In this document: in pieces, positions 1 to 64,000 of the stretch
Position numbering within the stretch: position 1 is the stretch's first letter
How the letters are laid out: every line of letters starts with the position of its first letter
NCBI RefSeq assembly: GCF_048593235.1
Contig: NC_133619.1
Coordinates: 636,904,558 to 636,968,557 of the forward strand
Direction of reading: 5' to 3'
Length of the DNA stretch: 64,000 bases
Origin: Sminthopsis crassicaudata
Taxonomy: Eukaryota
Translations under genes and position numbers: made by a program
The notes under the pieces: model-generated
Told to the model about the DNA's origin: nothing
What the model saw: the letters and a program-made list of their open reading frames with translations, nothing else
Database searches by the model: none

Positions 1-1038
1 AACCCCAAAGCGGGAGAAATTTGGGAAAGCAAAGCAAGAGCCAAGGAAGGCTCCAATTCTTCCCTGTGCTCCCTCTCCTCAATTCATGGCCCTGAGCCCC
101 TCCAGAAAGGAATGGCTTCTGCTAGGACTCAGCAGAATAAGCCTAAACTCAGGGGCTCGAGGTGGCCTTTGCCTACAAGTGGCTCCAGTCCAGAAAAGCT
201 CTTCAAGCAGAGCGGGGCACTCAGCCCCCCAAAGACAGACACAGGGTCAGGATGCGGCTGGGCTGCAGCCCACAACACCAGGACAATGCTCCGCGGCCCC
301 TCGGGCTAAACATTGCAATCAACCTCAAGCTTCCTGAGCCCCTCAGGCTAAGATGCAGCCACAGTCCCAAACTGCAACTCGGAACAAAGTCCCACAGACT
401 GGGGGAGGGGGAAGGGGTGGGATCTACAGCCAGCCAAGCCTTGGAGACCTCGCACTTCCTGGTTGTCACTTTACATCTCCCCAACCAAATTCCCTGGGAG
501 GAGTCTCGCTTATGCCTTCCTCCCCACCCCAAATTAGAAGGCAGGGAAACTGAGGTATGGGCAAGGCCGGGAGGGAGTTTGGCCAAGGTCACAGGGCAAG
601 CTAAAGGCGTTCAAGAGAGGAGGATCCTGGGGTCTTCCCAACCCAGGGTTCCACCCACCAGAGCCACGCCGTTTCTAGTAGCTCCCGGAGGCTGGGCATC
701 CCAAGACATCCCGCTCTGTTCTCTGTGTGTCCCCTCCCCCCCCCACAAACCCCCCGAGCTTCTCAGACTCTGGCGGGACTCATGGGGCGCTCCCCCTTAG
801 CTCCAGCCCCCCAAAAGAGCTGGCCAGTCACCACCACCCCAACCCCCAGCCTAGCGGCCGAGCCCTCGGCTCGGTCCCCCAACTCCGGTCCCTTTCCTTC
901 AGCCCCCACTCCGTCCCCGGCAGGGCAGGGCCTCCCCCACGCCAGCCCCCTCCCCAGCTCTCCGGCCCCGGGGGGAGGGGAGGTCCCTCCCCCCCTCCCC
1001 CGGGGCGCTGCCGGCCCCTCTCGCCCCAGCCGGCTCAC

Positions 1039-1437
1039 CTCCTCCTCCTCGTTCTCCTCGTCACTGCTGCTCTCCTCCTCCTCCTCCTGTCCCTGGCCCG
1101 GGTCGGACTCCTCTTGCAGGCCGGCCCGGCCACGGCCCCGGCCCCGACTCCGGCTCCGGCCCCGGCGAGTGTGCAGTCCCTTCCACAAACGGCGGAACCG
1201 GCGCAGGCCCCGGCGGAGGCCGAGCAGGCGGCGCAGGGCCGTGTCCTCGCCGGGTTCCGCTCCTCCAGCCCCGGCCGCGCCGCCGCCGCCTCGCCGCAGG
1301 GCCACCCGGGCCCGCTCCCCGCCGCCGCCCCGCCCGCAGCGGCCCCCGCCCCCGCCGGGGCCCCGTGGCCGGCCCGGGAAGCGGCCCCGCGCCGAGCCAG
1401 GCCCCGGGCAACCGCCGCCGCCCGCCGCCGCCGCCAT
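1039..1437 (-). CDS. KMT2B: Histone-lysine N-methyltransferase 2B, coding exon 1 (gene continues off the left edge)
   Basis: ATG at 1437 gives MAAAAGGGGCPGPGSARGRFPGRPRG...EPGEDTALRRLLGLRRGLRRFRRLW...EEEE, matching the KMT2B N-terminus; phase-0 GTGAG donor at 1038; CpG island. Confidence 0.96.
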
Positions 1438-1439
1438 CT

Positions 1440-2450
1440 TGGCACCGTGAGAGGGGCCGGGGAGGCGGGGGGAGGGGCGGCCCGGGCGCAGGACCGGGGG
1501 GAGGGGAGGGGGCGGGGCAGCCCGCGGCGCACGACAATAATAAGCGCCACAGCGCCCCGACCCGGCCGGCGGGAAGCGGCGCGCCCAGCCCAGCCCTACC
1601 AACACCTCCACCAGCACCTCCACCTCCACCTCTGGCAGCAGCAGCAGTAGCAACAGCACCACCACTACTTCCACTACCACTACCGCTTCCACCACCACCA
1701 GCACCACCACTACCACCGCGGGGCACCACGGGAGCTAGAGCTTGACGCGCCGCCCGGCCCCTTCTACTCCCCGCCGGGAAGACGGAGGCCTGGGGTCTCA
1801 GGGAGGAGCAAAAGAAGTGCGGCGCGGGGGCCGCTGGGAAATGTAGTCCCTCCACTTCCCCGCTTCCGTTAGCTAAGGGAAAGGAGCCGGGGGCGGAGAG
1901 TGGCCGACTACGTGCTCCCGAGCAGGTCACTAGAGGGCACGAGGTAGGCCGATGGGGGGCTCGGAGGCCGCCGGTAAATGTGGTCCTTCTTCCCCACCAA
2001 CGCCATTGTTCTTTCCGGCTCAAGCTTAGCAGCGCGGACTACAGCTCCCAGGGGGCAATGTGGCCAAGAGGGAAGAAAAGAAGGGCGGAGCGATAAAGCA
2101 CACGGAGAGCGAACCTCCTCGGTTTTGCGGAGGGAAGGACTGGGGGAAAGGGCGTCAGACCCTCACGCACTGGGGCCCCGGGGGCTGGGCTGGCGGCTTC
2201 GCGTGGAGACGCCCACTTCCTCCACCCGGGGATTGCGTTGCCAAAGTTTGGCGAGCGCGGGAAGCCCCCAGACCCTTCGGGTCCGCTCGTGGTGCCGAGC
2301 CGGCTGGACGCTTCCTTAGAGTAAGAGGCATCTCCGCCTCCTGCGGGCCCTCCCTCCCCCCGCCACTGCCAGGGTCTCGGGTGACGCTGCGGGGGGAGCC
2401 CGGACCCCGTCCCCCAGGAAAGCGACCGAGGGTCTGGAGAGGCGGGGGTC
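1440..2450 (-). promoter_or_regulatory. KMT2B CpG-island promoter with two ZNF143/SBS-type motifs
   Basis: Very high CpG density; ACTACAnnTCCCAG-type motifs at 1833-1847 (minus) and 2038-2051 (plus). Confidence 0.75.
1598..1718. repeat. Imperfect trinucleotide tract (CAC/CAG/TAC) upstream of the KMT2B ATG
   Basis: accaacacctccaccagcacc...gcagcagcagcagtagc...accaccactaccacc read directly. Confidence 0.85.
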
Positions 2451-2551
2451 ACAGGCGCTACGGTGGGGGACTGCTCGCGTGGGACCGCTAAGTCGGACAC
2501 GCTTTTCCTCTTCCTCCTTATTCCTCCTCCGAGAGCCGAGGCTCCGGCAGC

Positions 2552-4397
2552 TTTATTGCCTATCCGCATCCCCTCCGGCCGCGCCAGCGCGCCCGCACTG
2601 AGGCAGGCAGCCGAGGAGAGCGCCCCATCTCCGGGCTTGGCCGCGCCGCTCCAGTGCCGTTTGTGGCCAGAGAAGGCCCCAGAGAATGGGGGCGCAATGA
2701 GAAGACGAGGGACGAGGTCCGGAGGAAGACTAGAGGGAAGCGGCCTGGACGGCCCATCCAGGGGGCAGTTGTCCCGGTGGGCAGCTCCGAGTGTGGGCCC
2801 GCCTCGGAGCCGCGTTGGGGCAGCTAGCCTGGCACAGTGGACACCGGTAAGGGGCCGTGCCCTGTGTCCCGAGGTGCTTGGCTGCAGAAGTCCCGGGAAC
2901 GCTGGGGGCGGAGGCGGCGAGATTAGGGCTTCTCCCCTAGGGAAGGCGGAGAAGCACAGGTGAAGGCCGGGCCGGGCCCAGGCCCAGGTATGGCCATTGG
3001 GGCGGGAGGGGAAGGGGGAGCAGCCTCCTGGCTCTGTCCTGCTCAGAAGGACCCCGCCCCCCACAAAGTCGAGGGCAAAGCATGGATTCCCTGAGGCAAG
3101 ACACCAAGTACCTGCCCGGGCTCTGCAGCAAGAGTCTCCATCTTTCCTCGTCTGGGCCGAGACCCCGAGGGGGGGCCACGGGCTCTGCTAAAGCCGTGGG
3201 GTGAGCAGCAGCCTCCGGGGGAAAGTCCACCGAGGGCTCTGGGAGGTCCCTGGGACTGGCCGCCAGGGGGCAGGGCGGGCACGGCGGGGCCTGCCTGTGG
3301 GGATCCCAACTCTTACCTGCCCTGCTCCTGCGCTCAGAGGCGGCCTCCATCCTCAGTTAGAGGGACCTGCTCAAGCCACGGGGTCTTCCCTCTGCCCATC
3401 CGAGGGGCTTGGCCTGCCAGTAAATGAGAGGTGCCCAGTCCAGGCCAGGAATGGGAGAACTTAGCGGGGCAGGGGAGGGAGGAAGCACCCAAGCCTCTGC
3501 TTGGGTGTTCCAGCTCCCAGAGGCCACTCGCTCTGTGGATTCTTTCCTGCCTTTTATCTAGGCAAAAGTGCCTTCGTGGCCGCTCCTGACATCTCCATGT
3601 TCCATCCCAAGAGCCTCCCTCTTATTCCCCCTCCACGAACTCACCTCTGTTACCGAGGTCACATTTCTCCTCAGGCTCCAGTCCCTGGAGTGCTATGGGA
3701 GAAAGGGGTCCCATGGCCTCTGAGCAGCGGGGTCTGCTGCTGGGGGCATGGGGATAAGAGGCCTCCTTAGCCAGCCTTAGGAGGTTCCCAGACTCTGAAG
3801 ACACTTGGGGAGGGGTCTCTGCCAAGGGCCCCTGCCTGTGGCTGCATTCTGTGGTAGATTCTCCTGCTGCTTTTAGCAGCACCACCTCCAGGCTCAGTGG
3901 TTCTTCTCCCACCTTCTGGGAGATGTGCTTGACCTCTGCCCATCATTAAGGGGCATCCCCAATTCCAACTTTTTGGATTCATCCTTCCCCTCCTCTTTCC
4001 TCTCTAGTTGGTTCTTGTCCTCCTACCATTCCAGGCCCTGATATCCCTTTTTGACCTCTTTCCCAAGAACCTTCCTGAACTTCTACTTCAAAGGTCTCTG
4101 TATCCGGGCCCCAGGCTATCTTGAAGAGGACCCAGCTCTCCAGGCTTCAGCATCAGGGTTTCCTCATCAACAGTGCAAAAAGTGGGCAGAGATGGAAGGG
4201 CCAATGCCCTAGAGGTCTATCGCCCTCTCCAGCCCAGCTGCTGGCTCCTGTTTGCCAGCACCAGGCTGTGTGTGGCCTAGGAACTTGTGCATCCTACACT
4301 GACCACAGCGTCACAAAGTGCTTCCCTTAAAGTAGCTGCTGGTCAAACTAGTCCGTACACACTGAGGGCTGGGCAGCTGCACTGAAGGCAAGGCCAC
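2552..4397 (-). pseudogene. ZBTB32: ZBTB32 pseudogene (BTB exon about 3645-4397; small exons about 3493-3557 and 3317-3366; ZF exons 3112-3294 and 2730-2936; AATAAA 2552-2557)
   Basis: Fragments LPSP, ALCDAVVSVG, HSLVLANRSQQLG, LKPGELGPLQ, GTPFSHSTPGTGA, GEKP*SRRLRPQRSRDF and KHLGTQGTAPYRCPLCQASCP...QLPPGW match human ZBTB32 in order at the syntenic position; start codon is GTG; many stops and frameshifts. Confidence 0.92.
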
Positions 4398-7129
4398 TGC
4401 CCTCTGTCTAGGGAATGGGCTCAGGAACTCAAGGGAGAGAATCTGCCAGGTGGGGAGAAGCCCAATGAGAGAGTTGTTGGACCAGAGTCCCTAGGCCTGA
4501 AACATGAGTAACTTGAAAAGAGAAGAATTCTGTCACCTACCAAGAGAGGAAGAGTTAAAACTGCGCTAGGGCAGATGGAAACTAAATCTAACTGAGGGAC
4601 TTTAGGGAGAGGAAACACCATAACAGAATTATTGACTCCCTCAGTAAAGTACAGTCCCTCTGTAGTTCGGACTAAGGGAAGTAATAGGAAGATTTCAGAA
4701 GCCCTAGAGGATAGCAGGGCCGGGATTCCAATAATATGAAACAAGAGGTAGACTGAGGGAGTTGGGAGTTCCTCCATCACTGACCCGGAAGCACAGCTAG
4801 CTAGCAGTCACTGAATATTCATTCCTTTTAGAAGTTGGATGGTAGGTGGAAAGGAATCCATACTTAGTGACAGAAATGCAATCAGGCTTGAGGTCAGAAT
4901 TTCCAGGGGAATAAGATCACCACACTTACAAGGAAAACCCTAGAACTGAGGACTCCCCAGCAATCAATTAGAAAGGGGATGAGCTTCTAAAGGAGTCATG
5001 AGAAAGGAGAAACTGAGTTTGGGAGATCGAAAAGACCAACTCAGGGAAGATCAGAAACCAAAAAGAAGAAAAAAACAAGACGGAAGGGAGATTTTCATTA
5101 AAGACAAAAAAAGACATTTGTGGGGATGAAGGCTATTATTTCCCAGGTTCAGAGAAGGGTGAAAAGATTGAAAAGGCCCAATGCTCCAAATTACTTTAAA
5201 TATAGTATTTTGTGAAGGAAAAACGAGAATAAAGAAATGTGACAGTCATGTCTCTTACAAAAAGAAGAGGATACTCTGGATAAAATTCTCTTTCAGAGAC
5301 AAAATTATTTTCATGGAAAGGGGGATAGAGTATTGGATAGTATACAGAGGCTATTAAATGGGTTTTAGAAATAGGTATAATGTGGAGTTGGGAAAGTAGA
5401 TTACTTACCAGTTGTAGATAAACAATTCAAGCCTCTAAGCTGCTCTTGGAGCTTCTGCTCCCCAGATCTCAATTTCTGTTGGCTCCACCTACTTCCCTTG
5501 GGGCCCCTTATTGGATATCCTAGTCTTATTCGCTTTTGTACAAGAAGAAGAATTTCACACCCCATTATATGCCAAGTATTAATTTTTGCTACTAGGATCA
5601 CCTATTTTGTGACCTTGAACCCTTTTCCTAGGGTTGACAGCAAGTTTGTAGCTGACTCTGGGTTAGAAAGATGGAAATTGTTTATATCCTTGAAAGGGAC
5701 ATGGACACAAGTCAAATACAAAATGATCTTAGCCCTCATGCTGAATCATATTGGATACCTTTGGATCAAGATTTGCTTAATGAGAATGTTCCTTATTGCC
5801 TAAACTCCACAGTTGGTGGAAAGAAATATTGACCAGATGGCCTGACTTTAAAATATCCACCAAATTCTGGAAGAGAAGCTCCAGGGTAGATTTGAAATGT
5901 CTCAGTATACGAGCATGCATGTTCGTTCTCTCTCTCTCTCCTTCCCTCTCCTCTCTGTCTCTCTTACTCACACACACACACACCTCAGAGTTTCTTTTAC
6001 TTCCTGGCCAAAAGTACGGCCAGTCCTTTCTGATACAAGATGAAGAAGAAAAACTCAAATTACTTATGCTTTCTTGTTCTACTTCTTGCCACAAGCCCCA
6101 TCCTAGGACCAGACAGACCCCTGTCCCTCCAACTCTTTTGCCAGATGCATCTTTCTTCCTAGCACCCAGCTGTGAACAAGAATGGCTTTAATAGTCCCAC
6201 CTCCTTCCCACATCCCAGAAAAATTCTTTTGAGAGTGGGCTATTTTGTCCTTTTATCTACATCACCTAACACAGTATCTTGTACAAGGTTGATTAGTTCA
6301 TGTTTGAGTTATTATCTAGACTAATTTCTTTTTTTTTTCCCAGATATTCTCTCCATTTTCTGCTTTCTTCCAAGAAAGTTGGTTTGTCTTCTACCTGTCA
6401 TGAATAATTAAATTGAGTGTGCACTGGAAGAGAAGATGGGGAAAGGCAGGTGCAGTGAGGGGAAAAAAGTAGTGGTTCTGAGTCAGTTGAGGGGGAATGT
6501 GAGTCAGAATGAAAAAGGAAAATGCAAATAGGCTATCTGTATTCATTTGCCTCTCCCTTGAACCTCAGAGATTTTCCATTCCTGTGCTTTTGACTCTATA
6601 GCCTCATACTCATGGATACAGCCAGAGACCCAAATAAAGGGACACACTCACAGAACACTTAGTATGTTGATCAGTAAGTCCATATACACAGAATACAGAC
6701 ACAGAGAATCCTCTCCAAAATATGCTAAAGATAGGAGAAGAGAGAAAATAAGAAAAGGAAAGGGACAGTTGTGATAGCTTGGGAAAAAGACTGGGGAGAT
6801 AATATTATATGGGGGGAGCATTACCCCCAATATGTGCCCTGCATCATGTGCCAGTGACTCAGAACTTTTTTTGATCTAGAGATTTTTAGGGGCTGTCCCC
6901 AAAGAAAAGGGGACCCCCCTTTACAAATAGGAGCAAGAATTACCACCCTGGGATCCTAGGATGCTGACACAGGATAGAGCCTGTGACACACAACAAGGAG
7001 ACTCTCCTCTAATGGACACAAGACCTCAGAGAACAGGAAATCCCATGGGTAAAGACCCATATCCCACTGGACTAGGAGTAGAACAGGATTTTCATATTAG
7101 TTCTGCCACAAACTAGCTGTGCCCAATTC

Positions 7130-8250
7130 AATAAGCATATATTAAGTGCCTAATATATCCATTTTATTCTTACCATCTGTTCCTGCCAATTGAGTGTCAG
7201 GTCTTTAAGGGCAGAAATTATTTTCTTTAACTCTTCCTGTAGCACTCATTGCAGTGTCTAACAGATCCATGAGAGAGAAGAATTGCTGGTTGAATTGAAG
7301 TGGGGACAGAGCTTAGGAAAGAGATGAGGGCTGAATATTGTCCAGGGATGGGGAGGAAATCATAGGAAGAAAACCTATTGAACCTGCAGGAGCTGATGAG
7401 ATCACTGAAAGAAATAAAACAGAATGAGGATCATGATCCTTCAAAGGAGCTTGAGAAGAGTCTTATCAGGAAACTAGAAAGAATGACAAAAAACTCGGAA
7501 CAGAATACCCCCAGAAGGAGAAGGAGCTGATAAACAATGTTGAATGCATTGGTCAAGGACAAAGACTGAGAAAAGGACATTAGATTCAGCAACAGATATT
7601 GGTTTATTTTCTTGGAAGAAACCATTTCAGTCAAGTAATATCTAAACTGAAAGGAAATAACCAGCTCCCACCCCCCAAAAAAAATATGAAAAACACTTGT
7701 CCCACTATTATAGAAATAGACGATCCACAAAACATGTAGAAAATTTTATTTTTGGGGGGGTTCTTTTTTGGAGAAGGGTAATAGGGAATTTCTAGGAAAG
7801 GGGAAAGAACAGGAACATGGACAAATTTAGAAATGTAAAAAACAAATTTCAATTTTGTTGTTTAACAAAAGCTATTTTGACAGTACAAGAAAGAAATGAT
7901 GAGGACAAGAACTAAGATGGTAGCTTCATGAGGGGAGAGAGCTTTTTAAAAGATGTAGAAAAAGTTATCAAAAGATGTGGCAATGGATTGGCCATAGGGG
8001 CTGAGAGAGAAAAGCTGAGAATGATACTGAAGTTTTGAGTAGGATGACTGGAAGGATGATAGTGCCTCCAGCAGTAGTATGGAAGTTTTGAAGAGGAATG
8101 GGTTTGGCGAACAATTTGAGTTCTATTTGTATCTATTGAGTTTACTCAGATACTACAGAACTGAAATTCAGTTCATAATGTCCAAAAGGAGTTGGCTATG
8201 TGGAACTGAAGCTCACCAGAAAGATTAGGGCTAAATAGATAGATCTGTGG
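7130..8250 (-). mobile_element. Old L2 LINE fragments (boundaries approximate)
   Basis: Reversed L2-type 3' end (caattcaataagcatatattaagtgcc) followed by degenerate AG-rich L2-like sequence. Confidence 0.5.
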
Positions 8251-8929
8251 AGATATTACCTGCATTCACAGACCAGAGACTTGGAGATACACATAGTCAC
8301 CATAAAATGGATAAATATCTAGCAAAGGATAAAATAAGTCCCCTATAGCTTTAAAGATTATATGAGTCCGAATGGAGCTTAATATCCCCAGCTATGTCCA
8401 TCAGGGCCCTTTGCTTCTCACCTTGAAGTCAGTAATACATTGAGGCCCTTGTTAGTCTTAATTATGTTCTGGGACAGTGGCAGGAAATTTTATGTGGTTG
8501 AAGGTGAGCCTCTAGTTGTCCCTGAAAACTCTCACTTCCCTCACATTCTCAATAAGAATTTAAGTACTCTGCTATCTTCCTAGAGAGGAAGCCAGAAACT
8601 CAAGATTCTGAGAACCTAGTCCAGCTTCAGCCTCATGGGAAGAGGAAATAAGGATTAAAATTGGGTACTAAGCAAGGACCTAGGCAGGCAAAAGTACGCT
8701 GGAAGAGGTGGAGGTGGGTCACAAATGTATTTCTCAACCATTTTCCATAGTTTGAAATATTTCACATGGGTTTGAATCAAGGTAGCTTAAACAGGAGTGT
8801 GCCATGCAAGCCTGAAATGCATTGTGTCAAGGGGTTCGGTAAACTGACAGCATACCTATAGGAGCCCAAACTTCCAAAGAACTACAATAAAAAAAAACAT
8901 ACCATTTGAGCACAACCTGCTTTAATTCT

Positions 8930-10060
8930 GTCCAGCTCTAGATTCTCTCCTGAGCTCTAGTTTATTTACATTGCCAACTGCCTAATGAACATCTTGAACT
9001 GAATATCCTGTAGGCACCTCAAATTCAACACATCCAGAACAATTCATTACCTTTACCTTCCCCAAGTCCCCAAATCCTACTCTTTTTCTAATTTGCCTAT
9101 TACTGTTCAGGCACCACTACATTCCCAGTTGCCAAGGCTTTAACTTTTCATTCCCACTCAACCGACATATCTAATACTTTGCCAAATCTTGTTATTTCTA
9201 CTTTTACAATAGGTTCCCCATCTAAACCCTTTTTTTTCAGTCACATAACCAGAACCCTAGTTCAGGATCCCTCAATTGGACTATTGCAATAGCTTTCTAA
9301 CTGGTCTCCTTGTCAGAGGTCTTTTCCCCATTCCAATCCATCTTCAACTTGGCATCAAGAGGACTTTTCTAAATCAAAGATTTTCAATATATATTTTTTT
9401 ATTTCAAGGACTCTTTGGCAATCTGATAAATGCAGGGTAATGTTTTTAAGTGCATAAAATAAAGTATACAGGACTAAAAAGAAATACTATTATCTTGAAA
9501 TAGTTATCAAAATATTTAAAAAGTTCACAGAGCCAAATGAGGTATTCTTGTTTTCAACTGTAGGCCTGATGCTATCATCTCAGTGAACTCCACTTATATT
9601 AAGAATCAAATAGAAAGTGCTCTTTTTTTGTCATTTAAAGTACATTTAAAGTAATCTGGCTCTTTCCTCCCTTTTCAGTCTTTTTTTTTTTTTTTTTTTA
9701 ACACTGTATCTTCTACACACTTTAAGATCTAGCTATACTAGATCCCTTAAACTGAACACCATCTCTTTGAGTTTTCACTAGCTGTCACCATTTGACTAAA
9801 ATGATCTTCTCCCTCATCTTCTGACTCGGTTTCCTTGGCTTCCTTCAAAATTTGGTTCAAATTTCACCTCCTTCAGGAGGTCTTTCTTTGTCTCAATCCC
9901 TCTTACCCTCCCCCCCCCCTGACTTCTCTTCTCAGATTGCCTTCCATCTCCTCTGTATATAACCTCTATGTATCTGTTTAATAACAAGGTGATGTCTCCA
10001 TTAAAATATGAGTTCCTTGAAGGACAAGAGTGTTTTTCTTTCTTTTTCTCCTTACTCTTC
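8930..10060 (+). mobile_element. Old L2 LINE fragments (boundaries approximate)
   Basis: Pyrimidine-rich L2-like motifs (tctctcctgagctc, ctcaaattcaaca, ctattgcaatag, ttccttgaaggaca). Confidence 0.5.
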
Positions 10061-10477
10061 AGAAAAGTACCTGCCTTCCTTTAAGTGTGTTAAAAAATCT
10101 CACCTTCTATTAAAAGCCTTTCCTGATTCTTAATCTCAGTGATTTTCCTAAGATTACTTCCCCAATTTATTTTGCATGTATTTAGTTTTCCATTAAACTG
10201 TGAGTCCCTTGAGATCAGGGACTGCAAGTATTTCTTAGCCATTAACCAGAACTTAATACAACATATGGTATATAAAAGGTAGTTAGCTAGCTGAAGGAAT
10301 GATTTAATAAATGCTTGCAAACTGACTGGTTTGCTATTTGTTATACAAAGATTCTTCAGTAAAAAAAGATTTACCATAAATATTATTTAAATAATTAATG
10401 ACAGACCATGCAAAGTAGGACTGAGTTTACAGAAGTTCAGTTTACATTTATCCTTTCTCAGAAATACATCTATTTTG

Positions 10478-10619
10478 GTGCAGTGGATAGAGCACTAACC
10501 TTGAAGTCAGGAGGATTTGAGTTCAAATATGGCCTTAACACTTCCTAACTGTGTACCCTGGGCAAGTCACTTAACCCTGATTGCCTCAGCAAAAACTAAA
10601 ACAAAAAAAAATAAAAGAA
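10478..10619 (+). mobile_element. 5'-truncated marsupial core SINE with A-rich tail and 18-bp TSD
   Basis: B-box gagttcaaat and core ccctgggcaagtcacttaacc; TSD agaaatacatctattttg at 10460-10477 and 10620-10637. Confidence 0.85.
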
Positions 10620-10636
10620 AGAAATACATCTATTTT

Positions 10637-10672
<36 letters not shown>

Positions 10673-10959
10673 TGTCTTCTTAGATCTTTTAGAGAAAAAA
10701 AAAAAAAAATTGGCCATAAAGTTCCATGAAGGTAAATGGAAATGTTTGACTCCTAGTAAGTTGATCCAGAGTGTACCAGAAAAGGGATGTAACTTACTTC
10801 TTTCATTAAATTGCAACATAATAATTGCAACTTGGTATAGGTGAGCCATGCCTGGGCTGTACCATTACATTCCTAGAGGTTCAGATATGGTCACAAGATA
10901 CTACATTTAATGCCACTTAGCAATAATCTCAAGGGAAGTAACCAAAAAAAAAAAGAAAG

Positions 10960-12170
10960 AAAAAGTAAGAATTATAAAGCTCTAGCAACACTAGATTTCA
11001 AATGGTACAATATAACAGGTATAGTCAAAACATTTGGTACTGGCTAAAAAATAGAAAGGTCTATCAATAACAGATTAGGTATATAACATACAGATGCAAG
11101 TAAACATAGTAATCTAAATTCCAACTTCTAAGATAAGGAATCACTAGTAAAAACTTCTATGAAAACTGAAAAGCCATTTGGTATATAACATATAAATCAA
11201 TATCTTATGCTGATGAACTAAAAATGGGTATATTACTTAGGAAATATTACAAACAAACTAGAGGAGAAAAGAATAATTTAGCTTTCAGGTGTAAGGTTAG
11301 GGTAAGAGTTCATAACCAAAGAGCTAGAGTGGATCATTGAAGACGAAATAGACAATTTTAGTTACATAAAATTAAAGTTTTTGCAAAATCGATAAAATGA
11401 AGTTAAAATGAGAAGAAAAGCAATTAACGAAGGAAAAGTTTGCAGAAAGATTCTCTGAAAAAAGTCTCATTTCCAAGAGATATATATACATATATATAAA
11501 ATAGATTCAAATTTATAAGAACAAGCATTTCCCAATTGATAAATGATGAAAGGCTATGAATAGGCAATTTTAAAAGGAAAAGCATCCAAGCTATCAATTA
11601 CCATATAAAAATACTCTAAATCATTAATTAAAAATTAAATCATTAAAAATTCAATTTGAGCCAACTTCAGCTTTACTGCATACCCAACAGTAAAAGATGA
11701 GGAAAGAAAGAGGGGGAAAAAAAAGAAAACAACAACTGTTCCAAGAGACTCTCGGAAAACATACACATTACTGCATTACTGGTGACTGTGTGGACTTATC
11801 TAGCCATTCTGGAAAGCAATTTGGAATTATGGCTAATACTGTTACTAGGCCTATAACCTCAGAAATCAAAGAAAGAAGAAAATAATCTATAGGTACAAAA
11901 ATATTTATAGTGATAAAATAGTGGTTGCTAACAGGCTGTCCATTAATTGAAGAATGGCTGAACAAATTATGATATATAAATAAATGCAATGGAATACTAT
12001 AGTGCCAAAAAAAAAAAATGGTTAGAAGCATGATTTCAAAAAGCCAAACAAACCTGAGAAGTGAGCAGAACCAAGAAGACAATTTTTGTTTAGATTTATA
12101 CACAGAATAATGTAAAGAAAAATAACTTTGAAAGACTTATTAACTATGATCTGGCATCTCCAACGTCAGA
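10960..12170 (+). mobile_element. Degenerate L1 ORF2 3' fragment (boundaries approximate)
   Basis: A-rich strand with L1 ORF2-like motifs (ccaattgataaatg, agccattctggaaagcaatttggaattatg). Confidence 0.7.
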
Positions 12171-12499
12171 GTACCAATTATGAACCATAAAGCGTCAAGA
12201 TGGGCTCAAGATTCAAAATGAGACCTATATTGTTGTATACATGCAATGTGGGAATTCGTTTTGCTTGATTAGGTGCATTTGTTTTTATTGTTTTTCTGTC
12301 TTATCTGATTCTCTGTGATCCCATTTAGGGTGGTCTTGGCAGAGATCTGAGGTGGAATTGCCATTTCCACCTCCAGCTTATTTTATAGATAAGGAAACTG
12401 AAACAAATCAGGTTAAATGACGTTTCCAGGGTCACACAGCTGGTAAATGAGGCCAGATTTGAACTCGCAAAGATGAAAAAAGACAGAAGATAGGAGGTA

Positions 12500-13200
12500 G
12501 AGGGCCATGGGTGAGAAACAAGTCATTTTGATTGTGTTGCAAAGTATAGAAAGGGAAGTAAACTGTCAAGAGAAGTTGGAGCCAAGTTATGCAAAGCTTT
12601 TAGAAGTTAAAGAGAGTAACATGTAGGTTATCCTAAAGGAAATAGTGAGATCCTGGAGCTGATTGAGGAGGACTGAGTGATATCAGAGATATACTTAAGG
12701 AAACGCTTTGGCAGCAGTGTGGAGGATAGGCTCCAGTGAGGAGATATTTGAAGCAAAGAAATCAATTAGGATGCTGTTATAATGGCCCAAGATGGTCCGG
12801 TCCTGTGGTCCAGATACAAGAGATGGGTTAGAGGTAGGAACAGCATGACATTAGCGAGTGAGCGGATAACTCAGGTGGCAGAGAGAGAAGGAGCAAGGAT
12901 AATACCAAGGTTACAAAAACCTAGAAAAATGGTGATCTCTTCAACAGAAATAAGTTTAGAAGATGAGATTTAGGGGGAAATCAGTAAATTCTGTTTTGGA
13001 CTTGTTGAGTTTGGATCTTTGGGTCATTCAGCTTAAAATTCGCAATGCAGGAAGCTCAGGGGACAAACTAGGGCTGGATATAATCCTAATCGTCTGTGCC
13101 ACTGGTACAGAGAAAGCGATTAGACCCTTGGAAGACGGTGAGGTGCCGAGAGAAATGGGATGAGAACAGGGCCGAGGACAGAGACTGGGGAACACAGTTA
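12500..13200 (-). mobile_element. L2 fragment (boundaries approximate)
   Basis: Motifs typical of antisense L2 (ttctgttttggacttgttgagtttg, gaagctcagg...gggctggata). Confidence 0.55.
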
Positions 13201-14072
13201 ATGTCCGGGGTGGGGACAGAGTCAGGACAAAGATCTAGAGTGGATGGGCCAAGAGGGACCAGGAAGCCAGCAGTTAGGAGCCTCTCAGCCCCTGGAGAGG
13301 CAGCCGGTTTAGGGAAGGTTGGAAGCACACGAGGAAGCCCTGAGAGGACCCGAAAGCAGCCCCCTGCACGTGGGCAGCTCCCTTCTCCAAAGCTGCCAAT
13401 TTCGAGCTGCCTTCTGCTCCATCAGGGCTCAGGTTTCGTGTTTGCCCTTTGCCCCCATTCGCCGCTCCTTTGGAGCCACACATTTCCCAGATGCGCACAT
13501 CCGTCACAAGTCCTTCTGCGAGCTAGCCCTGGGGGCCAAGTCGGGCAGAAAGCCTAGCTCCTGCCTTCCGCCGCCGAGACCGTGCTGCGCGTCCCGGCAG
13601 TCTCCGAAGCTCCAGCAACAGGGGGCGGAGAATGGGGACAAGGGCGGCATTCCAGGCCACAGACGCCCCAGAACCAAGAGGCCCAGAGCTAGGGAGAAGG
13701 TGCTCCGAGGTCACGGAGGAGACCCCCTCCCCCCATGGCACCTCAGAGACTCTCTACAACCACCACCGCCTTTGATGCACCGCTGCCATCACGTCTCCCC
13801 TCCCCCTCCCGCTCTCGGTCCCACCTCCATCTAGACTCTCTGAGGCCCCCTCACCCCCACACACAGAGCGAGGCTCTCCGTCCCCCCCCACACTGAGGCT
13901 GTCCCGACCTCCCCCCCCCCACATCAAGGCTCTCCGCCCCTACCCCACACAAGAAGGCTCTCGACTCCTCCCCCTCCCCCCATAAGGAGGCTCTCCGGGC
14001 GTCCCCTCCCACACCGTCCCGGCCTCGTCCCAATCATAGGGAAGGAAGGAATTTAAAATTTGGAGACCTCAC

Positions 14073-14700
14073 CGCCACGGCCTCGCCTCCTCCTCGTCCT
14101 CTGCTCCGCGGCTCCCTAGTCGAGCCGGGCCTCCGCTCCCGGGCCTCGCCGCCGCCGCCGCGTTCCCATAACGGCCTCTCGCCGTTGGGCCCTTTCCCGC
14201 CTTTTCTCCCAGGCTCGCTCCCGCGCTGTGGCGGTTGGTGGAGAACGACAGAGAGGGGGAGGGAAGGAGGGATGGGTCTCTCCAAGCTTAGTCCCAAAGT
14301 GCCGTGAGAGTCCTGAAGTCATCGAAAAGCTCTTCCGGGATAGTTTGGCCGTGTCCTGTTGTGGGTCCTGCCACCACCCTTCCTCTCAGGTTAGAGTGGT
14401 CGAAATGGTGACAGAGGTTTCTTTCCCGCCAAGATGAACGGTCCCCTCTGTGATTGGTCGAGGAGCTTGCACCTCAGGGCACGTGAGGGAGAGGAGGTGG
14501 GAAAGAGATAGGAGGAGGCTGCCCTCACTGCTACCTCTGATTGGTTGCAGAACTCGTGCCTCTTTTCCCTATTGGCCGAGGTGAGTCAAAGGGGAGGCGG
14601 AGACTCTTTGTTTTGCTGTAAAACTGGCTTCCCGTCAAGTGACGGATTGGAAGTTGTCCGGGTCAATAGGTAAAAGAGGTGTATGTCCCGGCATCCCCTT
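14073..14700 (-). promoter_or_regulatory. CpG-island promoter and non-coding first exon, probably the upstream ZBTB32 promoter
   Basis: CpG-rich; four ATTGG (CCAAT on minus) at 14453, 14540, 14571 and 14646; E-box CACGTG 14480-14485; donor GTGGCG|GTGAGG at 14072. Confidence 0.65.
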
Positions 14701-15029
14701 CTCCTGCCTCGGCCGGAGGGAAGCAGGCTCGGGTCCCCAGAGAGGAGCAGAAAAAGGAGGCAGAGGCGAAGGAGGGCTCTCCGACCCATCTAGGCCGTCC
14801 CTTCCTTTTGATCGACAGATAGGGAGTCCGCTGCTCTTTCCGCTGCATTAAGCAGCTTCTCGTGGCGGGCCTCGCTTCCGCAGTCCCAAGGGTCCCTATG
14901 CCAATTTCAGCACGAGGTGCAGAAGGGATTGTACGCTTCACATGGAAGCTGTTGGAAGAATGACAGGCAAAGCCCGGCCAGCCGTGGACCGTGCGTGGTG
15001 CAGCATGCCGAGAGCTTCATATAGCAGGT

Positions 15030-15420
15030 AGCGTGCACCGTGCAGTGCATCAGATCACATGCAGCATGCAGAATGCATCTTGTAGCAGGTAGTGTGTCGT
15101 GTGCAGTGCATCAGATCGCGTGCAGCATGCATCGTGTAGCAGGTAATGAGCAGTGTGCAGTGCATCAGATCGCGTGCAGCATGCATCGTGTAGCAGGTAA
15201 TGAGCAGTGTGCAGTGCATCAGATCGCGTGCAGCATGCATCGTGTAGCAGGTAATGAGCAGTGTGCAGTGCATCAGATCGCGTGCAGCATGCATCGTGTA
15301 GCAGGTAATGAGCAGTGTGCAGTGCATCAGATCGCGTGCAGCATGCATAATGTAGCAGGTAATGAGCAGTGTGCAGTGCATCAGATCGCGTGCAGCATGC
15401 ATCGTGTAGCGTGCGTCATA
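15030..15420. repeat. 54-bp minisatellite, about 7 copies
   Basis: tagcagg recurs at 15137, 15191, 15245, 15299 and 15353. Confidence 0.95.
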
Positions 15421-16787
15421 CAACGTGCAGAGAGGGCAGTGTGCAGCTCGCGGGGTCCCTGCCCCCCATAAGGATCTCTTGGCGCTGAACTTGGAGAGGC
15501 CCCCAGCAAGGGTTCCCATCTTGTGTCCTCAACTCCCAGGGCAGATTCTCTCTCGTTTCATCAGCCTGACTGTGGCTTCCCGGCGTGGAAAGAAGCGCCT
15601 CCCAAATGTCCCATCCATTCCCCTGCCTCTCTGCTGCCCATCCGCGCGGGCCCCTGCTCCCTTCTTCACTGAGCCGGCGGCTCCCTGGGCCCAGAGGGCA
15701 AGCCGGGAGAGAAGAGGGAGAGAAGGGAGAGAAAGCTCCCCCTGGCTGGGAAGTCCCTGCTTCTGGGACCTGCAGCCCCGGGGCCTCTGCGGGATCTATG
15801 CGCATGCTCACCTGTAAAAGGGGCTCCCTGTTGGGCAGGGCAGCTTTGGGGCTCAGATGGGACAAGGGCTGCAGGGTTGGGGAAGCCCTGCTCTGTCACA
15901 CGGGACGGATGATCCGGGTCCAAGCCCTCCTGAGCAGCCGCTCTTGGGAAAAGGGGGTGAGGCCAGGGAGAGGTTTGAGGAACCAGGGCTGGGGCCGGGA
16001 TGCGATTGGTCCACGGGGCTCATCAGATCTTTCCCTTCTCTTTGCCCTTTGGCTTCCTCCACCGAACTCGGACCATCTTTCCCTATGACACGCAGCCTTG
16101 CCTCAATGCCGTAGCCATGGAGCATCCCTGACATGAGCCACAAGTTCCAGCCTTTTGAGCCGCATATTCTGAAATCCTCCAGGAAATATCCAACCCCATA
16201 CCAGCTATAACCTGGTTTCTCTCTGCACCCCCCCCCCAAAATGTTGTCATTCGACTGGCCAGTCCGATTCCAATCGTTACTAAGGAGATTTAATGAAAAT
16301 AATTATTAATTAATGAGTTTAATTAATTTAATGAAACTAATTAGTGAAACAAGTGTCCATCAGCCAGTCATCAAGTTATCCTCGGCCTGAGTTAATTCCC
16401 GTAAGCCCCTCCTCCTGTGCTTATTCCAGAAAACAGAGGTCGCCCCTTTCGGACCCTTGCCTAAGCCCTGAGCCCTGTGCTCCCCCTCCCCCTCCAGGCG
16501 CACTGGGCTGAGACGGCTCCCTCCCCTCTGCTCCACTCCCCTTTCTCACTCATCTCTCCTCCGCGGCGCGGAGCTCTCCTAACGGGAACGAGAAACTGGC
16601 AAACCTGTTCTACTCGTCCAGGGCCCAGCACGTGACTGCTCAGCCCCTCTCGGACCTGAGGGAATGCAGCCAAACTGGAAGTCAAGGAGGAGGGCACGGA
16701 CCAAGCTACCTCTCCCTCCCCCGCCCGCTCTTCAGCCCCAGAGCCTGCCAGCCAGAACAAACCGGCGCAGAAGGAGAAAAAGAAGTC

Positions 16788-16793
16788 TTTATT
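16788..16793 (-). terminator. UPK1A polyadenylation signal
   Basis: AATAAA on minus, about 240 nt after the stop codon. Confidence 0.65.
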
Positions 16794-17030
16794 CCATACA
16801 AAATAGGTCAGGCAGACGAGGAAAGGCTCCATGACTTAGTGGGAACTAGGGATGCTTGGGGCGGAGGAAGAAAGGGAATGTAAGAGAACCCCAAAACCGG
16901 GAGGAGGAATTGGAGAGAGAGGAACAAATGAGGGAGAGTTCGGGGGGAATCTCTTTCCAAGGAGCCATCGGTGGGGCCCAGCAGGAAGGGGTGATGCTTC
17001 TGGGGAAGGGGGACTGCTTCCGGGAGGGTC

Positions 17031-17075
17031 TCAGAGTACCGTGTAGTAGTACATGGCCAGCAGCATCACGGGGAG
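17031..17075 (-). CDS. UPK1A: Uroplakin-1a, last coding exon
   Basis: cag|LPVMLLAMYYYTVL*. Confidence 0.95.
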   Translation of the reverse strand, partial: LPVMLLAMYYYTVL

Positions 17076-17264
17076 CTGAGGAAGGAGACAGGAGTGAGGA
17101 GCACGTGCTCTGCCTCCGCCCAGCCCCCAGCGGAGAGGGAGAAGGGGCTCTTGGAATGGAGAAATAACGATTAATTCCAACTTCCCCCAATTTCTTAAGC
17201 ACCCCCTTCCCAGCACCCTTCAAGACGGGCTTTTGCTTTCCCAAATCTTGGCTTTTCCTCTCAC

Positions 17265-17348
17265 CGTCCACATAAGGATGGCAAATCCAAACCAAGAGAT
17301 ACCCCAGGTGTAGCTGTCGATGGCGTGGCCAAGATGCTCAAAGCAGCC
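17265..17348 (-). CDS. UPK1A: Uroplakin-1a coding exon
   Basis: GCFEHLGHAIDSYTWGISWFGFAILMWT with AG/GT boundaries, 84 nt. Confidence 0.96.
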
Positions 17349-17963
17349 CTGCAGGGAAAGCGTTGGGGAGGGAGCTGAAGCAACGGCGAGGTGAACTTAC
17401 AGCAACACTTTCTGGGATGGCTAGGAAGGAGACATCGAAGGGACCCCCCAGCTGGGGAATGGCCCAGCAAGCCGTGGGATATTACTGCGCTATGAGAAAT
17501 GGTTTCAGAAAAACCTCGAAGAGCATGAACTGATGCAAAGTGAAGTGACCAGAACCAGGGAACCTCGCACACGGTAACAGCAAGATTACTCGGTGAAGAA
17601 CTCCTAATGCTTCCAAGCAATACAGTGATTCGAGGGACTTAGGACGAAGCTTGCTATTCTCCCAGAAAAAGAACTGACTTGTTTGAATACGAACGGAAGA
17701 GTGCTATTTTCACCTTTCCTTTTTTCCTTTTATTCACATCATGCAAAATGACTAATATGAAATGATCCCACATCGATAACCAATATCTGATTGCTTACCA
17801 TCTCAGGGAGAAGGGAGAGATAACATTTAGAATGCAAAACTTTAAAAAAAGTAAATATTGTTTAATATGTAATTTGGGGACATATGTATCTATGCATAAG
17901 GTGATTGATAGGGGGAAAAAAAAAAAAAGCAACGGTGGATTGAAAGGCAAGGTCTGTTGGTAC

Positions 17964-18143
17964 CTTGGTGAAGAGGTAATCTTGGTGGCCAAGCCGACAT
18001 CCCTCCTCGTTGAGAGGGTTGAAGTTGGCATCCCTACGGCAACACAATGGGGGCCAGGGGAAGTCGACCTCTGGGGTGGCGTCCCGGAAGGCTGATGTGA
18101 AGTTCACCCAGTCGAGGGGCCCTGAGGTACCACAGCATTGTTG
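17964..18143 (-). CDS. UPK1A: Uroplakin-1a coding exon (large extracellular loop)
   Basis: QQCCGTSGPLDWVNFTSAF...EEGCRLGHQDYLFTK, tetraspanin CCG motif, 180 nt. Confidence 0.96.
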
Positions 18144-18313
18144 CTGGAAAGACAGGCAGGGGAGGCAGGGGGAAATGGCATAGGACAAGAGACTCCATTT
18201 AATGAGGACCAGTATGGGGCACAAACTTGGGTTTCAAAAGCTAGGTATCCGAGGTTAACACCCCAACTTCTGGATTCCCGCGTCACCCTCGTGCCCACCA
18301 AGAACGCCCTCAC

Positions 18314-18421
18314 CTCAATCATGACTCGATCCCAGAAACGAGTCAGTTCCTGGCCCTGGTCCGTGGGAGCATTGTAGAATGTCAGCATCTGTTTGGTAAT
18401 GAGGGCCGGGTTGGACACCAT
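18314..18421 (-). CDS. UPK1A: Uroplakin-1a coding exon
   Basis: MVSNPALITKQMLTFYNAPTDQGQELTRFWDRVMIE, 108 nt. Confidence 0.96.
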
Positions 18422-18799
18422 CTGTAGTAAGAAGAAGAAGCAGCGAGGCAGAAGAATGGGCGCTTCCCTAGAACCAGGAGGGGAAAGTTCCTCTGGGAGT
18501 TCATTCTCGCCCCTCTCCCTGCTCTGCCCTGCACCTGCCTCCAGAGGGGTCCTTAACCCCTTGTGTCCTGGACCCCTTGGGAAATCGGTGACCTGCAGGT
18601 CCCTTCCTAATCCACAATCATGTTATTAAATGCACAAAACAAAATGTCCCTTACTGGCAGTAATTATTAAAATCTTTTAAACTACAAAGTCACAGACTCT
18701 AAGTTAAGACTCCCTGCTCTGACCCCATATTTCCAGTCTCCCTCCACAAACGCCCTCTGTCCCCTTTCCCCCACCCCTTCAATCCTCCTGGGTGCTCAC

Positions 18800-18874
18800 A
18801 TAGTCTCTGTGGGTATATGACGTGATGCTTGAGGCACATTCAAACACATAGACAATCAGCATTAATACCAGGTA
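18800..18874 (-). CDS. UPK1A: Uroplakin-1a coding exon
   Basis: YLVLMLIVYVFECASSITSYTHRDY, 75 nt, tag/gtgag boundaries. Confidence 0.96.
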
Positions 18875-19135
18875 CTAGAGAGGAGACAGAAGAAAGTCAA
18901 AAAGGAAGGGAACAGGAGCTGGCACGGGGGGAGCCCCGAGGAGGCTGGTTTGGGGTCATGTTTAGATGGTTCCATTTAAAAGGGAATGGATTCAGATGGG
19001 AATGGCTAACTGGAATTGGATCAGCAAACTGTGGTTCACAGGCTTTTGGAATTAATCCCATTGGAGAGAAGGGAAGGCTCCAACTAAAGGCCATTTCTGC
19101 TATTACCCATTTCCCTCCCCACCCCCACTCCTGAC

Positions 19136-19336
19136 CGTGAGAAGCATTCCTCGGCTGTGGCACAGCGCTGCTCCTATGCCAAAGCTGGCCACCACAAAAA
19201 AGGAGAAGCCGGTGAAAATGGCAATCCAGGCCCCTGCGAAGACGTCATCCTTGCCAGAGACCCCGAGCAGGGGGTAGACCCGGTACTGATCGGCCGTCAC
19301 CCAGACAGTCTCCGCAAACAGCGCCAGGCCTGACAT
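19136..19336 (-). CDS. UPK1A: Uroplakin-1a coding exon
   Basis: MSGLALFAETVWVTADQYRVYPLLGVSGKDDVFAGAWIAIFTGFSFF...GMLLT, 201 nt. Confidence 0.96.
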
Positions 19337-19915
19337 CTAGACCAAGGGACCAAACAGGCACACGGAGTCTCTCAGCCCCTTTGGTGCCCCTTGAAATCCC
19401 CCATGCCCCTAACTCCAACCATTCAACAATAATTAGTGACCACAAGCCTTGCTGCTACCTATTCCCCTAATCTTCTTTTAATGCCCCCTGTAATGCCTTA
19501 TGTCACCTGCCCTGTTTTTTTGATATATTCAGACCACATTTGAGCATATATATATATATATATCCATTCTCCCCTGTTTTCATGAATATGATTCCATATT
19601 ATCAGACTGCAGAGCAACCAGATCGATGTAATTTTTTTTCTTTCACTCAGCTAATCCTGTTTCCCCTTTATACTAACTTAAATCCCTTGCTAAGAATTTC
19701 ATCATTGCCAAATGAAGGTTCTGGGCAGTTGGCGATAGGGCAAAGGGATCCGCAAAATCCAAGGTCTTGCCTCTCACTCAGTATTGCCCCATTAATCCCT
19801 GTGCCCTGGAATTTCCTCTTCTCTTTCCCATAATCCATTTTTAGCTCCCCAAATCGTCAGTTTTTGTATCCCCTACGAGAAGACAGAGAGATAAAGGGCA
19901 CTGGGATCTATTTAC

Positions 19916-19981
19916 CAGGATGATGATATTTCCAAGGACCAGTAAGCCCACCACACCTGGGGATCCTTTCTCTGCTGCCAT
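19916..19981 (-). CDS. UPK1A: Uroplakin-1a first coding exon; full CDS is 252 aa
   Basis: cag|GGGATC ATG giving MAAEKGSPGVVGLLVLGNIIIL|gtaaat; all 7 exons join in phase 0. Confidence 0.95.
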
Positions 19982-20148
19982 GATCCCCTGAAACACATGT
20001 GGAATTGCAAGGATCCCGTCTCTGTTTTGCTGCTCAGCTTCTCCCCTGCAACAATCCTTCCAGTCCAATTATGTCTATTCCCACAAATCCAGAACCCAGA
20101 TATTTATTCTGCTCTCCCTCTGCTACCTGCTCCCATCTCCTTTCTTAC

Positions 20149-20250
20149 CCTTTTTATGCCCCGGTGATTGTCAGTCTTTGCTGGGACCCCAAGACAGCTT
20201 CTTATATCATCCAGAAAGGTGTGTGTGTGTTTGTGTGTGGCCACACCCTG
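20149..20250 (-). promoter_or_regulatory. Candidate UPK1A non-coding exon 1 and core promoter
   Basis: TATA-like GATATAAG at about 20201-20208, CACCC box at about 20241, donor AGG|GTAAGA at 20148. Confidence 0.5.
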
Positions 20251-20689
20251 CATTCCCTTTCCCTTGGACAGACTGGGGCAGAGTGCAGCACATCTCTAGG
20301 TTTTCTTGTGTATTTAAAGAACCTGAAATTTTTTTTTACTTGATTTTTAAAAACTTTATTTATTGAATACAAGGGATAATATTATAAAATATATATATAT
20401 AATAAAAAAAAATAAAAATCAGGATGCTAAAATGAAGTAAACATAATGTGAATGGATACATTTTTGGTAAAACCTTTTATCACCAGTGCCATTGATCAAG
20501 GAAAATGTGTGACAAGATGAACATTATTCCTCTCTTCTTTAGGGTGTAAGGTTATGATGTATATATGTATGTGTATGTTTATTTCATTTACTCTAAGTCA
20601 CAGTTGGTTCATGGGTTGGATTGGTTTTACATCATCATCATCATCATCATTATAATTATAATTATTATTTGTACAGCCCTTTTTGTAGT

Positions 20690-22330
20690 GGCAAAAAAAC
20701 TGGAAACTGAGTAGAGGCAGTTTGGGAATGGCTGAATAATTTGGTATTTGAATGTAACGGAATATTATTATTCTATAAGAAATGATCAGGTGGCTGATTT
20801 CAGAAAGGCCTGGAGAGACTTACATGAACTGATGCTATGTAAAGTAAGTAGAACTAAGAGAACATTGTACATAGAAGCAACAAAATTATGCAATGATCAA
20901 CTCTGAAGAATATGTCTCTTTTTTACAATTAGGTGATTCAGGGCCAATTCTAATAGACTTGTGATGAAGAGTGTCATTTGCATTTAGACAGAAGACCATA
21001 GGAACTGAATATGAATCACAACATTTTTATCTTTTGTTGTTATTGTTTGCTTATTTGTTTTTCTTTCATTTTTTCCCTTTTGATCTGATTTTTCTTGTGC
21101 AGCATGATAAATGTGGAAGTATGTTTAGAAAAATTGCACATATTTAACCTATATTGGATTATTTGCTGTCTAGGAAGGGGAAAAAGTAAGGAGGGAAGGA
21201 GAAACACTTGGAATACAATATTTTTCAAGGATAAAAGTTGAAAACTAAAAAAAAAACAAAAAAACTTTATTTATTTAATATTTTCCCTCAGTTATATTCA
21301 AAACAATTTTTAAAAATTGTTTGAGTTCTAGGTTCTCTCCCTCATCCCCACTCACAATTAAGAAACTACTTGTGAAATTATGCAAAACATTTCCATAAAA
21401 ATCAAGTTGTGGAAAAAAAATAACATAGATCTCTCACTCTAATGAAAACAAAAACTCTCAAGAAAAGTCAAATTTAAAAAAGAAAGAGAAAGAGAAAATG
21501 CTTCAATCTGTATTCAGATACAGCCAGTTCCTTCTGTGGGTAGGAATAGGATTTTTCTGAATTCTGAGCAGACATGAATCATTGTACTACTGAGAATAGC
21601 AAAGTCATTTTCAGCTGGTCATTCGAGACATTACTATTACTTTGTATGTAGTATATTTTACTTGGCTTGAATTAATGGAGAACTTTCCAGGTCTTTTTTC
21701 CCCCTGAGAGCATCCTGCTCATCATTTCCCAGAGAGAAATATTTCATCATAAAAACACACCATAGTTTATTGAGCTATTCCCCCAATTGATGGGCATCCT
21801 CTCAATTTCCTTTTTTTTTTTTTGCCCAGAGAAGAAAGTTGCTATGAATATTTTTTTGTATTTTCCTTTTATTTCTATGAATCTCTTTTGGTATTCATAC
21901 CAATTAGTAGTGCTGTTAGGTCAAAGGATATATGCATGAATGTATAGCCCTTGGGGACAGAGCATATCTTTGATCATTTATCAATTAGGGCATAGTTTTT
22001 TTTTTTTTTTTTTTAAATAAATTTGACTCAGTTGCCGCTATGCTTGAGAAATGAGGTCTTAGAGTAGCTTGCTTTGAAATTCTTTTTTATAATTACTCTG
22101 GCTAACTGTATTTCCACCATTTATTCTCTTTCTCCTTGACCCCAGTGTCTCCTCAAAAGTGTTTTGCTACTGACCAGTCCCTCCCCAATATGCCCTCTCT
22201 TTTATCATCTTTTCCCCCTCTCTATAATCCCATTCCCTTCCTATTTTCCTGCAAAATAAGATAGATTTCTATACACCTATTGAGTACATATGCTATTTCT
22301 TCTTTGAGTCAATTCTGATGAGAGTAAGAG
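20690..22330. mobile_element. L1 3'-end fragments in both orientations
   Basis: Plus-strand L1 3' end (gaaaggcctggagagacttacatgaactgatg, about 20690-21240) abutting a minus-strand L1 3' fragment. Confidence 0.7.
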
Positions 22331-24720
22331 AAATTTTTGGTGTCCCTAATACATGGGTGAGGGATGGGAAGTTAACTGGAAAGGTGGGCTAAAATGATGT
22401 GTGTAGGAGAAGTGGGGTTTGAATTCCAAGGCAAACAGAATGAGAGAATCTTTTTTCAGGGAGGGGGAATCCAGATGGGACACTTTAGAGGCAAGAGATG
22501 CTTTTGTTTTTAGGGTCTGTCAAGAAGGAACCATTGGTTTGGAGGGTATTGAGGTGGTAAATTTATTTTTCATTCCTTCTTTCTCCCTCCCCACAAACTT
22601 TTCCTAGACCTGAAATTCTAGTTTATATAGTTTAATTGAGTGTCTCATTATTTTAAATGGAGTTTCTCTTTCTCTCTCTTCCTGATGGCTTTTTTTGGTA
22701 ATATACTTTGTGTAAACTTTTTGAGGGCTGAGATTTTTGCCTTATACAACTATGTTATAACCCACAGAACCTAGTGTAGGACCTCAAATAACAAGTTCCA
22801 ATATTTTTTTCCTGTTTTATTGTTACAAATTTGTCAAAAATCAACAAATGGACATTTCCGTATAAAAAAAGAAAAAGGAGACTGTATATGAAATTATAAA
22901 TCTTCACCATGTATATAGTTTTTTAAAAACATTAATATGAAATAAAATTTGAGCTAATATTAGTAAATTTTTATATTTTTATACAAATATAAATATTTGT
23001 AAAGTGCTTTTGCAAACCTTAAAGGTTTGCAAAATCCTACCTCTGGAAGAGGACCTTCCTTCTGAGACCATTTTCTATTTGCATCATACATATCTTCAAC
23101 GTACTTTATTTGCATGTATCTCACAGATTAGATTGTGAACTTCTGGAAGCTCACATTGTTTTTCCCTTTCTTTGTATCCCTAGTGCTTCCCATGGTGTTA
23201 GGCACATAGTAGGTGCTTAATAAATGTTTTTTTCCTGACCACAAATATTTTATATATAGGAGACCTTTTTCTCTTTTTGTCTTTTTAATCTTTCTGTTAG
23301 TGCTATCATTTGATCAAAGTAAGCACTGCGCAGTTACTTCTTGGGTATAGGTCCAAATTACATTCCAGAATGGTTGGAACAACTCAACACCACCAGCAGA
23401 GCATTAGAATTTCAGATTTCCTGTTGGAAGACACCTTAAGGGTCATTGAGTTCAATCCCCCTTTTATAAAAATGATAAAACCAAGACCCCGAAAACAGTG
23501 CCCATAGTCATGTCCCGGCCACTGCCATCTCCCATGGCATCTCCACAATCCTAGGCCGAGGCTCCACGATGCCTTCCCACTCCTACTTAATGAATGTCAG
23601 TGTTTCTCCCCCAACAACTTGTGTAATGTTCATTTTCCTTTTTGACCGTCCTGGTCAATCTGTCTGATGGGAGAGAGAACCTCAGAGTTGTTTTTATTTT
23701 CATTTCTCTTATTCTGAGTGAATCAGAACATTTTTCATAAAGTTGTTGATCTTTTGATAACTGTTTCTTCTTATCCTTTCAGTCAATCAATCAACATTTA
23801 TTAAACACCTGTTATATTCGAGGTATTGAGCTAAGCACTGAGGATACAAAAAGAGACAAAATAAAGTGGTAGCCCTCAATGAGCTTACAATCCAATGGGG
23901 AGAGAGAGCATGCAAACAAATACATACAAACAAGCTGTAGAGGGGATAAATAGGAAATAATTAACAGTAAGAAGATACTAGAATTAGGAGAGTTTGGAAA
24001 AGGCTTGCTCTAAAAGATGGGATTTGGGGAAGAACTCAAAGGAAGTCAGGGAAGCGAGTAAGAGGAGTTGAAAAGGGAAAATGTTCCAGGAATGGGGAAC
24101 AACAGCCAATGGCAAGAGGCCATTAAAGAGCAAATAAGATAAAAGAAGTTTGGAAAAGTAAGAGGGGATGCAAAACAGAATATTTCGTATTTAATTCTGA
24201 AAGCAGTAGGGAGCCACTGAAGTTTATAGAGTAGGGATGTGGTGATGACGGGGAGAACTCTGTGAAAAAATGTGTCCTCTTTAACTGTAAAATAGTCACT
24301 GAAACTGTGTCTCCTTTGATCTGCAAAAGAAGAGAGATGGGGGTTTCCCAGGCTCCAAAGAGTCTGGGAGAAGGCATACTTCCCAGGCTGGGCTTTTATT
24401 TGATTTTACAACTAAGTGTTGATTAGTAGCTTTGGAGAGAGCAGTTTTAATGGAATAATAAGGTTGGAAGTCAGATTGTAGGTGGTTAAGAACAGAGTGA
24501 AAGGAGAAGTGAGAGACACTGATCGTACACCTTGACAGCCTTTTCATAAACAGTGTTTGATGAGTTTAGCTGTAACGTGCTCTCCTGGCAGTTACAATTA
24601 CTAGTCTGCTGTAGGCCCAGAGTACCTTTGACCACTGTGCTTAGCAGTGTCAACTCTACCCGGCTCGCCTCCTCTGAGGCCTTCAAAGGTCTCTGGCCAC
24701 AATCTCTTGAATCTATAGCT

Positions 24721-24906
24721 TTACAATAGCACTTTTCACTATCCTAGAACAATTCTAGCTTATCACAATTAATTGCACTTTTCACAATTCTAGAGTAATT
24801 CTAGTTTCTCACAATTCTCTATTGCACTTTTCACAATCTTAGAACAATTCTAGCTTATCACAATTCTCAATTGCACTTTTCAAATTCCTAGAGCAATTCT
24901 AGCTTC
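24721..24906. repeat. About 47-bp tandem repeat, about 4 copies, replacing most of the 3' LTR
   Basis: Recurrent acaattctagctt...ttgcacttttca units. Confidence 0.85.
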
Positions 24907-25499
24907 ACAGGTGCACATAAGCAAAGTCATGTCCAATAACATTGTCTCAATAACAACGGCAGGTGGGTGTGTTGGTTTTTCACCCACTAATTTAAAAGCA
25001 TAGTCCTTTAATAGAAAGCATAGGGCAAAGCCTCTTCCCAGGCCACCATATGGCAAGTAGCCACGGGAGGAGCAAGCAGGCCCACCGTCCTTTCACAGTC
25101 TTTATATTGCATATCAACAGTCCATTTCAGCTGCAACACTGGAACTGTGTCTGCTATCTCTGGTGTCACGGTCAGGAGGGGCATTGCTGTCATCAGCGTC
25201 TGGAGGGCTGCAGACATCTGGCTGGTCCCTCTGGGCGGTTGTCTTGTCCTTCTCTTGGATCCCCAGGTCACAAATGTCTCTGGTGGGGATGAACTCTACT
25301 GCTGGATCTGCACCTAGGAAGGAATGTACCCGGGGCCCAACTTGGGCCTTTCCAAATGCCATCCAGGCCTTTCCACATCACAGTGGAAACAAAGTTGTTG
25401 TCAAAAAGATTAACAAAAGTCAGACAAAAGTTAGTCAGTCTGTCACTTAGCTGCACTTTCTGTGTGTGCCCGAAGTGCATTGCTAAGGTAAAAGGCAAA

Positions 25500-25655
25500 G
25501 AATTTAAACATGTAAAATCAAAATAATTTAAAAGTGTAAAACCAAAATAGATTAAAAATGTAAAACCAAAATAACTTTAAAATGTAAAATCAAAATACTT
25601 TGAAGATGTAAAATCAAAAGTGTTTAAAAATGTAAAATCAAAATTTAAAAATTGT
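25500..25655. repeat. About 22-bp AT-rich tandem repeat inside the provirus
   Basis: aaatgtaaaa(t/c)caaaa units, about 6-7 copies. Confidence 0.85.
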
Positions 25656-25822
25656 AAGCAATCACATATCCCAAAATTCCCTTCTCTTGTTTAGAAGAGA
25701 AGATCTTGGGGATATAGTCTGTGCAGTAATGACTTTACTAATAGGATAAGAAATGCCAATGGAATGGGCAAAGTCAAATTCAATGCAAAAACACCTAAAG
25801 GCAAAGTATTTGTAAGCCAATC

Positions 25823-26369
25823 TGTTGCGAGCTGTCGTCTCTAGAAGCTGCCGGATCACTCTCTGGGAAGAGATCTGCTGTGTCTTCTACTCAAATCTCT
25901 CCGACAGATTCTTCTTCCTGTAACGAACCGTTGTCTCCAGGCAGTTGCTGTTAACTCTTGTCCAAAGAAGTGACTTCCCTTCCTGCAGAGAGCCCCGTCA
26001 AGCCTGATGCAATTCAGAGTCTTCCTCTTGAATCCTGGCTCTGAATCTCCTCCAGCTCTTATCCTTCTCCAGGCCGATCTGCTCTCTGCGCCCAGTGCTG
26101 TCTCTTTTTATCCTCCCAGAGAATGGGCGTGGGATAATGCAAGGGCTTCTGGGAAGAACCACCCCAGCCAATGAGCTTGCCCCCTCTATCAAGTCAACCT
26201 GAGTTCTCACCTTGTAATTGTCCAGAAAACCTGAATTCTCACCTTGTCACCATCCAGACAACCTCAGTTCTCACCTAGTAATCCCAACATCTTGTAATTG
26301 TCCAGAAAACCTGAATTCTCACCTTGTCACCATCCAGACAACCTCAGTTCTCACCTAGTAATCCCAACA
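25823..26369 (-). mobile_element. Solo LTR of a second ERV family nested in the provirus integrase
   Basis: TGTTGG...GCAACA ends; 6-bp TSD CCAATC at 25817-25822 and 26370-26375; internal 81-bp tandem duplication; integrase resumes on both sides (KTVYG|LAYKYFAFRCFC). Confidence 0.9.
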
Positions 26370-27515
26370 CCAATCCATAAACTGTCTTAAATGCATGTGA
26401 AATTTCTACCATGGAAAAATGCTTGATCACATGTCTAGCTGCTTCTCCAGATTGGAATGAAGCCATAATGTCCATTGGTATTAAAACATTAAATTTCAAA
26501 CCATAAGGGTTTTGTCCTATAGGGAGTATAGGTGAGTGAAAGACAAGCTGTGTAGCCTTCTGCCATGCTCTAGCTTCCTCTTTAGTTATCACAATTTGTA
26601 AATATAAGATTCTAGCAGCCTGATTGTAAATGATTTGAAGGTCCACTCTGAAAATGGACATGGAGGGTATATTTATCTGAGCGCTTTCTCACTCGCTCTC
26701 GAAGTTCTTAAAAGAGTTGATACCTTTTCAGTGGCCTGCCACTCATACAGTTAATGAAAATAGAACACTCGGCTATATCCTTGAAATCTTTTGCCTAAAA
26801 ATCAAAGTTTGAGTTTCTGATACCGAATTGTACTTCAGGAGTGTGAATCAATAAATCTGATATTACTTTTTCTCCTGGGTCAAAGATCACACACTGTCTA
26901 TTTATTCTAGTGATTAAAACAGCAATTTTCCAAACCATTCTAAACATAAACACTGTTTTATAAGTACCCGTAGGGGGTTGGGAAATCAAGCCCACCTGTG
27001 GAAGTGGAAAATCCACGAGGTAAGAAAAGAGGATTTCCAACTCTCCAAAGACGATCCTAGCAGTTTTACAAGTATAAAACTCCACTCTCTCTAACTGCAA
27101 GGTCTTGTCCCTGTAAGGTTTCTTAGAAATTAACTGAACTGTATTTAAAAAATTTTTCTGATTATAGTCAATACCCCACAATTCCTTTTTGCCTTGGGCC
27201 ATAAAACCTACTCCAGTCCTTTGAAATGAAGACACAGGAGTTTTAAATGGATTAATGGGCAGTGCTGATGATATTATCGCCCTTCCTTTTCCTCCTCCCC
27301 CTTCTCCCTTGGCCCAAGAAGGTGAGGCAGAGGAAAGAGGAATTGGAAAATTCCCCAAAGGCTGATTTAAAATCTAACTCGAGCTTTGCACATAAAAAGA
27401 ACTAAATTTCTTCTCAATGGAAGAGTAACTGATAAATTCCTTAAAACAACAATACACAAGGTAAACCAACAAAACGCTAAGTAGAATTTCTCCAACTGAA
27501 GTCCATGTGGTTCCT

Positions 27516-27863
27516 TTACTTTGCTTCAGCCACTGGTTTGAACTCTTCCCGTTCTATCTGTAGTAACCTAGCTTTTTCTTCTTTCTCTATCTCCATCTGT
27601 AGTTTAACCTGCAATTCCAGCAACTCTTGCTGTGGCATTTTATACTCTATACTGTCATACATACGCACTAGCTCTAGGTTGCTCCCTCTCCGAGCTATAT
27701 TTAATGGGTGTGGGGATAGCCTTCTCGGAGCTTGATTACAAACTTCCTGCTGTTCAGCGGTGATCTCTGTTAAAAGATCTTCCATCTGGCTCTTTAACCT
27801 CTTTATATAAGCATTATATTCAGCTGTGTCCTTGAGCCTGATCCCAGAGTTACCTGGGTCCAT
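27516..27863 (-). pseudogene. Truncated gag N-terminal ORF of the provirus
   Basis: 115-codon ORF starting about 100 nt after the PBS, coiled-coil/acidic composition; position is the main evidence. Confidence 0.6.
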
Positions 27864-27983
27864 ATTGCCTCTCTGCCTTCCCTCCTAAGTGGCGTTTCTA
27901 CCGGATCTTTCAGAATCTTAATTCTGAATATTAAATATTTTCAAAACCTGATAATTCCTGATGCGTCCACGTTGAGCGCCATT

Positions 27984-28547
27984 TGTAACGTGCTCTCCTG
28001 GCAGTTACAATTACTAGTCTGCTGTAGGCCCAGAGTACCTTTGACCACTGACCTTTGCAGTGTGAGCTCTACCCGGCTCGCCTCCTCTGAGGCCTTCTAA
28101 GGTCTCTGGCCACAATCTCTTGAATCTATAGCTTAGTAACCAGTAGCGCACTCAAGAACAGCCACGTGTAATCTTAAAAGCCTTTATTATACCTACTCAC
28201 ATAATGCCCTGACTTGTTGGTTCCCTAGTGAACACCTGGTCAGAAGGCCCACGTGTTCACTACCAAAACCCTTATCTCTTTTGGCTACCCATCTTGGCTT
28301 GGCCACCCAGGCTAGGGAGCCAGGGTGAAGAGCACCAGGTTAAAGAGAGCGACTGCTGCCTGCAGTGGGCTTATAAAGGACCTGTGAGGTCACACACACA
28401 GCCAATCAGTGAGAGAGTCACCCATTACGAAGCTATCTCAATATGGCCAGGATCCCGCCCAAGGGCAGTCCTAATATCCACAGAAATTACTTCTGGGCCT
28501 CAATCTCCCGATGCACTGTGGCGCCGTCCATTTAAAGGGTCCTTACA
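27984..28547 (-). mobile_element. 5' LTR of the provirus (564 bp)
   Basis: TATAA at about 28372, CCAAT box at about 28402, AATAAA 28183-28188; U5 shared with 24571-24720. Confidence 0.88.
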
Positions 28548-31486
28548 TTTAGCCACAAAGGACAAAAGAGTATAGGGTGATAGTTTGGAAGGATCAAATA
28601 AGGATTTTTTTTTTTTCCCAGGATAGGGAAGACATGGATGTTTGTAATAAAAGATGGAATGGGCCAGTAGAGAGGGAGAGATTGAAAATAAATGAAAGGT
28701 ACATGTAACCAGAAAAAGTAAAATACTGTTGAAATTTTTAAAAAAAGAAAATAAATAAAAGATTGAGGATGGCAGAAGACACAGGTCACTTGTGTAGGTA
28801 GAGTTTAACTTTGGGAAGGAGTAAAACTACCTTATTATCTGAGACAGAGGGAAGGAGGAGAGAAGGCAGAAGGTACCCAGGTGATGGAAGAAGCAGAAGA
28901 GGGGAAAAGAGAGAGTTCACAGTGAATGGCTTTAATTTTTTCTCTAAAATGTGAGGCAAGATTCTCAGCAGAGAGTGTAGAGATTGGGAAGTTTGAGGAA
29001 GGATCAGAGATTGGAAGACTCACTGTGGAGAGTGGGTGAGTTGGTGAAGGAGACAGAGTAGCCTCCCAGCGGTGAGGGCCCAGGTGAGATTGTATAGCAC
29101 AAATTCTAGCAGACCTAGACAGAAAAGTGCGTGATTTTCTCTAGCTTTGTCTGGCAGAATATGTGGGAGTGAAGGGGATGAATGATGGGAGTGAAACAAG
29201 GTTGAGTCTTAACAGGATGTAATGGATAATATGATAAGGGGGTCTACAATGCATGACCAACTAATCAATGGACACTCTTTCATCTCTCTGATCAATGAGC
29301 CTCTACCTCCATAACCCTAGGCCTTTCTACAAAATTAGGCCTTGCTCCATTCCACTTCTGAGTGCCCAAAGTTACACAAGGAATTCAAGAGAGGAGGAGA
29401 GCATAGAGTTGAATTGGTTTACCAAAGAGTCAAGAAGAAAGAATGGCTAATGTCAGGTAGTGGCTTGGGAGAAAACTGAGGGGTCAAGGGATTGGAGATA
29501 ATGGTGCAGATGATGATAGGGGTTTGCAAAATAAGGCACCGCAGGAGATGAAAAACTAATAGATTATAGTAAGCGAAGGGGAGTCCAGAATTCTTAAACG
29601 TGGAGGTGGTACATTTGTGAGTGGTAGAAAGATCAGTGGTATCATCTTTGTGTGTAACTGGAGTAGAGTGGAGAAGGAGCTCATGGGAAATGAGGGCATT
29701 GAGGAGTGAACTGTTAGGGTGTGTGAGGAGAGACAGAATGTATGTTAAGTTGGGGAGAAGAGAAAAAATTCGAGCCAGGAACTGAACTCATGGAAGGAAG
29801 TGGAATGGCCTCGGGGTCTGTAGAGCAGGTATCAGGATTTTGATTGGCTGGTGGAAATGAAGAGCATGAATCTCAAAAGAAGAGAAGTTCCTAAATGATA
29901 GAGAGAAAAAGGGAGAACTTGGAAGCAGCAATGGAGAACAAGGTGTATTGTAACCCCATCCCCTTAAACAGAAGGGACTTGACCAGTCCCTTCCCCCTTG
30001 AACCTAGTGAAGGGACAGCCAGGACTGGAAAGGAAAGCCAGAGGGGCTTTGTCGTCAGAGGGAAGCCAGGTTTCAGTAATGGGTAGTAGATAGATGGAGT
30101 CAGAGAAAAAAAAGATTAAGATTAAGAGACGTCTGTTGCCCATGGAACGGCCATTCCACAGCACACGGTGAAAGGGTTGGGTGGCGTTTAGTTGAAATTT
30201 TGGAGTGGGATGATTGAGATGGGAATAAAGAATAAGGGGGATGGAAAATGGGATTGGATGACGATCTGTAGAAATTCAGAATCAGCCAGGATGATTGCTA
30301 CGACAGGAGGGAGAATGTTCGTCACTGAGTGGAGGGTGCAGATCCTCGTCCCAAAGGGCCTTGGAGAAGACTGGAGAAAAGTACAGTAGGAGCGGGGCGG
30401 TTCTGCTTCATTTTTCCTCCCTCTGAAGGATGGAAGTTAGGCAGGAAATCTCCTGATCATTTGTACATAAGGAGGACTGGTCATGTGAGTTAGTGGATGG
30501 ATGGATGGATGGAGTAGAAAAAGAGGGAATTCTGGGATGAAGGAATATGGGCCACGGTTCTTTGGCCTTTTGCTGGAGGCACGGATAAGAGAAAGGATAG
30601 TGATTTTCATCCTTTTCATCTCTTTTCCATTAGTTTATAAATTCTAATGACAGGTTATGCTTTACTCATCTTTGTATTCTCAATTATGCTTTATCAATAG
30701 AATATATTCCGAAAATATTGGTTGAATTTGTGGAGGGCTTTGAGATTCAGGCAGAATATTATAGATTTCATATCATGTCTGATTCAGTTTCCTCATCTAT
30801 AAAATGTAAAATATAGCATCGTCTACCTCCCAGGGCTGTGGTGAGGATAAAAAAATACATAATATTTCTGAAATATTTGGCAACACTTAAAGCACTTTAT
30901 AAATGCTAACTGTCTTTAGTATTATTATTGGCATTAAGACTATAAGTTGTTGGGATGGTATTGACCTGTATTGGCGGAGGGTATTTTTGTACCAATGAAA
31001 TCAGGTTGTCATTAAGTCGTTTTTCACTCAGTGTTGAGGATCCTGGGGTAATGTCCCATTTCCTTCTCCAGCTCATTTTACAGATGAGGAAACTGAGGCA
31101 AACAGGGTAGAGTGACTTGCTCAACATCACACAGCTGGATTTGAACTCATGAAGATGAATCTTCCTGGCACTCAGTGCAGGACGCCCCCTAGCTGCTTCT
31201 AGTGAAGTCACAAGTCCTTATTCTCCCCATTCATGTAGCATCTTAAATGAGCACATTTGATACTCAAAATACCCCTGGGACATGACCCTTATCTTTCCCA
31301 CTTGATAGAGCATCATACAGCTAGTAAGTGTCACAACTGCCACGTGCCAGAATCCGGATTTGAATTCAGGCTCCCTGCCTCTGCTTATTACACCTAAAGT
31401 AGGGAGGCCTTCTAGGACCCCCCTGCAGTAGCAGGAAGTAGAGAAAAGAGGGAATCACTCCAAGTGGCTCCAAGCTTCTAGTCTGG

Positions 31487-31705
31487 TAGAATGAGGGTGA
31501 TGGGGGCAAAAATACTGTTGTTGGGGGCCTGGGCTGAGGGGGAAGGGGTGCTCAGGAGGAGCATCCTGGACTGGAAGAGAGATGGCAAACACTCTAGAAT
31601 GGGGGTGATGGGGGCAAAAAAACTGTTGTTGGGGGCCTGGGCTGAGGGGGAAGGGGTGTTCAGGAGGAGCATCCTGTACGGGAAGAGAGATGGCAAACTC
31701 TCTAG
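31487..31705. repeat. 108-bp tandem duplication downstream of NPHS1
   Basis: tagaatg(a/g)gggtgatgggggcaaaaa... at 31487 and 31595. Confidence 0.9.
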
Positions 31706-31963
31706 GGGTGGCCAGGTTTTTTCTGGGAGGGAAAATGCAGCTTCAGGTGGGCACCAAGCTAAGATGGTGCTCAAGCTCAGCAGGAGACCCCTCCCTTTGG
31801 GAGATGTCAGATGGCCGAGGAAGCTGTACTCTGGCGCCCTGATTCTGGTTTAGGGGATTGGAGCGGGATCAGAGAAACCAGGGAGCACCCCCTCACCTCT
31901 GTGAGGGTTCGCCTTCCCTCTCCGATTGCTTAGGAAATCTCACGGTGCCATATCCTGGTATAC

Positions 31964-31973
31964 TTTATTTATT
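31964..31973 (-). terminator. Polyadenylation signal of the nephrin gene
   Basis: Overlapping AATAAATAAA about 135 nt after the stop codon. Confidence 0.7.
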
Positions 31974-32104
31974 GGACAAGCTTAGCCAGTTTGCAAAGTG
32001 GCAGGACCATGGGCTGTTCCAGACACACCTATTGGCCGGAAGCATCGATCCCTATCTTGAGAGTCAATTGGAGGACAGCCCTAAGAGCTCTAAGTTCTGG
32101 GGCC

Positions 32105-32239
32105 TTAGACCAACTCCCCTCGGAGGTGGAAGGGCAGGTAGTCGTCCCCTGCCCCAGGCAGGTCCTCAGACACCAGGTCATAAATCCTTCCGGGCTCCCC
32201 ATGTGCTCCCCCGGGCCATTCTCCGTACTGATAAGTTCC
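32105..32239 (-). CDS. NPHS1: Nephrin exon 29 (C-terminus)
   Basis: GTYQYGEW...IYDLV...LPFHLRGELV*, similar to the human C-terminus LPFELRGHLV. Confidence 0.85.
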   Translation of the reverse strand, partial: GTYQYGEWPGGAHGEPGRIYDLVSEDLPGAGDDYLPFHLRGELV

Positions 32240-32373
32240 CTGGGAAATAGAGAGAAAAGAGAAAGGAGAAATGGGTAATGGCATGGGGGGAGCAGCACGA
32301 GGACAAGATGCACTGGAGTGAGCTTGGGCTGGCAGAGAAGCCGAGGCCACAGTGGGGCTCTTAGCATCCTCAC

Positions 32374-32489
32374 CATTTGGGCTCCTTGGTAGGGAGCTTC
32401 CCAGGCACCAGACACGGGGTACAGCCTTTCAACTTCATCATAAACAGGCCCGGGGCCTGCCACCTCCTCATAGTCATGACCCCAAAAGC
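32374..32489 (-). CDS. NPHS1: Nephrin exon 28
   Basis: GFWGHDYEEVAGPGPVYDEVERLYPVSGAWEAPYQGAQM, phase 1 to 0. Confidence 0.85.
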
Positions 32490-32595
32490 CTGCAAGAATG
32501 GCAGAAGTCAGGGAAGTCGGCTGCTTAGGAAGCCTTGACCCAGAAGGGTATTTCATCTCTAAAGCTTAGGGGGAGGAGTTGGGGGCTAACTTTAC

Positions 32596-32689
32596 CTCGA
32601 TATTGAGGTTCCTCTTCAGGTGTTGGGGGAAGCTGGGGGCTGAAGTCCTTCATAGAATGGTAATAGGGTTCCATCTCTGCTGAGCTCTC
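32596..32689 (-). CDS. NPHS1: Nephrin exon 27
   Basis: ESSAEMEPYYHSMKDFSPQLPPTPEEEPQYR, 94 nt. Confidence 0.85.
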
Positions 32690-33278
32690 CTGTCCGCCCC
32701 CCAAAAAACCCTCAAATCACTCATCATCCATAGCCAGAACTAGGGAGTCTGAAAGAAAGCTCCCTTTCCTCTCCACATGTACTGGGGACCTGGAGAACCC
32801 CTTCCCCCTCCCACTCCCACTTCAGTTCAGCCACCTGAATGTGTGAAGCAAGGCCCAGCATTTTCCCCTCTCATCCCCCACCCCCTTAATCCTTATTCCT
32901 GTCCAGAAAAAGGCCCCGAAAATTCAGCCCTGGAAAGTCTTGTCTCAGGGCTTAACTATTTGCTTTATAAAAGAAGGGCTAGCACAGAGAACTTTACCCC
33001 CAATAATAGAATTCCAGGCACAGGGACACAAGGATAGGGGAAAATATTCAAGAGCACAGGGGCCTAAACCTGTTCAAATCATAGAGGCCGCTGGGGTTCG
33101 GGAAAAAGGGCTAGCTCCGGCCTCAGAAGACCAGAATTCTAATCTTGCCTCAGATACGTTCCAGCTGTGTGACCCTGAGCAAGTCATTCCGTTTGATACC
33201 TTACTGTCCTGTTGAGAAGATTTATTTATAGGTATATGAAATAATTTGTAAGTACTGCAAAACAATGTGCATTATCAT

Positions 33279-33979
33279 NNNNNNNNNNNNNNNNNNNNNN
33301 NNNNNNNNNNNNNNNNNNNNNNNNNNNNNNNNNNNNNNNNNNNNNNNNNNNNNNNNNNNNNNNNNNNNNNNNNNNNNNNNNNNNNNNNNNNNNNNNNNNN
33401 NNNNNNNNNNNNNNNNNNNNNNNNNNNNNNNNNNNNNNNNNNNNNNNNNNNNNNNNNNNNNNNNNNNNNNNNNNNNNNNNNNNNNNNNNNNNNNNNNNNN
33501 NNNNNNNNNNNNNNNNNNNNNNNNNNNNNNNNNNNNNNNNNNNNNNNNNNNNNNNNNNNNNNNNNNNNNNNNNNNNNNNNNNNNNNNNNNNNNNNNNNNN
33601 NNNNNNNNNNNNNNNNNNNNNNNNNNNNNNNNNNNNNNNNNNNNNNNNNNNNNNNNNNNNNNNNNNNNNNNNNNNNNNNNNNNNNNNNNNNNNNNNNNNN
33701 NNNNNNNNNNNNNNNNNNNNNNNNNNNNNNNNNNNNNNNNNNNNNNNNNNNNNNNNNNNNNNNNNNNNNNNNNNNNNNNNNNNNNNNNNNNNNNNNNNNN
33801 NNNNNNNNNNNNNNNNNNNNNNNNNNNNNNNNNNNNNNNNNNNNNNNNNNNNNNNNNNNNNNNNNNNNNNNNNNNNNNNNNNNNNNNNNNNNNNNNNNNN
33901 NNNNNNNNNNNNNNNNNNNNNNNNNNNNNNNNNNNNNNNNNNNNNNNNNNNNNNNNNNNNNNNNNNNNNNNNNNNNNNN
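33279..33979. other. Assembly gap in nephrin intron 26
   Basis: Run of N. Confidence 1.
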
Positions 33980-34101
33980 GGTTAAGTGACTTGCCCAGGG
34001 TCACACAGCCAGGAGGTGTTACATGTCTAAGGTCAAATTTGAACTCAGGTCCTCCTGACTCCAGGGCTGGTGCTCTATCCACTGCGCCACCTAGCTGCCC
34101 C
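33980..34101 (-). mobile_element. Marsupial core SINE
   Basis: Reverse complement of ggggcagctaggtggcgcagtggatagagcacc...gagttcaaat...gggcaagtcacttaac. Confidence 0.85.
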
Positions 34102-34383
34102 TAAATCTATATTTTAGATAGCCAAATGGCTGCAGTTAAGTGAGCCCTGGACTGGAATCAGGAATCTGGAGTTAAAATCTGGTCTCAGATATTTAGCCTC
34201 AGTTTCCCCCTATGTAAAAAAGGAAAATGATAGCATCCACCTCTCTGAGTTGTTGTGGTGATCAAACAAGATCATACTTTTAAGTGCTTCATCAACCTTG
34301 ACGCTCTCTATAGATAGCAGCTGTTACTATCAAAGTCAAGGACCCAGCTCCTCGGAACTCTCCTCTCCAGCCCGAATTCTCAC

Positions 34384-34453
34384 CGTGGTGCTTGGGGTGT
34401 GCCGGCCACTCCATCGGCTCTCTTCATACTCATTTCCCGTTCTCGACTCTGAC
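34384..34453 (-). CDS. NPHS1: Nephrin exon 26
   Basis: SESRTGNEYEESRWSGRHTPSTT, phase 2 to 0. Confidence 0.82.
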
Positions 34454-34569
34454 CTGCCACGGGGACAGAGGAGTCTGCCCATCATCTCTCCACAGAGACC
34501 AGAGCTACGTCTCCTGCTTCCTCCCCACCTCCTCCCCACCTCCTCCTCCCATCAGTCCTCCCTCCTCAC

Positions 34570-34596
34570 CCTTCCTCTGACTTTTCCTCTTGGTTC
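34570..34596 (-). CDS. NPHS1: Nephrin micro-exon 25 (27 nt; now needs a phase-2 entry)
   Basis: ccctcag|G AAC CAA GAG GAA AAG TCA GAG GAA GG|gtgag = NQEEKSEEG, similar to human ISEKTEAG. Confidence 0.7.
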
Positions 34597-34751
34597 CTGA
34601 GGGCAGAATGAGAGTAAAGCAGTTAAGGCCAGCCCATCTGGGGGGGTCCCGAAGGGTGCTGGGAAATCAGGCAGGCTCTTCCCTTTGCATACAGAGGACC
34701 ATCGCCCACATCCTTCTCTCCTCCTTTTGTCCCTTGGCAGGATGTCCTTAC

Positions 34752-34812
34752 CCTCTGAGGAAAGCCCACGACGTTTCTGCCTCCAAGAGCACGTATCCTA
34801 TGCAGCATTGAT
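34752..34812 (-). pseudogene. NPHS1: Remnant of nephrin exon 24 (transmembrane exon): 3' part only, with indels
   Basis: INA/CIGYVL/WRQKRRGLSSE|gtaag aligns with human [20 protein letters not shown] only across two indels; hydrophobic helix and original acceptor absent. Confidence 0.75.
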
Positions 34813-35348
34813 ATTTAATTCAGTCTTAATTTATTTGCCTCCCAAATGGAGGTTTTCTCTCACTATTATATCCTGTACATTGATATTTAATTCAGTCTTA
34901 ATTTATTTGCATCCAGTCACCATGGAGTGTTAGTCCATCTACAAGCACTGATTCAGCGCTGAGCTACTGGAGTTACAAAGGCAAAAAACATCCCTCAATG
35001 TGCTCACAGTCTAAGTGTTAAAACCACCGTGTACACACAAGGTATAGAGGCAGGCCAGATGAGAGGTGCGTCAGAGGGAAGGCCCCGGCTCCGGGGGGAG
35101 CAGAAGTGGGGTTGAGGACCCCCAAGAGGCGAGATTTGAGCTGTCTGCTTTAAGGAAGCTAGGAGAAAGTGTCCCCGTTGAAAAGGCGTCCAGTGAAGTG
35201 ATGGATTGTTTGTCCAAGGAGCAGTGAGGAGGCCAGAATATTTATCTGCAAAGGCCTTACTGCCGAGAGGGCTGGATCTGTCCTCAGATAACCGAGTTCA
35301 AATTCCAGCCATGCCGTCCGTGTGACCCGGAGCAAATCATTTAGCGGC

Positions 35349-35535
35349 CAGCGGTCCTCACACTCTTTAAATAGGGGCCAGTTCCCTGTCCCTCAGACTG
35401 TTGTAGGCCGGACTAGAGTAAACAAAAGCTCCCACTCCGTCTCTGCCCCTCAGCCCATTTGCCATAACCCGAAGGGTCGCATAAACCTCCTCAGTGGCCG
35501 CATCTGGCCCACGGGCCCTAGTGTGAGAACCCCTG
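35349..35535 (+). mobile_element. Non-autonomous hAT (OC1/OposCharlie-like) MITE nested in a MIR-like SINE
   Basis: TIRs CAGCGGTCCTCACACT / AGTGTGAGAACCCCTG; same internal sequence as 58319-58499; imperfect TSD atttagc. Confidence 0.8.
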
Positions 35536-36621
35536 ATTTAGCCTCTGAAACCTTAGTTCCCTAAACTGGAAACTGGAAGAATTAGGCTTGATGAGCCAGG
35601 AAGTCCTGTCCAGGGCTAAATCTGTGATAGTCCTTTGTCGCTGATCAGAAATATGCAATGACTCCCGCTGCAAGCAGGACCACGGGTACCTCTCCTGGAC
35701 GGTCAAAGCCCTTCCTGATTGGGCCCTCCTCTCTAATCCCATCTCCCATCATGCCCAGCACACACCTCTTCCTTGTTCCTGAAATGCCCTCATCTAGGCA
35801 AATATCAATGAGTTTCCAAAGCCCAGCTCAAGGCTCACTTCTTTCACGACTGCCCCAAACATTTAAGAGCAGTAGTAGTGATGACTGGTAATATGTAATA
35901 ATAATGTAATATGTAATGTAATAATGTAATAATTTAACAATAACGTAATGTAATAATAATAACTAGCATTCTGTATAACTATTTAACGATTGCAAAGTGC
36001 ATTACAAACATCTCCCTTTATCCTCACAGCAATCCCGGCGGCTAGATGCTATTATTGTCTCCATGAAACGGAGGAGGAAACGAGGAAAACGGAGGTGAAA
36101 TGGCTTGCTCGGAGTCACACGGCTAATAAATATCAGAGACCCGATTTGAACTCCAGGCTCCCGATTCCAGCCCAGGGCCCGTCTCTCTAACGTGCAGATT
36201 TCCTTTAACATTGGATTACAGTGCACATTATTTTGTAGTACTTGCAGATCACTTCATGTACCTATAAATCTTATCTTTGCAACAGGACGGGATGGTATCT
36301 AAAAGCCAGAGCCCTAGCTCGCCACTCTCTGTTTTTCTCCCGGTGCCTTGTTCAGAATTGGGTACCGAGAAGGCATTGTACTGTATGATGAACTGAACTG
36401 GGTGGAGCAGGAAAGAAGAGTGTGGAAGGGCTTCTGAAAGGGTAAGAAAGGAGAGAAGGAAAGGAAGCTGAGCTGACAGGTCCAGGTGTCAGGAAACTAA
36501 AGGGATGTGGACGGGGCCTTATGGAGGGAGCAGGAGGGCTTTGGAAAAGTAGGCGGGGATAGTAAGACACACTTCTTTCCTAGTAGAGGAATAATGGAGA
36601 TGGGCTCCGGGAAGACCTCAC

Positions 36622-36672
36622 CAGATTCTATAGGGATCTGGTCTTCCGTCTTCTCGGATGAGTCTTCAAGGC
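36622..36672 (-). CDS. NPHS1: Nephrin exon 23
   Basis: ttctag|GC LEDSSEKTEDQIPIES G|gtgag, similar to human [20 protein letters not shown]. Confidence 0.8.
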
Positions 36673-37364
36673 CTAGAAAAAGAAAATGGATTGGCTCCGA
36701 GATAGCAGGATGCCCTTGTCACCTGGCTGACCACGGTTTCCCTCTCCCAGCCAAACCTCGGTGAAGATTCTCTGAGTGGAGTCTGCCACAATTCCTATTA
36801 ATCGCTAAAGCAGAGCGGATGGCCAACTTCCCCACCCCTTCTTTCTTTCCTAGACTTCAGAGCACCGCCGGGGCTTCCTATTCCTCCCCCCGGGGCCTTG
36901 GGGAGCCAGAATGCGGGTGTTCTCTCGGGGTCCACCCTCATCTCCTCCTTCCTTCCCTCTCTTCATTCAGGGATGGAGGAGATCTCAGAGACATCCAGCC
37001 CGGCTGATAAATACAAGCCGTCTCTGCTGGGAAGAGCCAGGGCTGTGGAGACGGTGGCTTCTGAGTCCTTTCCGTCGGGGACGCTGAGACCTTCCCAGCA
37101 TTAACCCACACCTCGATCCACTCCCTCTGGAGCCAAGCAGGAAGTCGCTCTTCCACTTGGCAGTCCTTAACCGTGGGGGACCGCGCTAACGTCTCCCCAT
37201 CCTCCACCAGGCCGGGTCTTGGCCGATTCTCCGTGTTGGTCACCGCTCCTCCGTCTTGGTTGCCCTTCCCTGGGTGCCCGGGCCCCGAGGCCCAAGGCAA
37301 GAGAGCTACAGTTCCTGCTCTTCCCAAGGACTCCCTAAATTTCCCTGCCCCTTCCCCCAGACAC

Positions 37365-37546
37365 CTAGGGTGGTCACCGGGAGCCGGATGCCTCGATCGG
37401 CCAGGTCGCTGTCCCCCAGAGCGTTGGTGGCCAGCAGAGAGAAGTGATACAGGGTGAAAGGCCGAAGACCGCCCACAGTGAAGGCAGTGGCTTGAGGAGG
37501 GGAGACGTCCACGTACAGGTGCCCCGGGGTCTCCGGCGCCTCGTAC
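37365..37546 (-). CDS. NPHS1: Nephrin exon 22 (FN3)
   Basis: [20 protein letters not shown]...[22 protein letters not shown], 182 nt. Confidence 0.92.
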
Positions 37547-37632
37547 CTGCGGGGTCAGAGGGTGGCAGAGGAGCGGCCACTCAGCTCCGCCTGCTCCCGC
37601 CCCGATCCCCGCCCTCGCAGCCAAGGCCCCAC

Positions 37633-37744
37633 CTGACGCGGAATCTCTGCTGCAGGCCCCCATCGAAGCCCGCTTTCCATTCCAAGCCCACGGAGTGGTG
37701 GGTGATGTTCGTGACCCTTAGGCGTGTCGGAGGGTCCGGGCGAC
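37633..37744 (-). CDS. NPHS1: Nephrin exon 21 (FN3)
   Basis: RPDPPTRLRVTNITHHSVGLEWKAGFDGGLQQRFRV, 112 nt. Confidence 0.92.
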
Positions 37745-38216
37745 CTGCAGAGAGGGAAGGGAACTCTCCCTGAGCGCCCGCCAGTCCGGGCCCTGGACCC
37801 ATGCAGGTCCTCCACATGTGAAAGCAGCAAACCAAAAGAGGGACGAGGTGGGAGGAGTGGGAATTGCTCCTTTTTGAGGTCCCTGAGGGGCAGCGAGGTG
37901 GCACAGTGGATGGCCCACCAGCTCTGGAGGCGGGAAGGCCTGAGTTCAAATCCATCCCCCTACCCTTAACACTTCCTAGGTGAGTAACTCTTCAATGGGT
38001 CACTTAACCTCAGTTGCTTTGCCAAAAATAAATAAACAGTTACTTCTTGCTTTTCTGAAGGGGCCACAGAGAGCCTTGAATTCTCCTAGTTTGCTGGAAA
38101 GTGTTTGTGTAATCTGGGGGTCTGGGACATTTTTATGCATGTGACGCCCCGGGATCTCTCGGGGTCCCCCGGCCCCCCCAGAGGCTCTGCCGGCCCCGCT
38201 GCTCCCCAAGCCATAC

Positions 38217-38368
38217 TAATGCTGACGATCTGGATGTCCGTGTGGTCGGTGCCCAGGTTGTTGGTGGCCGTGCAGGTGAAGAGGGCGTAGTCGTGGGCAG
38301 CTGTGATGTTGGCGATGGTGAGCACGCTGCTGTGGATCGAGCCCTCGTGATACGTGTGTTCCGTGTAT
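38217..38368 (-). CDS. NPHS1: Nephrin exon 20
   Basis: [50 protein letters not shown], 152 nt. Confidence 0.93.
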
Positions 38369-38514
38369 CTGGGAGAAAGTGAGGAGTGGGGGGGAGTCGG
38401 GGGATGGGGGCTGAGATCAGGGCATGTGGTGCTGGCGGTGGGGGAGGGGGGAGCGTTTGGGACAAGTGGTGTGGTCAGTGTGGTCGGCCGGGACTTGTGG
38501 GAAACAGCATCGGG

Positions 38515-39220
38515 AGCGGGAGGAGGCGCGGGGTTAGGAGCTGGGTGCGAGGAGCCAGGTGGAAGGGCCCGGGAGGGTTAGGAGCTGGGTGCGAGGAGCC
38601 GGGTGGAAGGGCCCGGGAGCGGGAGGAGGCGCGGGGTTAGGAGCTGGGTGCGAGGAGCCGGGTGGAAGGGCCAGGGAGCGGGAGGAGGCGCAGGTTAGGA
38701 GCTGGGTGCGAGGAGCCGGGTGGAAGGGCCAGGGAGCGGGAGGAGGCGCGGGCTAGGAGCTGGGTGCGAGGAGCCAGGTGGAAGGGCCAGGGAGCGGGAG
38801 GAGGCGCAGGTTAGGAGCTGGGTGCGAGGAGCCAGGTGGAAGGGCCAGGGAGCGGGAGGAGGCGCGGGGTTAGGAGCTGGGTGCGAGGAGCCGGGTGGAA
38901 GGGCAGGGAGCGGGAGGAGGCGCGGGGTTAGGAGCTGGGTGCGAGGAGCCGGGTGGAAGGGCCAGGGAGCGGGAGGAGGCGCGGGTTAGGAGCTGGGTGC
39001 GAGGAGCCAGGTGGAAGGGCCAGGGAGCGGGAGGAGGCGCAGGTTAGGAGCTGGGTGCGAGGAGCCAGGTGGAAGGGCCCGGGAGCGGGAGGAGGCGCGG
39101 GGTTAGGAGCTGGGTGCGAGGAGCCGGGTGGAAGGGCCCGGGAGCGGGAGGAGGCGCGGGGTTAGGAGCTGGGTGCGAGGAGCCGGGTGGAAGGGCCCGG
39201 GAGCGGGAGGAGGCGCGGGA
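38515..39220. repeat. About 59-bp G-rich minisatellite, about 12 copies, nephrin intron 19
   Basis: gggagcgggaggaggcgcggggttaggagctgggtgcgaggagccgggtggaagggcc units. Confidence 0.95.
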
Positions 39221-39248
39221 AGGCGGGAGGAGTCAGGCGGGGGCCGAC

Positions 39249-39405
39249 CTGGGGTCCTGGAGGTCCAGAGGAACCCCATTCTTGGCCCAGGTGAAGGCAA
39301 CGTTGGGGACACCTCGGGCCCGGCAGTGTAACGTGGCTGAGCTGGACCGGTCCCCCGCGGCAGCCACCTTAGTGAGGGGCTGAGGGTATTCCACCTCAGG
39401 AGCAA
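39249..39405 (-). CDS. NPHS1: Nephrin exon 19
   Basis: [52 protein letters not shown], 157 nt. Confidence 0.93.
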
Positions 39406-39627
39406 CTGGAGGGAGACGGCGAGGAGGGAGCGTGAGGGAAGTTTTGCGGCCCAGGGAATTCTGGGGCAGAGCTGCTGTTCCAGACTTCAAGGGGTCCCGG
39501 TGAGGGACTTCTGCGGGCCGGGGCGGGGCATCAAGTTTAAGGGCCTGGGGGAGATTTGGGGGCAAGAAGAACTGAGTGGGAGGAGCCCACGCTGGGGTTC
39601 CCCTATTTTGGGGGGTCTTTTACCTAC

Positions 39628-39793
39628 ATCTCACAACAAGCCGAGAGACCCTCCTGGCGGGGGGAGGGATCCCGTTGTCCACTGTGCATTGGTATGGCCC
39701 AGCCTGCTCCAGAGTAGCCTTATGGATCTGCAGGCGGCCCGTCAGCCCCTGGGATAGCTGTTCCATGTTCTCCAGGTCTTGTTCTTCCTCTCC
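39628..39793 (-). CDS. NPHS1: Nephrin exon 18
   Basis: GEEEQDLENMEQLSQGLTGRLQIH...YQCTVDNGIPPPARRVSRLVVR, 166 nt. Confidence 0.92.
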
Positions 39794-40138
39794 CTTCAGG
39801 GGCACACCCACGGGGGTTAGAGATCCATCTTCCCCGGCGGTGAGAAACCCAGAGCCGATCCTGCGTCCGGCCGCCCAAGCCCGAGCTGCCCCCCCCCCGC
39901 CCCCTCTGCCCTCCCCTACTGCTACCAATGTTTGGACCATCCCAGGAAAGCCCTGCCACCGGGAAGGTGGTTTGACTAAAATCCCTGCCAGTATTGGGGT
40001 CAAGGAGAGTCTTTCTTGGAGCTGTGGAAGTCCGGTGTGGAGGGTGGCAGGCCAGGAGGGCGGGCCCAGCCGGGAGGGAAGGGAAGGAGTGGGAGAGCGG
40101 GGCTGGGGCAGGGCCGGGGAAGGCCGGGCCGGGCTCAC

Positions 40139-40260
40139 CAGCTTCTCCCACTGAAACATGTCGGGAAGGACAGGGCTGGCGTCAGCCCCGCAGAGAATCT
40201 CGGCCGATCCCCCCACGTCCACCTCGGTGACCTCCGGGAGGCTCCGGATAGTGGGGGCGT
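40139..40260 (-). CDS. NPHS1: Nephrin exon 17
   Basis: YAPTIRSLPEVTEVDVGGSAEILCGADASPVLPDMFQWEKL, 122 nt. Confidence 0.92.
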
Positions 40261-40342
40261 CTGGCAGGGGAGAGAGGGCGAGGGCTCAGGCCGGGCGCTG
40301 GGAGAGAGACCGGGCGCTCTCGGACGAGGGCAGCTCACTCAC

Positions 40343-40483
40343 AGTGGATGTCCAGCCTGACCCTCGCCTCGCCGACGCCCTCTGCGTTCTGGCAGAGCAG
40401 CCGGTACTCCCCGCCGTCTCCCCTCGTCAGGTTCCACAGTTTGAGGGCCCCTCCAGGCAGGATGCGGTACCTGGGACCCCCGT
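40343..40483 (-). CDS. NPHS1: Nephrin exon 16
   Basis: [46 protein letters not shown], 141 nt. Confidence 0.92.
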
Positions 40484-40559
40484 CTGGAAGGGAAGCGGTC
40501 ACGAGCTTGTCCCCCCCCCCCCCCCGAGCCCCTGGGGCCCTCCGCCCCCACCTCTGTAC

Positions 40560-40700
40560 CTGGACTCAGTTTGCTGCCCTGGTAACTCCAGTTGAAAAAC
40601 TCGGGGGCCGGGTTGGCAGACACAGAAATGGGGAGCAGCGCGCTCCCGTGTTCCTGGGCTTCCACCCTGAGCACCTGATCGGCCAGGAACTTGGGGGGGT
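40560..40700 (-). CDS. NPHS1: Nephrin exon 15
   Basis: [47 protein letters not shown], 141 nt. Confidence 0.92.
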
Positions 40701-40867
40701 CTGGGAGGACGAGGAAGGCGGTTAGGGGGCCCGTGTGGAGCCAGGGCCGGGGCGGAGGACGGAGCGTCGGGCCGGCCGGCCCGGTGTCCGGGGGTCCGAG
40801 GCCCGGGGCAGTTACAGACGGGACACTGGGTGACGCCCCCCAGCCCCGCCCCCCAGGGAGCACGCAC

Positions 40868-41040
40868 AAAGCACGTGTAGCCGATAGAAGGCGCTCACGG
40901 TCTCCTGGAGCTCGGGGCTGTTAGCCCTGCACGTCACCGGGTCCCCGTGGTCCTGGGAAGAGACCTGAAGCAAGACGCTCCCGGAGGCCTCTGAGCCCCT
41001 GAACCGCGCGGGCCTGTACCTGAAGGCCACTCCTGGGAGC
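40868..41040 (-). CDS. NPHS1: Nephrin exon 14
   Basis: LPGVAF...[37 protein letters not shown], 173 nt. Confidence 0.92.
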
Positions 41041-41126
41041 CTGGAAGGAGGGGCAGGAGGGGCTCTGTGAGCGGCAGGGCCGTGACTCCGCCTGGGGGGG
41101 TCAGGGGCTGGGGGAGCCCCTCTCAC

Positions 41127-41256
41127 CTGAGCCCTTCCTTTTCCCAGGACAGGTTGACGGGGGGGTTACTGCTGAGGCTGACACAAGTGAGGTTCACAGC
41201 GTCTCCGGGCCGCAGGACGGAGGCGTTGGCCGAAATAGTCACGTTGATGGGAGGGA
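41127..41256 (-). CDS. NPHS1: Nephrin exon 13
   Basis: [43 protein letters not shown], 130 nt. Confidence 0.93.
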
Positions 41257-41412
41257 CTGCAATAACGGGGGCCGGGTGGTCAGCGTTTCCGCAGATGATA
41301 GTTTTCCAGAAACTTTCAGCCAGGACCTCGCCCTTTCCCCAGGGAGGGTTTCCTGAGCTCCCCCCGAGCCCCCCAGGACCCCTCGTTTGGGCCTCCCAGG
41401 GTGACGTCTCAC

Positions 41413-41617
41413 ACTGCACGCGGAACGAGGTGGAGGCCGAAGCCTGGTCGCTGGTGACCTTGCAGTTGGAAGTGGTCCTGCAGGTGTAGACGGCCTGGTT
41501 GTCACTGGGGTCCAGCCTCAGGATCAGCTCCCTGGACAGGGTGTTCCCCGACTTCTCCACCGCGCTCCTGGGCCTCGGCTCCGCGCCCGACTTGGTCTCC
41601 ACCACCGGCTTCTTATC
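41413..41617 (-). CDS. NPHS1: Nephrin exon 12
   Basis: DKKPVVE...[49 protein letters not shown], 205 nt. Confidence 0.9.
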
Positions 41618-41924
41618 CTGTCCCAGCGCGAGCCCAGAACCCCGCTAAGGTTTCCCTCCCGCCCCTCCCCCCGGGACCCCGTGGGAATTCCCATTCCCCT
41701 CCCCCCCTTCTTCCGGAGCTGCTCTGAGTTCAGATCCCCCTTTAAGCAGCCAGCTCCCCGACACTTCGGAAAAGACTCGGGGTCCCCAGCGATTTCCAGA
41801 ACCTCATTCCAGCCCCCGCCTTAGCAGCAGCCCCCAACGCCGGCCGCTTCCTCGCTCCCCTCCCTGCCCTCTGCCTTTCAGGGATCCGCGGATCCCTTCC
41901 CCGCCCCGGGGTCTTGGCGCTCAC

Positions 41925-42049
41925 CTTGCACCACGAGAGGGAGGGGTCCGGGTTGCCCCCGATGGCTAGGCACAGGAGCCGAACCTGGTTTCCGGCTCGG
42001 AAAATGTCTCCCTTGGGGAAACTCTCGATCCAGAGCTTTTGGATAGGAT
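41925..42049 (-). CDS. NPHS1: Nephrin exon 11
   Basis: [42 protein letters not shown], 125 nt. Confidence 0.92.
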
Positions 42050-42438
42050 CTGGCGGGGTCAGGGGAGGGGAGAGCAGCCTTTACCCCTTCTCTCCTCCCT
42101 GCCTGGAGCCGCGGGGGTTTGGGGCCTCGGGCACAGCCTGGACCCTGAAACAACCTCCCGCGTCTAGCTCTCCCTCTCCACGAGGAGCGGCTCCCCATTA
42201 ATCCCCGGTCGGCCTCTCCCATTCACTTCCCTCCTGCTCAAGAACGTCCACGACTCCCCGGCCCCCTAAGGATGAAATACAAACACGGGCCGAAGGGGCG
42301 CACCCACTGCCCAGGCCCCAGGCCGGCCCTCTTCAGGCTCCTTCTCCCATGGGGGCAGCCCCCCCAGCTCGGCCCGGCTGCTTCGTCCGTGATCCCCTAC
42401 CTGCTTCTCTGTGTCCTCCCTCGGCCCCGGGGACTTAC

Positions 42439-42583
42439 ATTTCACATTGAGTGTGACCGACTTCTTGAGGGTCTCCTTGGCAAAGGCTTCGCTGAAGGCC
42501 TCACAGGTCAGCGCCAGCCCGTTGTCTGCCCTTCGCCCGGTGTAGGTGATATTGGACATGGTCACGCGGCCCCCGTGCGGGCC
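42439..42583 (-). CDS. NPHS1: Nephrin exon 10
   Basis: GPHGGRVTMSNITYTGRRADNGLALTCEAFSEAFAKETLKKSVTLNVK, 145 nt. Confidence 0.93.
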
Positions 42584-42619
42584 CTGAGGAGGGAATCGGA
42601 GCCTCCGCTGTGGGCCTCG

Positions 42620-43020
42620 GCCCACGGCCCCCCCACGGGCCTCCCCCACGGCCCCCCCACAGTCCCCCCCCACGGCCTCCCCCCACGGGCCTCCCCCCCA
42701 GGGCTCCCCCCACGGGCCTCCCCCACGCCCCCCCCACGGCCTCCCCCCACAGCCCCCCCCACGGCCTCCCCCCACGGGCCTCCCCCACGCCCCCCCCCCA
42801 CGGGCCTCCCCCACAGCCCCCCCCACGGGCCTCCCCCACGCCCCCCCCCACAGCCCCCCCACGGCCTCCCCCACGGCCTCCCCACGGCCCCCCCACGGCC
42901 TCCCCCCACAGGGCTCCCCCCATGGGCCTCCCCCCACGGCCCCCCCACAGTCCCCCCCACGGCCTCCCCACAGTCCCCCCCCACGGCCTCCCCCCACGGG
43001 CCTCCAGGGCTCCCCCCACC
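42620..43020. repeat. C-rich short-period minisatellite (ccccccacggcct), nephrin intron 9
   Basis: Read directly; G-runs on the transcribed (minus) strand. Confidence 0.95.
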
Positions 43021-43075
43021 CCCTCGGGGTGGCCCAGCTCTGGCTCCGCGGCCCGGCTCCCACCCTAATCCTCAC

Positions 43076-43233
43076 ATCAGTGACCGTCACATCGGTGGGG
43101 ACGAGCTCCTGCCAGCCCAGCCACCAGCGCAGCAGCACTCCCGGGTTACTGGACTTGGTGAAACAGGAGAAGGACGCAGTCTTGTTCTCTTCCAGGCTTG
43201 CGGAGCCCAGGATGATGATGGAGCTGGGGGGGA
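43076..43233 (-). CDS. NPHS1: Nephrin exon 9
   Basis: FPPSSIIILGSASLEENKTASFSCFTKSSNPGVLLRWWLGWQELVPTDVTVTD, 158 nt. Confidence 0.93.
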
Positions 43234-43394
43234 CTGGGAGGAGGGAGACGGGGATGGGTGAAGACGGCGCCGGACAGAGATAGGCCGGGCAGCGGGGGTA
43301 GGGAGGCTTTCCCCGGGGCTCCCACATGGGGCACAGACTTTCTAGAGACCTTGGCTCCTTTGCCACCCCCAAGGTCACCCTGTCATGGCGCTCC

Positions 43395-43985
43395 CTCTGC
43401 TGGGGCCCCCCCAATCTCTGGGGGGGTCTGCTCCCTCTGCTGCCCCCCCAATCTCTGAAGGGGGTCTGCTCCCTTTGCTGCCCCCCAATCTCTGAGGGGG
43501 TCTGCTCCCTCTGCTGCCCCCAATCTCTGAGGGGGGTCTGCTCCCTCTGCTGCCCCCCCCAATCTCTGAGGGGGGGTCTGCTCCCTCTGCTGCCCCCCAA
43601 TCTCTAAGGGGGGTCTGCTCCCTCTGCTGCCCCCCAATCTCTGAGGGGGGTCTGCTCCCTCTGCTGCCCCCCCCAATCTCTGAGGGGGGTCTGCTCCCTC
43701 TGCTGCCCCCCAATCTCTAAGGGGGGTCTGCTCCCTCTGCTGCCCCCCCAATCTCTGAGGGGGGTCTGCTCCCTCTGCTGCCCCCCAATCTCTGAGGGGG
43801 GTCTGCTCCCTCTGCTGCCCCCCAATCTCTGAGGGGGTCTGCTCCGTCTGCTGCCCCCCAATCTCTGAGGGGGGTCTGCTCCCTCTGCTGCCCCCCAATC
43901 TCTGAGGGGGGTCTGCTCCCTCTGCTGCCCCCCAATCTCTGAGGGGGTCTGCTCCGTCTGCTGCCCCCCAATCTCTGAGGGGGGT
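43395..43985. repeat. About 39-bp minisatellite, about 15 copies, nephrin intron 8
   Basis: ccccccaatctctgaggggggtctgctccctctgctg units. Confidence 0.95.
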
Positions 43986-44277
43986 CCTCGTTGGGGTCTC
44001 TCTGGGAAAGGACTGTCCCTTCTCTGAGTGTGGCTGCACTCAAGCCTATGGAGCGGAGCCTTTCATGGAGGAGGAGGACATTCTCCCCTCGTTGTGAGGA
44101 ACCTGGTTCTGCTCCTCCTCAGCCGGGGGTCCCGGGGTCTCTGTCTGAGGACTTGTTCCCCAAGCTCTGCCCCCTTCTGGGGGAACTCTGAGGGGACGGA
44201 GGCAGAGAAGGGGGACAGACTGTGAGGCTGGCGGCTATCGGGGCGGAACGGGCGGGGGCAGCTCCCAGGACCCTCAC

Positions 44278-44449
44278 AGGTGACGTGCAGCGTGATCACG
44301 TGCTGCTGAGCCTCGGGGGACACACTGTTCTGGGCTTCACAGCTGAGTCGAGCCCCGTTATCCTCTGGCTGGACGGTCAGAGACAGGACGCTCCGGGCCA
44401 GGGCCTGCTTGTGGTCCGTCTCCCAGACCGTGGAGATCACCTTTCCGTT
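44278..44449 (-). CDS. NPHS1: Nephrin exon 8
   Basis: [57 protein letters not shown], 172 nt. Confidence 0.93.
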
Positions 44450-44531
44450 CTTGGGACGGCATGGAAAAGGTGAGCGGGGGTCCTGAGACCGAGGCCCGGG
44501 TTTCCAGACCCTCCGCGTGCCCCCACCTCAC

Positions 44532-44659
44532 CTTCAGCCACTGCAGGGTGGCCAGAGGATTCCCCCCCCGTGACACGCAGGGCAGCTCCACGTCCTGTCC
44601 GGCTCTGGCTCTCCCCTCCGCCTGGCCGGGCCACTCAATGACAGGGGGGCCGGGGGGGA
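44532..44659 (-). CDS. NPHS1: Nephrin exon 7
   Basis: [43 protein letters not shown], 128 nt. Confidence 0.94.
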
Positions 44660-44804
44660 CTGGGAGAGGGGCCCCGCGGGGACTCAGCAAGGAGACTCCC
44701 AGCACTGGGCCCGCGCCAGCCCTCCCGGTCTCCCTTTCCCAAGGACGCGCAGGCTCCCAAACAAGAGCCAAGGGGCCCTCCCGCCGTGCCCCGAGCCGGC
44801 TCAC

Positions 44805-44908
44805 ACAGAATATTCATAGTGAAGGAAGATTTCAAGGACGGCTTCATGGCGGGGTGGAGCACTTCACAGGTCAGCAGTTTCCCATTGTCCGAAGGCTTGG
44901 GAGTCACC
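44805..44908 (-). CDS. NPHS1: Nephrin exon 6
   Basis: [34 protein letters not shown], 104 nt. Confidence 0.92.
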
Positions 44909-44989
44909 CTGGTCAGAGAGAGGGGCTCGGTGGGCCGGCAGGAGCCAGACGGGGGGGCTTGGGTCCTCGGGGATCCGGCACCCCCGTAC

Positions 44990-45071
44990 CTGGCTGTGGC
45001 CTCCGTGGTGACGAACTTCTCCCAGGCTCCAGGGCTTGTGTAGGGGAAGACGTCCGGGACCACCCAATTGT
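44990..45071 (-). CDS. NPHS1: Nephrin exon 5
   Basis: DNWVVPDVFPYTSPGAWEKFVTTEATAR, 82 nt, phase 1 to 2. Confidence 0.88.
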
Positions 45072-46098
45072 CTGTTAGCGGGAGGGAGGCAGACACCGCG
45101 CTAGAGCAGAAGTGGGGGCCTCTTCTCCCCGGACCGAAGGCCCTAGTTTTCCCCTGGACGCCACAGGTTTATCTCTGTCTTTGGTCCCGCTTCTGGGGTC
45201 CCCTCCTGGGTAGTCTGCCCTCGAAGGGCCCGCTCTTCCTGCCTTCCAGCGCTTGTGAGCAGCCCGCCTGCTCCCTGCCACCGCTCCGCACTCCCACTCC
45301 CACTCCCTCACGAGCCCGTCCTGGCCCCTGCGCCCAGACCCCCGAGCCGGCTCAGGCAGTCTGGGATCCCGCCGGAAGCTCCTCTGCTCCGGCTCTCAGG
45401 CCCTTCCCTCTGGCCCGGTGGTCCCGGCGCCCGGCCTGGGGCTCTCCACGCCCCGTGGCCCAGAGGGAAAGTCCGGCTTCCTCAGCTTCCCATCGAGTCC
45501 GCCACGAATGCCCGGCGCTTCGCTTCCCACGGCTCCGTTTATGCTCCCGCCAAGTGGGGCTTCCTCGGGTGTCTCCCCTGCACTTTCTCGCACCCTCTGG
45601 GCCAAACCTGCCTGTCCAGGGACTGGCCACCTTTCAATGCCCAGGTCAAAGGTCGCCTGCACACACTGAGCTGTCCCAGCGCCCTTAAAGGCCTCCATCG
45701 TCGCCTGACATCACTGAGGGGGGAGGGACCCGCTCCATCAGACACCGTGCTCCCGCTCTACGAGTGGCACTCCCTCTGGTCACTCCTGCGGACTTATCTC
45801 AGCCATGGGAAAAATGGACCAGAGGGGGTCCCGACGGGGCCTCCAGGATGGGGGGGTCTCCTCCGTCAGCGGAGTCCCGTGTGGGGGCCCTAACTGGGGT
45901 CCCCCAGGAGACAAAAGGGGGGGGGCCGTACTCTTTTAAGGGAGTCTGGGACTTGGCCAGGCCGTGTCAGAGATGAGGCGGAAAGGACTGGATCCCCTAC
46001 AGAGCTCCCCCCACGGTCTTCCAGATGCACCTCCTGGAACGGGGCCAGTGAAATCCCGCTCCCAGAGTGACAGCCCTTTCAGCCCTCCGCCCACTCAC

Positions 46099-46227
46099 CC
46101 TGGTGGAAGATGATCTTGGCTTCCGGTTTAGACTCTCCGGAGGTGCAGGTGACCGAATATTCCTCGCCAGCCACCCAGGTCACCAGGCTCCCAGCCTCTG
46201 GGCTCATGTGTACCGCCGTGGGAGGCA
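46099..46227 (-). CDS. NPHS1: Nephrin exon 4
   Basis: VPPTAVHMSPEAGSLVTWVAGEEYSVTCTSGESKPEAKIIFHQ, 129 nt. Confidence 0.92.
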
Positions 46228-46232
46228 CTAAT

Positions 46233-58942: not shown

Positions 58943-59062
58943 TTAACATGATTGGCCCCCAGAGCAGGGGTAGCCACAGATCACATTCCTCCCTGGCTCT
59001 GAAGGAAGAAGGGATCCAGCCCCAGACGTCGGGGTGGGGATAAGGGAGGAAGAGGAAGCAGC

Positions 59063-59116
59063 TCAGATCTTCCCAGGGAAGGTCTCTTCCGCTCTACGAT
59101 CATCCCAAGTATTCAC
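59063..59116 (-). CDS. COX6B1: Cytochrome c oxidase subunit 6B1, last coding exon
   Basis: VNTWDDRRAEETFPGKI*. Confidence 0.96.
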   Translation of the reverse strand: MNTWDDRRAEETFPGKI

Positions 59117-59508
59117 CTACAGAGGACAGAAAAATATCAACCTGCTTCAGGCCGAGTTTCCCCCTCTTTTTCAGATCTGATTCTATTTTTCACATATGGC
59201 TCACACTCATTTTTCTCAGCCCTTCCACCCCAAAGGTTGTTCCTTCCATCTTACAGAAAAGGGAAGCTCCAAAGGAGGTTAGAGCAGGTTTTCTCAGGGT
59301 CACACAAGGGGTCTGGACTATCACCCGGGCTCCTGGCTCTGGGAAACAATGAAGTCCTGAACCGTGGGAGCCAAGCAGTACGCTAGGCAGGCAACTTTCA
59401 GGGCAGACAGGACTGGAGGGACATCCTTGCACCCCTGGTCACTAAAGGCAGGCATAAATGAAGGGATGAACCCACCCAGGGTCGTTCCCTTCCCCCGAGG
59501 CTACATAC

Positions 59509-59609
59509 CCAGGACAGGGGACAGAGGGACTTGTAGACACGTTTGTACCACTGGCAGACAGACACATCGCCACCTTTCTGGGTCATGGCCTTCTCACAAC
59601 GATGAAAAT
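59509..59609 (-). CDS. COX6B1: Cytochrome c oxidase subunit 6B1, middle coding exon
   Basis: [34 protein letters not shown], 101 nt. Confidence 0.96.
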
Positions 59610-59749
59610 CTAGGAGCCGGAGGAAGAGATTAGTAGCTGGACAGAGAAGCCCATGAGGGTTTGGGGGATTGGAACTCAGGGGTCTGAGATCTCAAGGGGA
59701 ACCAGATGCCTGGGAGTCAACTCAATTCAACAAGTATTTATTGTCTGTG

Positions 59750-59890
59750 GGGCTGCTAGGGGGCGCAGTGGAGAGAGCCCCAGCCCTGAAGTCAGGAGGA
59801 CCCAAGTTCAAATCTGGCCTCAGACACTGAACATTCCTAGCTGTGTGACCCTGGACAAGTCACTTAACCCCAGCCTCAGCAAAAAAAAAA
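59750..59890 (+). mobile_element. Marsupial core SINE with poly-A tail
   Basis: ggggctgctagggggcgcagtgg...aagttcaaatctgg...aagtcacttaacccc followed by an A tail. Confidence 0.85.
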
Positions 59891-60261
59891 AAAAAAGTAT
59901 TTATTATCTGCTCTGTGCCAGGCCCTATGCTAGGGATGCAAAGAGTCTCTCCCCTCCATGAGCTGACATCCTATTGGAGAGAAGAAATAGTTTAGGGGTC
60001 AGGAAGGAGCAATTCCCCCTTTAGTAGTCATGGGAACCTTGTGGACCCCTTTTCAAAATACTGTTTTAGATGCTTACAAATAAAATACACAGGATTATAC
60101 TAGTACACAATATAATACTGCAATTATATTGTATTGTATTTGTTGTCGGTTTTTAAAAAAGAAAAGAAAAACCCAAGCTCAGATTTCGGGTTAGAGCTCT
60201 TGCTGGGAGAAATGGAGGCATGTATAGGTGGGGCTGGGGGCTGAAGGCGGCCGCCACACAC

Positions 60262-60367
60262 CCAGGTAGTTCTGCCAGCAGTTCCGGGTCTGGTTCTGGT
60301 TGGGGAAGCGGCTGTCAAAGGGCGCAGTGCGGTAGTTTCGGATCTTGGTCTTGATGTCTTCAGACAT
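60262..60367 (-). CDS. COX6B1: Cytochrome c oxidase subunit 6B1, first coding exon; full CDS is 86 aa
   Basis: GCCACC ATG giving [35 protein letters not shown]. Confidence 0.97.
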
Positions 60368-60989
60368 GGTGGCTCCTGGACTGGAGAGACAGCAGAGGGT
60401 CACTCGTGGCCGGAGCCTTACGGAACGCCTGCCCCACCCCGGGGGTCTATGCTGGTGAGCCAAGGGGGCCGCAGGTTCAGAGGGGGAAGTCTGGGGGTGG
60501 GGGAGCAGAATCCACCAGGCCATGCTTGGTGGGGGTGGGGATGGCTGCGCTGCTGTGCAAAATGTTCAGGCACAATCAATGAGGGAGGGGCTGGGGAGGG
60601 GCATGGAGGTATGGGAATGCAGGGCAGGGGCCTGAAACAGATGTCTGGAGAAGGCAAGTGTAGAACGGGTACACATGGGGCTGTATGCAGGCAGGTGTAG
60701 AGTGGGGTATTCTGGGTGCACACGTCTCACAGGCGGGGACGCAAATGGGCAGAAGAGGGGCCTGAGGCACCCTGAGGGGTGTCTGCCAAGTGCACGAGGT
60801 GGGGGTGCTTGAGGGAGTGCGCGGTCCACAGGCCAGTGACAAAGTCGGGATATGTCTGGGGGTGAACCACTATAAGCAAGTGTGGAAGGTGGGATGGCGA
60901 TATGTATATCGGGGAGCGCAGCATTCTGGGGAGTCCAGGGGGTGGGATGTGGAGGGATGCACTGAGGAGGTGGGTGACGGGTGTACACA

Positions 60990-61345
60990 AGGACATGCAG
61001 TATAGTGGCCAGTGTGGAAGATGGGGTGAGGAATATGTGAGGATATATGGTATAGAGGCCAGTGTAGAAACGGAGGTGAGGGAATATGTAGGGAAATACA
61101 GTATAATGGCTAGTGGAGAAGATGGGGTGAGGAATATGTGAGAATATACGGTATAGAGGCCAGTATAGAACCGGAAGGTGAGGGGATATATAAGGACATG
61201 CAGTATAGTGGCCAGTGTAGAAGTAGGGATGGGGGTATATATGAGGATATACGGTATAGAAACAATGTAGAAAGAGGTGGGGGGACGGGCGGTACAGGCC
61301 AGTGTAGAAGATGGGAGAGGGATATACGAGGCCGTGCAGCATAGT
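60990..61345. repeat. Degenerate about 50-bp tandem repeat in COX6B1 intron 1
   Basis: Recurrent gtatag(t/a)ggccagtgt(a/g)gaa...ggggtgaggaatatg units. Confidence 0.85.
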
Positions 61346-61804
61346 GGCCGGTGTGGAATCGGAGGCGGGTGCACGCAGGGCCGGGCACTACGGAGGCCCG
61401 TGTAAGTGACGGACGGTACACAGAAGGCCACACGACACGCAGGCCCGAGCAGACGGCGGGGGAGGGGGGGCTGCAGCACTCGGGCCGGGCACCGGGTGGG
61501 CAGGGGCATAAGTGGGGGCACAAAGGCCATGCAGCATAGAGGGGGGCAGAATGCGGAGGTTATCGGGGTACGCGTTTTTCAGGCAAGGGCAGAGAACGGG
61601 GCGCCACGTATCAATGGGGATGCAAAGGGCGCGAGACCCAGGAAGGGCACGCCGCATTCCGGGGCGTGTAGAAGCGGGGTGTGGGTTTATCGGGGTGCGG
61701 GGCATATGGGGGGCGCAGAGGCTGCGATCCGCGGCGGTTATGCAGCATTCAGATAAAAGCCGAAGGAGGAGGTGGGGGGCTCCGGGAATTAGGGGGGGGG
61801 TCAC

Positions 61805-62060
61805 CTGAGGTCGCTTCCGGCGCTGTCGCTGTCCCTGTCTGGGCTACTCCCGCGAACACCGCTGACTCAATGTGACCCTCAGCACTCTGGGTTCGAGACC
61901 GGAAGCGGATGCGCAGCCCGGGACGCAGGGCGGGCAGGGAGGAGGCGAAGCGCAGACTTCCGGTGGGGCTAGAGCGGCCGCGGAGCGAGGGAGGGAGAGC
62001 GCTGCGCGTTCCCGTTGGGCCAGAGAGTCCGCCCATCATTTCTCAGCGAGCCAATCCGCA
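61805..62060 (-). promoter_or_regulatory. COX6B1: COX6B1 non-coding exon 1 and CpG-island promoter
   Basis: Donor CTCAG|GTGAC at 61804; several CCGGAAG (ETS/GABP) motifs at about 61815, 61899 and 61957; CCAAT at about 62050. Confidence 0.75.
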
Positions 62061-63391
62061 TCGGAAACGTAGGGAGCCCCGCCCTTCGCTCCCTCTTCAG
62101 ACCTCCCTCGGCCCAGATCACTCATTTTCTTTTCTTTTAGAAATCGATCTATTAAACATTCACTGAAAAAAAAAAATCTAAATTCCCGCGTTACAAGGGA
62201 GCGCGCGCTAGCCCGGAGTCAAATGTGGCCTCAGACACCTCCTGGCTGTGTGACCCTGGGCAAGTCACTTCCCCCGCCCCCCCCCAGCCTGCCTCAATTT
62301 CCTCATCTGTAAAATGAGCTGGAGAAGGAACCGGCAAAGCCTCCGGCGTCTGCCAAGGACACCCCCGATGGGGTCCCAAAGAAGGGACCGGCCGAACGCC
62401 ATCAAACAAACAGTGAGGGAAAAAGCGCGTCCCCTGCACCGATTGTGGGCCAGGAGTGGAGGCGTTTTCTCTACGTTCAGGAAGTGTCGCGGCCTTCATC
62501 CGGCTGCTTTCCTGGCCGGCCCTTGTTACCTCGCGCGGCTCCTCTGCAAAAAGTCCTCCCGGAGGCACAGCTAGCTTTGCGGCCGGACTTAGGCCGCAGC
62601 ATTTATTAAGCACCTGCTGTGTACAAAGGGATACAAAGAAAACAACCACACATCTGTCATTCCAGAGCTCCTTCCGGCCGCACTGCAGCATTAGGGAAAA
62701 GGGAGGCAGCGAGCTGATGCTGGGCCTTCCCACCAGAAAGGCCTGTTCTGAGTTTCACCTACTGCGTCCCCTCCTGTGTCTGCTACCCGGCAGGGAAACC
62801 CCCCCCCCATCTTGAATTTGCAGCCACGTGGGAGGTTCCCAAAAAATAGCTGACGATAACTGCAGCGACCTGGCTTTGGCTAATTTGCTAGTGCGCTTTG
62901 AAGCTTTGCAAAGTGCTTCACCCAAGTGACGGAATTTGTTGCCCCCACCACTGCCCGCCATTTCCTCCGCCCGCCTTTTCTTGGGTCAAACGCGCTTCAA
63001 ACCGCGGCCACCGCAGAGGGCTCCCCTGAAAGTGAAAGGACCCTCGTTAAACTGGACCCACTGGAGGGGGATGCAGCAAGGAATGACTCCGGGAACCAAC
63101 GGAGTCCGGAGGAGACAAGGTGAGAAGGATCCGAACATGTTCGATTTTCTTCAGTGGGTCCAACTCTCTGTGACCCCGTTTGCGGTAGAGATGCTAGAGC
63201 GGTTTGCCACTTCCTTCTCCAGCCCGTTTTACAGATGAGGAAACTGAGGAAACAGAATGAAGCGACTTGCCCGGGATCACACTGCGAGGAGGTTTCTGAG
63301 GCCTGTTTGAACTCAGGTTCGACTGAGGGCCAGAATTCGACCTCAGCAGCGCCACCTAAAGGCCCGCTCTACATACAGCTTTAGTTTTAAT

Positions 63392-63559
63392 NNNNNNNNN
63401 NNNNNNNNNNNNNNNNNNNNNNNNNNNNNNNNNNNNNNNNNNNNNNNNNNNNNNNNNNNNNNNNNNNNNNNNNNNNNNNNNNNNNNNNNNNNNNNNNNNN
63501 NNNNNNNNNNNNNNNNNNNNNNNNNNNNNNNNNNNNNNNNNNNNNNNNNNNNNNNNNNN
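63392..63559. other. Assembly gap
   Basis: Run of N. Confidence 1.
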
Positions 63560-64000
63560 GCTCCGCAGCCTATATGGCCTTGAACAAATCACTTTAATCT
63601 TTCTTGCCTCAGTTTCCTCACCCAGTAAAGTGAGGGGATTAGACTGGAAGGCCTTCCACTTTTTGCCCAGAGGAGATTTAGTCTCACGTGAGCAGGTAAG
63701 AGGAAAGGCGTGAGGTTCCTAGATCTAGCCAAGAGGATCTTTGGGAGAGCCTGGCCATGAGTTGCAGAAAGACTCAGAAGAAACAGTAGCTCATCACAAA
63801 GTTAGGATTTAAATGAGGGAAACATTTTCACCTGCCGGTGGAGCCAATCAACTTTGTCTCAGCCAGCACCATCTTGATAAAATCTGGTGGAGGAGGATGC
63901 ACAGAAATACTAACTCATTCCTACCTAACGTTCAAGCCATCTTAACACTGCTTCTCCCTTCTCCTCCCCCTGCTCCCACTGACGAGTCTCAGATAGCCAG

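What the first reader, a model, noticed from the sequence alone, without database searches (positions are those of the whole stretch)
2552..4397. ZBTB32 is a pseudogene at its own syntenic locus (probable gene loss)
Seen: every part of ZBTB32 is recognisable between UPK1A and KMT2B, but it is broken. The start codon is GTG (4395-4397), the BTB domain has several frameshifts and a W-to-TAG (4217-4219), the end of coding exon 1 reads GA*GEM*PR*Q (stops at 3671-3673, 3659-3661, 3650-3652), the Cys pair of ZF1 is deleted, ZF2 starts GEKP* (2923-2925) with Cys-to-Arg changes and a frameshift, and there is a Y-to-TAG at 2730-2732. Established: ZBTB32 (ROG/FAZF/TZFP/PLZP) is a PLZF-like repressor acting in NK-cell expansion, memory B-cell recall, T-cell GATA3 control and testis. 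Inference: so many independent lesions mean an old loss rather than sequencing error, i.e. a lineage-specific loss of a lymphocyte regulator. That would be relevant to dasyurid immunity if the species call is right.
Basis: partly seen in the sequence, partly recalled or inferred. Interest (0 to 1): 0.75.

Follow-up and report, generated by a model that had tools for sequence, protein, structure and literature searches.

The report
Dead but transcribed ZBTB32 gene
In this carnivorous marsupial the lymphocyte regulator gene ZBTB32 sits in its usual place but is wrecked by more than twenty stops, frameshifts and deletions. It is a real, old gene loss, although the relic is still copied into spliced RNA, and the opossum has independently lost the front half of the same gene.

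Summary
On the minus strand between KMT2B exon 1 and UPK1A, every coding exon of ZBTB32 is recognisable but broken. I compared it with the intact tammar wallaby gene. The start codon is GTG, and there are at least 13 in-frame stops and at least 8 frameshifts. One small exon is mostly deleted. The first zinc-finger exon has lost its splice acceptor, its cysteine pair and both histidines. Fingers 2 and 3 have lost zinc ligands.

Contigs from independent public runs carry the same sequence, so this is not an assembly error.

New here:
- **RNA:** the relic is transcribed and spliced (GT..AG introns), but no reading frame exceeds 138 codons.
- **Age:** a related species about 95% identical shares the exon structure and the TAG at 2732-2730. 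The two species differ at a 9:3 non-synonymous to synonymous ratio, so decay predates their split.
- **Other marsupials:** the wallaby gene is intact and constrained. The opossum's BTB exon is independently dead while its zinc-finger half carries no lesion. The koala's annotated product lacks the BTB domain and finger 1.

This is a unitary pseudogene. The loss is not purely dasyurid-specific erosion. I found no paper describing it. An intact copy elsewhere in the genome could not be excluded directly.

The parts
14073..14300 (-). Upstream non-coding first exon (E1) of the ZBTB32 transcription unit. Its 3' end is at 14073 with the donor GT at 14072-14071. Its 5' limit is approximate.
   Evidence: The loose end of an RNA contig from the related species (X19) joins the 97-nt exon directly to sequence matching 14084-14106. 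The GT follows at 14072-71. The first coding exons of the opossum and koala models map here.
3645..4397 (-). Remnant of the first coding exon (BTB/POZ domain plus linker). ATG is changed to GTG, and there are 10 in-frame stops, at least 6 frameshifts and a deletion of about 19 codons.
   Evidence: Frameshift-aware alignment to wallaby P0063 gives 55% identity over 225 codons. The nucleotide alignment to wallaby is 68-79% identical. The donor GT at 3644-3643 is used in RNA.
3464..3478 (-). Last 15 nt of the second coding exon (90 nt in wallaby). The first ~75 nt are deleted and the donor GT is changed to TA at 3463-3462. The exon is not in the RNA.
   Evidence: Three-way nucleotide alignment of window, wallaby and opossum.
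3317..3413 (-). The 97-nt exon seen in RNA. A cryptic acceptor in the old intron is followed by the remnant of the third coding exon (3366-3317). The exon's own acceptor region is deleted (~31 nt), it has a 21-nt internal deletion, and CAG is changed to TAA at 3359-3357.
   Evidence: Splice joints with GT..AG ends in X1 and X19. Three-way alignment. X19 has CAA at 3359-3357, so this stop is private to the window's species.
3112..3215 (-). Remnant of the zinc-finger-1 exon (168 nt in wallaby). The acceptor AG is changed to CG at 3217-3216. Deletions of 21 nt and ~33 nt remove the Cys pair and 'FSLKHQ'. A +2 nt insertion is present and both His are lost. The donor GT at 3111-3110 is intact. The exon is skipped in RNA.
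   Evidence: Three-way alignment and frameshift-aware alignment. It lies inside the intron 3316-2937 that RNA contigs splice out.
2552..2936 (-). Last exon, carrying ZF2, ZF3, the C-terminal tail, the 3' UTR and AATAAA at 2557-2552. Lesions are TAA 2925-2923, both ZF2 Cys changed to Arg, ZF2 second His changed to Gln, a frameshift near 2886, ZF3 last His changed to Cys, TAG 2732-2730, and a frameshift near 2696-2695.
   Evidence: Alignments to wallaby and opossum proteins, 81% nucleotide identity to wallaby, and the acceptor AG at 2938-2937 used in RNA.
4220..4222 (-). Polymorphic extra stop. CGA in the window and in X1 reads TGA in runs X5 and X3. It is the codon immediately before the fixed TAG at 4219-4217.
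   Evidence: Difference 4222 G>A on the + strand in whole-stretch contigs of two studies; codon read.

Best explanation
This is the orthologous ZBTB32 gene, dead in place: a unitary pseudogene.

Shown:
- It lies between UPK1A and KMT2B on their strand.
- All five ancestral coding exons can be traced against the intact wallaby gene.
- Every one of them carries disabling changes: start loss, at least 13 stops, at least 8 frameshifts, exon and splice-site deletions, and lost zinc ligands in all three fingers.
- The lesions are present in independent samples.
- The promoter and several splice sites still work. RNA runs from an upstream non-coding exon or from the dead BTB exon, through a 97-nt exon made by a cryptic acceptor, into the last exon, skipping the finger-1 exon. 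No frame stays open for more than 138 codons.

Inferred:
- No ZBTB32 protein is made.
- The loss is fixed and tens of millions of years old. It predates the split from a species about 5% diverged.
- The RNA is residual transcription rather than a new function.
For: Synteny and identity:
- UPK1A exons and KMT2B exon 1 flank the relic.
- The same gene order is seen in opossum L001 and wallaby L002.
- The best database relatives of the finger piece are ZBTB32 orthologues.

Lesions:
- Pfam finds no BTB domain in the pieces, and only one sub-threshold finger.

A valid intact reference exists:
- The wallaby genome encodes an uninterrupted 466-aa protein.
- It has Pfam BTB plus fingers.
- Its BTB matches the solved human ZBTB32 BTB structure 3M5B at E 4e-44.
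- Its branch dN/dS is 0.13-0.28.

Not an artefact:
- 16 runs hold most of the stretch.
- X5 and X3 span it in one contig with 4 and 2 differences, one of which adds a stop.

Transcription:
- Joints 3645|3413 and 3317|2936 have GT..AG ends in X1, and the second joint is also in the bona fide RNA-seq run X19. Neither is in the DNA run X5 or in run X3, whose kind is not on record.
- E1 is joined to the 97-nt exon in X19.
- There is no long ORF in the joined reading.

Age:
- X19 is about 95% identical, shares TAG 2732-2730 and the exon layout, and differs by 9 non-synonymous to 3 synonymous changes plus indels that are not multiples of three.
- Each species also has private ligand losses.
- The window branch has dN about 6 times that of wallaby.
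Against: - The whole genome could not be searched, so an intact copy elsewhere is not formally excluded.
- The runs were available only as contigs, so read-level allele frequencies are unknown.
- Differences within about 37 nt of contig ends are not listed. Sharing of TAA 2925-2923 with the related species is therefore unverified.
- The species names are coded, so the relative's identity and the split date are unknown.
- The window-branch dN/dS is 0.41-0.71, not 1. Its dS is about four times that of the other branches, which I cannot fully explain, so the age estimates are rough.
- Spliced, moderately abundant RNA leaves room for an RNA-level role.
Confidence: 0.92

Rival explanations
1. The lesions are assembly or sequencing errors and the gene is really intact.
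Against: Contigs from other studies reproduce the 2.2-kb stretch with 0-4 differences, and none of them repairs a lesion. Most lesions are substitutions or multi-base deletions rather than homopolymer slips. A related species carries its own version of the damage.
Confidence: 0.01
2. This is a dead duplicate, and a working ZBTB32 survives elsewhere in the genome as a translocated or retro-copy.
For: The whole genome was not searchable here. The protein lists were capped at 120 rows, so the absence of a dasyurid ZBTB32 protein is only suggestive.
Against: The relic occupies the exact orthologous slot with its introns, so it is the original gene. ZBTB32 appears once at this locus in opossum and wallaby. 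Neither the DNA run X5 nor run X3 shows an intron-less joined form. No marsupial ZBTB32 protein other than opossum, wallaby and koala appeared among the 120 rows listed in each of two word searches, nor among the 45 matches of the exhaustive search of representatives; the word-search lists are capped and the representatives are 50% clusters, so this is suggestive only.
Confidence: 0.04
3. The gene is dead as a protein but kept as a functional non-coding RNA or as a transcription unit that influences the adjacent KMT2B promoter. This does not exclude the best explanation.
For: Spliced RNA is present in two species, with conserved use of the same donor and acceptor sites and of the upstream exon. 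The 3' end lies only a few hundred bases from the KMT2B 5' region, and an X19 contig runs on past 2400.
Against: Exonic divergence between the two species (about 4%, with indels) equals that of the flanking 3' region. Both spliced and unspliced forms are present. Residual promoter activity is common in unitary pseudogenes (general knowledge).
Confidence: 0.1
4. The locus still encodes a short or re-framed protein, as the annotated BTB-less products of opossum and koala suggest.
For: NCBI annotates BTB-less ZBTB32 proteins in opossum and koala that start in the upstream exon. The opossum's finger half carries no lesion.
Against: In this species the frame from E1 into the 97-nt exon stops at TAA 3359-3357. 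The finger frame stops at 2925-2923 and again at 2732-2730. All three fingers lack ligands. The longest stop-to-stop frame of the joined exon A, 97-nt exon and last exon is 138 codons and has a Met only at codon 129.
Confidence: 0.02

Closest known systems
ZBTB32 (FAZF/ROG/TZFP/PLZP), the PLZF-like BTB-zinc-finger repressor of mammals
   Same: Same chromosomal slot between UPK1A and KMT2B, same strand and same five-coding-exon layout as wallaby and opossum. There is residual similarity in the BTB, linker, three fingers and C-terminal tail.
   Different: No start codon, no open frame, no Pfam-detectable BTB, and no finger with four zinc ligands. Two exons are largely deleted or unspliceable.
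Unitary pseudogenes already noted in this genome by the scan (for example NFKBIL1, note s1-184960)
   Same: An immune-related single-copy gene decayed at its conserved position, with breaks shared with a related dasyurid.
   Different: Here the relic is shown to be transcribed and spliced, and the same gene is independently half-dead in the opossum. I did not re-test the NFKBIL1 claim.
Opossum ZBTB32 (XP_056681303-5) and koala ZBTB32 (XP_020827585) as annotated
   Same: Transcripts start in the same upstream exon and avoid the BTB part. The koala model, like the RNA here, skips the second coding exon and the finger-1 exon.
   Different: The opossum keeps about 230 lesion-free codons with three intact fingers. 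The koala keeps two readable fingers. This species keeps none.

Membership tests
ZBTB32 orthologue (locus identity) | Lies between UPK1A and KMT2B on the same strand | tested here: met
   UPK1A exons at 17.8-20.1 kb and KMT2B exon 1 at 763-1716, both on the minus strand. The order is the same in opossum L001 and wallaby L002.
ZBTB32 orthologue (locus identity) | Sequence closest to ZBTB32 rather than to other BTB-ZF genes | tested here: met
   An exhaustive HMMER search with the finger piece puts opossum, wallaby-type, koala, platypus and eutherian ZBTB32 at the top. Nucleotide identity to the wallaby gene is 68-81% exon by exon.
Functional ZBTB32 protein | ATG-initiated open reading frame through all coding exons | tested here: not met
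   GTG replaces the start codon, and there are at least 13 stops and at least 8 frameshifts. The longest stop-to-stop frame in the joined RNA is 138 codons.
Functional ZBTB32 protein | N-terminal BTB/POZ domain | tested here: not met
   Pfam and PDB searches of the stop-free BTB pieces find nothing. The region has 3 stops and 5 frameshifts within the first 115 codons. The wallaby control passes.
Functional ZBTB32 protein | Three C-terminal C2H2 fingers with all zinc ligands | tested here: not met
   ZF1 has its Cys pair deleted and both His lost. ZF2 has both Cys changed to Arg, its second His changed to Gln, and a stop and a frameshift. ZF3 has its last His changed to Cys.
Unitary pseudogene | A functional orthologue exists in a related lineage | tested here: met
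   The wallaby genomic ORF is intact and its branch dN/dS is 0.13-0.28.
Unitary pseudogene | Lesions are real and fixed | tested here: met
   Independent runs from several studies carry them. Fixation is inferred from contigs only.
Unitary pseudogene | No functional copy elsewhere in the genome | not testable with these tools
   Only this 64-kb window is held. Indirect evidence: no intron-less form in the DNA run X5 or in X3, and no dasyurid ZBTB32 protein in the capped lists.
Processed (retro-) pseudogene | Intron-less copy away from the parent locus | tested here: not met
   Introns are retained and align to the wallaby and opossum introns. The position is syntenic.
Transcribed pseudogene | Spliced RNA from the locus | tested here: met
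   GT..AG joints are present in X1 and in the RNA-seq run X19, and absent from X5 and X3. The upstream exon join is shown.

The most novel reading that the evidence does not exclude
ZBTB32 has been dismantled independently in at least two, perhaps three, marsupial lineages, with the BTB domain going first.

- The opossum retains, under selection, a BTB-less three-finger protein driven from the upstream exon.
- The koala retains at most two fingers.
- Dasyurids have lost everything but the spliced RNA.
- Macropods keep the full gene.

This would imply that the need for BTB-dependent ZBTB32 repression in lymphocytes was relaxed early in marsupial evolution.
Probability: 0.45. Interest if true: 0.55.

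Novelty: new member of a known kind. Interest (0 to 1): 0.45.

Why it matters
ZBTB32 is studied in mice as a brake on memory-B-cell recall and CD8 T-cell responses (PMC6813321, PMC5578684).

A natural, long-standing knock-out in dasyurids, a natural BTB-less allele in the laboratory opossum, and an intact gene in the wallaby give comparative immunologists a ready-made series. It can be used to ask what the gene and its BTB domain are needed for.

There is also a practical warning. 'ZBTB32' in the opossum and koala annotations is not the canonical protein.

The mouse knock-outs are viable with mild phenotypes (PMC5909056), so loss of this gene is not very surprising.

Tried and rejected
1. I first read the 97-nt transcribed exon (3413-3317) as the finger-1 exon, and 3553-3454 as its 5' half. 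Three-way nucleotide alignment with the wallaby and opossum loci showed it is the third coding exon's remnant plus old intron. The true finger-1 remnant is at 3215-3112. The 'exon B' row is therefore invalid.
2. A tandem duplication inside that region scored no better than shuffled sequence.
3. PDB and Pfam searches with the short stop-free BTB pieces gave nothing, because the pieces are too short and degenerate.
4. I tried to fetch other dasyurid loci. A word search with a long incidental ORF (2042-3064) found nothing. Exact look-ups of wallaby X1, opossum X2 and koala proteins were not on record. The longest isoforms did work.
5. A 30-mer search with up to 3 mismatches missed the upstream exon, and a fuzzy regex timed out. 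blastn-short then found it.
6. Four literature searches for ZBTB32 with pseudogene, marsupial, Tasmanian devil or gene loss found nothing relevant.

Procedural points:
Searches used stop-free pieces by reference. The joined reading was only translated locally.
- No N run lies in the region.

Full report
**Locus.** On the minus strand the window carries three landmarks:
- KMT2B exon 1, at about 763-1716.
- The ZBTB32-like stretch, 4397-2552.
- UPK1A exons at about 17.8-20.1 kb (tetraspanin hits, 84-95% identical to opossum UPK1A).

The opossum locus L001 and the wallaby locus L002 have the same order on one strand. Earlier notes of the scan describe the genome as a carnivorous marsupial. I did not test the species call.

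**Reference genes.** An exhaustive HMMER search used the only sizeable stop-free finger piece (2936-2733). It returned ZBTB32 of opossum, a wallaby-type protein, koala, platypus and eutherians as the best hits.

The tammar wallaby protein (P0063, 466 aa) is encoded without interruption by five exons in its genome. It has Pfam BTB plus fingers. Its BTB matches the solved human ZBTB32 BTB (3M5B, E 4e-44). It serves as the intact marsupial reference.

**Lesions.** I aligned the wallaby protein to each exon with a frameshift-aware dynamic programme of my own. I also aligned the three loci as nucleotides.

- **Exon A (4397-3645).**
  - The ATG is GTG.
  - In-frame stops are at 4345, 4279, 4219, 4025, 3896, 3875, 3779, 3673, 3661 and 3652 (first base of each, minus strand).
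  - Frameshifts lie near 4364, 4210, 4172, 4117, 4077 and 3710.
  - About 19 codons are deleted.
- **Second coding exon (90 nt in wallaby).** Only the last 15 nt remain (3478-3464), and the donor GT is TA.
- **Third coding exon.**
  - The remnant is 3366-3317.
  - Its acceptor region is deleted.
  - It has a 21-nt internal deletion.
  - CAG has become TAA at 3359-3357.
- **Finger-1 exon.**
  - The remnant is 3215-3112.
  - The acceptor reads CG instead of AG.
  - Deletions of 21 nt and about 33 nt remove the Cys pair and 'FSLKHQ'.
  - There is a +2 insertion.
  - Both His are lost.
- **Last exon (2936-2552).**
  - TAA is at 2925-2923.
  - Both finger-2 Cys are Arg.
  - Its second His is Gln.
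  - A frameshift lies near 2886.
  - The last His of finger 3 is Cys.
  - TAG is at 2732-2730.
  - A frameshift lies near 2696.

Frameshift positions depend on the alignment model. The stops do not.

**Not an artefact.** Twenty runs hold the stretch or part of it, and 16 hold at least 77% of its sampled words. I laid four runs:
- X1 matches with no difference.
- X5 (DNA) and X3 each span all 2.2 kb in one contig, with 4 and 2 differences.
- Two of those differences are in an intron, and one (3707) is inert.
- One (4222 G>A) turns CGA into TGA, a polymorphic extra stop next to the fixed TAG.

All runs were contigs, so allele frequencies are unknown.

**Transcription.** X1 and X19 carry short contigs that join 3317 to 2936. 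X19 is a true RNA-seq library. X1 also joins 3645 to 3413. Both skipped segments have GT..AG ends on the minus strand. Neither the DNA run X5 nor run X3 shows either joint.

In X19 the 97-nt exon is joined upstream to sequence matching 14084-14106. That exon ends at 14073 before a GT. It is the same upstream exon in which the opossum and koala models start.

So the promoter and several splice sites are alive. Translating the joined exons locally gives no frame longer than 138 codons between stops. The joined sequence was not sent to any search tool.

**Age.** X19 is from a relative about 95% identical.
- It shares the exon layout, the 21-nt deletion and the TAG at 2732-2730.
- It has CAA where the window has TAA (3359-3357).
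- In the last exon it differs by 9 non-synonymous and 3 synonymous changes, plus indels of +3, +1, +1, -1 and -12.
- One of its changes removes a finger-3 Cys. The window alone has lost a finger-2 His.

Divergence in the former coding part equals that in the 3' flank. That is neutral decay in both lineages after a shared inactivation. Differences near contig ends are not listed, so sharing of TAA 2925-2923 is unverified.

Three-point branch estimates are below.

| Branch | dN/dS, exon A | dN/dS, last exon |
|---|---|---|
| Wallaby | 0.28 | 0.19 |
| Opossum | 0.96 | 0.87 |
| Window | 0.41 | 0.58 |

The window-branch dN is about six times the wallaby's. Its dS is also about four times larger, which I cannot fully explain. 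Possible causes are alignment bias through frameshifts, or loss of constraint on silent sites. I therefore give only 'tens of millions of years'.

**Other marsupials.**
- **Opossum, BTB exon (L001 21795-22637).**
  - Leu replaces Met1.
  - There are three stops (21945, 22083, 22285) and three frameshifts.
  - None of these is shared with the window.
- **Opossum, C-terminal half.**
  - About 230 codons with three fingers carry no lesion.
  - At the lesion density of the BTB exon, about 6 lesions would be expected there (Poisson P about 0.002, my arithmetic).
  - This suggests a retained BTB-less protein.
- **Koala.**
  - The annotated protein reads the end of exon A in a non-ancestral frame and lacks BTB and finger 1.
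  - I had no koala DNA.
- **Platypus.** ZBTB32 has no Pfam-detectable BTB.

The erosion is therefore recurrent rather than purely dasyurid.

**Literature.** Four full-text searches found no report of ZBTB32 loss in marsupials. Mouse work shows modest, context-dependent phenotypes (PMC6813321, PMC5578684, PMC5909056).

**Verdict.** This is a real, old, fixed unitary pseudogene that is still transcribed. It is a new member of a known kind, of moderate interest, raised somewhat by the parallel half-loss in the opossum.

Noticed in passing
L001:21795-22637 (opossum, GCA_027887165.1): The opossum's ZBTB32 BTB exon is itself dead: Met1 is Leu, and there are 3 stops and 3 frameshifts against wallaby. 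None of these lesions is shared with the window. The remaining ~230 codons with three fingers carry no lesion, and the annotated isoforms start in an upstream exon.
   Followed up: yes
Protein P0013 (koala XP_020827585.1) against L001 and the window: The koala's annotated 'ZBTB32' reads the end of the first coding exon in a non-ancestral frame and skips the second coding exon and the finger-1 exon. Its fingers score below the Pfam thresholds, so it is probably another decayed copy. No koala DNA was available.
   Followed up: partly
Protein P0010 (platypus XP_028920767.1): Platypus ZBTB32 has fingers but no Pfam-detectable BTB domain. Its N-terminus is only faintly BTB-like.
   Followed up: no
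window 4222: A polymorphic nonsense variant (CGA to TGA on the minus strand) is present in runs X5 and X3 but not in the window or X1.
   Followed up: yes
window 15067-15410: A 54-nt tandem repeat of 6.4 copies, 96% matching, lies in the GC-rich region upstream of the ZBTB32 first exon. It is open in both strands' frames.
   Followed up: no
window 4600 upward, and 2400 downward: The X1 contig that ends at the exon A donor extends about 1.7 kb beyond 4600. The X19 last-exon contig runs about 0.9 kb past 2400 towards KMT2B. Whether these are unspliced RNA, read-through or overlap with KMT2B transcripts is unknown.
   Followed up: no
window exon A and last exon, branch estimates: Synonymous-site divergence on the window branch is about four times that of the wallaby and opossum branches (0.66 against 0.15 in exon A). 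The cause is unexplained: alignment bias, or loss of silent-site constraint in a CpG-rich region.
   Followed up: partly
window 3414 with L002 and L001 counterparts: The 'cryptic' acceptor used by the 97-nt exon also has an AG at the same place in the wallaby and opossum intron, so it may be an old alternative acceptor.
   Followed up: no

Follow-up and report, generated by a model that had tools for sequence, protein, structure and literature searches.

The NPHS1 (nephrin) gene in the window (the whole stretch of DNA analysed, 64,000 nt) is confirmed, at the level of the assembled sequence, to lack its membrane anchor, as a sequence-only reading of the locus had claimed. The further claim of that reading, that selection has hard-wired the gene to make a soluble nephrin, is not supported by the assembled locus. 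Our best explanation, held with about even confidence, is a young anchor-loss allele, fixed or not. The membrane anchor of nephrin is held to be indispensable for the mammalian slit diaphragm, since null alleles lead to a congenital nephrosis that is lethal. Fixation of the lesion would make this marsupial a natural experiment on a mammalian filter without anchored nephrin. A segregating allele would mean that the reference genome carries a recessive disease allele, which matters for colony management and for users of the reference, and an artefact would point to a fault in the assembly. In all three cases, the NPHS1 annotation at this locus should not be taken at face value.

The nephrin gene and its neighbourhood

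The coding span of NPHS1 lies on the minus strand (as do all the exons and lesion features described below), from an ATG at 47508 to a stop at 32105, as established by an exon-by-exon match to colugo nephrin together with the gene model. The exon plan was that of the colugo locus, which comprises 29 exons; their lengths and phases were obtained by exact mapping of the colugo protein, and each exon was then located in the window. Exons 1-23 (47508 down to 36622) are colinear with those of the colugo and encode the signal peptide, eight Ig-like domains and one FN3 domain. They sum to 3154 nt, or 1051 codons, join in phase and contain no stop, as previously read, and their AG/GT splice sites are canonical throughout. 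Exon 22 (37365-37546, 182 nt), which encodes the second half of the FN3 domain, has the length and phases of its colugo counterpart, and the peptide of exon 23 (36622-36672, 51 nt, phase 1-1) is identical to that of the Tasmanian devil. The cytoplasmic tail is likewise intact, again in agreement with the earlier reading: exon 26 (34384-34453, a 70-nt span) carries the NEYEESRW motif, exons 27 (32596-32689), 28 (32374-32489) and 29 (32105-32239) together carry the YDEV and YDLV motifs, and all four are open, with canonical splice sites, and end at the canonical stop and C-terminus.

Exon length is identical to that of the colugo in 22 of the 29 exons, and the phases are the same in every exon found. 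Outside exons 24 and 25 there is no frameshift in about 3570 nt, which bears out the earlier statements that indels are absent elsewhere and that the gene is not undergoing random decay as a whole. This absence of frameshifts, together with the 22 exons of exact colugo length, indicates that the base-level accuracy of the assembly is good. Long G+C-rich minisatellite arrays occupy nephrin introns at 38400-39200 and 42600-44000 of the window and give rise to spurious long open reading frames in several frames.

The best matches of the gene in the protein library are nephrins, with an amino acid identity of about 62% to eutherian proteins and 83-85% to those of wombat and koala. For the full-length query, only eutherians appeared among the matches listed; a shortened query that excluded full-length eutherians retrieved wombat, koala and devil, and the exon 22 open reading frame used as a protein query gave no match. 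Judged from its sequence and its neighbours, the window gene is the true NPHS1 orthologue of a dasyurid marsupial, related to the devil and clearly diverged from it (dS about 0.3); the SINE content of the window likewise points to a dasyurid.

The gene order across the window (1-64000) is ZBTB32 remnant, UPK1A-like tetraspanin, NPHS1 and COX6B, all on the minus strand. The UPK1A-type tetraspanin lies downstream of nephrin, at about 13-20 kb of the window, and COX6B upstream, at about 60.3 kb of the window. The devil locus (1-33820 of the devil sequence) shows the order COX6B, NPHS1, tetraspanin, in the same orientation as the window. In the colugo, NPHS1 is arranged head-to-head with a KIRREL2-like gene, which is the eutherian arrangement, whereas no KIRREL2 or other Ig-coding sequence was found within 16 kb upstream of the window NPHS1; comparison of the gene orders of window and devil with that of the colugo indicates that nephrin is located differently in dasyurids than in eutherians. 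The position between UPK1A and COX6B1, with KIRREL2 not nearby, had raised the suspicion of a stray duplicate, which was rejected since the devil arrangement is identical and this is therefore the normal place of the gene in dasyurids. The interval that separates the tetraspanin gene from the 3' end of nephrin contains a 115-residue ATG open reading frame of coiled-coil-like character (27516-27863, minus strand), which yielded no Pfam match.

The exon 24 lesion and its predicted products

The single transmembrane helix encoded by exon 24, a hallmark of nephrin, is missing from the window gene. In the nephrins of koala and devil the helix exon is complete (...WFLLPILFALG...SCIGYVLWRQ...), with exon 25, of 9 residues, and then the tail coming after it, and the devil state is taken as ancestral because the koala protein shares it. 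Compared with the devil (alignment A3), about 170 nt are gone from the window: the last ~100 nt of intron 23, including the polypyrimidine tract and the AG acceptor, and the first ~70 nt of exon 24, which code for the helix. As had been noted, exon 24 thus retains only its 3' end, a remnant of 54 nt (34752-34805) that encodes CIGYVL and then, after a +1 shift, WRQKRRGLSSEG, followed by a donor GT at 34751-34750 (GTAAGG). A distance of 155 nt separates the remnant from exon 25 downstream, which is the spacing of other mammals; its nucleotide-level alignment with colugo exon 24 was uninformative. The missing helix-coding half and its acceptor were not found anywhere in the 64,000-nt window.

The missing segment is replaced by 31 nt (34806-34836; direct-repeat family D2, alignment A3) identical to a block located 72 nt upstream (34878-34908), which is present as a single copy in the devil. 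The earlier reading was thus right about the loss of helix and acceptor, in whose place a local copy now stands. Short homologies (GGAnGC, CAATG) occur at both edges of the junction, and a deletion accompanied by a templated insertion and by edge microhomologies is the mark of a single event.

About three indels had been counted in exons 24 and 25, and three derived changes are indeed present. The one placed after INA, however, is the deletion junction itself, where ATCAATG derives from the duplicated block, and the other two compensate each other. These are an extra T at 34785-34786, between ...GYVL and WRQ... (the frame of devil and koala being ...GYVLWRQ..., and the change being polarised by the koala protein), and the derived loss of an A from an A run at 34590-34591 in exon 25 (34570-34596), which is thereby 27 nt long against 28 nt in the devil; the lost A cancels the extra T. 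Measured from the junction, the two are 20 and about 215 nt off in one direction, and an 11-nt deletion is found at 20 nt in the other. From the intron indel density in alignment A3, about 0.7 indels would be expected over the whole lineage in the 73 nt that contain these two extra 1-nt indels. The substitution density beside the junction is ordinary, with about 91-95% identity to the devil. The compensating pair may have arisen in the same error-prone repair event, may be an older compensated pair of a functional gene, or may be due to chance.

As assembled, the locus can encode only anchorless products, and no membrane-anchored nephrin. Joining exon 23 to exon 25 gives an out-of-frame message of 1096 residues, the last 45 of which are unrelated to nephrin, with a stop in exon 27 and two junctions downstream of it. 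With the ancestral 28-nt exon 25, skipping exon 24 would preserve the frame; the lost A puts the same skip out of frame here. The alternative is a 46-nt cryptic exon ("24c", 34752-34797), preceded by a weak AG at 34799-34798, which links exon 23 to exons 25-29 in a reading frame of 3642 nt that encodes 1213 residues and ends at the normal stop. This product has no helix, carries the tail in frame and contains 14 unrelated residues in place of the basic juxtamembrane stretch. On a weight matrix derived from the 27 acceptors of the gene itself, the acceptor of the cryptic exon scores -14.9, and the real ones range from -4.5 to 16.9. Consequently, although the tail exons with the YDxV motifs and the C-terminus are intact and constrained, they are reached in the frame of the ectodomain only by way of a very weak cryptic acceptor, and exon 23 is likely to be joined to exon 25, whose acceptor is strong.

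In the mechanism we propose, a single event would have deleted about 170 nt and inserted the templated 31 nt, through template switching or end joining, and would have eliminated the branch point region, the intron 23 acceptor and the helix-coding half of exon 24. Splicing would then proceed mainly from exon 23 to exon 25, giving the frameshifted message with a signal peptide, eight Ig domains, the FN3 domain and 45 unrelated basic residues, which would be expected to undergo nonsense-mediated decay. Passage through the cryptic exon, as a minor route, would yield the anchorless 1213-residue nephrin with its tail. The allele would accordingly be classed as a loss-of-anchor allele and not as the product of long selection for a secreted protein.

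Selection, read words and competing explanations

Substitution rates between window and devil were calculated for the usable devil exons only (exons 1-8, 11, 12, 23 and 25-29). The ectodomain (455 codons) has a dN/dS of 0.19 at a dS of 0.30, and the tail (136 codons) a dN/dS of 0.34 at a dS of 0.145; neither ratio is near 1, the value that the sequence-only reading had associated with a young pseudogene. With koala as the outgroup, the lineage-specific amino acid changes of window and devil number 17 and 17 in the ectodomain and 5 and 5 in the tail, and the tail shows no indel in 415 nt. The intron indel density is about 0.9% per lineage (alignment A3), such that about 30 indels would be expected under neutrality in 3570 nt, compared to none observed. 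Relaxed constraint and scattered disabling lesions, by which unitary pseudogenes are recognised, were not observed. With the tail still under constraint and the two lineages changing at equal rates, the lesion is either recent compared with the devil split, or not fixed, or not real.

The share of sampled sequence words present in whole sequencing runs provides additional evidence. In the DNA runs of two samples, the same 0.82 of the words sampled from 34300-37600 is present, which speaks for a real allele; the remaining 18% occur in no run, which is about the share of SINE-like repeats in this interval. Several RNA runs contain 0.35-0.47 of the words of the exon-dense nephrin stretch, the exonic share of which is about 0.50, and the closeness of the two values fits a spliced nephrin mRNA. 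One of them, run X19, holds 0.47 of the exon-dense stretch (about 94% of its exonic words) and only 0.06 of 34300-37600, as would be predicted from exons 22, 23 and 26 alone. Four further runs (X12, X13, X15 and X17), which are not among the holders of the exon-dense part, contain 0.07-0.15 of the words of the mostly intronic 34300-37600; this signal may reflect non-nephrin transcription in the interval or genomic DNA in the runs.

Two points weigh against a young anchor-loss allele. The two extra 1-nt indels exceed its prediction, which leaves a complex single event, chance or an older compensated pair to account for them. In man and mouse, null alleles of nephrin are lethal, and a homozygous state would thus need explaining. 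A local mis-assembly would mean that exon 24 is complete in the real genome and that the assembler or a gap-filling patch made the junction and its duplicated block. We consider it unlikely. In its favour, the marsupial NPHS1 region is difficult to assemble (in the devil reference, exons 14-22 are missing and exons 9, 10 and 13 are ragged), small indels cluster around the junction, and 18% of the words sampled from 34300-37600 are missing from every run. Elsewhere in the gene, however, about 3.6 kb are free of indel errors, the sequence beside the junction shows an ordinary substitution density, being about 91-95% identical to that of the devil, the word gap is about equal to the share of SINE-like repeats, and a deletion with a templated insertion and flanking microhomology is typical of a real mutation.

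A species fixed for an anchorless gene and selected to secrete the nephrin ectodomain, to which KIRREL proteins would bind as to a decoy or a ligand, would explain why only anchorless products are encodable, why the lesions are confined to exons 24 and 25 and why the ectodomain is under purifying selection in a gene that is expressed, as the RNA word shares suggest; moreover, a splice variant without the transmembrane segment is known in man and rodents (PMC3144718). The tail does not behave as this proposal predicts. A long-secreted ectodomain would have no use for the cytoplasmic tail and leave it free to decay, and a tail as conserved as that of the devil (5 changes against 5, no indel in 415 nt, dN/dS 0.34) makes long-standing secretion unlikely. 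The skip product, furthermore, is out of frame and stops early, the in-frame route depends on a weak acceptor, and the rate of the ectodomain is unshifted (17 against 17). The proposal of a hard-wired soluble nephrin is therefore not supported, and we consider it improbable. An old unitary pseudogene, in which nephrin would have been dead for a long time in this lineage, we regard as scarcely credible: the three lesions in exons 24 and 25 and the report that the chicken genome yielded no nephrin (PMC3278613) can be cited for it, against which stand the absence of stops and frameshifts from the remaining 3570 nt, for which neutrality predicts about 30 indels, a dN/dS of 0.19 with rates equal to those of the devil lineage, intact splice sites outside the lesion and RNA word shares that fit a spliced mRNA.

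Anchoring could also be retained through another exon, either one that is absent from the assembly or one recruited from intron 23. The earlier reading had found no other transmembrane-encoding exon between exons 23 and 25, and a hydropathy scan of all frames from exon 22 to exon 26 likewise revealed no convincing substitute. Scanning intron 23 for AG/GT-bounded segments that are open in phase 1 and contain a hydrophobic stretch did produce one marginal candidate, at 35245-35008 on the minus strand (alternative starts at 35158 and 35140), with a 17-residue hydrophobic stretch of Kyte-Doolittle hydropathy 1.75. Its length (1 mod 3) fits the 27-nt exon 25 that has lost an A, its donor (ACT followed by GTGAGC) is good and is absent in the devil, its hydrophobic 17-19-mer is followed by an Arg residue, and its use would account for the constraint on the tail. 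On the other hand, the same criteria applied to the whole window select 13 loci in 128 kb (0.10 per kb), corresponding to a p of about 0.18 for a 2-kb intron, so that the candidate does not exceed chance; the hydrophobic stretch includes three prolines and reaches a hydropathy of only 1.75; the acceptors are weak (2.9, -5.5 and -5.7); and the 0.06 share of run X19 in 34300-37600 is already predicted by exons 22, 23 and 26. We therefore rate anchoring by a replacement exon as very unlikely.

There is perhaps a small chance that the deletion is fixed in this dasyurid, and possibly in sister species, in which case a mammal would be filtering its blood without anchored nephrin. At most a secreted ectodomain might then be available, or an anchorless nephrin might be held in the slit by KIRREL1. 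Exonisation of the intron 23 piece at 35245-35008 in place of the helix exon would be a variant of the fixed deletion, and a less likely one.

Comparison with other nephrin genes

The literature searched contained nothing on nephrin in marsupials, and the closest parallel is the chicken, whose genome is reported to lack the gene (PMC3278613). The chicken would thus have a vertebrate kidney without anchored nephrin, and the same would apply here if the lesion is fixed; unlike the chicken, however, the window retains the whole gene, expressed and under purifying selection. A woodpecker record annotated as "LOW QUALITY PROTEIN: nephrin" (P0088) suggests that the absence of nephrin may not hold for all birds.

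Among the marsupials, the NPHS1 genes of devil and koala follow the same 29-exon plan, with an identical exon 23 peptide and a near-identical tail, and the neighbours of the devil gene are also the same. In both, however, the helix exon is complete (123 nt in the devil) and exon 25 measures 28 nt, neither of which is true of the window. The devil reference (LR735556.1) has a defect of its own: the interval 13900-19500 of the locus, with 60-75% G+C, lacks nephrin exons 14-22, and exons 9, 10 and 13 are ragged. This gap explains the 846-residue RefSeq model and represents either an assembly fault or a real loss. The wombat model (P0280, UniProt A0A4X2MAG2) ends after exon 23, within intron 23 (...GKKSVLLSPPT), without helix and tail, and is probably an incomplete gene model. 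The hint that it gives of a conserved read-through tail in intron 23 was rejected, owing to frameshifting indels between devil and window.

The splice variant of man and rodents that skips exon 24 (PMC3144718) likewise lacks the helix. The colugo exon 24 measures 120 nt in phase 1-1, and its omission keeps both frame and tail. In man and rodents, the soluble form is a matter of regulated splicing; here, the helix is lost in the DNA, and the same skip is out of frame due to the lost A in exon 25, the join of exons 23 and 25 coming to a stop after 45 codons. The window gene also resembles the truncating or anchor-removing NPHS1 alleles of congenital nephrotic syndrome, in which a single lesion likewise interrupts an otherwise intact, constrained and expressed gene and predicts a protein that is truncated or unanchored, and it differs from them in that the lesion occurs in the reference assembly of a wild or colony marsupial and is accompanied by a compensating +1/-1 pair.
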